A stretch of 40,114 nucleotides of DNA from a virus. The translations under genes and the position numbers were made by a program. Positions 1 to 40,114 of this stretch are shown piece by piece (positions within the stretch are counted from its first letter, which is position 1; every line of letters starts with the position of its first letter). Below the pieces are notes generated by a model, which was given only the letters and a program-made list of their open reading frames with translations, was not told the DNA's origin and ran no database searches. Location of the stretch: positions 1-40,114 of IMG/VR virus record IMGVR_UViG_3300045988_176320, one strand, 5' to 3'.

Positions 1-99
1 AAAAACATCTGAGATAATTTCCGAGAGAAGCAAAATTGTGCTCAATCCCCCAGTATAAGGTTGCGAATTTATAAACTTTCGCAATAGTCTTTCTAGTTC
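1..99. repeat. Terminal direct repeat, copy 1 (identical to 40016-40114); overlap of a circular molecule
   Basis: Read directly. aaaaacatctgagataatttcc...agtctttctagttc occurs at both window ends, 99/99 identical. Confidence 0.95.
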
Positions 100-252
100 C
101 CGAAAATCCTCGTCATTCTTTCTGTATTTGTCCAGAAGCGCGTTGGCTCCTTTCGGAGTTGTAAACTTGTACCCGCCCACGACAAAAATTGAGTTACCAT
201 TTTCGTCTTGCATGGGATATTCTTCTACGTTTATTACTTGTTCCTTAGTCAT
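1..252 (-). CDS. Hypothetical protein, 5' part of a junction-spanning gene (continues 40015 to 39929; 112 aa in total)
   Basis: ATG at 252-250 overlaps the TGA of the upstream gene (ATGA). The frame is still open at base 1 and continues in frame across the circular junction. Confidence 0.5.
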   Translation of the reverse strand, partial: MTKEQVINVEEYPMQDENGNSIFVVGGYKFTTPKGANALLDKYRKNDEDFRELERLLRKFINSQPYTGGLSTILLLSEIISDVF

Positions 253-638
253 CTGTTTTTGTCCTCCTCTTCCATGAAAGGCTCAGCTTTTAAGAGATAA
301 TCTGACACAGAAAAAGAATTATATATAACTGCCATTGTTCTCAAAAATTCGGAGTTCATTTTATCCCTTGCCTTTAATTTCTTGAACTCTTTAAAGAAGT
401 CCTCTAACTCCATGCTTTTGCCTTTACTTTCGCTTTCGCCTGTTTTATCTGCTCTCGTTCTACACCATTCTCTTAGATAAAAATTTAATTGACGTTGAAG
501 AGTATGTATTATATCTTCCTGATATTTTAACCTGCTTTCGTAATGACGCTTTAATCCCGGACTTCTTATTATTAACACAATGTTCAGGACTATCGTAACT
601 GCGAAAACTATGCTTAATGCGATAAAAATTGCTTGCAT
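249..638 (-). CDS. Hypothetical membrane-anchored protein (N-terminal TM helix plus coiled coil)
   Basis: 129-aa ORF with a hydrophobic N-terminus (AIFIALSIVFAVTIVLNIVLII). It is the first gene behind a sigma70-like promoter at 702-731. Confidence 0.55.
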   Translation of the reverse strand: MQAIFIALSIVFAVTIVLNIVLIIRSPGLKRHYESRLKYQEDIIHTLQRQLNFYLREWCRTRADKTGESESKGKSMELEDFFKEFKKLKARDKMNSEFLRTMAVIYNSFSVSDYLLKAEPFMEEEDKNR

Positions 639-701
639 AAATATCTCCTGTAATTTTTACTTTATCAATCAATTTTAATTGATTTCTCCCTCGCTGTGCC
701 T

Positions 702-731
702 ATATTATCACGTTCGTTTTTTCCTTGTCAA
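702..731 (-). promoter_or_regulatory. Sigma70-like promoter, TTGACA-N18-TAATAT, for the 638-to-39603 operon
   Basis: Minus-strand reading: TTGACA (726-731) and TAATAT (702-707). A 7-2-7 dyad ATCAATT-TT-AATTGAT lies at 668-683 in the leader. Confidence 0.5.
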
Positions 732-826
732 GTAATTAGTGCCACTTGTGACACTGTTTTTTTATTTTCTTTTATTTGTTTTTTTGAAACTTAAATTATA
801 ATGTTTCTCAAAAGGCACAAGAGGAG

Positions 827-1231
827 ATGTTTATGGCTTACGGTGAAATAATTAAAAAAATTAGAACTGACAGGAAAATGAGTTTAAGGGCTTTTTCCGA
901 TTTGGTTGACATCAGTTTTGCACATATTCGGCGACTCGAAAACGAATTTTCCAACAAAGGAAAAGAAAAGTTACGTCCGCCGATTGACTTGCTTAAACAA
1001 ATATGCGACAAAACCAATTATCCTTTTCGCCAATTCCTTGAAGAAGCAGGATATATTGCCCCCGTCCCTGCGCCCGAACCGTCCCCTCTCCAACAGATTT
1101 ATGACGCGCTGGACGCAAATCGCAAAGATATTCTTATGCACACCGCAGAATTGTTACTAAATCAAATGGGGGAAGTCACAGAATTTCCCGATAATGATAA
1201 AATTGTTGACAACATTGGGAAAATTAACTGA
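827..1231 (+). CDS. XRE-family HTH transcriptional regulator (candidate prophage repressor); probable start ATG 833
   Basis: HTH pattern IKKIRTDRKMSLRAFSDLVDISFAHIRRLEN. GAGGAG lies 9 nt upstream of ATG 833. It sits directly upstream of the integrase and divergent from the 638 operon. Confidence 0.75.
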   Translation: MFMAYGEIIKKIRTDRKMSLRAFSDLVDISFAHIRRLENEFSNKGKEKLRPPIDLLKQICDKTNYPFRQFLEEAGYIAPVPAPEPSPLQQIYDALDANRKDILMHTAELLLNQMGEVTEFPDNDKIVDNIGKIN

Positions 1232-1272
1232 ATTTATGCTATAATTCCCCACTACACACAGGGGGAAATGTT

Positions 1273-2586
1273 ATGGCATACGTTAAGGATAATTTATTAA
1301 ACGACCTTTATGAAACTGTTTTAAAATTACTCAGCTCGAAAAAAGATTATGACGATTTTATTTATAAGTCGCCGTTTTCGCTCATTGCGCCTGACAGCGA
1401 AATAATTTATAGCGACGACAACCCGTTCCCGCGCAAAATGACCGTTGAGGATTTAATGGAATCGCACGTGCAAGAAGTCGTCGCCGCGCCCGCGCCTGAA
1501 ACTGAGGTTAAAGAAGTTGATAATTTAGAATCTGAAAATGGGCTTTTGGCATTCACCGAAAAGGAGATTATCCAAATGCCTAAAAACATAAGAAAAACAT
1601 TTCGCATTCAGGGCAACGCCGTCCATGTGCGAAAAAGGACTGACGGGAGGTATAAATGTTCCTATGAAATAAGGTACTCCAAAAAACCATACGACAAAAA
1701 CCCCATATCCGTAAGTGCAACGACGTTGGAAGCGGTAAAAGCGCGGTTTATAGAAAAGCTCAACTCTTACATACCACAGAAAACTCCCGCCGCTCCCGTC
1801 ATTCCGTCCACTTTCGAGGGCTTCGCCGTCTATTGGTTTGATAACTTCCACAAAAGAAAAGTTTGCGTTCGCACTTTCGACCATGACATCAAGCTGTACA
1901 AACGCCACGTAAGCAAGCATTTCGGGAAATTTAAAATCAAGGACGTCAACGCTGTCATGCTGCAAACCTTTTTAGACGGCTTTTCCGACCGCCCTAAAAC
2001 GGCAAAAGACTTGTTCAACCTGCTCAATCAGATATTGACCTACGCTTTAAAACACGGCTTGATTAAGCTAAACCCGTTGGGTATGTGCATAATTAACGGC
2101 TACAACCAAAAGCACGGAACGCTAATCACAAAGGCGGAAGAAAAAAGTCTGTTTGACGCGTACAAAGGGACGGCGTGGGAACTGCCGCTTGCTATCGCCT
2201 GCTATTGCGGGCTGCGCCCCAATGAATACACCACCGCCACGATTGACGGCGATTTCATTAAGTCGCAAAACAGCAAGCACGGTAAAAATGGCGAGATTGT
2301 CTATAAGCGCATTCCCATTACGCCCATGCTGCGCCCGTACTTACAGGGCGTTACCGAATTGAAAATGCCTAAGCCGGAGGCGCTCACAAAACGCTTTAAA
2401 GCTGTGCTACCTCACCACAAGCTCTATGATATGCGCACAACCTTTCAAACGCGCTGCACAGAGTGCGGCATAAATGAAACCGCCATAGGGCTTTTCATGG
2501 GCAACTCAATAGGCAAACTCAAAGCGGCGTACACAGATTTTTCGGACGAGTTCCTGCTTAAAGAGGGAGAAAAATTCAGCTACTGA
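1273..2586 (+). CDS. int: Tyrosine recombinase / phage integrase
   Basis: 437 aa. Conserved boxes are visible: CYCGLRPNEY (box I Arg), HHKLYDMRTTFQTRC (H-x-x-R) and KLKAAYTDF (catalytic Tyr). It is adjacent to attP. Confidence 0.9.
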   Translation: MAYVKDNLLNDLYETVLKLLSSKKDYDDFIYKSPFSLIAPDSEIIYSDDNPFPRKMTVEDLMESHVQEVVAAPAPETEVKEVDNLESENGLLAFTEKEIIQMPKNIRKTFRIQGNAVHVRKRTDGRYKCSYEIRYSKKPYDKNPISVSATTLEAVKARFIEKLNSYIPQKTPAAPVIPSTFEGFAVYWFDNFHKRKVCVRTFDHDIKLYKRHVSKHFGKFKIKDVNAVMLQTFLDGFSDRPKTAKDLFNLLNQILTYALKHGLIKLNPLGMCIINGYNQKHGTLITKAEEKSLFDAYKGTAWELPLAIACYCGLRPNEYTTATIDGDFIKSQNSKHGKNGEIVYKRIPITPMLRPYLQGVTELKMPKPEALTKRFKAVLPHHKLYDMRTTFQTRCTECGINETAIGLFMGNSIGKLKAAYTDFSDEFLLKEGEKFSY

Positions 2587-2592
2587 GTGGGC

Positions 2593-2637
2593 TGTACCCC
2601 AAAATTTTGAGGTTGTACCCCAAAAAATACCCCAAAA
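2593..2637 (+). repeat. attP arm-type repeats, left set (3 direct copies of TGTACCCCAAA / TACCCCAAA)
   Basis: Copies at 2593-2604, 2614-2627 and 2628-2637, read directly. Confidence 0.7.
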
Positions 2638-2736
2638 TTTTCCCATTGCTCATCGCTCGTAATACTACATATTGTACTTTACTGTATCGCGGAAACACAA
2701 CATATTGCGGTTTACGCCCCAACACGGGTAATGGGA

Positions 2737-2764
2737 TTGGGTTCGAATCCCACCGTCTCCGCCA
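2737..2764 (+). other. attP core: 3' fragment of a tRNA (T-arm, acceptor 3' strand, discriminator G, CCA), possibly tRNA-Ser-like
   Basis: TTGGGTTCGAATCCCACCGTCTCCGCCA. The T-loop TTCGAAT is present, but no complementary 5' acceptor strand (GGAGACG) lies upstream, so this is not a complete tRNA gene. Confidence 0.7.
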
Positions 2765-2859
2765 AAAATTTGGGGTAAAACGCTAAGTTTTGCCCATTTT
2801 TATTGCTCACCCCCCTATAAAACAGGCGAAAAGCACCCTCTAAAAAGCAAAAAAATCGT

Positions 2860-2892
2860 TGTACCCCAAATGTACCCCAAATGTACCCCAAA
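2860..2892 (+). repeat. attP arm-type repeats, right set (3 tandem copies of TGTACCCCAAA)
   Basis: Copies at 2860-2870, 2871-2881 and 2882-2892. One inverted partial copy, TTTGGGGTA, lies at 2769-2777. Confidence 0.7.
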
Positions 2893-2924
2893 AAATTTTG
2901 ACGTCAAAAACCCGTTTTCAGAGA

Positions 2925-2965
2925 CAAAAAAGAGAACCGCCTGACCGGTAAAAGTCGGGCGGTTC
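2925..2965 (-). terminator. Rho-independent terminator ending the late operon
   Basis: 12-bp stem, GAACCGCCTGAC (2934-2945) with GTCGGGCGGTTC (2954-2965), including one G-U pair. It is followed on the minus strand by UCUUUUUUG. Confidence 0.7.
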
Positions 2966-3007
2966 CGCAGCTCATTCCGCAGCTTGGCAGATGAGAAGAT
3001 TGAGGGA

Positions 3008-3532
3008 CTATTTCAACATTTCGCCTATTTCGCGCACTCTGTCGGCAAGCTCCTTATAGCGGTCGCAAGTGTCGTCGAGGGTTGCCAGCCTGTTTTTAAG
3101 CTCGGCAATCTCCCTGTCTCTTTCCTTGTTCTCGGATACAAGTTCGCGTATGGCGGTTTCAAGCTCGCCCAGCAGTTCGAGTGCGTGAGGGCTTTCAGGG
3201 GCTTCAAAATGCTCCTGCTCGGCTTTTTCATCAACGCCTATTATCCAGTCGCGTGTAGGCGCATTTTCGTTCACAGGCGAAATATCGACCTCTGCGACCG
3301 CTTGTTCGCCCTGCGCGGGCGCGACTGCATTCAGGATTTGGTATTCGCCGTCATTCAGCTTGTATATCCCGCGCTTTTGCGGATTATACCCGAAGTATTC
3401 GCCGTTTATTATTACGGCAAACTTTTCGGCTCCGTTCACTCGCGCCCGACGATAAGCGTTTTCTATTTCCACAAGCGACGGAACTTTTTTAGTGTCGCTG
3501 TATTCAAATATACCGTTTTCAAATTTTTCCAT
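3008..3532 (-). CDS. Hypothetical protein with a C-terminal coiled coil; last gene of the late operon
   Basis: 174-aa ORF. Its start is preceded by AAAGGAGAAAAAA. No domain was recognised. Confidence 0.6.
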   Translation of the reverse strand: MEKFENGIFEYSDTKKVPSLVEIENAYRRARVNGAEKFAVIINGEYFGYNPQKRGIYKLNDGEYQILNAVAPAQGEQAVAEVDISPVNENAPTRDWIIGVDEKAEQEHFEAPESPHALELLGELETAIRELVSENKERDREIAELKNRLATLDDTCDRYKELADRVREIGEMLK

Positions 3533-3546
3533 TTTTTTCTCCTTTG

Positions 3547-4155
3547 TTAAATTTTAAATATTAGTTTTACCAAAAAGACTATGCCCGCAACCACGCCGCC
3601 CGTCAGCCCCACCGACAATATTCCCGTCGTCACTTTCAGGAACGTGGACGCGACTTTTTTGGATATCTGCCCGACGGTGTCGATTACTATCCCGACTATG
3701 AAATTTATTACGGAGACGGGAAAGGATATAAGGATTGAAAAGATGATGTACAGGGGAAGCGCGATTGCGTAAAACACGCACATTGTACGCAGCCCCAACG
3801 GCTCCCGTATCCCTATAATGTTAAGCACCGCCTTGTTTGCGTCGTAAAACGCCTTAGCCTTTAACGCCTTGCTTTGCAGCTCCGTGCTTTCCGCCTCGAA
3901 TATTCTCGACGAGTGTTCGGCGCGTTCATGCTCTTTTTGGAGAACCGCCCGCTGCCTTTCCGATTCCGCTTCTATGCGCCGCGCTTCGGATAACGCAGAC
4001 AGTTCCGCACCCTTTTCTACGACCAACTTGGAGCGCATTTCGTCGTCCTGCAACGCTGCGGCAGTGGTCAGCTCGTTTATTTTGTCCCGTATGGAGTTTT
4101 CGGGCGGCTCGACAATTTCGGGCGGCTCTACGACAGGCAGCAGCTCGTTATTCAT
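3547..4155 (-). CDS. Hypothetical membrane protein (N-terminal coiled coil, C-terminal multi-TM region), lysis-cluster associated
   Basis: 202 aa. The C-terminal part, CVFYAIALPLYIIFSILISFPVSVINFIVGIVI...GGVVAGIVFLVKLIF, is hydrophobic. It overlaps the holin-like gene by 8 nt. Confidence 0.6.
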   Translation of the reverse strand: MNNELLPVVEPPEIVEPPENSIRDKINELTTAAALQDDEMRSKLVVEKGAELSALSEARRIEAESERQRAVLQKEHERAEHSSRIFEAESTELQSKALKAKAFYDANKAVLNIIGIREPLGLRTMCVFYAIALPLYIIFSILISFPVSVINFIVGIVIDTVGQISKKVASTFLKVTTGILSVGLTGGVVAGIVFLVKLIFKI

Positions 4156-4507
4156 TTTCTCCTGTGTTTACTACGTCCTGCGTGCGCTGATTTACTTCTT
4201 TCGTGAGCGTCACAAGCTCCTCGACCTTTTTGCTTATGTAGCTGTCGTCAACGTCTATCCCGTTTTTGACCGCAAAGCTCGTTGCCTGCGCCATAACATA
4301 CGCCTTTTTCTCCGCGCCCGTATAGTTCACGAACTTCTCCGCTTCCTTTATGAACTGCTCTATTACCCCGCTTATTTTCAGGATATTTTCCGCCGTTTTC
4401 TTGCCTTTCGCGCTTTTTATGAACTTCGTCAGAAAGGTCACGGTGGTTATGAGCAAGCCGACCGCCGCGCTCGCTATGGATAAGATTCCTCCTAAATTTT
4501 CCAGCAT
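4148..4507 (-). CDS. Putative holin (LL-H / holin superfamily 6-like architecture)
   Basis: 119 aa with a single N-terminal TM (ILSIASAAVGLLITTVTFL). The soluble tail contains GAEKKAYVMAQATSFAVKNGIDVDD, which resembles LL-H-type holins from memory. Confidence 0.5.
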   Translation of the reverse strand: MLENLGGILSIASAAVGLLITTVTFLTKFIKSAKGKKTAENILKISGVIEQFIKEAEKFVNYTGAEKKAYVMAQATSFAVKNGIDVDDSYISKKVEELVTLTKEVNQRTQDVVNTGENE

Positions 4508-4510
4508 TTT

Positions 4511-4816
4511 TTATTTCTCCTTTTCTTTTGTTTTTTCGTTTTCGTCGTCCTCCGCCACAATGCCCGTAAGCTCGGAATATATTTCTTGGAGCATATTCTG
4601 ATGTTTAAGCTCTTCCGAAATTATTTCGTCTATATCTTCGAGCATTGCCTCTTTGAGTTCCGCGTCAAGCGTTGAGTGTTGAATACACGCTTTTAGGTTG
4701 TTGTACTTGTTTATTGCTTCGCTCTCGGCTGTGACGTTGTACTGTATTTCGTTTGCCACGTTTCGCACCTGCTCGGCAAAGTCCGAGTATTCCCGTTCAA
4801 AATCCAAAACTTCCAT
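4511..4816 (-). CDS. Hypothetical acidic protein
   Basis: 101-aa ORF, D/E-rich, tightly packed between neighbouring genes. Confidence 0.55.
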   Translation of the reverse strand: MEVLDFEREYSDFAEQVRNVANEIQYNVTAESEAINKYNNLKACIQHSTLDAELKEAMLEDIDEIISEELKHQNMLQEIYSELTGIVAEDDENEKTKEKEK

Positions 4817-4828
4817 TTTACCCAGCCT

Positions 4829-5035
4829 TTATCTTTCTCGCGATTTGCCTTCCAATTCGCGAATATCACCATGAATGCGCCTAAATTCCGCTTTTTTCTC
4901 CTCTATATTCGGTATTTCAACGCCAGCCATGACTTGCAGCAAATCCTCGTTAAGAGGTTGCAGCTGCATTTTCAACCGTCTTATATCTCTTCTTCGTTGT
5001 ATTTCTTCTTTGCTTATTAAATACACGTTTGTCAT
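4829..5035 (-). CDS. Hypothetical small protein
   Basis: 68-aa ORF in the operon context. Confidence 0.5.
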   Translation of the reverse strand: MTNVYLISKEEIQRRRDIRRLKMQLQPLNEDLLQVMAGVEIPNIEEKKAEFRRIHGDIRELEGKSRER

Positions 5036-5056
5036 GCTTGTTCTCCTTTATCTTTA

Positions 5057-5809
5057 TTACGAATTGCCCGTATAGAACGCCGCTACGGGGATTGACTCGC
5101 TTCCGTCCAGACGAACATCTCTACTCATATACACCGAGTTCTTGTCCTCTTCAACAAGCCCGATTGTCAAGTAGACGTCCAAACCGTTATCATAAACGAA
5201 CAAGAGGCAATCGTAATCTTTCATGGTTCCGCCGTTTTCAATTGTCGCCTTGCCCTTTATTATTTGCTTCCCGTCGGCTGTTCCGTCTCCGTTATATATT
5301 TTTGAACACAGCTCGGACATATCCATTATTTGATATTCACTGGCATAATCTGTTTGCGTTTTGTAAATATTCACGGACGACGCAAGCAAAATGTCTTTCA
5401 ACTCCGCGTATATGCCGATAAGACTTTCGTCATATCCGTTATTTGTGGTAAAGCTAAAAGAAATAGAGGCGCCGCCGTGATAAGTCGGAATTGAGGCATT
5501 GGGAATCACTGCCCAATAAGAACCTATATTTCCGCCCCCGCTGCCGCTGTCGCCCTTATCCCCTTTATCTCCTTTATCTCCCTTTGCCCCCTTTATGCTG
5601 CCGAATTTGGTTGTCGTATAAGAGGCTGTGGAAATACTTTTAATAAGCAGCAGGTCGCCGTTTGCGTTTACTATAACGTCGCCGACAAGGGGCGAAACGT
5701 CCATGCCCGTCGTTGTCTCGATTGTGAATTTTGAAATAGACGTTGTGCTTGTCGAGGTGGACGCGAAAAAACCGCCCCCCTGAACTCTGCCTAAATTTAC
5801 CGTTGACAT
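5057..5809 (-). CDS. Tail fibre / receptor-binding protein paralogue with a short collagen-like tract
   Basis: The N-terminus STVNLGRVQGG is shared with the 5825-6748 gene. The GXY run is GAKGDKGDKGDKGDSG. Confidence 0.7.
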   Translation of the reverse strand: MSTVNLGRVQGGGFFASTSTSTTSISKFTIETTTGMDVSPLVGDVIVNANGDLLLIKSISTASYTTTKFGSIKGAKGDKGDKGDKGDSGSGGGNIGSYWAVIPNASIPTYHGGASISFSFTTNNGYDESLIGIYAELKDILLASSVNIYKTQTDYASEYQIMDMSELCSKIYNGDGTADGKQIIKGKATIENGGTMKDYDCLLFVYDNGLDVYLTIGLVEEDKNSVYMSRDVRLDGSESIPVAAFYTGNS

Positions 5810-5824
5810 GGCTTGTCCTCCCTG

Positions 5825-6748
5825 TTACTCATACGTGGCGATTAACTCGCCGTCTGCGTTTATTGACAGTGTTGGCGTTTTTCCGTCCTCGCCCGCAGGT
5901 CCCTGAGGTCCCGTCGCTCCTTGCGCTCCTCGCGGTCCCTGTTCCCCCTGCACTCCCTGCTCGCCTTGTTCGCCCTTAGGTCCTTGCGCGCCCGTATCTC
6001 CCTTTGCGCCTTGCGCGCCCGTTGCGCCGCGCGGTATTCCGAAAACGACAACGGGGTTTTCCGCCGTGCCGCTCTGATTCACCGACGCCGCCTGATTTGA
6101 ATCCAACGTAACTGCCGAGACGGTAAACAACGGCGTTGCTCCCGTGTCGCCTTTTGCCCCTTTCAAGCCCGTGAAGGCAAAGGCAAATACTTTTGCCGTA
6201 TCGGGACCGCTTGCAGTTACCGTCACTTGCGGCGTGCCAGTCGTCGAATCTACCGTTGCTGTCGGATTGCCGAAACCTGCGGCAGGTCCGGCAGGTCCCG
6301 TCGCCCCCTGAGGTCCCTCAGGTCCCGTAATACCCTGCGAACCCGAAAGGTCGGTCAGATATTCGTACGCGGTTTCGCCTTTCATGTACAGCTTTGCGTT
6401 GTCCTCGTCCTCTACGTTGCCCGTATCGATAAGCACAAATCCGTAAAGCGGCACGCCGTCCGTCGCAAATCCCGCGTTCATCATCTCTATACTCGGGTAT
6501 GTTTTGGAAATTTTAAAACCCTCGCCCTGCGCTCCGCGCAAATTCCCCCGCAGCTGCCAACTCAGCGTGTCGCCGTTGGACAAATACTGATACACGTTGC
6601 CGTTCTCCGTGTTCAGGTACACATCGAGTTTTATGGGTATGTATCCGGCGGAAGCCAACTCCGCAGATATGGAAACATTGTCGTCCGCCGTTCCCGTGTA
6701 CCACATTGCCCCTTTGACGCGTCCCAAATTGATTGTCGTTGTCGCCAT
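5825..6748 (-). CDS. Collagen-like tail fibre protein
   Basis: Long GXY tracts are present, [15 protein letters not shown] and [49 protein letters not shown]. The N-terminus is [15 protein letters not shown]. Confidence 0.8.
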
Positions 6749-6762
6749 TTTTTTCTCTCTCC

Positions 6763-7659
6763 TTAGTATGTAATGGTGATGCGGAGGTAGCCGCTGTCGT
6801 CTATTCCGTATTTCACTTCGTCGCTCGCAGCTCCCGCTTTCACCTCGATTAAGTCTCCGTTCTGAACCGTAAAGCTGTACAGGTCGTCGCCGTCTTCTCC
6901 CCTTTCGCCCTTAGCTCCTTGCTCGCCCTGTTCGCCCTGCTCGCCTCTTATGCTTCCTTTCAGTTGCCACGTCAACGCGCCGTTACTTTCAAGATACTGA
7001 TACACGTTGCCGTTGTCGGCGTTCAGGTATATGTCGAACTCGTCGGGAGTGTAGCCCGCAGCGGAAAGCTCGGCGGCTATGTCGGCGGGGCTGTCAGCCG
7101 CCCCCGTATACCATGTTGACGCGTGTATGGAATTTACCTGTTCTTGCAGGCGGTTTATATCGCCCTCTATTTTCTCTATGTCGCTCGGCTCTACGGGCGG
7201 GTCGCTTTCTAGGTCTGCGCTCGGCATTACTTCCAGCGCAACCGTTTGGCTCGTGATTATGGATATTACCGACTGCTCGTTTGGCGTGGTCGCCCCCTCC
7301 GCCATGTTCACCACGTTTATTACAAGCGTGGGCGCGTTCTCCCCCTGCCCCGCATATACGGTGAACGCCTGCGGCAACAGTCTTTCATACAGCGCATACT
7401 CCGCTCCGTTGTACGTCAGCTTTTTCACATAGCGCAGAAAGTACGAATCGCTCTGCGCTATCTTCCCCGTCCGCTTGGTGTATAGCATTCCGACCTTGAC
7501 CGCCGTAGTTATTGGCGCGTCCGTCTGTTGCGCTATGATTGCGGTGGGCACAAACACGTTAAGCAGCTTGTTCTGATACGCCCCCTGATACAGCGGGAAA
7601 TTTTGCTTTATGTCCGCTGTGCTCCCGCCCTCCGATAAATATATCTTTATTACGTTCAT
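6763..7659 (-). CDS. Tail fibre / virion protein with a collagen-like tract and a module shared with the 5825-6748 gene
   Basis: The C-terminal half, [23 protein letters not shown]...NGNVYQYL...[27 protein letters not shown], parallels the N-terminal part of the next gene. Confidence 0.75.
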
Positions 7660-7683
7660 TTGGCTAAACCTCGTTTATTCCCT

Positions 7684-7720
7684 CGTTTATTATTATACCT
7701 TCTTCTTCGATTTCTTTCGG
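7684..7720 (-). promoter_or_regulatory. Conserved late-promoter-like motif, copy 3 of 3 (CCGAAAGAAA-N11-GGTATAATAATAAACG)
   Basis: Minus-strand reading: CCGAAAGAAATCGAAGAAGAAGGTATAATAATAAACG, 25 nt upstream of the 7659 start. Confidence 0.6.
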
Positions 7721-7735
7721 CGGAGCGTTTTTCGC

Positions 7736-7766
7736 ATAAAAAAACACGGTCTTTTTTTGACCGTGT
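7736..7766 (-). terminator. Rho-independent terminator after the membrane-protein moron
   Basis: Stem ACACGGTC (7744-7751) with GACCGTGT (7759-7766). A U-run follows on the minus strand. Confidence 0.65.
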
Positions 7767-7793
7767 TCGTGTTTAATATTCTATTCTTGCCGC

Positions 7794-8462
7794 TCACCAA
7801 ACGGGAACGTCCATGTTTTTCGTCGTCACCTTTACGACCTTTTCGTCCACAAGCGTCACCTTTACGCTGCGCACGATTGTTCCGCCGCGCAAAAATCCCC
7901 GCCACTGCGTTTTTTCGTAGGTGATTTGTAGTTTGCCGTCATCTTCTTCCTCTTTCGAGGTCGGCTCTCCGAATATTTTTTGAAGTTCTTCTGCCGTCGC
8001 GCCCAAACAAACGGATTTTGCCGTATTTATAAATAGCGCGTGCCTTTGCGCAATGATTGAGACAATTAAAAACCCCAATGAAACCCCAAACAACGCACTT
8101 AATCCTATTAGTAAAAAAATAGAATATGCGAAAGAAACTATTAAACTTATAATAAAAATTCCTGCAAAAGTAGCAAAAACTTTTAAAGAAACAACACTAC
8201 GAAATATAATAAAAACTATAATAATACTTGCAAAAAAAATTATACACGCTTTATTAAATGGCGTTGAATTGTTTGTATTTGCAAGTAAATACAAAACAAA
8301 AAGTACCGACGCAACGAATTCCGAAACTACTCCAACAAGTTTGTATCTTTTTGTAAACCTACTTACTTTGGCAGGTAAATTGCCTATTTGAAAATAAAGT
8401 ATAGTAATTGTAAAACATAACAACAAGCAAACACCTATCAAAACCCACAACCATACAGGCAT
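7794..8462 (-). CDS. Multi-pass membrane protein with a soluble C-terminal domain (moron)
   Basis: 222 aa with about 5 hydrophobic helices. Visibly more A+T-rich than its neighbours. It has its own promoter and is flanked by terminators. Confidence 0.7.
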   Translation of the reverse strand: MPVWLWVLIGVCLLLCFTITILYFQIGNLPAKVSRFTKRYKLVGVVSEFVASVLFVLYLLANTNNSTPFNKACIIFFASIIIVFIIFRSVVSLKVFATFAGIFIISLIVSFAYSIFLLIGLSALFGVSLGFLIVSIIAQRHALFINTAKSVCLGATAEELQKIFGEPTSKEEEDDGKLQITYEKTQWRGFLRGGTIVRSVKVTLVDEKVVKVTTKNMDVPVW

Positions 8463-8480
8463 ATTTTTCTCCTTTTTTAC

Positions 8481-8509
8481 ATTGTGCCTTATAAAACAAA
8501 ACTCGTCAA
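8481..8509 (-). promoter_or_regulatory. Sigma70-like promoter, TTGACG-N17-CACAAT, for the 8462 gene
   Basis: Minus-strand reading: TTGACG (8504-8509) and CACAAT (8481-8486). Confidence 0.4.
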
Positions 8510-8532
8510 GGAATTTGGCATTAAAAACAATT

Positions 8533-8566
8533 TACCCAAAACAAAAAAGGCGCAAAAATGCGCCTT
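8533..8566 (-). terminator. Rho-independent terminator after the 1161-aa gene
   Basis: GGCGCA (8549-8554) pairs with TGCGCC (8559-8564). UUUUUUGUUUU follows on the minus strand. Confidence 0.65.
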
Positions 8567-8584
8567 CTTTGTCGAATAAAGTAA

Positions 8585-11500
8585 TTACTGGTGCGGAAAT
8601 ACGTTTTTGTCGAACTTTCGTATCACCCACGACTTCATTGCTTCGTCTGCCGACAGTCCTGTTATGTTCCTGCCGAAAACAAAGTACCTTTCGCTTGAAT
8701 TTGTCGTGTCGTTTACTTCATTTGTGCTAATAATGGCTATTGCTTTGTACATACCCGTTTCTATCGGTGCACGCATGGCGGCAGGGATTGTTATAACTAT
8801 TTTCCCGCCCGACGTGTCAACCAAAAAATCTGAGTACACATATTGAGAAATAAAGTTAGCGTCAATCGTCTCATTGGAAATTTTATTCAACTCCTCGCCT
8901 AACAACGCTATCGCTATATTCGCGTTATTCTCGCCGCTTTCGTCGGTTTTGTCGCTCCACACCCAACCCGAAACCACAAAACGGTCGCTGTCCGTCAGTA
9001 ATTCGAGATTGTAGTCAAAGCTCAACGCTTCGCGGTTGTCTTTAAGCAACGCCAATCCGCTGGTGTTGTTCATCGCGGCGGCGGTATTGTTTTCGCTCCC
9101 GAATAACGCCGCTATATCTATTTTCGGCAAGGCAGGCAATTCCCTAATTTCCTTGTCCGACAGTGCAAGCGTAGGAAAGATTAAGAAGTCGAACATATCC
9201 GCTCTGCCGTGAACGTCAGGGTATTGAAAAGGACGCAATTGGTTGTATGCTCCGTCTGTTTGTCCAAGCTCGGGAACCCAGTGTTCTGTTGGAGCAACTT
9301 GGTCGCCCGCACTGAAATTGTCTTTCATTCTCCACGAAATGGTGAGCGTATTCCTTATTGAATACGTACCGACAGGGTGTAAAACGCTTGTTATGAAAGT
9401 CTCGTTTCCCGCCACGTTGTCGTCCTTATCAATGTCGTTCTTGAAGATTGTTGCCGCGTATCTCGGATAAGTGGCGGGAGACTGCGAACTCAACGGAAAC
9501 ATAAGCCGCTGTATATAATCCCAACCGCTTTCCTGTATGTAGCTGTCCGTATTCTTGTTATCCCCGTCGGAAGTCCCCAAAACAAGATAGTCGGCAATGA
9601 CCTTTGAACGCCTTATCTGGCTCTGCTCGCTTATCTCGTAAAAACGCGGCTCGCTCGGTATCCCTATTATCTGAGACAGCTTGTTGTAGTCCTTGCTAAA
9701 CTCTACGTCGCATATTACGTGGTCGAAATAAAATACGCTTTTTACCTTTGTGACGTAATAAAGTTCTCCTCGTATCTCGTATAGCTGTCCCGCCCGCTTT
9801 ACGTTAAACAAAGCGTCCGTCCACTCCCGTATTGTATATGTGGTGTTGCCCGTCCGAATTAAGCGACCATACGTATTATCTCCGAATTTTACGCTGTCTG
9901 CGACGGTGTCCTGCTGGTTGTTGAACTGTCTGTGCTGCGGGGCGCGGTCATACTTTGTTTGCAGCAGATATTTCCGTAAATCGGGGCGTGTCTGGTCGGA
10001 ACGTACCGTCTCCTGCGTTCTGTATACTATGTGGAATACATAATCGTTGACTACTATATCTTCCCATGTGGACTTATTAAATACAGTGCCTATTATCCTT
10101 TTTATTGCGTATTCTCTATCTTCGTCCCCTTGATTTACAGCCGGCAACCTGTAATTAAGTCCCTTTATCTTGTTGTCTCTCAAATTGTAGTAAATGGCAA
10201 GCCCTTTATTGGGGACTGTGGTAGGAACGACGTCTAAAAGTTGGTAAATACTTTGTTCGTAAACGTAATTTGTTATGTCAGCCGTCACGCCTTCGGCATT
10301 CCTTATTTCAAGTTTAACAAGCTCAATTATATTTTTCGATGTTTGTATTTCCGCAACGTCGTTATACACGAGGTAATCCTCGCTTGAAGATTTTGGAGCA
10401 ACCCATTCCTCTATTATACCGCCGAGCTGCACCATGTTTGTTACGTAGGACGAGCAGGCGGCAATGTAATCCTCTATGCTGCGCGAATTAAATACAGACA
10501 CGTCATTATTAATCCCTGTTGACTGCTCCGTAATCCCCAATCTGCGCCATTCCACAACAAAGCGATTATCCCGTCCAAAGCGCACTTTCGGTATGGCGTG
10601 AATATATTTGCCTATGTCTATAAGCACTTCCCACCAATTTTTTTGATTATAGAAGTTTTCCACAATCTGCGTGTTTCTCAACGCAAGCGCGTCGTTTTCT
10701 TCGAGGTAATACGATTGTGGGGTTTCGTCTATGGACGTTTCCGGAATTTTTCTCACAAGCTGCGTGGATAGCTGCGCTTTATTAAACAATTCATAAGCAG
10801 TTGCAATATTCGCGCTTTCTAACCACGTCGTCACGGGGCTGCTTGTGAAAAAACTCATGGCGGCTTGCGGCGTTGAGTTTTGCGTATATGTCGAAGTGTT
10901 CTTTGCATTCCAATATATTCCCAAAGAAATTGTCCTTGTCATGCCGTAGTAAAAACTGCAAATTCTCGGATTCGCTGGTTCTGTAAACTGATACATTTCT
11001 TCTGTTGGAAGCAAATTTGCCATATTCACATAAACCGAGTATGAATATCCGTATTTTGCAGTAAACTGTATTACTCTGTTTTTCCTTGTTGTGTCATATT
11101 GTGTTACTCGTTTTACCCAACTTTTTAAATAGGGTTCTGTTAATTGCCCAAGAATATTAGTTCTGCTATAAGAGATACCCTTGCTAAAACTATGTACAGC
11201 CAAAACGGGAGATTCCCACCCTTCGTCCCAATAGCCCTCGACAGGGTCGCTGTCAACAGGGTCTACAAACATGTTTACAATGGTTTCTTCTTCCTTCGTG
11301 GTAGAAGATTTTTGAACTACTTTTACATTCAAAGAACAGTAACCTTGCATGGTGTAGGTCTTTGCATTGCGCGTTCCGTAATATATCCTGAGCATGGGCA
11401 CGGGCAGCCGTATTTCTTTTTCTTCGCCAACAGGTATTTCTTGATATTTCAGAAAATTGTCCCATTTAACGTCGGAAGGCTTAACTGGTCCGTTGCCCAA

Positions 11501-12070
11501 ATCTACCTCATACCAGTCGGGGAAGACCCACTCGAATTTCTTGCCCACACGGTGTTCTATTTTAGCAAATGAATTATACAGTCCAAAAGGCTCGGATACA
11601 ATATCGCTCGGCACGGTATACGTAGGTATTACTTTTTCCGTGCGACTATGTTCGGACTCCTTATCCAAGTTTACATTTTTCAGCCTGTAAGTGACGGCAA
11701 TATTATCCACAAGCCGCCCCTGCGCGTCAACGGAAGCCTCGTCAAAATAGATATGGTGGTCGAAATAGTTTGCGTCGCTTATAATCGGCTGCGTCACAAT
11801 ATCCTGCGCGACGCACAAATGGAAGCTCTCCCACAGCTGCGCCTCCGCGCTCCCCTTGCGTTTTTCCCAAAACTCCAAAATAAACTTGGTTTTGGGCGCA
11901 AACTCCTTTGAGAAGTTCAGCCCCGCAAGCGTCACCTCCGCCATGTCGAGAGTTTCGTCCAACTTCTCGTCCGTACTCACGCCCTGCAAGAGATGTGCGG
12001 AATAATCCGTGCCCCTGTAAAAGTTTTCTTCCTGCATACTGTCGTAAAGATAAATTTTCGTTATAATCAT
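8585..12070 (-). CDS. Large virion / tail protein (1161 aa), function unassigned
   Basis: Longest ORF, located in the structural module. No motif was recognised by eye. Confidence 0.8.
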   Translation of the reverse strand: MIITKIYLYDSMQEENFYRGTDYSAHLLQGVSTDEKLDETLDMAEVTLAGLNFSKEFAPKTKFILEFWEKRKGSAEAQLWESFHLCVAQDIVTQPIISDANYFDHHIYFDEASVDAQGRLVDNIAVTYRLKNVNLDKESEHSRTEKVIPTYTVPSDIVSEPFGLYNSFAKIEHRVGKKFEWVFPDWYEVDLGNGPVKPSDVKWDNFLKYQEIPVGEEKEIRLPVPMLRIYYGTRNAKTYTMQGYCSLNVKVVQKSSTTKEEETIVNMFVDPVDSDPVEGYWDEGWESPVLAVHSFSKGISYSRTNILGQLTEPYLKSWVKRVTQYDTTRKNRVIQFTAKYGYSYSVYVNMANLLPTEEMYQFTEPANPRICSFYYGMTRTISLGIYWNAKNTSTYTQNSTPQAAMSFFTSSPVTTWLESANIATAYELFNKAQLSTQLVRKIPETSIDETPQSYYLEENDALALRNTQIVENFYNQKNWWEVLIDIGKYIHAIPKVRFGRDNRFVVEWRRLGITEQSTGINNDVSVFNSRSIEDYIAACSSYVTNMVQLGGIIEEWVAPKSSSEDYLVYNDVAEIQTSKNIIELVKLEIRNAEGVTADITNYVYEQSIYQLLDVVPTTVPNKGLAIYYNLRDNKIKGLNYRLPAVNQGDEDREYAIKRIIGTVFNKSTWEDIVVNDYVFHIVYRTQETVRSDQTRPDLRKYLLQTKYDRAPQHRQFNNQQDTVADSVKFGDNTYGRLIRTGNTTYTIREWTDALFNVKRAGQLYEIRGELYYVTKVKSVFYFDHVICDVEFSKDYNKLSQIIGIPSEPRFYEISEQSQIRRSKVIADYLVLGTSDGDNKNTDSYIQESGWDYIQRLMFPLSSQSPATYPRYAATIFKNDIDKDDNVAGNETFITSVLHPVGTYSIRNTLTISWRMKDNFSAGDQVAPTEHWVPELGQTDGAYNQLRPFQYPDVHGRADMFDFLIFPTLALSDKEIRELPALPKIDIAALFGSENNTAAAMNNTSGLALLKDNREALSFDYNLELLTDSDRFVVSGWVWSDKTDESGENNANIAIALLGEELNKISNETIDANFISQYVYSDFLVDTSGGKIVITIPAAMRAPIETGMYKAIAIISTNEVNDTTNSSERYFVFGRNITGLSADEAMKSWVIRKFDKNVFPHQ

Positions 12071-12074
12071 TAAA

Positions 12075-12635
12075 TCACCTCAATCTTCCGTTTGTCCAAT
12101 CCGTTCCCGCTCTCGCCCTCTGATACTCAATTGAACTTTGCTCTTTGAAAATAGTAAAATTATACTCGCGTTCCCGCTTGGAGTATTTGGAGAGCAGGCT
12201 CGCCCCCGACGTTATTCCCGACAGCGCGCCCCCCAATATAATCCCGACAGGACCAGCCCACGCCATTGAAACGCCGCCCATGACGACGCTATAAGCAAGA
12301 GAGGTCGTGTCCTTTAACACCTCTATCCTCCTCTCCGTCCTGTCCTGTAACGCTTGGTCGCCGCTCTGAATTCCTATCCCCGACGCCCAATAATCTATGG
12401 CAAGGTCAGCACCCTGCTTGACGGTGGACAATATGTGCTGCATATTCGCACTCACTACACGCTTCGTGCGCGTATTCATGCCCGTGCCCGTTCCCAAGCC
12501 CTCGCTTTCCTCGCCGCCTGCGGCGGTAGTCTTGTCGGCGTCGGTTTCCTTTGTTCCCGCGCCCCCCGATACTCCGCCGCCGCTTTGCTTCCTCACTATA
12601 ACTTCAATTCTCTGCGTCCCCTGCTGGTACAGCAT
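12075..12635 (-). CDS. Virion-associated protein with a Gly-rich N-terminus and a hydrophobic segment
   Basis: 186-aa ORF containing GGVSMAWAGPVGIILGGALSGITSGASLL, in the structural operon context. Confidence 0.65.
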   Translation of the reverse strand: MLYQQGTQRIEVIVRKQSGGGVSGGAGTKETDADKTTAAGGEESEGLGTGTGMNTRTKRVVSANMQHILSTVKQGADLAIDYWASGIGIQSGDQALQDRTERRIEVLKDTTSLAYSVVMGGVSMAWAGPVGIILGGALSGITSGASLLSKYSKREREYNFTIFKEQSSIEYQRARAGTDWTNGRLR

Positions 12636-12651
12636 TTTTTCCTCTCCTTAT

Positions 12652-14406
12652 TTACGGATTGGTCGTATACGTGACCGTAACGGTTGAGCGGCGGTATTCG
12701 TTAGGCGAACTTCCCGCACTCGTCTGATTTTGGAATCTCTCCCAGTTCACCCTATTTAAAGGGTCGTCAATATCCGGTACGGGCGCAAACTTTACTTTCA
12801 ATACCCCGCCTTCTATTTTCCAGTCAACGGCATTGTCTGTTACAGCGTCGTCGTTCCACTTGAACCCTTTCATTTGCACTAGCAGAATTTCCTCGATGAC
12901 CGCATTTTCAAGCGGCGTGCCCGCCAATGTAACGTCTATCCATTCGAGCCTTTCCGCTTCGTCGGGATTTAAAGGCGAAGATTTACCGTAAGGCTCGGGC
13001 GCAACCTGCATTTGGACGGTCGTAACGTCGAACACTATGCCCGTATACGGGAAAGTGGCTGTTTCTTCGACAGGCTCGGGAACACTTATCTCGAATATAG
13101 CGCATACGTCAATGTCTCCCGTGACATTCACGTCCTGCCGCGTCGCCCCGAGCCGTCCGTCCGACCATTCGGAAAACTCCCAACCGTTAAGCGGGAAAGC
13201 GGTAACGGACGTTGCGTTGCCGCCGCTTACCACCGTCTGTTCCGTATTCCCCAAGATTATGCCGCGACCCGAGCACACGCCGTACTTGACGCTGTACGTT
13301 TGGGGAGTCGGCGGCGGCGAAATCTCCCAGCCGAGCCTGCCCCAGCCTTTGAGAGTTAAGCTCGACACGTTGAAATCGCTGTTGGTTATAACTTTCTGTA
13401 TGTTGTCTATCATGTCCTTGAAGACATAGCTGTGCTCCGCCGTCGTGACACGAACGTATACGGGGATATTCACGTCCTGCGCCTCCGACACAATTCCGTC
13501 CACCCTGTAAGCCCCGCACCGCCAGAATATCTCGTTAAGCCGCTGCGTAAGCGTTTTGTTGAAGTCGAAAAAGGTAAAGGTCTTGACGACGGACAGCGTC
13601 GTCGCCAAAAATCCCGTAAGGTCGGGTCTCTCGCTCGTCGGGATTGCGTTGGACGTGAATATAGCCTGCCAGCTTTGTTTGGTTATGGGCACGGTCAAAA
13701 ACTTGGTCTCGCCCACCACATTCCCCTCCGCGTCGTATTCGTCATCGCCGTCGAGAGATATTTCTATGCGTTGGTCGGAGTAGTTGAGCGCGTCGGACAT
13801 GTAGCTTATTTTAAACCCCGCACTCACCCGCACGCACTCCCCATATTGTGTAGTCGCAGGCTCTTCGTCGTACATGAGCGTGCCCAAAAGCAGATACGCG
13901 GTGACCGTGTCCCCGTATGCGTTCATTATTTGCTCGGGGTTGCCTATGTAGTTGTTGCGGATTTTGGTCACGTAATAATCCAAATTCTTTACTTTGTCGC
14001 TCTGAATAAGGAACGTAATGCGCCCCGCCTTTACCGCGTTGTCTATGTCTTGGCTGGTCGTAACCTCTTCGTCCACAAGCTCCACGAGCGCATACGCCTG
14101 AGAGAGCGAGAACTCTATGCTCCTTACCCAATCGTCAAACGCCGAATAGGGAGCCGCGCCCCCGCCCTCGTCCTTTGTTTCCACGAGCCGCTCTTTCCAC
14201 GTGTAAAATTTAATGCCCAGATACTCCGCAAGGTCTATGTTTTCGCGCTCTCCGTCCTCGTTGACGAGCAGAATAGTCTCCGAGTTGGGATTGTCCCTGC
14301 GCGTCACGATACTCCCGTCCGCCTGCCGTTCGGGAATATCCGTTCCGTTGAAAATCTCCTGCCAGATATTTTTAATATCCTCTGCCGTCAAAATCGTTCT
14401 TTTCAT
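12652..14406 (-). CDS. Virion / tail protein carrying a Listeria-Bacteroides (InlB B-repeat-like) domain
   Basis: 584 aa. The segment YSVKYGVCSGRGIILGNTEQTVVSGGNATSVTAFPLNGWEFSEWSDG has the G-x-F/W-x-GW signature of that repeat family. Confidence 0.8.
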   Translation of the reverse strand: MKRTILTAEDIKNIWQEIFNGTDIPERQADGSIVTRRDNPNSETILLVNEDGERENIDLAEYLGIKFYTWKERLVETKDEGGGAAPYSAFDDWVRSIEFSLSQAYALVELVDEEVTTSQDIDNAVKAGRITFLIQSDKVKNLDYYVTKIRNNYIGNPEQIMNAYGDTVTAYLLLGTLMYDEEPATTQYGECVRVSAGFKISYMSDALNYSDQRIEISLDGDDEYDAEGNVVGETKFLTVPITKQSWQAIFTSNAIPTSERPDLTGFLATTLSVVKTFTFFDFNKTLTQRLNEIFWRCGAYRVDGIVSEAQDVNIPVYVRVTTAEHSYVFKDMIDNIQKVITNSDFNVSSLTLKGWGRLGWEISPPPTPQTYSVKYGVCSGRGIILGNTEQTVVSGGNATSVTAFPLNGWEFSEWSDGRLGATRQDVNVTGDIDVCAIFEISVPEPVEETATFPYTGIVFDVTTVQMQVAPEPYGKSSPLNPDEAERLEWIDVTLAGTPLENAVIEEILLVQMKGFKWNDDAVTDNAVDWKIEGGVLKVKFAPVPDIDDPLNRVNWERFQNQTSAGSSPNEYRRSTVTVTYTTNP

Positions 14407-14412
14407 TTCGTC

Positions 14413-15033
14413 TCAATCTCCTACTTTATTTTTCCACATTTGCCTGAGCTGATTGTAATCGAGCAATCTCCCGCGCTGCGGTATAGCGTCGAAATTTTCC
14501 ACTCCCCACTTCTTCTTGGTCTTGGGGAAGTCGTCGCCGTACACGATGTTCTCCATTATGTCCGTCATGAGCGCCTGAATCTGCCGCTTACTCATTCCCT
14601 CTATCTCCTGCATGGACTGCGCCCTCAGATACAGCTTCGAGCTAATCCCATACAACCGAGCGTTCTTTTCGCCCTCTTTTAACGCGTCCCTAATCATGTC
14701 GGCGTTGTTGACCGTCCATTTCATTATTTGCTTCTGCGCCACCAGAGCCTCGTAAACGGCATTTACAGCCGCGTCATGGTCTCCGACGAGTGTTCCGTCG
14801 ATTATTATGGTATCTCCCGATTTAGACGGGTTTAAGGGCTTGTAGTAAGGTCTCGCCGCTTTTACCGACGTGTCGTACACAAGACGCGGGACGCTCTTGG
14901 GGCTTGTCCGCACCATCGTCTTGCCGTCCTCCCTCTCCCGCTCGCGATAGTTTATAAGCGGGATTTTCCCCGCCAGCTTTTTGTTGTTGAAGATGTCTTT
15001 GAGCGTGAATATCTGTGAAAACCGCGTCGCCAT
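14413..15033 (-). CDS. Hypothetical structural protein
   Basis: 206-aa ORF in the head-tail joining region. Confidence 0.65.
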   Translation of the reverse strand: MATRFSQIFTLKDIFNNKKLAGKIPLINYREREREDGKTMVRTSPKSVPRLVYDTSVKAARPYYKPLNPSKSGDTIIIDGTLVGDHDAAVNAVYEALVAQKQIMKWTVNNADMIRDALKEGEKNARLYGISSKLYLRAQSMQEIEGMSKRQIQALMTDIMENIVYGDDFPKTKKKWGVENFDAIPQRGRLLDYNQLRQMWKNKVGD

Positions 15034-15040
15034 TTGCCAC

Positions 15041-15646
15041 CTACAAAATGTTGTTCAGCGTCATGTAGTAAATGCCGAACCGCTTTGGCATTTGCTTATA
15101 CGTCGCTTCGAGGTTTTCCACCGCGTAAAGACTTCCCCCAATCACGAGAAGGTCGTCGGGGCGTACTTCGATGTCGTCATACGTCCGTATGTTAAGCGAC
15201 GACTGCGGCGTTATAAGCCCCTTGACGTATTGAATTGTAGAGCCGTCCACGCTTCCCTTAATCATGTAATCGAAAGAGCCAACGTAGTAATACCTGTTCG
15301 TCTGATACTTCGCCACATTCCCGAAAGACGACTGCAACAGCTCGATAGTCGTGCCCGGTATTGCAAGCGTCCACTCGCTTCCCGTATACTGCCAATACGC
15401 ATGGTTGTAATAAAAACAAACCTTGTCCGATTCCACGCTATACACGACGGAGCTTGCGTTCTTTCCGTCCGCTTGGACGAAAGCGTTGCCCTGCGCGTCG
15501 AACAGCCAATACTTTCCGTCCTCCGTAAGGTAGAGAACTTTTTTCGTGTAGCTGTCCTCCAACACGGTAAAACGCCTGTACAGCATGGCGCGCGGATTTT
15601 TTGTTGTGCTTCTCGGTTTCAAATACATCTTACCAATCCTTTCCAA
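15041..15646 (-). CDS. Hypothetical structural protein
   Basis: 201-aa ORF in the operon context. Confidence 0.65.
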   Translation of the reverse strand: MERIGKMYLKPRSTTKNPRAMLYRRFTVLEDSYTKKVLYLTEDGKYWLFDAQGNAFVQADGKNASSVVYSVESDKVCFYYNHAYWQYTGSEWTLAIPGTTIELLQSSFGNVAKYQTNRYYYVGSFDYMIKGSVDGSTIQYVKGLITPQSSLNIRTYDDIEVRPDDLLVIGGSLYAVENLEATYKQMPKRFGIYYMTLNNIL

Positions 15647-16196
15647 TCGGTCTGAACGGATAGCGTCCGTAGTAGTTCAAGCCGAGCTGCCGCCACGCTT
15701 TCATAGCGTTGGGGTGCATATCCCTGTCCTGCCACCTTATCACGTCCGCGCTCATGTTCTGCATGGTGTCAAGGTCTACTCCGCTTATAGCCGCAATGTC
15801 GCCGTTTGCAAGCATATACTCGCCTTGCAGGAACATGGCTTCCAAAAACTGTGTCCTGTACTCGAAAGGCGTAAATCCGAGCAGCCGCCCCTTCGCTATC
15901 ATGTAGTTAATCTGACTTCTGCTGCTTTTTGACGCGGAATATATCCAGCCGTAGCTTTTGATACGGAGATAGTCCAGAAAATTTTTGACGCGGTTTGCGT
16001 CGTTGCCCTCTATTTCCTTTTCGAGGTTGTGCCCCCTGAACGTAAAATATTCGGGGTTAAGTCGGTACTGGTGAAAAAGTCCGTCGTAAACTCCCCCTAT
16101 CTCCCCCTCGCGGTTGGTAAAGGGGAAGACGATGTCCTTATCGTCCATTTGGAAGAGCATTTCTTTTGTGTATTCGGGGGCTTTGTATATGTACAT
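15630..16196 (-). CDS. Hypothetical structural protein
   Basis: 188-aa ORF. Its start overlaps the upstream stop. Confidence 0.65.
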   Translation of the reverse strand: MYIYKAPEYTKEMLFQMDDKDIVFPFTNREGEIGGVYDGLFHQYRLNPEYFTFRGHNLEKEIEGNDANRVKNFLDYLRIKSYGWIYSASKSSRSQINYMIAKGRLLGFTPFEYRTQFLEAMFLQGEYMLANGDIAAISGVDLDTMQNMSADVIRWQDRDMHPNAMKAWRQLGLNYYGRYPFRPIGKDW

Positions 16197-16678
16197 TATT
16201 CCGTCTCCTTTCTTTCGCTTCCCATGAACCTCGCGCTGTAACTCTCGAAACTTTCGCCGTCCCGAACAGTCCCATGCGCCGCCCTCGCCGCCACGTTAGC
16301 CTTACGCGTCTGTTCGCCCTGCGCGGTAACCGTTCCGTTCTGTCCCGCGTCGAACCTGCCCGTCTTGCCTCTTTCCGGCTTAGCCCCCGCTTCCTTAGTC
16401 GTCATGGCATAGGCGGGAGAGATAGGCGCTTTGTTTCCGTCCGCACCGCCGCTGTCAAGCTCCTGCCGTATTTTCTGCCCCTTTACAGACGTTTCTTTCG
16501 CCGTGCTCAACACTCTGCCCGTCGTTCCTATGATTCTTTTCGCGGGGATATTGTACGCGCTCGGATAAATTATATCCTGCGCCCTCACGTTGTCGTTGAC
16601 GACATACGTATAGCCGTCGGTTGTTTTTCCAAGCCCGCGCCCGTCGCTTCCGTATCCCACTTTTGCAAATTTAACCAT
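16196..16678 (-). CDS. Hypothetical virion protein; start moved to ATG 16678
   Basis: AAAGGTGGA lies 4 nt upstream of ATG 16678. The product begins MVKFAKVGYGSDGRG. Confidence 0.6.
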   Translation of the reverse strand: MVKFAKVGYGSDGRGLGKTTDGYTYVVNDNVRAQDIIYPSAYNIPAKRIIGTTGRVLSTAKETSVKGQKIRQELDSGGADGNKAPISPAYAMTTKEAGAKPERGKTGRFDAGQNGTVTAQGEQTRKANVAARAAHGTVRDGESFESYSARFMGSERKETE

Positions 16679-16690
16679 AAATCCACCTTT

Positions 16691-16721
16691 AAGAAACAAA
16701 GGGCGAGATTGCTCCCGCCCT
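16691..16721 (-). terminator. Terminator / attenuator directly after the major capsid gene
   Basis: AGGGCG (16700-16705) pairs with CGCCCT (16716-16721). UUGUUUCUU follows on the minus strand. Confidence 0.55.
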
Positions 16722-16760
16722 CCTGTCCGTTTCCGCCGTTTTTTACGGCTTTGTCTTTTG

Positions 16761-17951
16761 TTAATTGGTTGTACCGTCGTTAAATACGCCGTCGCCCAAT
16801 ACGCCGTTACCCGTTACCGTCTTACCGTCGATAGGAGTAAACTTAATAGCGGCGACAATCGCCTTGATGTTTTCCGCAGTCCACGCCGTGCCTCTCTTTA
16901 CGACCTTTATCGTTTCGCCGCTCAGAACCTCTACGCCCACCTTCATCTTAGGCAGTATATACACGCCGCCGAAGTATGTGTTGGGATTGGCGATAAGCGA
17001 AGGACCTACGATTCCGCGACACGTGCCCGCGCCGTACACGATAAACGCGTCGATTGTGTCAAGCAATGCAAGCACCGTCGCGTTTGCGGGAACATTTCTG
17101 GGCACGTTGAGCGCGACGTACACAAATTCGCGCACCGCTCTGTTCATGAGGAAGATGTCTACGCCGTCGTACATTCCGCACAAGCCCGTAGCCGTAGTGA
17201 TTCTGACGCTCGCCCCCTCTCTGAACGGATTGGCAAATCCGGTTGCGAGAATTCGCGCCGCCGCTTCGGAAGCGTTCTGCATATACTGACGCTTCATGAC
17301 GCGGTTGAATTGCGTGGACACAAACGCCTGTCTCTCTTCCACAGGCACGACCAACGCGCCAATGGAAGGTATGCCGTCCGTCAATGCCGCATTCGCCGCG
17401 ATGAACGCGTCCGCCGCGCTGCCCTCCACGTTTGCCGCAAGCGACGCGTCGTAGGCAAATGCCGCACCCGCGTTTGTTATGTCGTTTCCGTCCTCGTCAT
17501 AGCTGTCACGGAAAAACGCTTCCCACTGTTTCGCGTATGTGATGACGTTGATTGCCATGCCCGCCGTCTTTATGAGCTGCGCCATGATGACGCTTTTCAA
17601 GTTGGCGGGATTTGCATAAATCTGAGGCGACGTTATAGCCACGCCCTCGTCGTATATCAAATCGACGGGGATTGTGTAATGTACCGACTGCGGCGCATTG
17701 CCGAAACCGCCCTCGTTCTTCTGATTGTGGAAAGTTCCGTTGTTCGCCGCGCCGAGCTGACGGAATCTGGGCGCATACGGCAGCACCCGCATTACGTCTA
17801 TGTACGTTACGCTTTCGACGTCGTCCGTCTTGGTGTATCTGTCCGTGACTCCCTTCCCGTTTATGTGCTGTATTTCGGGAAAAAGGTTGTCGTAAATAAG
17901 TAATTGCGACGCGTGTTCCACGTCAAATCCGTTAATAGTTACAAAACTCAA
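16761..17951 (-). CDS. Putative major capsid protein (TTG start)
   Basis: 396 aa. It follows the scaffold-like gene directly, has a strong AAAGGAGA RBS, and is followed by a terminator. The call is positional. Confidence 0.6.
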   Translation of the reverse strand: MSFVTINGFDVEHASQLLIYDNLFPEIQHINGKGVTDRYTKTDDVESVTYIDVMRVLPYAPRFRQLGAANNGTFHNQKNEGGFGNAPQSVHYTIPVDLIYDEGVAITSPQIYANPANLKSVIMAQLIKTAGMAINVITYAKQWEAFFRDSYDEDGNDITNAGAAFAYDASLAANVEGSAADAFIAANAALTDGIPSIGALVVPVEERQAFVSTQFNRVMKRQYMQNASEAAARILATGFANPFREGASVRITTATGLCGMYDGVDIFLMNRAVREFVYVALNVPRNVPANATVLALLDTIDAFIVYGAGTCRGIVGPSLIANPNTYFGGVYILPKMKVGVEVLSGETIKVVKRGTAWTAENIKAIVAAIKFTPIDGKTVTGNGVLGDGVFNDGTTN

Positions 17952-17988
17952 TGTTCAATTCTCCTTTGTATAAATTCTTTTTTGGTTT

Positions 17989-18546
17989 TTACATAAATTG
18001 CTTCGAGTATTCCTCAAAACTTTCGTTAGCCGCCTTTTTGGCAGCCGGATTGTCCGCCGCGCCCGCGCCCTTCTTGACATGATTGCCGAAATCCGGATTT
18101 TCGTACTTGTCTTTGAGCGCCTTGTTCTCGTCAATGACAGCGTTCAGCTTTGCGTTCAGAGCTTCCAAACGCGCCGTAAGCATCTCCTGAGTCACAAGGT
18201 CTTCCACGCGCACGCCGTTCCCCTGCCCTTCTACCTCCAACACCTTTCCGCCTTGCGCAGGGGCGGGATTGGAGTCGGTTGTTTCGTTGCCGGGATTTGC
18301 CTTGCTTTCGCCGTCTTCTTCGCCTGCGTCGGTTTCGTCCTCGAAATTTTCCTCGCCCGCGCTCCCGTCGGCTGCCTTCTCTTTTGTGTCTTCTGCCGTT
18401 TTTTCGTTCTTCTCTGCGCCTTTACCTTCATGTTCGTCTACATTTTCTTCCGACGCGGGTTGCCCCTCGCCTAATGACTTGCGAACCTCGTCTTTCTCTT
18501 CCGGTGTAAGGTTAGTCAGAGCTTTTAACAGAGCTTTTTTCAGCAT
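17989..18546 (-). CDS. Putative capsid scaffolding protein
   Basis: 185 aa, highly acidic and low-complexity with a coiled-coil C-terminus. It lies between the portal-sized gene and the capsid-sized gene. Confidence 0.55.
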   Translation of the reverse strand: MLKKALLKALTNLTPEEKDEVRKSLGEGQPASEENVDEHEGKGAEKNEKTAEDTKEKAADGSAGEENFEDETDAGEEDGESKANPGNETTDSNPAPAQGGKVLEVEGQGNGVRVEDLVTQEMLTARLEALNAKLNAVIDENKALKDKYENPDFGNHVKKGAGAADNPAAKKAANESFEEYSKQFM

Positions 18547-18609
18547 TTTTCTTGTTCTCCTTAATCTTCGGGCTCTTTGAGGCTACTCCGCTGTGCGTTT
18601 TGCCCTGCC

Positions 18610-18646
18610 CGTTTATTATTATACCGTTTTTTTTATTTTCTTTCGG
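18610..18646 (-). promoter_or_regulatory. Conserved late-promoter-like motif, copy 2 of 3
   Basis: Minus-strand reading: CCGAAAGAAAATAAAAAAAACGGTATAATAATAAACG, in the 111-nt gap between the portal stop and the scaffold start. Confidence 0.6.
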
Positions 18647-18657
18647 TCGTGACGTTT

Positions 18658-20271
18658 TCAGCCCGACTTTTGTCCTTTTTTCTCGGCAAGCGGCGCACTC
18701 ACATCTTCCGGCTCCTCCACCTTTCGCGGCGCTCTGTCGCCGTTCCACGCAAACGCAGCCTGCCTGTCCATTTCTGCCGCCGCCGCCCTCGTCTCTTTCA
18801 GGTACTCTATTTCTGCCGCCTGCTCAGCCTGAGACAGATTGCCGTACACTCCGCGTACAAACCGCTCCGCAGACATATTCCCTGCCGAAAATACATCGCT
18901 GTACACTTTGAGCTTGTCCAAAAACGGACTTTGGTCTTCGGGACGCAGGATTATATCCACCGAATTGCGATTGTAAAAATACATAACGTCCCTTAACAGC
19001 TCGTTTATCTCGGGCGCGTTCAAATTGATTTGCCCGTTTATCCACGTAGACGACTTTGTCCTTTCGCTTATTATTTCCGTTGCCGTTCTGGCTCCCGCCC
19101 CTTCGTTCAAAAACGTCGCTACGGACGATGCGGATATTTGCAGCTTAAACCCTATGTCCTTGTAGATGTTCTCTTTCTGCGTCCGTATATCCCCGCCGCG
19201 CAACAGAAACTGCAACGGCGTGACTTTGTCGTTGTCGTTGCCCATTGACGCGACTTTCTGATAAAACCTTTCGTTCAACGCCCTGTCGCCGTACAGCGGG
19301 TCGTCCTTGTTCCACATCTCTTCCGGCAGCAACGCCCTTGCCCGCGCAAGGTCAACCTCGTTTTTCTCAAAATACTTCATCTGGTCGTACTGGAAGTTTT
19401 CCGTGAACAGAATATCCCCTATGGGTTGACCGAACGGAGTGTTTGGTATTTGCGGGATATCGTCGGTGAACCGCATTAGATAACACCCTATCGAGTTGTG
19501 GAACGGCAGCATTATTTCTTGGTCTAAAACAATATCCGGATAATTATCCAAAATGTATTTTTTTACGTTTCGCGGCAGCTCCAACCAATATTTACGCGAT
19601 ACATTGCGCGTAGGCTCTTGGCGCGACGCTACTTCCGTCTGCAAATTTCCGTTTACCACGTACACCGATGAACGGACTACCGGCTTGCCCTCGTCGTTGA
19701 AATATCTTTCTTCGCATATGCCGTAATGCGTTTTCGTGCCCGACGGATTTGTGTTATGGATTGCGTCGAAAAAAACCTGCACGCTCACGACCTTTCCCGT
19801 AGCGTCTATGTCGGCAAAAAAAGTGTCGATTCTATGCGCCGACATGAACAGCTCCTTGTTGGAGCGATTCAGCTTCATAAGCGCGGTGCCACCCGCTATT
19901 CCGAATTTATGCGCTTTTTTGAGCGCCTTATAGAACTTTGTCCGCTTTGCCCAATCAATAGCAAAATTGTAGTCGGGAGTACGCCCCGCAAAATCCACGC
20001 CGTGCGCGAAAAGCATATTGTTCAATCCGTTTGCAAGGCTCTGCAACATACGCTGCGGCACAAGTCCGCTTCTCACGTTGTGCCAACCGTTCACCCAACC
20101 GTCGTATACCGAAAGGCAACGGTTCAGATAAATGGAGTAAAACGAAAAATAATACTCCGGCGCAAGCAGGTAAAAAACATTGTTGACGTAAAAGTCAAAG
20201 TACGAGCCAAGCCCGTTAATCCCGTTCATCGAAAAGCCTACGGTATCTATGTCAAAAACTTGTTGGCTCAT
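18658..20271 (-). CDS. Putative portal protein
   Basis: 537 aa. The call rests on its size and its position between the terminase and the scaffold/capsid genes only. Confidence 0.55.
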   Translation of the reverse strand: MSQQVFDIDTVGFSMNGINGLGSYFDFYVNNVFYLLAPEYYFSFYSIYLNRCLSVYDGWVNGWHNVRSGLVPQRMLQSLANGLNNMLFAHGVDFAGRTPDYNFAIDWAKRTKFYKALKKAHKFGIAGGTALMKLNRSNKELFMSAHRIDTFFADIDATGKVVSVQVFFDAIHNTNPSGTKTHYGICEERYFNDEGKPVVRSSVYVVNGNLQTEVASRQEPTRNVSRKYWLELPRNVKKYILDNYPDIVLDQEIMLPFHNSIGCYLMRFTDDIPQIPNTPFGQPIGDILFTENFQYDQMKYFEKNEVDLARARALLPEEMWNKDDPLYGDRALNERFYQKVASMGNDNDKVTPLQFLLRGGDIRTQKENIYKDIGFKLQISASSVATFLNEGAGARTATEIISERTKSSTWINGQINLNAPEINELLRDVMYFYNRNSVDIILRPEDQSPFLDKLKVYSDVFSAGNMSAERFVRGVYGNLSQAEQAAEIEYLKETRAAAAEMDRQAAFAWNGDRAPRKVEEPEDVSAPLAEKKGQKSG

Positions 20272-20281
20272 TTCTTACTCC

Positions 20282-20593
20282 CTAATTCCCTTCGTTTTCC
20301 TCTCTCACCGCCGCTTCCTCTTTCTCCATGTTCTCCCGCACGGCGGAAAAAAACTCCACTATCTTGTCGTTCCCCGCTATCGAGAGTATGTTGAGCATTT
20401 CGTCAAGCGCGATATGCATATGATTCAGCTGCGAAAGCATTTCGCACATACAGTTAAGCTCCGCACGCCGCATTTCCTTTTCGTTGTCTATGACTTTCAG
20501 AACGCAGTCACGCCCCAATTCGCTTAACACGTCAAGGTCTATCTCCGCCGCCTTTATGTCTACTTTCTCTTTTGTCGCTTGTGTTTTTTCCAT
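20282..20593 (-). CDS. Hypothetical protein
   Basis: 103-aa ORF, tightly packed. Confidence 0.5.
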   Translation of the reverse strand: MEKTQATKEKVDIKAAEIDLDVLSELGRDCVLKVIDNEKEMRRAELNCMCEMLSQLNHMHIALDEMLNILSIAGNDKIVEFFSAVRENMEKEEAAVREENEGN

Positions 20594-20594
20594 T

Positions 20595-20927
20595 TCAGTC
20601 TCCCTTCTCCACCAAATCGTTATCCTGCAAGTACACGCGATAAAAATTCGTTATCATGTTCGCTTTTCCCACGCAGTCGAGCAGAACCTTCGTAAGCGCA
20701 AGCGTCGCGTTGAACTTTGCGATTCGCACTGCGCGTTCCTCGCTTATTTTCGTCCCCTTAATGCCCAGCCGTTTCAGGTATTCTTTTTCGGACAGCCCCG
20801 CATGCCGCGCAAACGTCTGGGATATTATGGTGTTCATCAACCCGTCGTGCTTCTCGGCTATAATCTGTTCGGGCGTCTTTTTGGGCAGCTTCGGCTTGCT
20901 TTTGCTTTTAAACGGAATTTTATCCAT
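20595..20927 (-). CDS. Hypothetical protein
   Basis: 110-aa ORF, tightly packed. Confidence 0.5.
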   Translation of the reverse strand: MDKIPFKSKSKPKLPKKTPEQIIAEKHDGLMNTIISQTFARHAGLSEKEYLKRLGIKGTKISEERAVRIAKFNATLALTKVLLDCVGKANMITNFYRVYLQDNDLVEKGD

Positions 20928-21141
20928 TCTTGCGCTCCTCTTTCGTCGTTTTCGTCTCTCTCTTCGGCATTGCCTCTTTCTCGGGCGTTGCGGGTCTGAC
21001 TATGTATTTATCAAACTCCGCTTTCGTCAATCCGCATATGCCCCATTGGTCTTTGTGCCTGCATGCGTTCTTCTCGTTGTGCAATCTGCATTTTGCTCTC
21101 GTGCAACGTATCATTTCTTCTCCTTTTTTTCTACGCGGCAA
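20920..21141 (-). CDS. Hypothetical small Cys/His-rich basic protein
   Basis: 73-aa ORF containing CTRAKCRLHNEKNACRHKDQWGIC. Confidence 0.5.
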   Translation of the reverse strand: MPRRKKGEEMIRCTRAKCRLHNEKNACRHKDQWGICGLTKAEFDKYIVRPATPEKEAMPKRETKTTKEERKNG

Positions 21142-22645
21142 TTTTCAAGCCCGCTAATTTTCGTATTTCTTCAACATGCGCCGATTTGAGATAATCCCGC
21201 CGCCTTACGGGGAAAGACAGGTTGTAGCAGTTCGAGTAGTACGGAATAAGCCCGTATTCGAGCGCGTCCACCAAGTCGTTGGGTATCTTCGGGTCGAGCT
21301 TCCTGTTCTTGTACCTTTGTTTTTCAATCTCCCGCGCAAGTCTGTGCGTGTTCACGCGCCCGTCGTACAGCTTTGTGCCCTCGTTAAGAATCGTCAAAAC
21401 GCCATACGCAAACGCATTTTTTATAATCCCCAAATTCATATCCTTTTTCTTGGCGGTAAACGACATAATCTTTATAAACCGCCACACCTTTTTCTTGCTT
21501 GTTCGCTTCAAGTGCCGCAGCTGCGCTATAAACGTGGCTGCTGCGCTGTCCACCGACAGATAGGTCGGCAACTGATTTGCTTCAATCCCGTACCTGTTAT
21601 CCAGAAAACTCAGAAAATCGTCCAACAACTCGCATTGCTCGACCGGCGACAGCGTTCTGTTCGTTTCTTCGGGGTCGTCGTACAAAACTTCGAGCGTCTG
21701 CGTCGTACCGTCGTCAAGCACCGCAACGGGCACGCAGGCAAAAGTATCGTTTGCCGTCGCGTGGTCAACCCCTATGAACAACGTCGTTATGTATTTCTTT
21801 TCAAGCTCATACGCGCGCTTGTAGTGCTTTGACCTATCGAATTGCGGGAATACCACGTCTGACGCGCTCGCGTGTATATCCCCCAAAAACACGCGCCTGA
21901 ACTCAGTGTAGTTCGCCGCCTTTACGCTTTCCACGTATTTCCGCGTCTGCTCGTTAAGCAGCTCCCATATGTGATAGCAGTTCGCGTATATATAACACCA
22001 ATCGGGGTCTTTCCGTTTGTCGAATACATAATCCACAAACCAATGCCCCGCAGTCTCGCTGTTCCCGACTATTACCAGCTTTGCCTCCGCGTCAAGCTGT
22101 CGGATAAACGTAATGACCGATTGCTCGACCACGTTTGCGTCCTTGTTCTTCTGCGCCTCTTCATACAGCACGAGCGACAACGGATTTGGCGTGTTTATAC
22201 CTCTCGACCTTTGCCCGCCCTTGCTGTCGGTTATGGGGTAAAAATACGTCCGCCCCTTCCTTGACGAGCTTGAAATATACGACTTGCTTTTCGGGATATA
22301 CCACTCGCAGGATTGCGCGTCCCCCACGTCAAGCCCCGAATTGCTCAAAAACTTTTCAATCTCGTTTATTGTGCTGTCCTTTATTTCCGTAGCGGTAGCC
22401 TGTAAAACAACGATGTCGCGGTCGGGGAACTTGTTTACGGTCGCCCACCACAGCCCCACGAGTATGCTTGTTTTTCCCGACAACCGCCCCGACGACAATA
22501 TAAAGTACCGATACTTGTCAAGGAACACTTCCTGATAAACGCTCGGAACAACCACCGTTGACGCGGTGATGTCGTCGCACAGTCGCCTGTACTCGTTTTC
22601 GTCTATAACGGCATAGCCTTTCTCTTTTGCAACTGTTTCGCCCAT
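21131..22645 (-). CDS. terL: Terminase large subunit
   Basis: 504 aa. Walker A is GRLSGKTS and the Walker B-like segment is LVLYEEAQ. It follows the small terminase gene. Confidence 0.85.
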   Translation of the reverse strand: MGETVAKEKGYAVIDENEYRRLCDDITASTVVVPSVYQEVFLDKYRYFILSSGRLSGKTSILVGLWWATVNKFPDRDIVVLQATATEIKDSTINEIEKFLSNSGLDVGDAQSCEWYIPKSKSYISSSSRKGRTYFYPITDSKGGQRSRGINTPNPLSLVLYEEAQKNKDANVVEQSVITFIRQLDAEAKLVIVGNSETAGHWFVDYVFDKRKDPDWCYIYANCYHIWELLNEQTRKYVESVKAANYTEFRRVFLGDIHASASDVVFPQFDRSKHYKRAYELEKKYITTLFIGVDHATANDTFACVPVAVLDDGTTQTLEVLYDDPEETNRTLSPVEQCELLDDFLSFLDNRYGIEANQLPTYLSVDSAAATFIAQLRHLKRTSKKKVWRFIKIMSFTAKKKDMNLGIIKNAFAYGVLTILNEGTKLYDGRVNTHRLAREIEKQRYKNRKLDPKIPNDLVDALEYGLIPYYSNCYNLSFPVRRRDYLKSAHVEEIRKLAGLKIAA

Positions 22646-22647
22646 TC

Positions 22648-23424
22648 TTATTCTGTCATCTCTGCCTCTTCTTCGTCCGCCACCTCAACGACAGCAAGTC
22701 CGTCTCCGCCCTTCTTGTCCGCAACGATTACTACCTCGCCGTCCGCCTCTTCCGTCTTGTCCTGCATTTCCATGAACACGGGATTGTTCCTGCTGTCTTC
22801 GACCGCGTCCTTTTTGCTTGCGTCCACAATCATGATGTTCACGTTCCCGCCCGCGCTTATCTGTCCGAGCGGCTGTAACGCGCTTATCCCCAGCAGCCTG
22901 TCAAGCTCTTTTCTCGCCTTTATACGCGTGTCTACGTCGCTTATGTACTCGGTCTTGGTGGTTATCTTGTCTCCGTTTTTGTACACGGTTCTTTTGACCG
23001 TCTTTATCTTCCCTTCGGCGATGTCCCTGAAAAACTGTATCTGCCTTGCAAGCTCCCCGCTCTCGTCGCCCTCTATCTTTTCCAAAACCGCCTTAGCCGT
23101 ATTCTGCTCCGCAAGCGCATTTATACGCCTCGCCTCCGCACTTTCCGACTGCAAAACCTCTTTCGCCTTCCTAGCCTCTTCCAGCACCCGAATAAGCTCC
23201 GCAAGTCGCGGATTGTTTCGTTCAAGGATATACGAGTTTTGCCCCGCGTTTTTCTCCGTACTGTATCCCGCAATTTTATAGCTCGCAGTCTTTCCGTTCC
23301 CGCGCCCCCTAGCGTCCACATACGCCCTCTGTCTCGGCGGCAACGCCGCATAATACGACTGCTGCTCCGGCGTAAAACACGATATCCGTTTAGGCTGCGT
23401 CCACTTCGGCTGTACCTTATTCAA
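22648..23424 (-). CDS. terS: Putative terminase small subunit (TTG start)
   Basis: 258 aa with an N-terminal HTH-like region, YAALPPRQRAYVDARGRGNGKTASYKIAGYS. It lies immediately upstream of terL. Confidence 0.6.
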   Translation of the reverse strand: MNKVQPKWTQPKRISCFTPEQQSYYAALPPRQRAYVDARGRGNGKTASYKIAGYSTEKNAGQNSYILERNNPRLAELIRVLEEARKAKEVLQSESAEARRINALAEQNTAKAVLEKIEGDESGELARQIQFFRDIAEGKIKTVKRTVYKNGDKITTKTEYISDVDTRIKARKELDRLLGISALQPLGQISAGGNVNIMIVDASKKDAVEDSRNNPVFMEMQDKTEEADGEVVIVADKKGGDGLAVVEVADEEEAEMTE

Positions 23425-23478
23425 AAAATCACCTTCCCCTTTATCTCTCTTTTTCCGCCGCCGCCCTATTTCCCCCCT

Positions 23479-23515
23479 CGTTTATTATTATACCGCCTTC
23501 TCCGATTTCTTTCGG
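23479..23515 (-). promoter_or_regulatory. Conserved late-promoter-like motif, copy 1 of 3
   Basis: Minus-strand reading: CCGAAAGAAATCGGAGAAGGCGGTATAATAATAAACG, 55 nt upstream of the terS start. Confidence 0.6.
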
Positions 23516-23605
23516 AAACACCCCCCCTCCCTTAAAATACTTATTCTCATTTTTTGAGATACCATCCCCCTTTTAGGGGTCACGTGAAAATTTGCTCCCC
23601 CCAAA

Positions 23606-23626
23606 TAAAAAAACCCCCGTCGGGGG
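23606..23626 (-). terminator. Short GC hairpin plus U-run (insulator upstream of the late promoter)
   Basis: CCCCC (23614-23618) pairs with GGGGG (23622-23626). UUUUUUU follows on the minus strand. Confidence 0.4.
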
Positions 23627-24016
23627 CAGGGGGTGTATTCTGTTCACTCTCAAAAGTAAATTATTTTTTCTCTGTTCATTTTTGGGGAAAGTAATATTTA
23701 CAAAAGAAAATTACTTTCTCTAAGAAATATTAAAATATATTTATATATATTATTATAAATTTATATTTATTTAATTTAAAATATTATACTTTCTTGAAAT
23801 AGTATTCTTTTGAGTGAAAAGAATATAAAGAGATACATTTTCAAGGGAAAGAAAAAAGAAAATTATATCAAAAGAGATATTTTTTTAAAGGGAAAAAAGA
23901 AAGTAGTATATAGCAGGGGCGCAAGGCGGGCGGGGAAAGGCAAAAGGCAGGGAAAGCGGAAACGGGGGAAAGGACGGGCGGAGACTTTCGCCGCTTGTAT
24001 GCCCTTTTAAAGGGCG

Positions 24017-24042
24017 AAAAAAAACGGGGGAAAATCCCCCCG
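24017..24042 (-). terminator. Rho-independent terminator ending the early operon / moron
   Basis: CGGGGG (24025-24030) pairs with CCCCCG (24037-24042). Eight U follow on the minus strand. It lies 5 nt after the stop at 24047. Confidence 0.7.
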
Positions 24043-24046
24043 CCTT

Positions 24047-24484
24047 TTAGTCTGTGCAATCTTCAAAGTCGTTGTAGTTATCGATAAACGTTTCGTTTTT
24101 GAGCTCCCAAGAGGTCACAAGCTCGTCCCAAACGCCTTTATTATCTTTTTCCTCTTGCAAATGGCTCACGAGCGAATAGACGCTCAATTTTAACTCCCCG
24201 CTAATTTCCAAAATTTCGCCATGTGGGGGATTTTTAAAAATAATCATTTTGTATTTATTGTTTCGAAGCGCAAAAAGTTGAATGTAATAATAACCCGGCT
24301 CCCCGTTGCTTTCAGGCTTAAAAATGGCAAAGGGGCATATGTGATTATTTTCAAAATAATCATAATCGGTTCCGTTTTTGCCGTTCATGTAATAAATGCC
24401 CTCGCAAGTCTCAATGCCTTTGCTCGTGAAGTGCTCCTCGCGAGCAGCCTCCATTATATCCCTGATTTCCTCGAAGTTTATCAT
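24047..24484 (-). CDS. Hypothetical cytosolic protein (moron with its own consensus promoter)
   Basis: 145-aa ORF with an AAGGAG RBS. It is more A+T-rich than the upstream genes and lies between promoter 24505-24533 and terminator 24017-24042. Confidence 0.65.
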   Translation of the reverse strand: MINFEEIRDIMEAAREEHFTSKGIETCEGIYYMNGKNGTDYDYFENNHICPFAIFKPESNGEPGYYYIQLFALRNNKYKMIIFKNPPHGEILEISGELKLSVYSLVSHLQEEKDNKGVWDELVTSWELKNETFIDNYNDFEDCTD

Positions 24485-24504
24485 ATTTTAATCTCCTTGC
24501 TAAA

Positions 24505-24533
24505 ATTATATCCTTTATTTTGGCAAATGTCAA
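24505..24533 (-). promoter_or_regulatory. Perfect-consensus sigma70 promoter, TTGACA-N17-TATAAT
   Basis: Minus-strand reading: TTGACA (24528-24533) and TATAAT (24505-24510). Confidence 0.7.
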
Positions 24534-24862
24534 AGCATTAACGCCAACAGCATCCCCACCGAGGCGGCAAGCGTGGCAAAGCTAATCACGTATGACATAA
24601 TCAGCGCGAAATTGTCCGTTTTCCGTTGCCGTTCTAACTGTTGCCGCCGGCGCTCCTGTCTCGACTCTTTTTCCCGCAATTCTCTTTCGGCTAACTCTAT
24701 GCGCCGCCTTGCAATGTCGTTCCTAGCCCGAGCGAGCTCGTTTTTTTCTCTTTGCAGCTCTTGCCGCGCTTGGTCAAGCTCTATTCGCGCAAGCTCGTTT
24801 TCGTTCTCCTCCTGCTCCCGGAATATCTCGTTAAAGTCTCTCGGGGATAAGTTTATCGCCAT
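24530..24862 (-). CDS. Coiled-coil protein with a C-terminal TM anchor; start at ATG 24862
   Basis: AAAGGAGG lies 6 nt upstream of ATG 24862. The protein is R/E-rich coiled coil followed by FALIMSYVISFATLAASVGMLLALML. Confidence 0.55.
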   Translation of the reverse strand: MAINLSPRDFNEIFREQEENENELARIELDQARQELQREKNELARARNDIARRRIELAERELREKESRQERRRQQLERQRKTDNFALIMSYVISFATLAASVGMLLALML

Positions 24863-24876
24863 GTTTCTGCCTCCTT

Positions 24877-25020
24877 TTAATCTAAAAAACAAACAAGCGT
24901 TCTAATCGCTTCATCGACTGTTTCATTTACATCGCCGCCGCCTTGCTCGGCTTGCTCGTACATCTCATTGCTTAACGTGTACAGCAAGTTTAATAAATTG
25001 CACTTATCTATTAACTTCAT
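24877..25020 (-). CDS. Small hypothetical protein (47 aa), below the ORF-track cutoff
   Basis: ATG 25020-25018 overlaps the upstream TAA (TAATG). The product is MKLIDKCNLLNLLYTLSNEMYEQAEQGGGDVNETVDEAIRTLVCFLD. Confidence 0.4.
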   Translation of the reverse strand: MKLIDKCNLLNLLYTLSNEMYEQAEQGGGDVNETVDEAIRTLVCFLD

Positions 25021-25409
25021 TACCCCCGCGCCTCCTCGTGCGCCGCGTTGAAATCTTCTTCAAAGTCGGGCAAGACTTCATCTATTGCCGCGGGCAAAAG
25101 ATAACATCTGATTAACACATCTGCACTTTCCGCGCCATTTTTAACCTTTTCGCCCATGTCCGCGCCAAACTCCGCGCAAGCCTCTTCGAGTACGTCCCAA
25201 TTATGCGCCAAGTACTCTTCCGCCTGCCAGGTCGAAAAGGTGTAAGACCCCGACGCGTTCCCGGTCACGTGGTCGCATACCCACAACTCATCGTTTAACG
25301 CTTCGCGCAGCTCGTCAAGGGTTTCAAAATCAGCGAACCTATCTGCCCAGCTCTCCGCTATCACTTCGCGCACGTCATCGCATACGGCTTCAAAATAATT
25401 ATAATCCAT
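25020..25409 (-). CDS. Strongly acidic early protein (candidate DNA mimic / anti-restriction)
   Basis: 129 aa, with roughly 36 D+E against 7 K+R by hand count. Confidence 0.65.
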   Translation of the reverse strand: MDYNYFEAVCDDVREVIAESWADRFADFETLDELREALNDELWVCDHVTGNASGSYTFSTWQAEEYLAHNWDVLEEACAEFGADMGEKVKNGAESADVLIRCYLLPAAIDEVLPDFEEDFNAAHEEARG

Positions 25410-25439
25410 TTTTTACTCTCCTTTTTTCCTTTAATTTAG

Positions 25440-25468
25440 TTGACTTTTTTTTCGCCCCCCGTTAGAAT
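25440..25468 (+). promoter_or_regulatory. Sigma70-like promoter, TTGACT-N17-TAGAAT, on the plus strand (antisense to the early operon)
   Basis: TTGACT at 25440-25445 and TAGAAT at 25463-25468. Confidence 0.5.
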
Positions 25469-25474
25469 TAAAGG

Positions 25475-25555
25475 CGGCAGAGGGGCGGAGGCACCTCCCC
25501 CCTGCGCCTATTCTTTTTTGACCGCTCCCGCGTGGGGCGGTCGTTGCTTTTATTT
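25475..25555 (+). ncRNA. Candidate antisense sRNA of about 80 nt (two hairpins, the second a terminator)
   Basis: It lies downstream of the plus-strand promoter. AGGCGGCAGAGGGG pairs with CCCCCTGCGCCT. A 9-bp terminator stem spans 25520-25542 and is followed by GUUGCUUUUAUUU. Confidence 0.3.
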
Positions 25556-25693
25556 GGCTACTTCTTTTTTAATCGCCCGAACCATTGCCGCCGCGCTCCG
25601 GCTGTCCTTCGCGCCCTCTTCAATCAGGCGCGCGAGCAGCTCCAGAACGGCGGCGAATTGTTTATTCGTCATGAAATCAACTCCCTTAATCAT
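25550..25693 (-). CDS. Small hypothetical protein (47 aa), below the ORF-track cutoff
   Basis: AAGGGAGG lies 9 nt upstream of ATG 25693. The product is MIKGVDFMTNKQFAAVLELLARLIEEGAKDSRSAAAMVRAIKKEVAK. Confidence 0.4.
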   Translation of the reverse strand: MIKGVDFMTNKQFAAVLELLARLIEEGAKDSRSAAAMVRAIKKEVAK

Positions 25694-25855
25694 TCGTTCT
25701 TGCCTCCCTTTTAATATTTGCGACGGTCAGGCGTTCCCCGACCTTCGCATGCTTATTTTACCATTTTTCTGCCCCTCCGGCAAGCGTTCTACCATACAAC
25801 TTTTTTATGGTGACCATAATCACAACGCACAGCGGTCACCCTACCAACATTTACC

Positions 25856-25884
25856 TATATAGGCAAAAAAATCACAAATTCCAA
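25856..25884 (-). promoter_or_regulatory. Possible sigma70-like promoter, TTGGAA-N17-TATATA
   Basis: Minus-strand reading, located just downstream of two hairpins at 25908-25988. Confidence 0.35.
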
Positions 25885-25907
25885 AATTTATTTTTCCGGC
25901 AATGAAA

Positions 25908-25988
25908 ATCCCCCGTTGAAAAACGAGGGGGGGTCATTTTTTAGAGCGTCAAATATTTTCGTTTCGGAGGGGGTATTATGCCCCCTCC
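25908..25988. terminator. Two GC-rich hairpins after the ASCH gene (terminator-like; orientation ambiguous)
   Basis: GGAGGGGG (25966-25973) pairs with CCCCCTCC (25981-25988). CCCCCG pairs with CGAGGGGG at 25910-25933, with T-runs on both sides. Confidence 0.4.
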
Positions 25989-25990
25989 TT

Positions 25991-26080
25991 TATTCCTGTG
26001 TAGCAACAAGGAGTTGTTTATATAAATCGGTTTGGCGACTACGGAGCTTGCTCCACATAGCACCACGATTGCGGGGGACG
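25991..26080. repeat. 90-bp direct repeat, copy A (87/90 identical to 28797-28886)
   Basis: Aligned by eye. The first 69 nt are identical, and mismatches fall at 26060, 26069 and 26075. Confidence 0.9.
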
Positions 26081-26521
26081 GGCAATTCCAAACTCCGACA
26101 ACTCTCTCGGCTTATCAAACAGTTTTGGCGAGGTGATGTGCCAGCCGTAAATCGTGTAGCCTAAACCGTAACCCGTCAAATATCCTCGCCCCAAACACAT
26201 TTCGCTCAACATATCATCGTCTATGTCGTAGCCGTTGGAATAATATTCTCCATCGGGTACAATCTTGTAGACCTTATCGCACACAAATGAGCCGATGACT
26301 TTGCCGTTTCCATCTTCTGCTCCCCCGTTAGGGGTGAAAACCATGCTTTGAAAATTTTCTTGCCAAGCTCTAACCTTAAACCTAATTTTCGTTTGATACA
26401 CCACCACCTCAAACGGCGTTTCCAACTGTTTGGGGGAAGTTCGCCTAACTTCAATTGTCTTTTGCCCGTTGAATATCTTTTCGCACCACTTCGGGTGTAT
26501 GCTCATTAGAACCTTTTTCAT
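26039..26521 (-). CDS. ASCH (PUA-like) domain protein; start at ATG 26521
   Basis: MKKVLMSIHPKWCEKIFNGQKTIEVRR is a typical ASCH N-terminus. There is an ATGA overlap with the upstream stop. Confidence 0.7.
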   Translation of the reverse strand: MKKVLMSIHPKWCEKIFNGQKTIEVRRTSPKQLETPFEVVVYQTKIRFKVRAWQENFQSMVFTPNGGAEDGNGKVIGSFVCDKVYKIVPDGEYYSNGYDIDDDMLSEMCLGRGYLTGYGLGYTIYGWHITSPKLFDKPRELSEFGIARPPQSWCYVEQAP

Positions 26522-26715
26522 TGTTCCTCCTCTTTGACGGCGTGAACCAATTCCGCCAGTTCGTCCATAAATTTTTCTGCTAAACCGCTGCTCGTAAAAC
26601 GCGCATATACTGCCGTTTCTCCGGGGATTGATATGCACAGATACACACCTTTTCTATCCGGAAACTGTTCGGCTGAAATTGTTTTGTTCTGCTCAAAAAA
26701 TACAATACTTTTCAT
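26518..26715 (-). CDS. Hypothetical small protein
   Basis: 65-aa ORF, translationally coupled on both sides. Confidence 0.5.
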   Translation of the reverse strand: MKSIVFFEQNKTISAEQFPDRKGVYLCISIPGETAVYARFTSSGLAEKFMDELAELVHAVKEEEQ

Positions 26716-27152
26716 TCCTTCTCTCCTTTCAGTTCTTTCATCCGCGCTATAACTCTATTCCAGCACTCTATATTGCTACATCTGCAATCTTCTCCGCAAT
26801 AGTCATACATTTCTTCATCAATAGGAGAGAAATTACACGGACAACCAAACAATCCTGCTAAATACTTCGCAATCAGTTCTTTATCCACCGCCTTTTCCAG
26901 CCTCTCGCGCAGTTCGGCATTTTCGGCTTGTAATTCCTCGCATTTCTTGGAAATATCGGCTATCACGCATTTTAAGTTTTTAATCATTTCTTCGTTTGTC
27001 ATATTCATTCCTCCTGTATAAATAACCGTTCCAGATGTTGCGCTGTTAATATATCCGCTTTCTTCTTTGTACATACAATTAAACGGCGATATGCAGCCGC
27101 CTGTTGTAAAGTATTCACATTCAGGCATACAACCTTTACCGCATTTACTCAT
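26712..27152 (-). CDS. Cys-rich protein with a central coiled coil; start at ATG 27152
   Basis: ATGA overlap with the upstream stop. Cysteine clusters are CGKGCMPECEYFTTGGCISPFNC and GCPCNF...YCGEDCRCSNIEC. Confidence 0.55.
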   Translation of the reverse strand: MSKCGKGCMPECEYFTTGGCISPFNCMYKEESGYINSATSGTVIYTGGMNMTNEEMIKNLKCVIADISKKCEELQAENAELRERLEKAVDKELIAKYLAGLFGCPCNFSPIDEEMYDYCGEDCRCSNIECWNRVIARMKELKGEKE

Positions 27153-27691
27153 TCTTTCCCCTCCTCCGCGAGTTCTTTTTCGGCTTGCCGCAAATGTGCT
27201 TTTACGCAACCCTCATCATTATTGCAATGATAATAATCGCATTTATCCACGCCACAAAAACCTTCGCCCAAGCCACCGCGACATTTCAAGCGTGGCGCAG
27301 CATTTCTCAATGCCCTTTCCGCAACTTCCGCGCGGTGTTTATATTCTTCACGCTCTTTTACGATTTGCTTGACTTCTTCTCCGCTATAAAGCTGTTTAAC
27401 TGTTGGCGGAATATTTGGTAAAACATAAGCGTTATCGTCCTCTGGAATAAGCGATTTTTCTACAACTACTCTATGCTTTTTTAATTCGCTTACATCACCA
27501 ATCCCCGCCGCAATGAGCGCGTCAGCAAAATACGGGATAACCGCTTGCGTAACAATATCGTTAAATATGTCACACAATTCCTGCGGCAATGCTACCTCTT
27601 TGCCCTGCGCTGTGGTATATATAGGCGTACATTCCACATCTTGCGTAAAATTTTTATTTAACACGTCGATTATCTTCTCTCTTTCAGTCAT
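27149..27691 (-). CDS. Hypothetical protein with a C-terminal Cys cluster
   Basis: 180 aa, containing KCRGGLGEGFCGVDKCDYYHCNNDEGC. Confidence 0.6.
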   Translation of the reverse strand: MTEREKIIDVLNKNFTQDVECTPIYTTAQGKEVALPQELCDIFNDIVTQAVIPYFADALIAAGIGDVSELKKHRVVVEKSLIPEDDNAYVLPNIPPTVKQLYSGEEVKQIVKEREEYKHRAEVAERALRNAAPRLKCRGGLGEGFCGVDKCDYYHCNNDEGCVKAHLRQAEKELAEEGKE

Positions 27692-27722
27692 TGTTTTTTC
27701 TCCTTTTCAATTTTTCGTATCG

Positions 27723-28511
27723 TTACATATCAAACAGACTCATTTGTTTATATTTGTTTTGCTTCTTTCTGCGTTGTGGAATATATCCATTTTCAAACCG
27801 CGCTTGCAATTCCGCGAGTGTGCAGTTTGGCTTAAACGTATTGTAGCTGTCCGGCTCCATATCGCACAGACGTTGCCATAAGTCGGGATAGGCTTTCCAC
27901 AAACTGTAAAGGTCTGCAAGGCATTGTTTCGGACAAAACCAACAGCCGCCGCGATATATTCCATCTACGCTGTACATCGGCGACAGTAGGTCATACCGCT
28001 TGCATATCTCGAATGCGTCTTGCTCGGTCAGCTTCTGCTCGACAAGCAAACTGCGGTATTTTCGCTTTTCTGTTTGTTTTTTTAGCATACGCTCCCAGCG
28101 GACAGGCTCGTCATAAGCTATGCCGACAAACGTATATAATACTTCGTCATTAAAATCCCGTATATAACGGTTTATAGCTCGAATTTTAAGAAGAGAGTTG
28201 CACCACGGTGAAAGAATGTGGGGGAATCCGTATGAGTATTGTTCAAATTTTCCACGTGTATATTTTTTATAGAACTGCTCCTCAAAACTTACTCCGCTGT
28301 ACGCGTGGTCTACTGTCACGCCGAATAACTCTTTCAGCCGCTTTTCCGCTGCCGGTATCCATTCCGCCATAAGCGGGTGCTCGCCGCTTATCTCATCGTT
28401 AAATCGAATATCGCAGTACATTACGCGGTCAATCGGTATGCCTTGCTCGGCGGCAAGGATAAGCGTTGCCATACTGTCCTTGCCGAACGAAAGATTAAAA
28501 ATGTTCATCAC
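27723..28511 (-). CDS. PAPS reductase / PP-loop ATP pyrophosphatase family protein (DndC-like fold)
   Basis: PP-loop NLSFGKDS (an SGGKDS-type motif) lies at the N-terminus. The size and the WFCP motif region (GGCWFCPKQ) fit the phage PAPS-reductase-like family. Confidence 0.8.
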   Translation of the reverse strand: MMNIFNLSFGKDSMATLILAAEQGIPIDRVMYCDIRFNDEISGEHPLMAEWIPAAEKRLKELFGVTVDHAYSGVSFEEQFYKKYTRGKFEQYSYGFPHILSPWCNSLLKIRAINRYIRDFNDEVLYTFVGIAYDEPVRWERMLKKQTEKRKYRSLLVEQKLTEQDAFEICKRYDLLSPMYSVDGIYRGGCWFCPKQCLADLYSLWKAYPDLWQRLCDMEPDSYNTFKPNCTLAELQARFENGYIPQRRKKQNKYKQMSLFDM

Positions 28512-28864
28512 TTAAAGTCCGCCATCGAATAATTTTTCCGCGGCAAAAAGGTTTTTGCGTAGTCTGTCAAGTGTATTTTCGTGTAAAACATACCGCTACC
28601 GCCGCGTACTTTTTCAGGCAACTTCTTGCCGACTTCTAAAAAGAATTTACGACTTGACATTGTGAACTCGTTGTTGCTATTCGCCCAAGCTGAATATATC
28701 CCAAACAAATCTGTCGCCGCTATCCTCTCACCGTTCACATAGTCAATCACAATACAAGCCTCGCAGAACGCCGCCAACAAGTCCATTTCTGCCTTGTATT
28801 CCTGTGTAGCAACAAGGAGTTGTTTATATAAATCGGTTTGGCGACTACGGAGCTTGCTCCACAT
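28508..28864 (-). CDS. Stand-alone D5/P4 primase C-terminal-domain-like protein (possible remnant)
   Basis: LLAAFCEACIVIDYVNGERIAATDLFGIYSAWANSNNEFTMSSRKFFLEVGKKL...FYTKIHL follows the pattern of the C-terminal region of P4/D5-type primase-helicases. No primase or helicase core is present. Confidence 0.5.
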   Translation of the reverse strand: MWSKLRSRQTDLYKQLLVATQEYKAEMDLLAAFCEACIVIDYVNGERIAATDLFGIYSAWANSNNEFTMSSRKFFLEVGKKLPEKVRGGSGMFYTKIHLTDYAKTFLPRKNYSMADFK

Positions 28865-28886
28865 AACACCACGACTGCGGCGGACG
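28797..28886. repeat. 90-bp direct repeat, copy B (87/90 identical to 25991-26080)
   Basis: Offset between the copies is 2,806 bp. This copy contains the intact start of the 28864 gene plus a remnant ASCH 3' end. Confidence 0.9.
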
Positions 28887-28950
28887 AGTTAAATGTATTT
28901 CCCACCGATTAGCTCGCAATATTTCGGCGAAATATTAATCATTACAGCTT

Positions 28951-29178
28951 TCATTCGTCTTGCTCCTGTATTTCCTTCTCTGGCGGCTTATAACCGTCCT
29001 CGCATTCCTTTATTTCGGGATACTCATACGGTATGTAGCAATCGTTGTGCGACACAAACTCTTCGCGCGGGCACATGCAGTATTTGTTGCACGAAGACAG
29101 CTCGTTGCAGTCGTCGCAAAAAACAACGTCCCCGCGCCACTCGCAGTCAATTAAGCAGCTCTCGCAAAAGTTCTTCAT
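28951..29178 (-). CDS. Small Cys-rich acidic protein
   Basis: 75 aa containing 12 Cys (FCESCLIDCEW...FCDDCNELSSCNKYCMCP...). Confidence 0.5.
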   Translation of the reverse strand: MKNFCESCLIDCEWRGDVVFCDDCNELSSCNKYCMCPREEFVSHNDCYIPYEYPEIKECEDGYKPPEKEIQEQDE

Positions 29179-29306
29179 TTTTGCGCCTCCTTCATCGGCT
29201 CGTCAATTTTACGATACCCCGCCCCGTATATTCCCTCCGCTATTTCGCGCGGCGTTGTCTCGTACACGCAATACAGTTCCTCTACTATCCTTTTTTCTTT
29301 ATTCAT
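29175..29306 (-). CDS. Small hypothetical protein (43 aa), below the ORF-track cutoff
   Basis: AAAGGAG lies 8 nt upstream of ATG 29306. There is an ATGA overlap with the next gene. The product begins MNKEKRIVEELYCVYETTPREIAEGIYGAGYRKIDEPMKEAQK. Confidence 0.4.
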   Translation of the reverse strand: MNKEKRIVEELYCVYETTPREIAEGIYGAGYRKIDEPMKEAQK

Positions 29307-29319
29307 TTTTTGCGCTCCT

Positions 29320-29589
29320 TTAATTTTTTATGCCCCTTATAGCCCCGCGCAGCTCGTCCACGCTCGCGCAGTTCCCGACATTTATTCCTCGCGCAGCAGC
29401 AACCGTTCTGAGCAGCTCGGGTGACGACAGCAACGCTTTGTACTTCCCGTAAGTCAAGCCGAGCGCAGCCGCTTCTCCCGTCAACTCGTCCAACGCCGTA
29501 TGCGCCCTTTTTACCTGCCCGCTGTAAGCCCGTGACGCGGTCAGACTGTCCGTTATTGTTTTTTTACGCATTTTCGTCTCCTCTCTCAA
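29320..29589 (-). CDS. Hypothetical protein (alternative start ATG 29571)
   Basis: 89-aa ORF overlapping the end of the methyltransferase gene. Confidence 0.5.
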   Translation of the reverse strand: MREETKMRKKTITDSLTASRAYSGQVKRAHTALDELTGEAAALGLTYGKYKALLSSPELLRTVAAARGINVGNCASVDELRGAIRGIKN

Positions 29590-30454
29590 TTTCGGCTATT
29601 ACCTCGAAAAGCGGGTAAATTTGCGCCGGGACTACCATATTGCCTAAACCTCTAAGTCTGTCCACCCTATGGGGACACCTTGTAACCACTCTACCCACGT
29701 CGGGTTCAGTTTGCCACCACCGCCCGATTGCATTTTCTTTCGCTCGTCTTCGCTTGTTATCTTCTCGTCTTCTAACTTTTTCAATTTCTTTCTGCTCCCC
29801 GAATTGCTCCACCCCGTAGCCATTGGCGTCGGGAATACCGCCATATAGCCAACCTGTTCCGCCAAATTCCCGTTTGGGTGCTTTATCCAGCGTTTCGCCA
29901 GACTTTCCAGACTGAAATTGCTCCGCATTGCGTCCGTCGCCGTCGGCGTAAGCCACAATGAACACCCGCTTTCGCTGATGAGGCGCTCCGACGTCGCAAG
30001 CTCCCCATATTCCCCATGACACGCTATACCCCAGCGCGGCAAGGTCGGCAAGTATTCGCTTGAAGTATCTCTGATTAGCTCGGGCAAACAAACCGGGCGT
30101 ATTTTCACCGACGAACCAGCGCGGTTTAATCTCGCCGATACATCTTGCAACCTCTCCCCACAAGTCACGCTCGTCACCATCGCCCTTACCCTTTCCCGCA
30201 AGACTGTAAGGCTGGCAGGGAAACCCCGCCGACAACACCGTAATTGCTCCTCTGTCGATTCCGTACTCGGCAAGCCACTCATTTCCAACTGTTCGTATGT
30301 CATGTAAATTAGGCACTCCTTTGAAATTTTTTGCCAACACCTTGCTTGCGTACTCGTCCGTCTCGCATTGGGCTATCGTCCTGAACCCCGCCCACTCCGC
30401 CGCAAGGTCTATCCCGCCTATGCCACTGCACAGGCTCATGTGCGTAAGCTCCAT
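29564..30454 (-). CDS. DNA (cytosine-5)-methyltransferase, orphan
   Basis: Motif I LCSGIGG, motif IV GFPCQPYS, motif VI ENTPGL, motif VIII QRKRVFIV and motif X GLGNMVVP. No cognate restriction enzyme is present. Confidence 0.85.
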   Translation of the reverse strand: MELTHMSLCSGIGGIDLAAEWAGFRTIAQCETDEYASKVLAKNFKGVPNLHDIRTVGNEWLAEYGIDRGAITVLSAGFPCQPYSLAGKGKGDGDERDLWGEVARCIGEIKPRWFVGENTPGLFARANQRYFKRILADLAALGYSVSWGIWGACDVGAPHQRKRVFIVAYADGDGRNAEQFQSGKSGETLDKAPKREFGGTGWLYGGIPDANGYGVEQFGEQKEIEKVRRREDNKRRRAKENAIGRWWQTEPDVGRVVTRCPHRVDRLRGLGNMVVPAQIYPLFEVIAEIERGDENA

Positions 30455-30486
30455 TTTTCAAAATCCTCTCTTCGCGTTTCACGCCT

Positions 30487-31065
30487 TTATTTGCCGCTAT
30501 TTCCGTCAAAACCGTTTTCCTCGATACATTTATCGAGAAAGACGTTTTCGCCGCTCTCATGTCCGTTTCTGCCCGCCAAACACGATTGTATGTACTTTTC
30601 CCGCACCGACCTTATTATCCCGCTCACCGTCTGCGGGCTTTTCCCAATGCGCCGCGCCACCCTGCTCTTACTGTGCCCCGCAAGCAGTCTTATGACTACC
30701 CCGCGCTCCTCCACGTCGCAGCACTCCAATATCCGTTTGACGCGCAACCTTGCGTCCGCCCGCCTCTCCGTCGCGTCCGCCTCCGTGCTCGGAAGCTCGC
30801 TCGTGTCCTCGTCCTGCGCTACCGTCCGCGCCCTATCCGCTTTCTCACGCCTGATATACTTCACCACGTAATACTTGACGTTCGTATACGCATACGTTTC
30901 CCACTTGCCCCGCTCCGGCTCATATCTCTCCAAGCACTTACACATGTACAACATTGCCGCCTGTCTTAAATCGTTGTCATACCCTACGCCGTAGTATTTG
31001 AGAACGTCGTTCACTATCCATTGCGATTTTTCTATAAGTCCCTGTTGCTCGGCGGTCAGTCTCAT
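30487..31065 (-). CDS. Sigma-70 family RNA polymerase sigma factor (regions 2 and 4 only; ECF / phage-type)
   Basis: Region 2 is DLRQAAMLYMCKCLERYEPERGKWETYAYTNVKYYVVKYIRRE. The region 4 HTH is ERGVVIRLLAGHSKSRVARRIGKSPQTVSGIIRSVREKY. Confidence 0.8.
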   Translation of the reverse strand: MRLTAEQQGLIEKSQWIVNDVLKYYGVGYDNDLRQAAMLYMCKCLERYEPERGKWETYAYTNVKYYVVKYIRREKADRARTVAQDEDTSELPSTEADATERRADARLRVKRILECCDVEERGVVIRLLAGHSKSRVARRIGKSPQTVSGIIRSVREKYIQSCLAGRNGHESGENVFLDKCIEENGFDGNSGK

Positions 31066-31090
31066 GCGCTTGCGCCCTTCTCCCCTCTCG

Positions 31091-31966
31091 CTATATCTTC
31101 ACGTCGTCAAGGTTATCAAACAGCGCGTTCAACTCTTCGCTGCTGTACTCCCTTTCCGTTCCCGTCTTTCGTGCACGCTTACCGTCGCTCTTCTCCGCGC
31201 GTCCGTTTCCGCCCGCTGCTCTGTCCTGCTCCTTACCCAGCCACGAAGTCACGAACCTCATCATGCCGTGCTCCGTCTTCCTGTTGCGCGGATTCCCCAA
31301 CAGCCACCCCTGCATTTTACGCAGCTCCTGCTCGATGTCCACTGCCGGGTATAGCGGCGCAAGCTCGTCCACCATGTCCTGCGTCACACTAAAATTTCGT
31401 CCGTTACACATAATGAGATTTTGCACCGTTTTTGCCGGCGTCGGCGTTTCGGACGACGCATATATATTTCTTTTATTTTCTTTTATTTTCTTTTCTTTTC
31501 TTTTGTCGCATTCTGCATACAGACTGTCTGCATTTTTGAAAAAAATGTTTACATTTTTGCCGTTTTTGTCTGCATTTTGGATAAAAGTGTATACAACGTC
31601 AAGGGCGTAGTCTTTATTAAAAACGACCTCTGTGTTTCTCTTCGTTGCGGTCAGGAACGTTTCTTGAATCCGCCTGCTTGTTAATATTCGATACTTCTCG
31701 AACATCGTCGATTCGAATACTCCACGCCTTATGCAACAAGATACTATTTCGGACAGGAGCGACCGACCCACCGCAGATAAGCAGTAATCTCGCATGAACA
31801 AGAGCTCCGTGTCTATATCCCATTTCATGTAATAGCCGCGCGCATATATCGCTTGGTGCAGTTTTATAACTACCGCAAATCCTTCTATACCGAACTCGGC
31901 TTCTACAAGTTTTACACTATCGTCCAAATCAACAGGCAACGGAAATGTTCTTAATCCATGCTTCAT
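31091..31966 (-). CDS. Replication organiser: DUF4373 (Lin1244/Lin1753-like) N-domain plus DnaD-like C-domain
   Basis: FPLPVDLDDSVKLVEAEFGIEGFAVVIKLHQAIYARGYYMKW is typical of DUF4373. The C-terminus is MQGWLLGNPRNRKTEHGMMRFVTSWLGKE. Confidence 0.65.
   Translation of the reverse strand: MKHGLRTFPLPVDLDDSVKLVEAEFGIEGFAVVIKLHQAIYARGYYMKWDIDTELLFMRDYCLSAVGRSLLSEIVSCCIRRGVFESTMFEKYRILTSRRIQETFLTATKRNTEVVFNKDYALDVVYTFIQNADKNGKNVNIFFKNADSLYAECDKRKEKKIKENKRNIYASSETPTPAKTVQNLIMCNGRNFSVTQDMVDELAPLYPAVDIEQELRKMQGWLLGNPRNRKTEHGMMRFVTSWLGKEQDRAAGGNGRAEKSDGKRARKTGTEREYSSEELNALFDNLDDVKI
31467..31578. other. Candidate replication origin inside the organiser gene (A+T-rich, short tandem repeats, iteron-like TGTCTGCATTTT x2)
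   Basis: TTTCTTTTAT repeats run from 31467. TGTCTGCATTTT occurs at 31525-31536 and 31567-31578, spaced 42 bp apart. A CAGAC-T-GTCTG dyad is also present. Confidence 0.3.
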
Positions 31967-32014
31967 TTCGCGTTTGCACTCCCGATTGTGTAAATTTTTG
32001 TTTATCTTCGTCCT

Positions 32015-32446
32015 TTAAAAAGGCAACTCAGTGTCGTCGTCAAGCAACGGCAGCTTGTCTATTGGCGACCTCTTTTTCGACTGCCCTATGGGCTTTATTT
32101 TGTCGCCCTCTTCGTTCTCGTCTTCGCCCGGTCCCGAACCCGCAAACTCGAAGTCCTCTATGGTAAGCTCCCACACCGTGCGCTTTTTCCCGTCGCCGTC
32201 CTCGTATTGGCGGCTGTGCATTGACCCCGACGCTATTATCTGGCTTCCCTTGCCCGTGTACTTGGCAAGCATTTCCGCCTTTTCGCGCCATGCCGTACAG
32301 AGAAAAAAATCCGTCGTATAATTGCCGTCCCTGTCTTTCATTTTCGAGCGGGACGCAAGCCTGAATTTACAAAAAGTAAGCCCGCTTGCCGTTTCGCCCA
32401 TTTCCACGTCGGCAGTCAGCCTGCCCAAAACCGCTATCTTATTCAT
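32015..32446 (-). CDS. ssb: Single-stranded DNA-binding protein
   Basis: The OB-fold pattern is MNKIAVLGRLTADVE...FRLA...TDFF.C.AWR. The acidic C-terminal tip is DDDTELPF. Confidence 0.85.
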   Translation of the reverse strand: MNKIAVLGRLTADVEMGETASGLTFCKFRLASRSKMKDRDGNYTTDFFLCTAWREKAEMLAKYTGKGSQIIASGSMHSRQYEDGDGKKRTVWELTIEDFEFAGSGPGEDENEEGDKIKPIGQSKKRSPIDKLPLLDDDTELPF

Positions 32447-32601
32447 TTGACGCTCCTAAGAAGACGCTTAGCGCCGCCCTGCATGGTTAGGTCGCGAGGG
32501 CTTGTCCCCGTCGCCTCTGTGTAGTTCTTTACGTCCCACAGCGTTTTAAGCCCCAACCTGCGGCACGTCTCGCAAAATCTCAAAAACTCCGTATATGTCA
32601 T
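32443..32601 (-). CDS. Small hypothetical protein (52 aa); the short version of ORF 32443-32910
   Basis: ATG 32601 forms an ATGA overlap with the stop of the 32598-33101 gene. The longer N-terminal extension overlaps that gene out of frame. Confidence 0.4.
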   Translation of the reverse strand: MTYTEFLRFCETCRRLGLKTLWDVKNYTEATGTSPRDLTMQGGAKRLLRSVK

Positions 32602-33101
32602 TTCTTTTCTCCCAATAACTCCAATACGTATTGCCCCGCTTCTTCGGGAGCACAGAACAGGAATATTACGCCGTACCGGCTTTCCATTGTCCGCATAGCC
32701 TTGCCGAGCGGCTCGCCCTTGACCAGCGTTCTCGGCTCGCCCCGCTTTGCGCCGTAGCGGAACTTCGGAGCTTCCCAATGCCGCAAGTCTTCGGGACAGG
32801 CAATCGATTTGCCGCTGCACTCGTTTTGTTGGATTAGAACGTACAATTGCGTCCCCGTCTCCTGCGCCCGTCTCAGCTCCTCCCGAAACCGCGCATGCTC
32901 CGCTCCGCATATGTTTCCGGCTATCTCTACTACGTCCTGCTTTATGTCAATGCTTACGCGCCTGTCGGTCGGCAGCGTGTAGTCGCCGACGTACACCTTA
33001 TCCCGGATTATCTTCACGCCGCTTTGGCGCAAGTATTCCTCGATGTTCCTGTGCTTCCCGCGTTTCTCGCGCGTGTCCTGCACTACGTGCGTTATTTTCA
33101 T
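32598..33101 (-). CDS. ERCC4/Mus81-like nuclease-domain protein (candidate junction resolvase)
   Basis: QDTREK...VGDYTL...VSIDIKQD resembles the D-x-REK / GDY / ERK layout of ERCC4-type nucleases. The ERK motif is replaced by DIK. Confidence 0.5.
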   Translation of the reverse strand: MKITHVVQDTREKRGKHRNIEEYLRQSGVKIIRDKVYVGDYTLPTDRRVSIDIKQDVVEIAGNICGAEHARFREELRRAQETGTQLYVLIQQNECSGKSIACPEDLRHWEAPKFRYGAKRGEPRTLVKGEPLGKAMRTMESRYGVIFLFCAPEEAGQYVLELLGEKK

Positions 33102-33460
33102 GATTCAATCTTCTTTAATATCTTGGATAAGAATTCGTCGAAAAGCTCTTTAAGGTCCTTTTCTGGCTCTTTTTCGCTGGTTTTTGACGTTTCTTCTGCT
33201 TTCGCTTTTTCAAACATGTCGCTTACCGCATCCCTCGCCCTAGAAATTGCGATAGTGGGATTCCTTACTGACAGCTCGTACTCCAATAACTGCAAGTCCG
33301 TATATGTAGATAAAAGCGTTGTACGGTCGCAATCTATTAAAACTATGCGACTTGATTGCAGCATTTTTTTGTCGTTGATTGCGGCAAAAACACAGTTGGT
33401 CTCCACGTCAATCTCCACTTCGTCTGTGTCAAGGTTGACAATCTTGATTCTATATGCCAT
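33098..33460 (-). CDS. Hypothetical protein; start at ATG 33460
   Basis: AAGGAGAAGAGGAAA lies directly upstream of ATG 33460. The product begins MAYRIKIVNLDTDEV. Confidence 0.5.
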   Translation of the reverse strand: MAYRIKIVNLDTDEVEIDVETNCVFAAINDKKMLQSSRIVLIDCDRTTLLSTYTDLQLLEYELSVRNPTIAISRARDAVSDMFEKAKAEETSKTSEKEPEKDLKELFDEFLSKILKKIES

Positions 33461-34238
33461 TTTCCTCTTCTCCTTTTGTCTCGTCTTGCAACCCAAAATG
33501 TATTTTTGCAAGCTCTATTAAGAGCTTATATTCTTTGCCAAAGATATTTTCCCCATGCTCCTTTTCCACTATCGCAGCAAATTCTTCAAGCGTCCCCATA
33601 AAGCAACCGCAAGTCACGGTAATACCGTTATCCTTATTTCGGAACATTGTCGTAGTGGCATGTCTGGAACCAATACTCGAACACCAAAAAATATTAGCGT
33701 TGTCGCATACCTTAGCGTCGCCGCACACCTCAGCGTTGCCGTACACCTTAGCGTTGTCGCACACCCTAGCGTTGCCGTACACCCTAGCGTTGTTGCATAC
33801 CTTAGCGTCGCCGCACACCCATGCGTCGCCGCACACCCATGCGTTGTCGCGCACCCATGCGTTGTCGCACACCCTAGCGTCGCCGTACACCCATGCGTTG
33901 CCGTACACCTCAGCGTTGCCGTACACCTTAGCGTCGCCGCACACCCTAGCGTTGTCGCACACCCTAGCGTCGCTGCACACCTCAGCGTTGCCGTACACCC
34001 ATGCGTTGCCCATATTTGAAAGATTTTGCTTCGTTTCAACAAATCCCCCCAAATCTCCTATTTTCACATCGGCAAACGCCCTAAGAGCACGTATGCGGTA
34101 CACTTTTATCTTTTGCAACCAGCCTTCTCTCAAAGTTTCTATTTCTTTAAACTCTTCGGTCAATTCATACTTTTCGTTCACTGCTCGTCTCCTCCCGCTC
34201 TGTCGTATACTCTCACATACGCCTTTTTCTGAACGCAC
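33450..34238 (-). CDS. Hexapeptide-repeat (left-handed beta-helix type) protein with a cysteine ladder; possible GTG start at 34181
   Basis: 18 consecutive hexads of the form [GDNS][ND]A[KERW]V[CYR]. A GTGA overlap with the exonuclease stop suggests a coupled start at 34181. Confidence 0.7.
   Translation of the reverse strand: MRSEKGVCESIRQSGRRRAVNEKYELTEEFKEIETLREGWLQKIKVYRIRALRAFADVKIGDLGGFVETKQNLSNMGNAWVYGNAEVCSDARVCDNARVCGDAKVYGNAEVYGNAWVYGDARVCDNAWVRDNAWVCGDAWVCGDAKVCNNARVYGNARVCDNAKVYGNAEVCGDAKVCDNANIFWCSSIGSRHATTTMFRNKDNGITVTCGCFMGTLEEFAAIVEKEHGENIFGKEYKLLIELAKIHFGLQDETKGEEENGI
33702..34025. repeat. 18 x 18-bp tandem repeat (coding; encodes the hexapeptide repeats)
   Basis: The units were parsed by eye, for example cttagcgtcgccgcacac / ctcagcgttgccgtacac. 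All six frames are open across the array. Confidence 0.9.
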
Positions 34239-35131
34239 TTCGCGTACTTCTCGAAAAGCGCGGGCTGCTCCCGCCTCAGCTTCGTTCCGTCAACCTGCAA
34301 GCTCGTCGTCGCAGGAACATAGCTTATCTTGATTAAGCCGTTGGGCGAAGTCCACGAGTTTATGCCCTGCGCCTCGAAAGCGGCACACAACACCTCTCTC
34401 AACGCCCTCGCTTCCGCCATAGCCGCCTCTTCCTGCCGTTTCAACATAAGTAACTGTGTTTCGACTTTCTCCGCCCTAAGGGCTGTTTCTGCGTCTATAA
34501 CGAGCAGCGGGCGCATGTAGCGTTCACCCTTGAACTCCGCTTCCAACAGCTTCTCTATCTCGCCGTCGGGCAAGCGCTCGATTTCCACAACGCTCATTTC
34601 CTGCGTCTTTTTGTCATAGTGCCAACAATAGAATTTTGCCGCCCCTTTCCAATTGAGCGGACGGTCGTTCACAGTCTCTTTCCCTAACTTTCGCGCCATG
34701 TAGTCCAACAGCGATACCTGCCACGACACGCTTTCCTTATTAAGCGACGTTGTCGTCTTGTGGTCGCCCATTATGGGCGTTCCGTCTTTCAGGTAGCCGA
34801 GCAGGTCGCACGTCCCCGCAATCACAAGGTCTTTCGCGTACTCATACGCAAGCATTTGCTCCGCTACCGCACAATCGAGGTTGGCTATCGCCCATTCGGC
34901 AAATTCTTCTCCCGCCGGCGTTATAGGCTCGTAAGCGGGGTTGTTTACAAAGTTCTCGATGTCTTTATGGATTGTTTTCCCGTATTCCGCCGCGTCGGTC
35001 AGCGTCGCCTTGTCTACGCTGTCATAATTGGGCGACAGTCCGTGCTTAGCCAGCAGCTCCGTCACGGAGATATGGGCGATGTCGCCGTTCACCGCATATG
35101 TATGGGTTTGCTTGTCGAAGGTGATTATCAT
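34178..35131 (-). CDS. PD-(D/E)XK (RecB/Cas4-like) exonuclease, partner of the annealase
   Basis: 317 aa. The active-site-like layout is GTCDLLGY...GDHKTT. It lies adjacent to the Rad52/Sak-like gene. Confidence 0.7.
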   Translation of the reverse strand: MIITFDKQTHTYAVNGDIAHISVTELLAKHGLSPNYDSVDKATLTDAAEYGKTIHKDIENFVNNPAYEPITPAGEEFAEWAIANLDCAVAEQMLAYEYAKDLVIAGTCDLLGYLKDGTPIMGDHKTTTSLNKESVSWQVSLLDYMARKLGKETVNDRPLNWKGAAKFYCWHYDKKTQEMSVVEIERLPDGEIEKLLEAEFKGERYMRPLLVIDAETALRAEKVETQLLMLKRQEEAAMAEARALREVLCAAFEAQGINSWTSPNGLIKISYVPATTSLQVDGTKLRREQPALFEKYAKCVQKKAYVRVYDRAGGDEQ

Positions 35132-35313
35132 GACTTCCCGCCCCCTTCTTCTATTACTCTGTTCCTAAGCGATTCCGTCATTTCAAAGGCTGTTCCGAGC
35201 CTTATTTCGCCGCTCGCATACCGCGCTTCTATCTCTTTAAGCTCCTGCAATTCCGCGTCCGTCGCGCCTAATCTCTTTAAATCCCAATACGTCAAGGTTT
35301 CAGTCTCGCCCAT
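35128..35313 (-). CDS. Hypothetical small protein
   Basis: 61-aa ORF, translationally coupled on both sides. Confidence 0.45.
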   Translation of the reverse strand: MGETETLTYWDLKRLGATDAELQELKEIEARYASGEIRLGTAFEMTESLRNRVIEEGGGKS

Positions 35314-35990
35314 TATGCCGTCGCCGCCTCCTCTTTCTTTTGCGCGTTCTTGACGAGCGCGGCTTCTTTTGATTTAATCACGAACTCCGCTTGCTTTGCA
35401 GTAAGGGCTTCGAGTTCGTTGACTCCGAACTGTACTTTAATGCCCGACAGCTTCACGCCAAGCTCGTTCATGCGCGCCACCTGCTCGGGAGTGCAAAGCT
35501 CTTCAATCTCGGCGGGCAAGTCCTCGCCTGCATATATATACAATCCAAGCCCGAACATCGCGATGTTCTTAACAAGGCAGCGCATTATGGTCTTGTTGAT
35601 GTCAAACGCCGTTGCCGCCTCTACCGTCTTTTCATAGGCGGCGTTCCCTTTTCCGACGACGTATGTGTACGGGTGTCTTTTCATCGCCTTGTTCGCGCCG
35701 TCCATCACCGGCAGCCACATTTCATACGTCTGTCCCAACGCCGTAATGCTCGTCCAACATATATAGCCCAAATCGTCGCCGCAGTCCATATAAGGGCGCA
35801 GCTGCCCGTTCTCGTCGGGGAATTTCTTAATTTCATAAGCCGCGTCGGGACATATACGCTTAAACTCCTGCCATGCCCACGCCCACGATAGGTAGGTCAG
35901 CCCGTTCTTGGTCTCCGTGCGGCTGTTCACGTTCATCTGAACAAGCTCGTTAAACAGCTCTTCCGATGTTTGGGGGATTGTTTTGCTCAT
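35313..35990 (-). CDS. Rad52/Sak-like single-strand annealing protein (DUF1071 type)
   Basis: GLTYLSWAWAWQEF is the hallmark of Sak/Rad52-like phage annealases. Confidence 0.7.
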   Translation of the reverse strand: MSKTIPQTSEELFNELVQMNVNSRTETKNGLTYLSWAWAWQEFKRICPDAAYEIKKFPDENGQLRPYMDCGDDLGYICWTSITALGQTYEMWLPVMDGANKAMKRHPYTYVVGKGNAAYEKTVEAATAFDINKTIMRCLVKNIAMFGLGLYIYAGEDLPAEIEELCTPEQVARMNELGVKLSGIKVQFGVNELEALTAKQAEFVIKSKEAALVKNAQKKEEAATA

Positions 35991-36035
35991 CTTTTATCTC
36001 CTTTGACGCCTCGCGCCTCTTGATTTTCTGTTTTA

Positions 36036-36308
36036 CTACACTTCCGCAAGCGTATACACCGCAAAGCTCGTAGGCTTGTTATAGCGGTTTTTCGCCGTCC
36101 TCATCGTCGTTTTTATGGCATAGCCCTTTCTCTTCAACTCCGACACCCGCGACGCAAGACGCATTATTCCCAAGTCCTTTAACGCGTCAAGCTGCGTTAT
36201 TTCTCCAAAATCTTTTAAGTAGTCCAATATCATGTCGCATTGGGTAGGATTACTGTTGTTCTGCATTTTTCCTGTGCCTCTCGATTTTTTCTTCAAGCAG
36301 CTGCGCAA
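36036..36308 (-). CDS. Winged-helix DNA-binding protein (alternative start ATG 36266)
   Basis: ILDYLKDFGEITQLDALKDLGIMRLASRVSELKRKGYAI is a typical small phage wHTH. Confidence 0.55.
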   Translation of the reverse strand: MRSCLKKKSRGTGKMQNNSNPTQCDMILDYLKDFGEITQLDALKDLGIMRLASRVSELKRKGYAIKTTMRTAKNRYNKPTSFAVYTLAEV

Positions 36309-36639
36309 GCAGCTTGTTCGCCTCTTCCGCGCGTCCGTTCTTGTACAGCGTCATCTCGTTACGCTCGCACAGAAGCTCGATTACCACGCTTACGGAGGCT
36401 TCCACCATGCCCTTACACCGACTTGCAATCCCCGTCTCGTTGTCCGTCGGGTACTTCTTGCGCAAGTCCTCGTAAAACTCCGTCATCAGCTTTGGCAGAT
36501 ACGTCCGCGCCGTTTCGTCGAACATTGTGGCGACCGCCTCGTTTAGCTTTATTCGCGCTTGGTCTCTCGCCCTCTTCTCCTCTTTCAACTCCGCTATTAT
36601 CTGCTCTCTGAGGGCTGCATATTCTTCTTTACTTATCAT
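36250..36639 (-). CDS. Hypothetical protein; start at ATG 36639
   Basis: AAAGGAGGA lies 5 nt upstream of ATG 36639. It is the first gene behind promoter 36677-36705. Confidence 0.55.
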   Translation of the reverse strand: MISKEEYAALREQIIAELKEEKRARDQARIKLNEAVATMFDETARTYLPKLMTEFYEDLRKKYPTDNETGIASRCKGMVEASVSVVIELLCERNEMTLYKNGRAEEANKLLAQLLEEKIERHRKNAEQQ

Positions 36640-36676
36640 GGGGTTTCCTCCTTTATTTGAAACACATTGTGTCATT

Positions 36677-36705
36677 ATTCTATGTCACACTTCGTTTCAA
36701 GTCAA
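36677..36705 (-). promoter_or_regulatory. Sigma70-like promoter, TTGACT-N17-TAGAAT, for the recombination/replication operon
   Basis: Minus-strand reading: TTGACT (36700-36705) and TAGAAT (36677-36682). The dyad AAGTGT-N6-ACACTT (36704-36721) overlaps the -35. Confidence 0.6.
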
Positions 36706-36738
36706 GTGTTTTGACACACTTTGTGTTATTTATTTTGT

Positions 36739-36948
36739 ATGGATACTTTTTCAAATCGCATTTTGCATTTACGCAAATCATCAAGCCTCACTCAACAACA
36801 AGTAGCAGACAAGCTCGGAATAACACGTGCCGCCTATTGCAACTACGAAATAGGAATACGTGAGCCTTCTATGGAAATTTTAAAAAGAATTTGCATGCTC
36901 TTTGAAGTTACTTCCGATTACCTTATCGGTCTTACCGACAACTATTAG
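36739..36948 (+). CDS. XRE-family HTH regulator (ATG 36739; the ORF track starts at TTG 36721)
   Basis: LRKSSSLTQQQVADKLGITRAAYCNYEIG. It is divergent from promoter 36677-36705. Confidence 0.65.
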   Translation: MDTFSNRILHLRKSSSLTQQQVADKLGITRAAYCNYEIGIREPSMEILKRICMLFEVTSDYLIGLTDNY

Positions 36949-37141
36949 CAGTCAATATCGCCGCGTCTACAAGCTCATCAATTACTACGTCGTATAATTC
37001 GGAGAGAGGTTTTACCTGCTCAATGCCTAAACGGCGAAAACCTCTCTCATACTGCCCAACAGCTTGTACCGTTACATTCAATTTGCTTGCTACTTCGGCT
37101 CGGCTCTTTCCTGCCGATACTCTCAATTCTTTTAGTGTCAT
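36932..37141 (-). CDS. XRE/Cro-like HTH regulator
   Basis: LRVSAGKSRAEVASKLNVTVQAVGQYERG. Its 3' end overlaps the convergent plus-strand HTH gene by 17 nt. Confidence 0.65.
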   Translation of the reverse strand: MTLKELRVSAGKSRAEVASKLNVTVQAVGQYERGFRRLGIEQVKPLSELYDVVIDELVDAAILTANSCR

Positions 37142-37274
37142 AATCTAACTTCCTTCGAGGTAAAAAATGAAATTGCAAATGCCCCAAAAATGCCCTTATT
37201 GCGGGAAAGATTTTTCTTTTTCAAGAACTTCCCACTTTGCAAAAAATTGAAACGCCTCCCAACATAGACTTTAA

Positions 37275-37502
37275 TTAACACTCCGCCACGTAGTGCCAAC
37301 AGCCCTCGTTTGTATTGCACTTGGAGGGCGGGTAGTCTTTCATGTTTATCTCCCACCTCGACGCTAAGCCCGTATACGGTAGTTTGGCGTCTACTTCCTC
37401 TTTACGCCGCTGCATCTCATCGGGCGAAAGATTGCAACATATCCGCATTTGGCACAGCCATTCTTCCATTAGCTCTATCTTGATTTCTTTTTCTTCGTTC
37501 AC
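37275..37502 (-). CDS. Hypothetical small Cys-rich protein
   Basis: 75-aa ORF between two HTH genes. Confidence 0.5.
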   Translation of the reverse strand: MNEEKEIKIELMEEWLCQMRICCNLSPDEMQRRKEEVDAKLPYTGLASRWEINMKDYPPSKCNTNEGCWHYVAEC

Positions 37503-37505
37503 GGC

Positions 37506-37715
37506 TTACTCCTCGTCGGCGATTTTGCAAATCTTCAATTCATACCCTAGCGCGTTCAGAACCCGCTCTGCCTTGTCTACCGTCGGCATGTGCCCGTAAT
37601 AAAGCCAATTCTCAATCGTCCTCACTTTTATTCCGGACGCTTTTGAAAGTTTGACGTGCGTCATTTTTGCGTTCCTGATACGCTCGATTATTAAATCCTG
37701 TATTTTCATTTCCAT
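37506..37715 (-). CDS. HTH regulator (Cro-like by position); start moved to ATG 37715
   Basis: MTHVKLSKASGIKVRTIENWLYYGHMP. The longer ORF-track version (to 37787) would run through the plus-strand promoter. Confidence 0.55.
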   Translation of the reverse strand: MEMKIQDLIIERIRNAKMTHVKLSKASGIKVRTIENWLYYGHMPTVDKAERVLNALGYELKICKIADEE

Positions 37716-37721
37716 ATTTAA

Positions 37722-37751
37722 TTGACCTGCCACTTTTTGTGGTGCTATAAT
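37722..37751 (+). promoter_or_regulatory. Strong sigma70 promoter, TTGACC-N18-(TGc)TATAAT, firing rightwards
   Basis: TTGACC at 37722-37727, an extended -10 TGCTATAAT at 37743-37751, and a CCAC-N5-GTGG dyad in the spacer. Confidence 0.65.
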
Positions 37752-37757
37752 GGTTAT

Positions 37758-38172
37758 TGCCCCATGCCCAACAGACGGAATAATCACCTGCTGGGCAAAA
37801 TGCTTGGGGCAAAGGAGCTGATTGCATGCGAAGCAATTTTTTCTTTGCCCGTTCCGAAACGTCTCATCGGGCGCGTTGTAGCTAATGGGCTAACAAGCAA
37901 AAGCGGAACCCTGAACCGCTTATAAGTACAACGCTACTTCAAGAAAAAGTGTTCTTTGAGCAACACTTCCCACAAAATGGAAGCCCTGACACAAACCGCG
38001 AAAGGTGGAGACACCTTTCCAAGGGGCACCCCATGTTGGGCGCAGAGTAGACTGCGGCGTTTTGTTTTGGGCACCTGATTGACACCCACGCCCGACAATA
38101 GAACCAAAAATTATTGATTGCCCCTTTGGCTCGTAATGAGCCGCATTCAAACACATCAAGGAGGATAGTGTA
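37758..38172 (+). ncRNA. Candidate structured non-coding RNA / long leader (family unknown; strand uncertain)
   Basis: No credible ORF is present. A 17-bp compound hairpin spans 37757-37812. A 7-bp stem with a GAGA tetraloop spans 38001-38018. A 7-bp hairpin spans 37947-37968 and a 6-bp hairpin spans 37901-37921. A 12-bp long-range helix joins 38091-38102 to 38192-38203. Confidence 0.35.
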
Positions 38173-38280
38173 ATGACGAGTTTAAAAACGCTCTATTGTC
38201 GGGGGTGTGCGGCAATCCTCTACCCGCACTTGACTTTTACAAGCAATCCATTGCATAATAGAAAATGTATTGCCTTTTAG
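38173..38280 (+). CDS. Possible 35-aa micro-ORF (MTSLKTLYCRGCAAILYPHLTFTSNPLHNRKCIAF)
   Basis: AAGGAGG lies 8 nt upstream of ATG 38173. The 3' end overlaps a hairpin plus T-run at 38243-38280. Confidence 0.25.
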   Translation: MTSLKTLYCRGCAAILYPHLTFTSNPLHNRKCIAF

Positions 38281-38289
38281 TTATTGTGG

Positions 38290-38338
38290 ACAGTCAATAG
38301 ACTGTATTTGCCTACATGATACACAGTCTTTTGACTGT
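38290..38338. promoter_or_regulatory. Two operator-like dyads, ACAGTC-N4-GACTGT
   Basis: Perfect dyads at 38290-38305 and 38323-38338, 33 bp centre to centre. The second fills the spacer of the minus-strand promoter. Confidence 0.6.
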
Positions 38339-38344
38339 TGTCAA
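38316..38344 (-). promoter_or_regulatory. Sigma70 promoter, TTGACA-N17-TATCAT, firing leftwards (face-to-face with 37722-37751)
   Basis: Minus-strand reading: TTGACA (38339-38344) and TATCAT (38316-38321). Confidence 0.6.
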
Positions 38345-38364
38345 GCATTTTCAAGGAGATTTTT

Positions 38365-38562
38365 ATGACAAATAAAATTGCCGAATATCGAAAAAAACGG
38401 AACTTAACTCAACCGCAACTTGCCACCGTGTTAGGTTTTAAGACTTATCAATCAATCCAGCAATTAGAAAACGGCAGGCGTATTCCGTCCGTAGAGGTCG
38501 CTATTCGCATTGCACGGGCACTAAACACTACCGTCGAGGAAATCTTCGTCGTTGACGACTAA
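38365..38562 (+). CDS. XRE-family HTH regulator (candidate repressor of the leftward promoter); ATG 38365
   Basis: AAGGAG lies 6 nt upstream. The HTH is YRKKRNLTQPQLATVLGFKTYQSIQQLENG. Confidence 0.7.
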   Translation: MTNKIAEYRKKRNLTQPQLATVLGFKTYQSIQQLENGRRIPSVEVAIRIARALNTTVEEIFVVDD

Positions 38563-38744
38563 TCGCCGTACAAGCCTTCTACGGTCGTTTTAAGCGTATT
38601 TGCAATCTTTATTGCCAACAGCACATTGGGTAGTTTCTTGCCGTATTCATACTGCTGATAAACTTGCCATTTTATGCCTAGCATTTCCGCCACCTGCTTT
38701 TGCGTAAGCCCCAGTTCCTTACGCCGAGCTTTCAGTCTGTTCAT
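38559..38744 (-). CDS. XRE-family HTH regulator
   Basis: RRKELGLTQKQVAEMLGIKWQVYQQYEYG. It converges on the plus-strand HTH gene with a 4-nt overlap. Confidence 0.7.
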   Translation of the reverse strand: MNRLKARRKELGLTQKQVAEMLGIKWQVYQQYEYGKKLPNVLLAIKIANTLKTTVEGLYGD

Positions 38745-38748
38745 TTCT

Positions 38749-38931
38749 TTAATCCACTAAATCGCTTATCTTGCAGTTAAGCGCAGTCGCTATTTTAGTT
38801 AGCGTCTCGCGCGTCGGATTGCCTATGCCGTTTTCAAGCCGCGTCAAATATGCTCTTCCGACTTTTGCCCTTTTTGCTAATTCCTCTTGCGTTAGTTTTG
38901 CTTCTATTCTCAAATCTCTTAATTTGTTCAT
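38749..38931 (-). CDS. XRE-family HTH regulator
   Basis: LRIEAKLTQEELAKRAKVGRAYLTRLENG. Confidence 0.7.
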   Translation of the reverse strand: MNKLRDLRIEAKLTQEELAKRAKVGRAYLTRLENGIGNPTRETLTKIATALNCKISDLVD

Positions 38932-38941
38932 ATTACCGCCC

Positions 38942-39037
38942 GTGTCTTTTTAGGCACATCATATCTAAAAAAATATTTGTGTCTATTCTGACACATCAAA
39001 AACAAACTGTCAAGCGTTTTTGTGTCACTTGCGACAC
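38942..39037. promoter_or_regulatory. Divergent promoter / operator region with GTGTC-N6-GACAC dyads
   Basis: Perfect dyads lie at 38979-38994 and 39022-39037, and a one-mismatch dyad at 38942-38957. The minus-strand promoter is TTGACA (39008-39013)-N17-CAGAAT. The plus strand has an extended -10, TGATATAAT, at 39056-39064. Confidence 0.5.
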
Positions 39038-39089
39038 TTTTTCTGAAATTTTTTATGATATAATTTAATTAATAAATTACGGAGATTCT

Positions 39090-39512
39090 ATGGGAACAAT
39101 AATTGTCGCACTAATTGCAGCTATATCCGCTATTGTAGCTCCTATCATTACTGCTTGTATCAATAATTCGCACTCTTTAAAAGCTATACAGCTTAATAAC
39201 TTTTATAAAGAAAAATTTAAATTATACACTTCTTTCGTTAGAGTATATTTTTATTGGAAAGAAGAAAAAACCAACCAAAACTATTATAACTTTGTGGCAA
39301 CTTCCTATCAAGTCATGGCTGTTTCTAATTATTTTGCAATAGATGAAATAACAAAATTACTGAGGATGTCTGAAACATTTATTTCTCACAAACCATATAT
39401 CGAAGATGGACACCCAGTCACCGAAATAGCCTTAGACCAACAATTAGTTGAATGCATTTCTCAACTTAATGAAGATATTTATCAAACTATAAAAATTACA
39501 AAAAGTAAATAA
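39090..39512 (+). CDS. Membrane-anchored hypothetical protein (accessory; A+T-rich)
   Basis: 140 aa with an N-terminal TM (IIVALIAAISAIVAPIITACI). GGAG lies 5 nt upstream of the start. It has its own promoter and terminator. Confidence 0.65.
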   Translation: MGTIIVALIAAISAIVAPIITACINNSHSLKAIQLNNFYKEKFKLYTSFVRVYFYWKEEKTNQNYYNFVATSYQVMAVSNYFAIDEITKLLRMSETFISHKPYIEDGHPVTEIALDQQLVECISQLNEDIYQTIKITKSK

Positions 39513-39515
39513 TAC

Positions 39516-39546
39516 GCAAAAAGTAGGCAGAAGCCTACTTTTCTTA
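39516..39546. terminator. Bidirectional rho-independent terminator
   Basis: AAGTAGGC (39521-39528) pairs with GCCTACTT (39533-39540), flanked by A- and T-runs. It lies between the convergent genes 39090-39512 (+) and 39603-39929 (-). Confidence 0.7.
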
Positions 39547-39602
39547 TAATTTTTATTTTAAGATTTTATTTTCGGATTTTTCTTTTTATATCTTTTTTAA
39601 AT

Positions 39603-39929
39603 TTATTCCCTTGTTTCGTAGTCAATAATCTGGCTATCAATCTGTTTTAGGCGCGCTGTAATAGTGCTTTCTTTTGCTTTATAAAATACAAGCATGGCTG
39701 ACATACGTTTTGTCGTATCTTGCAGTGTCTGGATATCAGCCCTTATCTGCTGTATCTTAGCCCATAACCGCCCCCTCTCTTTCTTTATTTTGTCAACGCT
39801 TTTTCTACGGCGGACTGTACGTTCCGCTTTGAAACATTTATCATAGGTCAAACTAAAAATAATCAATGCCCCCGACAATCCTACTGCAAGAACAAACGCA
39901 ATCCACAGACTTATTATCTCTTCACTCAT
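39603..39929 (-). CDS. Hypothetical membrane-anchored coiled-coil protein
   Basis: 108 aa with the TM ISLWIAFVLAVGLSGALIIF. There is a TAATG overlap with the junction-spanning gene. Confidence 0.55.
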   Translation of the reverse strand: MSEEIISLWIAFVLAVGLSGALIIFSLTYDKCFKAERTVRRRKSVDKIKKERGRLWAKIQQIRADIQTLQDTTKRMSAMLVFYKAKESTITARLKQIDSQIIDYETRE

Positions 39930-40114
39930 TATTTTATCAATCCCCTGTCTTTCAACGCTTTAAACATTTCTTCATTTTGCTCAGGTGATTGCACAATAAA
40001 TCCTGAAACTCCCCTAAAAACATCTGAGATAATTTCCGAGAGAAGCAAAATTGTGCTCAATCCCCCAGTATAAGGTTGCGAATTTATAAACTTTCGCAAT
40101 AGTCTTTCTAGTTC
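39929..40114 (-). CDS. 3' part of the junction-spanning gene (same gene as 1-252; bases 40016-40114 duplicate 1-99)
   Basis: The frame is continuous with 1-252 across the circular junction. The stop is TAA at 39931-39929. Confidence 0.5.
   Translation of the reverse strand, partial: ELERLLRKFINSQPYTGGLSTILLLSEIISDVFRGVSGFIVQSPEQNEEMFKALKDRGLIK
40016..40114. repeat. Terminal direct repeat, copy 2 (identical to 1-99)
   Basis: 99/99 identical, read directly. Confidence 0.95.

Follow-up and report, generated by a model that had tools for sequence, protein, structure and literature searches.

An overlapping same-strand frame in a phage cytosine methyltransferase gene as the probable source of a second enzyme subunit

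Why should one phage gene read as methyltransferase-like sequence in two overlapping frames of the same strand? The case concerns a C5-cytosine DNA methyltransferase gene in a viral stretch of 40,114 nucleotides (IMG/VR record IMGVR_UViG_3300045988_176320, positions 1 to 40,114; hereafter the window). A preliminary description had placed the double reading at 29644-29955 and had considered a lineage caught between two compensating frameshifts, recoding into two isoforms, paired indel errors in the assembly, and a shadow frame mimicking the motifs. We reason, at a probability of about 0.7, that two overlapping frames on one strand of this locus specify the two polypeptides of a C5-cytosine DNA methyltransferase, as in M.EcoHK31I. 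The embedded frame (frame B) most likely supplies, as a separate subunit, the DNA-recognition part that the enzyme's larger frame (frame A) is missing.

Layout of the two frames

Frame A is an orphan methyltransferase gene within a phage replication module. Its product matched PF00145 (1.5e-45, residues 4-181 on profile positions 2-176 of 324), TIGR00675 dcm (4.4e-38) and phrog_363 (6e-78, residues 1-293, the full length). It holds motifs I-VIII and motif X with an unconserved linker between them, and the signatures of motifs I (FxGxG), IV (PCQ), VI (ENV-like), VIII (QxRxR) and X (GNxVxP) were all found in this chain. A target-recognition domain and motif IX were not found in it (the PF00145 match ends at profile position 176).

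29564-30454, minus strand: frame A ORF, 296 aa, C5-cytosine methyltransferase (proposed alpha subunit)
29912-30445, minus strand: catalytic part of frame A, from the PF00145 alignment
30413-30433, minus strand: motif I, LCSGIGG
30203-30226, minus strand: motif IV, GFPCQPYS
30092-30109, minus strand: motif VI, GENTPG
29951-29986, minus strand: motif VIII, APHQRKRVFIVA
29708-29947, minus strand: linker, residues 170-249 (80 residues), G/R/E/K-rich and of low complexity, from composition
29657-29707, minus strand: residues 250-266, EPDVGRVVTRCPHRVDR, the -1 reading of the motif IX-like segment of frame B
29621-29656, minus strand: motif X, LRGLGNMVVPAQ, residues 267-278, followed by a C-terminal helix

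Frame A had been taken as methyltransferase-like across the whole doubly read stretch. This holds for the flanks (motif VIII upstream; EPDVGRV...RVDR and motif X downstream) but not within 29708-29947, the linker, which spans the repeat region of frame B and in which constraint beyond openness was undetectable.

Frame B is intact and lies wholly inside the frame A ORF on the same strand, running from its own ATG (30301-30303) to a TAG (29644-29646) within the stretch that encodes motif X and the C-terminus of A. The overlap described at 29644-29955 is real, but it extends over the entire 660-nt frame B ORF; position 29955 is the first codon of the first xPTPxAxD module of B. Reading the sequence also bore out the three codon-level correspondences drawn between the frames (WVEW/VGRV, GWTD/RVDR and WLTPT/VAYAD).

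29644-30303, minus strand: frame B ORF, 219 aa, +1 relative to A (proposed beta subunit)
30316-30321, minus strand: AAGGAG, Shine-Dalgarno-like, 12 nt upstream of the B ATG, inside the A codons for K-G-V
29956-30303, minus strand: N-terminal extension B_N, B residues 1-116, overlapping motifs IV-VIII of A
30025-30051, minus strand: conserved LPxWG in B_N
29812-29955, minus strand: repeat modules of B, the variable-number xPTPxAxD region
29932-29955, minus strand: module WLTPTATD
29845-29868, minus strand: module NLAEQVGY
29812-29835, minus strand: module FPTPMATG
29656-29712, minus strand: motif IX-like segment of B, KLNPTWVEWLQGVPIGWTD, residues 198-216

Homologue alignments showed nearly invariant residues in B_N (G49, G92, G97) and in the repeats (T119, P120, T159, P160), with a module number that differs among relatives. 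The repeat region, presumed to be the target-recognition part, shared 68% identity with a Porphyromonas phage in frame B, while frame A had diverged there. The best-conserved and most constrained part of B is the motif IX-like LNPTWVEWLQGVPIGWT, where L199 and N200 are invariant and P201, W203-G209, P211, W214 and T215 are at least 90% conserved.

Searches with both translations had been proposed as a check. Frame A was recognised by PF00145; frame B matched phrog_1008, annotated 'DNA methyltransferase' (4e-21), and had no match among Pfam and NCBIfam models, either alone or in B chains that carry IX and X. Because none of these models matches B alone, the identity of its motif IX rests on position, pattern and in-frame relatives. 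AlphaFold modelled B alone (112-row alignment) with a pLDDT of 58 and a pTM of 0.29 and predicted residues 1-61 to be disordered (pLDDT <50); neither a Foldseek search of this model against the PDB nor a profile search of B against PDB sequences returned a match.

Distribution among homologues

The two-frame arrangement was followed through 157 homologous loci (84 of a viral set, with GC 0.44-0.66, and 73 genomic) from phages and genomes of at least eight phyla, and frame B was open in 147 of them. Homologues had been expected to carry stops in frame B if it were spurious; such stops were absent from 81 of the 84 viral-set loci, where B spans 134-352 codons, and from 66 of the 73 genomic loci (the latter being those, out of 80 on genome contigs, that show the arrangement). 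The third frame held on average 14 stops in the 84 viral-set loci, and frame A was intact in 83/84 and 72/73 loci, respectively. Across the viral set and the genome contigs, we found no B-profile locus with identifiable flanks that was without an A frame. A tblastn search with frame B gave matches in 58 phage records, all seven frame-checked phage loci had the match in the +1 frame of the annotated methyltransferase gene, and 423 called proteins matched frame B. The arrangement occurs in hundreds of phages and prophages, and the two-frame state is the dominant and stable architecture.

These counts bear on the proposal that two compensating assembly indels created an apparent second frame. Near-identical contigs with single indels do exist: P0010 is one G short in a GGGG run, and the protein sequence of P0003 points to a frame switch of the kind that a 2-nt deletion would produce. 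Both frames are nonetheless intact in the window, and we reject assembly error, to which we assign a negligible chance, because the same arrangement recurs in 157 independent loci of many different assemblies, isolate phage genomes included.

Start signals

The AAGGAG of the window stands 12 nt before the B ATG, a spacing that exceeds the optimum; GGAG occurs at the same site in four of five distinct close relatives, and where B starts internally in other loci, AAGGAG or AGGAGA precedes its ATG by 7-8 nt. In 36 distinct loci the two frames start in tandem (NTG-A-ATG) behind one Shine-Dalgarno sequence, so that the ATG of B comes 4 nt after the start of A. The presence of an own ATG with a Shine-Dalgarno sequence, or of an ATG 4 nt after the A start, points to two separately initiated polypeptides rather than to ribosomal frameshifting; recoding into two isoforms is not what this anatomy suggests.

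A single polypeptide could still be pictured as the product of programmed frameshifting, by a +1 shift after motif VIII and a -1 shift after motif IX that would recreate the canonical succession of motifs I-VIII, recognition domain, IX and X. The cross-frame order of the modules is indeed that of the canonical enzyme, single-chain and one-shift relatives are known, and methyltransferases are among the phage genes reported with frameshifts (PMC10885494). Against this, B is open and selected far upstream of any shift site, A is continuously open, the position of the B stop relative to A varies widely among the viral-set loci, inspection by eye of the IX/X junction in the window revealed no X XXY YYZ heptamer, and two shifts per protein would be inefficient. 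Programmed frameshifting calls for a conserved, fixed slippery site and a downstream frame that is not independently initiated; such a combination was not found, B having its own ATG, and we hold this explanation to be decidedly unlikely.

Selection on the two frames

Frame B might also be a non-functional relic or by-product, left by a recent frameshift or held free of stops by the amino-acid and codon composition of A. We compared it with a null of synonymous-codon shuffles that preserve the protein and codon usage of A, using distant phage homologues (27-37% identity in tblastn matches). B-frame similarity lay 3-13 SD above this null in 26 of 28 distant-homologue pairs, while similarity in the +2 frame fell mostly inside the shuffle range. 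Shuffled sequences had open +1 runs averaging ~90-125 codons and far lower cross-species B similarity. We then counted substitutions in an OLGenie-like manner, by region, across homologues:

Region N (motifs I-VIII): B dNN/dNS 0.68 [0.55-0.81]; A dNN/dSN 0.25, dNS/dSS 0.16
Variable region: B dNN/dNS 0.73 [0.66-0.81]; A dNN/dSN 1.11 [1.00-1.24], dNS/dSS 1.15 [0.92-1.50]
Region IX: B dNN/dNS 0.20, dSN/dSS 0.07; A dNN/dSN 1.06 [0.41-3.08], dNS/dSS 0.37 [0.25-0.86]
Region X: A dNN/dSN 0.35, dNS/dSS 0.17; B tail dNN/dNS 0.80 [0.51-1.32]

Frame B is under purifying selection, strongest at LNPxWVEWLMGxPxGWT, as the proposed check for selection on the overlap had been meant to reveal. Frame A is under purifying selection in its catalytic part, where it is strong, and in motif X; its variable linker evolves neutrally.

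Some features of the sequence do favour the relic explanation. The coding strand of the window is T-poor, in six of eight canonical methyltransferase controls stops over motifs IV-VIII are scarcer in the +1 than in the +2 frame, and some canonical genes have +1 runs of 135-168 codons. Weak B_N-like +1 readings also occur in these controls, which indicates that part of the openness and likeness of B_N is intrinsic to the sequence of the catalytic domain. The excess over the shuffle null, the purifying selection on B conditioned on the class of A, and the neutral evolution of A, not B, in the variable region nevertheless make a relic highly improbable. A chance shadow ORF is ruled out for frame B by the shuffle null together with the 157-locus conservation, and the overlap of two intact open frames is confirmed beyond chance.

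The shadow seems instead to lie in frame A, where EPxVGRVAxGVPxRVDR is largely the -1 reading of the constrained motif of B. The two C-terminal motif sets, earlier attributed to two groups of phage enzymes, are two frames of one gene family.

Related architectures

At least four module architectures were observed in the family. In Gordonia phage MelBins gp5 a single frame runs through motifs I-VIII, LLPTP repeats, RLNAAFAEWMMMLPAGHVTD and motif X. In Mycobacterium phage SmellyB gp88, Streptomyces phage Vash gp33 and locus L069, A is truncated and its +1 frame holds the repeats, IX and X. Motifs IX and X stand together in the second chain in L069, L079, L088, SmellyB and Vash; the window has its motif X in frame A. 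Among relatives, the motif IX-like segment of B is in frame with a motif X ~20-75 residues downstream, and in several lineages the B-type C-terminus is fused after motif VIII. Since relatives carry the repeats and the motif in frame with motif X or with motifs I-VIII, we regard the C-terminal half of B as the recognition and motif IX part of the enzyme.

In the natural fusions P0109 and P0119 the PF00145 alignment runs through the motif IX-like segment to profile position 291-293 of 324. A profile of closely related A_N-B_C fusions (A4) matched M.HhaI at 1.6e-32, over M.HhaI residues 13-178 and only through motif VIII. With a shallow alignment of 18 rows, AlphaFold modelled the catalytic domain of P0109 well, but its B-type part reached a pLDDT of just 30-40, too low to be informative. 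In a deeper fragment alignment (A3), MAFFT spread B_C fragments over catalytic columns, and this alignment was set aside. Of the gene calls with a B-type C-terminus, about one fifth are A_N-B_C fusions that leave motif X in the -1 frame; the two-subunit model offers no account of motif X expression in these.

These relatives also weigh on the idea that B is a genuine overlapping gene whose role has nothing to do with completing the methyltransferase (e.g., a regulator or an anti-defence protein born by overprinting). B_N is without a known homologue, is predicted to be disordered and is under purifying selection of its own, and no model or structure ties B alone to methyltransferases. The repeats and LNPxWVEWLMG, on the other hand, lie in frame within methyltransferase chains and adjoin motif X, or are fused after motif VIII, A has no constrained recognition domain or motif IX, and B never occurs without A in loci with identifiable flanks. 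We consider an unrelated role unlikely.

The same series suggests an origin for the two-subunit arrangement. A one-chain enzyme may have been split by a +1 shift after motif VIII, a state that persists in actinophages, and a second shift may have returned motif X to the frame of alpha. The earlier notion of a lineage between two compensating frameshifts is thus plausible as an origin, given the one-shift and no-shift relatives, but not as a transient condition, the two-frame state being stable.

Comparison with two-chain methyltransferases

The closest parallel is M.EcoHK31I (E. coli HK31, YGGCCR; Lee, Kam and Shaw 1995), which the accounts available in PMC2836561 and PMC3404938 describe as a two-polypeptide C5-methyltransferase. 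In these accounts its beta chain is encoded wholly within the alpha gene in another frame and starts at internal ATGs, motifs I-VIII and X are in alpha and motif IX is in beta, and activity needs both chains. The window shares with it a smaller ORF inside a larger gene, on the same strand and in another frame, and the same division of motifs, with motif IX assigned by position and pattern. The likeness is drawn from the published description of the arrangement of M.EcoHK31I. E. coli genomes, scanned with a related gene to locate the EcoHK31I system, gave only four matches; all are annotated just as DNA cytosine methyltransferase, and none helped to place that system. Its plasmid names M38 and C23 may denote chains of ~38 and ~23 kDa, similar to the ~33 kDa (A) and ~24 kDa (B) estimated from lengths in the window. 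Two differences stand out. The literature puts the target-recognition domain of M.EcoHK31I in alpha, whereas in the window the alpha linker is unconstrained and the xPTPxAxD modules are in beta; and M.EcoHK31I is a member of a restriction-modification system, whereas the window gene is an orphan. To our knowledge, M.EcoHK31I is the sole experimentally shown case of such overlapping-frame methyltransferase subunits.

M.AquI alpha/beta is a split C5-methyltransferase of two subunits, which we take to be separate genes because PMC3404938 mentions no frame overlap. Its natural division into two chains falls in the variable region. Among relatives of the window gene, L069, SmellyB gp89/gp88 and Vash gp32/gp33 have an M.AquI-like split, with I-VIII in alpha and the recognition part, IX and X in beta. 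Unlike in M.AquI, the second chain of the window overlaps the first in the +1 frame, and motif X is in alpha, not beta. Compared with canonical M.HhaI/PF00145 enzymes, A of the window matches PF00145 and has motif X, and neither chain alone has all ten motifs.

In Paenibacillus larvae phages, the 'g55 internal gene' SHELLY_56 is the same +1 ORF inside the DNA-cytosine methyltransferase SHELLY_55; RefSeq labels the two 'DNA methyltransferase', at the level of annotation only. Literature searches (motif strings, 'internal gene', methylase frameshifts) returned no account of the function of the +1 ORF or of its family-wide conservation.

Proposed enzyme and its implications

In the two-subunit reading, alpha would carry motifs I-VIII and X, with an unconstrained linker in the place that the target-recognition domain and motif IX occupy in a normal enzyme. 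Beta would initiate at its own ATG (30303) behind the internal AAGGAG and would consist of an N-terminal extension overprinted on motifs IV-VIII of alpha, the xPTPxAxD modules and the motif IX-like segment. By analogy with M.EcoHK31I, alpha and beta would assemble into the active enzyme, with beta contributing the small domain. We infer that the B product is translated, that the two chains associate and that methylation depends on both; peptide stretches unique to B include WLTPTATDAMR and LNPTWVEWLQGVPIGWTDLEV.

We put forward tentatively, at somewhat below even odds, a broader reading of the whole family. Dual coding would here be near-complete (up to ~300 codons, from tandem NTG-A-ATG starts behind one ribosome-binding site), and four modules (I-VIII, B_N, repeats with IX, and X) would have been repeatedly redistributed among frames. 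B_N would have arisen de novo, overprinted on the best-conserved stretch of the methyltransferase, and would now mediate subunit assembly, the EPxVGRVAxGVPxRVDR of alpha being merely a shadow of the beta motif IX. On this view, heterodimeric phage methyltransferases would form a very large clade, so far unrecognised, of which M.EcoHK31I would be one sampled case and whose specificity subunit would escape standard annotation.

The family is instructive for overlapping-gene evolution: its same-strand overlap is long and deeply conserved, the functional logic is clear, and natural intermediates exist (single chain, one shift, two shifts). It also illustrates that a conserved protein motif (VGRVA..RVDR of alpha) can be the frame-shifted shadow of the motif truly selected. 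If the recognition modules lie in beta, annotation at present misses what determines specificity in hundreds of phage and prophage cytosine methyltransferases, and alpha expressed alone would yield false-negative activity. At loci of this kind, annotation pipelines report a single gene and drop the embedded ORF. Targeted methylation already makes use of naturally split C5 enzymes as platforms (PMC2836561).

Two open frames in the window

The viral record is complete (40,114 bp, direct terminal repeats), and its orphan C5-cytosine methyltransferase gene belongs to the early or replication module:

27723-28511, minus strand, possible PAPS-reductase-like ORF (a guess from sequence)
29564-30454, minus strand, frame A, 296 aa, C5-cytosine methyltransferase family
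29644-30303, minus strand, frame B, +1 frame, 219 aa, own ATG
30487-31065, minus strand, sigma-70-like ORF (Pfam call on the identical contig L008)
31091-31966, minus strand, Lin1244_N-domain ORF (Pfam call on L008)

Frame A carries motifs I (LCSGIGG), IV (GFPCQ), VI (GENTPG), VIII (QRKRVFIVA) and X (LGNMVVP), with an 80-residue G/R/E/K-rich linker between its motifs. It matches TIGR00675 and, over its full length, phrog_363, and its PF00145 match (1.5e-45) is restricted to profile positions 2-176 of 324. The two open same-strand frames of the preliminary description were confirmed, and its codon pairings between them all proved correct on re-reading the window sequence; the 310-nt extent did not stand, as the overlap takes in the entire 660-nt B ORF. 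At motif IV (30203-30226, minus strand) GGG TTT CCC T yields G-F-P in both frames (A GFPCQ; B GFPAS), a small case of catalytic motifs pre-shaping the +1 reading.

Conservation of the +1 frame

Matches to B were recovered by tblastn in 58 phage records from widely differing hosts (including Paenibacillus, Mycobacterium, Porphyromonas, Microcystis, Lacticaseibacillus, Salmonella and Acinetobacter). In all seven phage loci checked, the match was the +1 frame of an annotated methyltransferase gene (+1 ORF 195-298 codons), and in Paenibacillus phage Shelly this ORF is already annotated as 'g55 internal gene'. A B-profile scan of IMG/VR gave >437 loci, 80 of which, together with 13 retrieved before, formed a viral set of 93. 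In 84 of these the N- and C-terminal parts of A share one frame and both parts of B lie in +1; B is stop-free in 81 of the 84 (spans 134-352 codons), and the third frame holds 14 stops on average (GC 0.44-0.66). The scan of one genome per species gave >203 loci, with eight or more phyla named in the contig titles; of 80 loci taken from them, 73 showed the same arrangement (A intact in 72/73, B in 66/73). Except for L068 and L108, where no A_N (motifs I-VIII of A) was detected, B did not occur without A among the loci examined. The closest relatives of frame B among the loci listed were in genome assemblies carrying the label Christensenellaceae (L104, L105, L109).

When the synonymous codons of A were shuffled (protein and codon usage preserved), the longest open +1 run averaged ~90-125 codons. 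Cross-species B-frame scores were 3-13 SD above the shuffle in 26 of 28 pairs, and real +2 frame scores fell mostly inside its range.

The N-terminal part of B (B_N), whose N-terminus is predicted to be disordered, overlies motifs IV-VIII of A (all of A in proteobacterial-type loci). Across this region, eight canonical methyltransferase control genes had 1-16 +1 stops; three contained open +1 runs of 154-168 codons, three further reached 133-145, and six gave weak B_N matches (10-38 bits vs 40-184 bits in the family). Part of the B_N likeness is intrinsic to the catalytic domain sequence, and the domain's +1 openness may be the reason that the overlap could evolve. The three longest runs belong to single-chain C5 genes from Streptococcus and Clostridioides phages of low GC content (L096:1201-2334, L099:998-2071, L100:995-2263), in one of which, phage IPP14, the run goes on as …ECSLLDILEKEAPEEFFLSEEQ; such runs may reflect chance, sequence-intrinsic openness or remnants.

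Selection along the two frames

Selection ratios per frame were obtained with our own OLGenie-like count from 150 homologue pairs (N regions 72-95% identical at the nucleotide level), which are phylogenetically non-independent and offer few SS sites.

Selection ratios by region (in parentheses, confidence intervals by codon-column bootstrap)
Region; A dNN/dSN; A dNS/dSS; B dNN/dNS; B dSN/dSS
Motifs I-VIII; 0.25; 0.16; 0.68 (0.55-0.81); 0.43
Variable region; 1.11; 1.15; 0.73 (0.66-0.81); 0.76
Motif IX-like segment; 1.06 (0.41-3.08); 0.37; 0.20 (0.07-0.41); 0.07
Motif X; 0.35; 0.17; 0.80 (0.51-1.32); 0.39

These ratios indicate that A's linker is merely held open, that B is constrained along its whole length with a peak at LNPxWVEWLMGxPxGWT, and that A's conserved EPxVGRVAxGVPxRVDR is for the most part B's motif read in -1. 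In a Porphyromonas phage frame B reads LLTPTASDALRKRIKLESLAKRFRKHPNGNLSEQL, against WLTPTATDAMRSNFSLESLAKRWIKHPNGNLAEQV in the window; read in frame A, this DNA gives two dissimilar sequences. A mere shadow frame is excluded by the intact ORFs, the above-shuffle similarity and the purifying selection; we regard frame B as a selected coding frame, with a probability of about 0.9.

What the C-terminal half of B encodes

The C-terminal half of B (xPTPxAxD modules, whose number differs among close relatives, and the motif IX-like segment) reads as part of a methyltransferase. A single frame of Gordonia phage MelBins gp5 (495 aa) runs from motifs I-VIII through three LLPTPxA modules and RLNAAFAEWMMMLPAGHVTD to motif X LKAIGNGVCP. 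Frame A ends shortly past motif VIII in L069, Mycobacterium phage SmellyB (gp89/gp88) and Streptomyces phage Vash (gp32/gp33), where the repeats, B's motif IX-like motif and motif X lie together in the +1 frame. Several lineages fuse B-type modules in frame after motif VIII (P0108, P0109, P0119, P0121-P0130, P0134, P0165, P0179), and on the natural fusions P0109 and P0119 the PF00145 alignment extends to profile position 291-293, which is taken to be about the location of motif IX. These in-frame relatives place B's motif at the motif IX position and the xPTPxAxD modules at that of the target-recognition region. Predicted structures were uninformative and yielded no match for B.

In SmellyB (L094:1189-2188) and Vash (L095:1192-2248), as in several other Mycobacterium phage records, the annotation lists a pair of overlapping 'DNA methylase' genes; the Vash +1 frame is open well upstream of the annotated gp33 start.

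Probable expression of B and comparison with known split enzymes

An NTG-A-ATG arrangement, with one Shine-Dalgarno ahead of both starts, was found in 36 distinct loci; A often starts with GTG or TTG, B's ATG (MSWLFSQ...) follows 4 nt later, and the two are nearly coextensive (stops usually ~15 nt apart or less). Window-type loci have an internal B start, many with AAGGAG or AGGAGA 7-8 nt before the ATG; in the window AAGGAG lies 12 nt before it, and GGAG is retained there in 4/5 distinct close relatives. These start codons and Shine-Dalgarno signals favour two separately initiated polypeptides over frameshifting. On the two-chain reading, B would be translated and assemble with A.

We consider the locus best explained as an overlapping two-subunit methyltransferase of the M.EcoHK31I kind. 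In that two-chain enzyme alpha carries motifs I-VIII as well as X, and beta, starting at internal ATGs, carries motif IX, both chains being required (PMC2836561, PMC3404938); C5 enzymes tolerate such splits, as in M.AquI and artificial fragment complementation (PMC3404938). Compared by published description, the window's gene has the same anatomy, and beta probably completes the enzyme. However, published work assigns M.EcoHK31I's recognition domain to alpha, whereas here conserved recognition-type modules lie in beta (frame B) and the variable region of alpha (frame A) evolves neutrally; the window's gene, moreover, is an orphan of a phage replication module, beside sigma-factor-like and Lin1244_N-domain genes. 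The literature searched held no description of the family-wide overlap, and the family's size, near-total dual coding and several frame architectures appear unrecognised so far.

Frameshift variants, fusion lineages and an inserted element

Because both frames are open, indels yield long fused ORFs. In P0010 (L008:1501-2310), whose contig matches the window in all other respects, one G is lost from the GGGG of TGGGGAG (window ~30000-30010, minus strand), joining A's N-terminus (…SWGIW) to B (ELATSERL…). The frame switch of P0003, on a near-identical contig, fits a 2-nt deletion (judged from the protein), and P0040 is a single-indel fusion at a different GGGG run (DLW|ERLQ). Indels of the P0010/P0040 type may be homopolymer slippage, sequencing errors or population variants; the near-identical contigs show that frameshift variants arise readily.

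In the fusion lineages, motif X is left in the -1 frame without an obvious start, and the two-subunit model leaves its expression there unaccounted for. Two of these loci (L005:856-1422, L007:1905-2645) have all three forward frames open simultaneously for 188-371 codons, the motif X-bearing frame lacking an ATG near its conserved part.

In L079:1918-2448 and L088:2104-2631 an HNH endonuclease ORF (…CxxCG…HHKD…N…CxxCH…) lies in the third frame directly past B's GWT motif; the insert moves motif X into B's frame and, in the fashion of a homing element, duplicates B-tail-like sequence (SLEAITHEHFKHWQES resembles ELRPLAMDKFQEWLQQ).

What the first reader, a model, noticed from the sequence alone, without database searches (positions are those of the whole stretch)
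37722..38344. Face-to-face strong promoters enclosing about 570 bp of structured, apparently non-coding sequence between two HTH genes
**Promoters.** A near-consensus rightward promoter sits 7 nt from the start codon of the leftward HTH gene 37506-37715. It reads TTGACC 37722-37727, N18, extended -10 TGCTATAAT 37743-37751. A near-consensus leftward promoter sits about 20 nt from the RBS of the rightward HTH gene 38365-38562. It reads TTGACA 38339-38344, N17, TATCAT 38316-38321. Each regulator gene therefore lies beyond the opposing promoter. The two transcripts must overlap in antisense over roughly 550-600 nt.

**Coding content.** In a genome that is otherwise packed with ATGA-type gene overlaps, this interval has no credible ORF. 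It holds only junk-like 67-79-aa frames and one 35-aa micro-ORF.

**Operators.** Two perfect dyads, ACAGTC-N4-GACTGT, lie at 38290-38305 and 38323-38338. One exactly fills the spacer of the leftward promoter. A CCAC-N5-GTGG dyad sits in the spacer of the rightward promoter.

**RNA structure (helices found by hand):**
- A 17-bp compound hairpin at the predicted 5' end: 37757-37764 with 37805-37812, 37765-37770 with 37792-37797, and 37772-37774 with 37888-37890.
- AAGCGG / CCGCTT, 37901-37906 with 37916-37921.
- AAGTGTT / AACACTT, 37947-37953 with 37962-37968.
- AAAGGTG-GAGA-CACCTTT at 38001-38018. This is a GNRA tetraloop only on the plus strand.
- A 12-bp long-range helix, CCCGACAATAGA 38091-38102 with TCTATTGTCGGG 38192-38203.
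- A competing or pseudoknotted helix, 38021-38028 with 38119-38127.

**Interpretation.** Convergent-promoter switches are known, for example coliphage 186/P2-type lysis-lysogeny control by transcriptional interference. A half-kilobase structured overlap is unusual. It could be a large regulatory or immunity RNA, a riboregulated leader, or a member of a large phage-associated ncRNA class.
Basis: partly seen in the sequence, partly recalled or inferred. Interest (0 to 1): 0.7.

Follow-up and report, generated by a model that had tools for sequence, protein, structure and literature searches.

The report
Phage switch RNA of FuFi-1 family
The "structured non-coding" stretch is a partly deleted copy of a known but unexplained bacterial RNA family (FuFi-1). 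It sits between face-to-face promoters in the lysis-lysogeny control region of a gut-bacterial phage, and that placement recurs in many other phages, which gives this orphan RNA a testable role.

Summary
Both near-consensus promoters, both ACAGTC-N4-GACTGT dyads and all hand-found helices are present, and no frame in the interval is conserved.

The plus-strand transcript from 37722-37751 is a FuFi-1-family RNA (Rfam RF02986). The window copy scores only 25.8 bits against a threshold of 59.6. Alleles about 99% identical outside one indel hotspot score 59.9-61.8. The window allele has a 44-nt deletion that removes the family's most conserved linker (GGUAAACAAAUU) and most of the terminator.

Across about 85 FuFi-1 loci collected from phage and Clostridia contigs (about 21 diverse ones examined in detail), the layout repeats:
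- a cro-like gene on the opposite strand, starting 15-56 nt from the RNA promoter;
- a strong RNA promoter, the RNA and a terminator;
- then a strong leftward promoter;
- then a cI-like gene.

Early lytic transcription therefore has to read antisense through the RNA gene.

The family also carries a 5' domain that no Rfam family covers. It is shared by the window. In long forms it includes a roughly 140-nt middle domain supported by covariation.

The right 120 bp is a swappable immunity cassette: repressor, two operators and the leftward promoter.

The mechanism is inferred only: convergent-transcription interference plus antisense pairing. The RNA is a known kind in a new setting.

The parts
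37506..37715 (-). cro-like small HTH gene (69 aa), first gene of the leftward early operon
   Evidence: ORF. The exact protein is found on 23+ contigs with a weak PF01381 HTH_3 hit, followed by Sak/SSAP, SSB and other early genes.
37722..37751 (+). P_RNA: promoter of the FuFi-1-family RNA (TTGACC-18-TGcTATAAT), 7 nt from the cro-like start codon
   Evidence: 11/12 with extended -10. Kept at the same place in all sister cassettes. An equivalent promoter with its -35 at about -245 from FuFi-1 P1 occurs in diverse long-form loci.
37757..37812 (+). H1: compound hairpin at the 5' end of the RNA. Enlarged version of the family's UGCC-loop-GGCA hairpin.
   Evidence: Perfect arms. In the MFE fold. Position corresponds to H1 of the family's 5' domain.
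37811..37837 (+). SD-like AAAGGAG (37811-37817), then hairpin H2 (ATTGC 37821-37825 with GCAAT 33-37) carrying an ATG (37826-37828) in its loop
   Evidence: Read. Covered by the nhmmer 5'-domain hit. The family keeps an SD plus a start codon at this spot.
37844..37855 (+). UUUGCCCGUUCC: conserved 5'-domain motif. GUUCC can pair with GGAGC at 37814-37818.
   Evidence: A profile built from 21 members of other lineages hits 37792-37855 as the top hit in the window, E = 9e-4. The GGAG:YUCC pairing was predicted by RNAalifold.
37874..38061 (+). FuFi-1 core (Rfam RF02986), divergent and internally deleted.
   Evidence: cmscan 25.8 bits, E = 0.0025, full model span. Sister alleles L012, L016 and L018 score 59.9-61.8 bits against a gathering score of 59.6.
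38049..38050 (+). Junction of a 44-nt deletion that removed GUUUCGGUAAACAAAUUAGGGCAAACCGUCGCAGCCGCUCAAAG: the conserved linker and the 5' half of the terminator stem
   Evidence: Alignment of 15 distinct alleles. The same deletion is in L011 and L020 from other samples. An independent 12-nt deletion of GUAAACAAAUUA is in 9 loci.
38041..38068 (+). Residual terminator: 5-bp CGCAG/CUGCG hairpin plus UUUUGUUUU
   Evidence: Terminator scan. Hairpin -9.6 kcal/mol, against -25 in intact alleles.
38077..38217 (.). Lineage-specific spacer element: 26-nt-arm inverted repeat with an 89-nt loop that holds a strong RBS and the start of the 35-aa micro-ORF (38173-38280). Function unknown.
   Evidence: Extended similarity to this stretch was seen only in sister loci of the window's own lineage; two other 16-mer hits (L289, L290) showed none.
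38230..38259 (+). P2: rightward promoter for the cassette HTH gene. The -35 TTGACT lies on the conserved side of the recombination breakpoint (about 38236) and the -10 is cassette-specific.
   Evidence: 10/12. Each sister cassette supplies its own -10 at the correct spacing. Breakpoint.
38290..38305 (.). Operator O1 (ACAGTC-AATA-GACTGT), between the two convergent start sites
38323..38338 (.). Operator O2 (ACAGTC-TTTT-GACTGT), filling the spacer of the leftward promoter, 33 bp from O1
   Evidence: Sister cassettes have other 6-N4-6 dyads with the same 33-bp geometry.
38316..38344 (-). P_lyt: leftward (early lytic) promoter TTGACA-17-TATCAT
   Evidence: 11/12. Each cassette has its own. An equivalent lies downstream of the RNA terminator in about 17 of 21 diverse FuFi-1 loci.
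38365..38562 (+). Cassette-specific small HTH regulator (65 aa), presumed to bind O1 and O2
   Evidence: PF01381, PF12844 and PF13560 hits. It is swapped together with the dyads.

Best explanation
This is the lysis-lysogeny control region of a temperate phage of gut Clostridia. It is built from two modules.

**Module 1 (37716-38236).**
- It travels with the cro-like gene.
- It is a gene for a FuFi-1-family RNA of about 310 nt with its own strong promoter.
- The RNA has a 5' hairpin, an SD-like site with a start codon, the FuFi-1 core, and a terminator.
- The window holds a reduced allele. It is a short form without the family's middle domain. It carries a 44-nt deletion of the conserved linker and most of the terminator.

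**Module 2 (38237-38562).**
- It is an exchangeable immunity cassette.
- It holds a small HTH repressor, two 16-bp operators 33 bp apart, the leftward lytic promoter, and the -10 of a rightward promoter.
- The two cassette promoters face each other, as in coliphages 186 and P2.

**Shown by sequence comparison.**
- The only credible promoter for the early lytic operon lies beyond the RNA gene.
- The lytic transcript must therefore be made antisense through the whole RNA gene and across its promoter.
- The same layout recurs in unrelated FuFi-1-bearing phages.

**Inferred.**
- In a lysogen the repressor shuts the lytic promoter and the RNA is made.
- Any lytic transcription then meets RNA polymerases coming from the RNA promoter (collision or occlusion), and its leader can pair with the abundant complementary RNA.
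- The RNA gene would thus act as a threshold or brake on entry into the lytic cycle.
- The fold is conserved across phages with different repressors. This suggests the RNA also binds a conserved, probably host, partner.
- The 5' hairpin plus SD and start codon probably recruit a ribosome, which would stabilise the RNA or translate a very short leader.
For: **Identity of the RNA.**
- The window hits RF02986 over the full model.
- Alleles about 99% identical outside the indel hotspot pass the gathering score.
- Twelve diverse loci score 107-147 bits.

**5' domain.**
- A profile from other lineages hits window 37792-37855 (+), E = 9e-4, as the top hit.
- The middle domain of long forms has 93.6% of cells paired, against 36-53% in slid controls. 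Sixteen of 21 pairs change on both sides, and 0 of 500 shuffles reach the observed values.
- No Rfam family covers it.

**Layout.**
- The RNA promoter sits at a fixed distance from the core.
- The divergent upstream gene starts 15-56 nt from the -35.
- A leftward promoter scoring 10-12/12 lies 150-700 nt past the terminator in about 17 of 21 loci.
- Downstream co-directional genes are CI/LexA-type (HTH_3 plus Peptidase_S24). Upstream genes are Cro-type HTH or HTH_17.

**Window.**
- No other minus-strand promoter or terminator lies between 38316 and 37716.

**Cassette.**
- Breakpoint at about 38236.
- Cassette-specific promoters.
- Dyads that co-vary with the HTH gene.
- Dyad statistics.
Against: - There are no transcript data: every promoter and terminator is a consensus match.
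- The window allele has lost the family's most conserved motif. More than half of its lineage carries a 12-nt or 44-nt deletion there. The RNA may be dispensable or decaying in this lineage.
- A purely antisense role would not need sequence conserved across heteroimmune phages.
- The original description of the family found no function. It judged a riboswitch role improbable and detected no self-cleavage (PMC5737381).
- A weak, non-consensus promoter for the cro-like gene closer to it cannot be excluded.
- With the weakened terminator, the plus transcript may read through to the HTH gene.
Confidence: 0.6

Rival explanations
1. The RNA is a cis-acting leader or attenuator of the rightward (lysogenic) operon. 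Transcription from 37722-37751 reads through the RNA and its terminator into the HTH gene at 38365. The RNA fold decides how much read-through occurs, like a riboswitch or a protein-controlled attenuator.
For: - The RNA and the cI-like gene are always co-directional.
- A conserved SD, start codon and very short ORF precede a structured RNA and a terminator, as in leader-peptide attenuators.
- In the window the terminator is weakened to -9.6 kcal/mol.
Against: - A separate near-consensus promoter usually lies between the terminator and the cI-like gene.
- The distance from terminator to gene varies from 10 to 670 nt, with unrelated sequence in between.
- The terminator does not obviously compete with any other helix of the core.
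- The authors of the family found it rarely in 5' UTRs (PMC5737381).
Confidence: 0.15
2. The RNA works in trans on a conserved host or phage partner, for example RNA polymerase, the ribosome, an RNase or a defence system. Its position opposite the lytic promoter is only where lysogeny-expressed accessory genes are kept.
For: - Long single-stranded stretches and loops are invariant across phages with different repressors: GGGUAAACAAAUUUGG, GCAGAACCAAAACUGC, UUUGCCUGYUCC.
- GNRA loops and a multi-stem junction are typical of RNAs with tertiary structure.
- Deletion alleles are frequent in one lineage, which suggests an accessory rather than core function.
Against: - The RNA promoter abuts the first early gene in nearly every lineage, and the lytic promoter lies beyond the RNA. 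That placement is hard to explain as accidental.
- No protein family consistently co-occurs apart from the HTH regulators.
Confidence: 0.2
3. The functional product is the very short peptide encoded after the SD (consensus M-T-K-L-L-x-L-P-V/A-P), or the locus is a type I toxin-antitoxin-like pair. The RNA structure would serve only to control its translation.
For: - An SD 7-10 nt upstream and an in-frame TTG, GTG or ATG are present in the examined long-form and short-form members.
- Where TTG became TTA, an ATG lies one codon upstream.
- The two proline codons use all four synonymous codons.
Against: - The ORF length varies from 12 to 36 codons, and stop codons come and go according to RNA pairing.
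- Leucine is always TTG.
- The frame is broken in L047 and in the window lineage. There the ATG at 37826 encodes an unrelated 19-aa peptide.
- Mean variability by codon position is nearly flat: 0.61, 0.65 and 0.78.
- The peptide is too short for a membrane toxin.
Confidence: 0.07
4. The interval hides a protein-coding gene that the reader and the gene callers missed.
For: ORFs of 67-79 aa exist on both strands.
Against: - Indels of 1, 12 and 44 nt among near-identical alleles break them.
- No gene was called in 20 related contigs.
- Variation follows base-pairing.
- Antisense ORFs over the core are open in only a few lineages.
Confidence: 0.02

Closest known systems
FuFi-1 RNA motif (Rfam RF02986; Weinberg et al. 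2017, PMC5737381)
   Same: - Same helices and conserved loops: P1 enclosing the GCnGAAC..AACnGC hairpin, the AAGU motif, a multi-stem junction, and a 3' terminator.
- Sister alleles pass the curated threshold.
- Host range is Firmicutes (Clostridia).
   Different: - The window copy fails the threshold (25.8 bits against 59.6).
- It lacks the GGUAAACAAAUU linker, has a 1-nt longer GAAC loop, and has a roughly 65-nt insertion in the third hairpin.
- The Rfam model covers only the 3' 160-175 nt. The transcription unit found here starts 110-215 nt further upstream.
- The main text of the original paper assigns no function and names no associated neighbouring protein for FuFi-1. Its supplement could not be read.
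Convergent (face-to-face) lysis-lysogeny promoters of coliphages 186 (pR/pL) and P2 (Pe/Pc)
   Same: - The lytic and lysogenic promoters face each other and each gene lies beyond the opposing promoter.
- A Cro/Apl-like gene comes first in the lytic operon.
- The repressor's operators lie over the lytic promoter.
- Transcriptional interference between convergent promoters is an established mechanism (PMC5001618, PMC6593788). The 186 and P2 details come from my own knowledge.
   Different: - The proteins are unrelated and the host is Gram-positive.
- Here a third strong promoter and a conserved structured RNA gene are inserted between the lytic promoter and its first gene. The antisense overlap is 300-600 nt instead of about 35-62 nt.
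Enterococcus plasmid pCF10 prgQ/prgX switch (Anti-Q RNA)
   Same: Convergent promoters with an overlap of a few hundred nt. A terminated, structured antisense RNA acts on the opposing transcript. Interference and antisense pairing combine to give a bistable switch. All from my own knowledge.
   Different: - That is a plasmid conjugation switch controlled by peptides.
- Anti-Q is not conserved across unrelated elements.
- No homology was tested or is expected.
Phage immunity and antisense RNAs: P4 CI RNA, P1/P7 c4, P22 sar, lambda OOP
   Same: Small phage RNAs made in the lysogen that act on early or antirepressor transcripts by pairing (my own knowledge).
   Different: - Those RNAs are 70-100 nt, specific to each immunity type, and not conserved as a fold across heteroimmune phages.
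- FuFi-1-class RNAs are 300-400 nt with invariant loops.
5' stabilisers of Bacillus mRNAs (aprE leader, cryIIIA STAB-SD, ermC leader)
   Same: A hairpin at the very 5' end followed by a strong SD (GAAAGGAG) that binds a ribosome without a need for a real gene. This resembles 37757-37828 and the family's 5' domain (my own knowledge; a resemblance only).
   Different: Not tested. Here a start codon and a short ORF are also conserved.

Membership tests
FuFi-1 RNA (RF02986) | Score at or above Rfam's gathering threshold (59.6 bits) | tested here: not met
   The window scores 25.8 bits, E = 0.0025. Alleles L012, L016 and L018, which differ mainly by carrying the 44 nt deleted in the window, score 59.9-61.8 bits.
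FuFi-1 RNA (RF02986) | P1 stem enclosing a hairpin with the GAAC..AAC loop, followed by AAGU | tested here: met
   CGUUGUA...UACAACG encloses GCGGAACCCUGAACCGC and then UAUAAGU. It aligns with high posterior probability and has one extra loop base.
FuFi-1 RNA (RF02986) | Junction helix enclosing two hairpins, with the AUAGAA and UGCA joining strands | tested here: met
   CUACUU with GAGUAG, hairpin AAGUGUU/AACACUU, and a third hairpin with a large insertion. The joining strands read A-AGAA and CGCA.
FuFi-1 RNA (RF02986) | Conserved single-stranded linker GGGUAAAcAAAUUUGG | tested here: not met
   Deleted in the window (junction 38049/38050). Present as CGGUAAACAAAUUAGGG in sister alleles.
FuFi-1 RNA (RF02986) | Rho-independent terminator at the 3' end | tested here: inconclusive
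   Only a 5-bp hairpin plus U-run remains, -9.6 kcal/mol against -25 in intact alleles.
186/P2-type convergent-promoter switch | Lytic and lysogenic promoters face to face, each gene beyond the opposing promoter | tested here: met
   P2 at 38230-38259 (+) and P_lyt at 38344-38316 (-). Predicted start sites are about 43 nt apart. These are consensus matches only.
186/P2-type convergent-promoter switch | Repressor operators over the lytic promoter; repressor gene downstream of the lysogenic promoter | tested here: met
   O2 fills the P_lyt spacer. The dyads co-vary with the HTH gene across cassettes. Binding itself was not tested.
186/P2-type convergent-promoter switch | Measured transcriptional interference between the promoters | not testable with these tools
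   Needs reporter assays.
186/P2-type convergent-promoter switch | Homology of the regulators to 186 CI/Apl or P2 C/Cox | not tested
   The proteins here are small XRE-type HTH proteins. No comparison with the 186 or P2 proteins was run.
cis-antisense RNA regulator | Discrete RNA with its own promoter and terminator, fully complementary to the leader of the regulated transcript | tested here: inconclusive
   The geometry fits in the window and in about 17 of 21 diverse loci. Neither transcript has been observed.
   No hit at gathering thresholds in the window, and none at E <= 10 in 37500-38600.

The most novel reading that the evidence does not exclude
FuFi-1 may be only the 3' domain of a 300-400-nt phage RNA that is a third, RNA-based component of a convergent-promoter lysis-lysogeny switch, widespread in temperate phages of gut Clostridia. 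The RNA gene lies inside the leader of the early lytic operon on the opposite strand. It would set the threshold for induction, or give cross-immunity against related phages, by interference plus pairing. Its conserved fold and ribosome-binding 5' end would engage a host factor. The recurrent deletions of its linker in the window's lineage would be natural loss- or change-of-function alleles that alter induction behaviour.
Probability: 0.35. Interest if true: 0.8.

Novelty: new variant of a known kind. Interest (0 to 1): 0.6.

Why it matters
FuFi-1 was singled out in 2017 as one of a few orphan RNAs whose conservation suggests a sophisticated biochemical function, and no function or genetic context was given in the paper's main text.

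This analysis adds three things:
- It places the RNA at a fixed position in phage immunity regions, facing the lytic promoter.
- It extends the transcription unit by a conserved 5' domain.
- It finds natural deletion alleles.

Together these turn an open question into concrete experiments: promoter knock-outs, cis versus trans tests, and induction assays.

It would also add an RNA layer to the convergent-promoter type of phage switch, in the poorly studied prophages of human-gut Clostridia.

For the window itself the result is more modest. It holds a reduced, possibly decaying member of a known RNA family next to an ordinary exchangeable repressor-operator cassette.

Tried and rejected
- **Other Rfam families.** Nothing at gathering thresholds in the window. 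Only chance-level hits besides FuFi-1 at E <= 10. Nothing covers the 5' extension of a typical member even at E <= 1.
- **Cultured phages.** The window region and two typical FuFi-1 RNAs gave no blastn match in 50,697 GenBank phage records. No studied phage can be used as a guide.
- **CCAC-N5-GTGG as an operator.** Not significant. No dyad recurs in the RNA-promoter spacers of other lineages.
- **Long-range pairing of 5' UUUGCCU with linker GGGUAAA.**
  - RNAalifold proposed it.
  - Both strands are nearly invariant. Where they do vary, in the window lineage, L262, L267 and L275, the changes are not compensatory.
  - It is not claimed.
- **Micro-ORF 38173-38280 as a gene.** Its C-terminus depends on the cassette.
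- **Spacer inverted repeat as a mobile element.** A 16-mer from the 38077-38217 repeat found extended similarity only in the same lineage, plus two hits that share only the 16-mer.
- **Window-specific helices.** H1 extension, 38001-38018, and 38091-38102 with 38192-38203. All relatives are >=90% identical, so covariation cannot be judged.
- **Supplement of Weinberg et al. 2017.** Not held.
- **Genome scan.** Most of the 120 GTDB genome hits to the degenerate linker pattern were chance matches. Only 7 of them, all Clostridia, were true FuFi-1 loci.
Full report
**1. The observation**

The sequence is as described.
- The promoter scan ranks two sites as the best in 36500-39200: TTGACC-18-TGcTATAAT at 37722-37751 (+) and TTGACA-17-TATCAT at 38344-38316 (-). 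Both score 11/12.
- No other minus-strand promoter-like or terminator-like site lies between them.
- ACAGTC-N4-GACTGT occurs only at 38290-38305 and 38323-38338 in the whole window. Chance expectation is 0.04.
- All hand-found helices are perfectly complementary. One is off by a base.
- The 12-bp helix is the core of a 26-nt-arm inverted repeat.
- Both strands fold better than shuffles, with z of -3.3 and -5.6.
- The CCAC-N5-GTGG dyad is no better than chance.

**2. Context**

- The window is a circularly permuted temperate-phage genome. Structural, replication and early genes run leftward down from 37715, and an integrase lies at 1273-2586 (+).
- The two HTH proteins flanking the interval occur unchanged on dozens of metagenomic contigs. 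In all 20 loci fetched, the gene callers left the interval empty.
- The left 520 bp (37716-38236) is about 99% conserved across these loci, apart from one indel hotspot.
- Right of about 38236, at least four unrelated sequences alternate, each with a different small HTH gene.
- The interval therefore consists of two modules that recombine at 38236.

**3. Identity of the left module**

- A permissive Rfam search gave one non-trivial hit: FuFi-1 (RF02986) at 37874-38061 (+). It spans the full model but scores only 25.8 bits against a gathering score of 59.6, with E = 0.0025.
- Sister alleles L012, L016 and L018 score 59.9-61.8 bits, above the threshold.
- The difference is a 44-nt deletion in the window (junction 38049/38050). 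It removes the family's most conserved linker, GGUAAACAAAUU, and the 5' half of the terminator stem.
- The same deletion is present in two other samples.
- An independent 12-nt deletion of exactly GUAAACAAAUUA is present in nine loci.
- The residual hairpin is worth -9.6 kcal/mol, against -25 for intact alleles.

**4. The family at large**

- A degenerate pattern from the linker recovered 61 true FuFi-1 loci (43 distinct) from IMG/VR and from Clostridia genomes: Lachnospiraceae, Oscillospiraceae, Ruminococcus, Eubacterium, Faecousia and Acutalibacteraceae.
- Twelve diverse ones score 107-147 bits.
- A second pattern recovered 24 more distinct 'short-form' members.
- Three features recur.

*(a) The conserved unit starts well upstream of the Rfam model.*
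- A promoter-like site sits with its -35 at about -245 from P1 in long forms, and at -107 to -159 in short forms.
- Everything between that promoter and P1 is conserved.
- The 5' end has four parts:
  - a terminal hairpin;
  - GAAAGGAG;
  - a second hairpin holding a start codon;
  - CUUUUGAnUUUGCCUGYUCC.
- Long forms then add a middle domain of about 140 nt. Its helices covary strongly:
  - 93.6% of cells are paired, against 36-53% in slid controls;
  - 16 of 21 pairs change on both sides;
  - 0 of 500 shuffles reach the observed values.
- No Rfam family matches this part, even at E <= 1.
- A profile of the 5' end built without the window's lineage finds window 37792-37855 (+) as its best hit, E = 9e-4.
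- The window RNA is therefore a short form: the 5' domain (37757-37855), then the FuFi-1 core (37874-38061), then a residual terminator.

*(b) The gene upstream is always on the other strand.*
- It starts 15-56 nt from the RNA promoter's -35, and 7 nt in the window.
- Where recognisable it is a Cro-type HTH or an HTH_17 protein.
- The next gene downstream on the RNA's strand is a CI-type repressor. In two cases it has a Peptidase_S24 domain.

*(c) A leftward promoter lies past the terminator.*
- In about 17 of 21 loci a leftward promoter scoring 10-12/12 lies 150-700 nt past the terminator.
- Often a second rightward promoter lies just after the terminator.
- None of the 21 loci has a leftward promoter at this score inside the RNA gene itself. 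One locus (L185) has one just upstream of the RNA promoter.
- The early lytic operon can only be reached by transcribing the RNA gene backwards.

**5. The right module**

- Each alternative cassette of the window's lineage keeps the conserved -35 TTGACT (window 38230) and supplies its own -10.
- Each has its own leftward TTGACA promoter with an extended -10.
- Each has its own pair of 6-N4-6 dyads 33 bp apart:
  - ACAGTC/GACTGT in the window;
  - ACATCA/TGATGT in L018;
  - AATACA/TGTATT in L014.
- Operators that change together with the adjacent HTH gene, in an unchanged geometry, are the signature of an exchangeable immunity cassette.
- In the window, O2 fills the spacer of the leftward promoter. 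O1 lies between the two predicted start sites (about 38266 rightward and about 38309 leftward).
- These two promoters are convergent with an overlap of about 43 nt, as in coliphages 186 and P2 (my own knowledge of those phages).
- Transcriptional interference at convergent promoters is documented in PMC5001618 and PMC6593788.

**6. How it probably works**

*Shown:* the anatomy above and its conservation.

*Inferred:*
- The cassette repressor holds the leftward promoter off in the lysogen, while the RNA promoter, which has no recognisable operator, stays on.
- Lytic transcription that escapes or is induced must pass 600 nt against polymerases coming from a strong promoter. It also produces a leader fully complementary to an abundant, structured RNA.
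- Either effect would damp expression of the cro-like operon, so the RNA gene would act as a brake or threshold.

*Why this cannot be the whole story:*
- An antisense role does not require the invariant loops shared by phages with different repressors.
- The RNA probably also binds something conserved.
- The 5' hairpin followed by a strong SD and a start codon resembles the ribosome-dependent 5' stabilisers of Bacillus mRNAs. This is a resemblance from memory, not a test.

*The short ORF after the SD:*
- Its consensus is MTKLLxLPVP.
- For translation: the start codon is conserved, and the proline codons use all four synonymous forms.
- Against a functional peptide: ORF length varies from 12 to 36 codons, and the frame is broken in L047 and in the window.

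**7. Rivals**

- A leader or attenuator for the repressor operon is possible, more so in the window where the terminator is crippled. It fits poorly with the separate promoter and the variable spacer downstream.
- A purely trans-acting RNA whose position is incidental fits the conserved loops but not the fixed placement.
- A peptide or toxin role is unlikely, and a missed protein gene is essentially excluded.
- In the window's lineage the repeated loss of the linker may mean the RNA is dispensable or decaying there.

**8. Known or new**

- The RNA is a divergent, deleted member of a known family.
- The cassette and the face-to-face promoters are of a known kind.
- Three points appear undescribed in the one paper that mentions FuFi-1 (main text read; supplement unavailable):
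  - the constant placement of FuFi-1 in phage switch regions opposite the lytic promoter;
  - the 5' domain;
  - the natural deletion alleles.
- No cultured phage in GenBank carries a detectable copy.

**9. Verdict**

- Identity of the RNA has high confidence, about 0.9.
- The conserved architecture has confidence of about 0.8.
- The mechanism is inferred, at about 0.35-0.4.
- Interest is 0.6. For the window alone this is a reduced copy of a known RNA. For the family it gives a first concrete, testable context.

Noticed in passing
L021, L027, L032, L033, L043, L045, L047, L051, L073, L116, L127, L129, L176, L177, L185, L188 (alignment A1, columns about 40-296): Long-form FuFi-1 RNAs carry a conserved 5' extension of about 210 nt that is not in the Rfam model. 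It includes a middle domain with strongly covarying helices: 16 of 21 pairs change on both sides, and 93.6% of cells are paired against 36-53% in slid controls.
   Followed up: yes
5' domain of all FuFi-1 loci; window 37811-37885: A conserved SD (AAAGGAG), an in-frame TTG/GTG/ATG start and a very short ORF (consensus MTKLLxLPVP, 12-36 codons). The proline codons use all four synonymous forms. In the window the ATG is in another frame and would give MRSNFFFARSETSHRARCS.
   Followed up: partly
window 38049/38050; L001, L003-L007, L009, L010, L017 (12-nt deletion); L011, L020 (44-nt deletion): Two independent deletions remove the family's most conserved linker (GUAAACAAAUUA) in more than half of the window's lineage. 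Both occur on more than one immunity cassette. This may be relaxed selection or selected loss of function.
   Followed up: partly
L021/L042/L262-type, L267/L279/L287, L271, L274/L278 (IMG/VR loci): In four lineages a 13-24-bp inverted repeat links the -35 region of the RNA promoter with the DNA just after the terminator. Its sequence is lineage-specific, for example CATTGACTGCGGCGGGGA or TAGCTATTGAATTCAGGCAAAAGA. It could be a paired operator or a long helix in the leftward transcript. It is absent from the window's lineage.
   Followed up: partly
window 38077-38217: A 26-nt-arm inverted repeat (85% complementary) with an 89-nt loop holding AAGGAGG-N7-ATG of a 35-aa micro-ORF. Extended similarity to this stretch was seen only in sister loci of this phage lineage. 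No target-site duplication was seen. Function unknown.
   Followed up: partly
window about 38236: The recombination breakpoint between the conserved module and the immunity cassettes falls inside a promoter, between its -35 (conserved TTGACT) and its -10 (cassette-specific).
   Followed up: yes
window 36721-36948 (+) with 36932-37141 (-); 38365-38562 (+) with 38559-38744 (-); also 38749-38931 (-): The region holds six small XRE-type HTH genes. They include two convergent pairs whose 3' ends overlap by 17 and 4 nt. These pairs are present, absent or replaced in related contigs, so they look like exchangeable units.
   Followed up: no
window 1273-2586 (+), 827-1231 (+); loci L011, L014, L020: The integrase and an adjacent 134-aa weak-HTH gene lie at the other end of the window. 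In related contigs the prophage abuts an FMN-reductase gene and an iron-containing alcohol dehydrogenase gene, so the window is a permuted or excised form of an integrated prophage.
   Followed up: no
window 37797-37806 and 38342-38351: A perfect 10-nt inverted repeat (AAAATGCTTG / CAAGCATTTT) joins the 5' hairpin of the RNA to the -35 region of the leftward promoter, 535 nt away. It may be chance.
   Followed up: no
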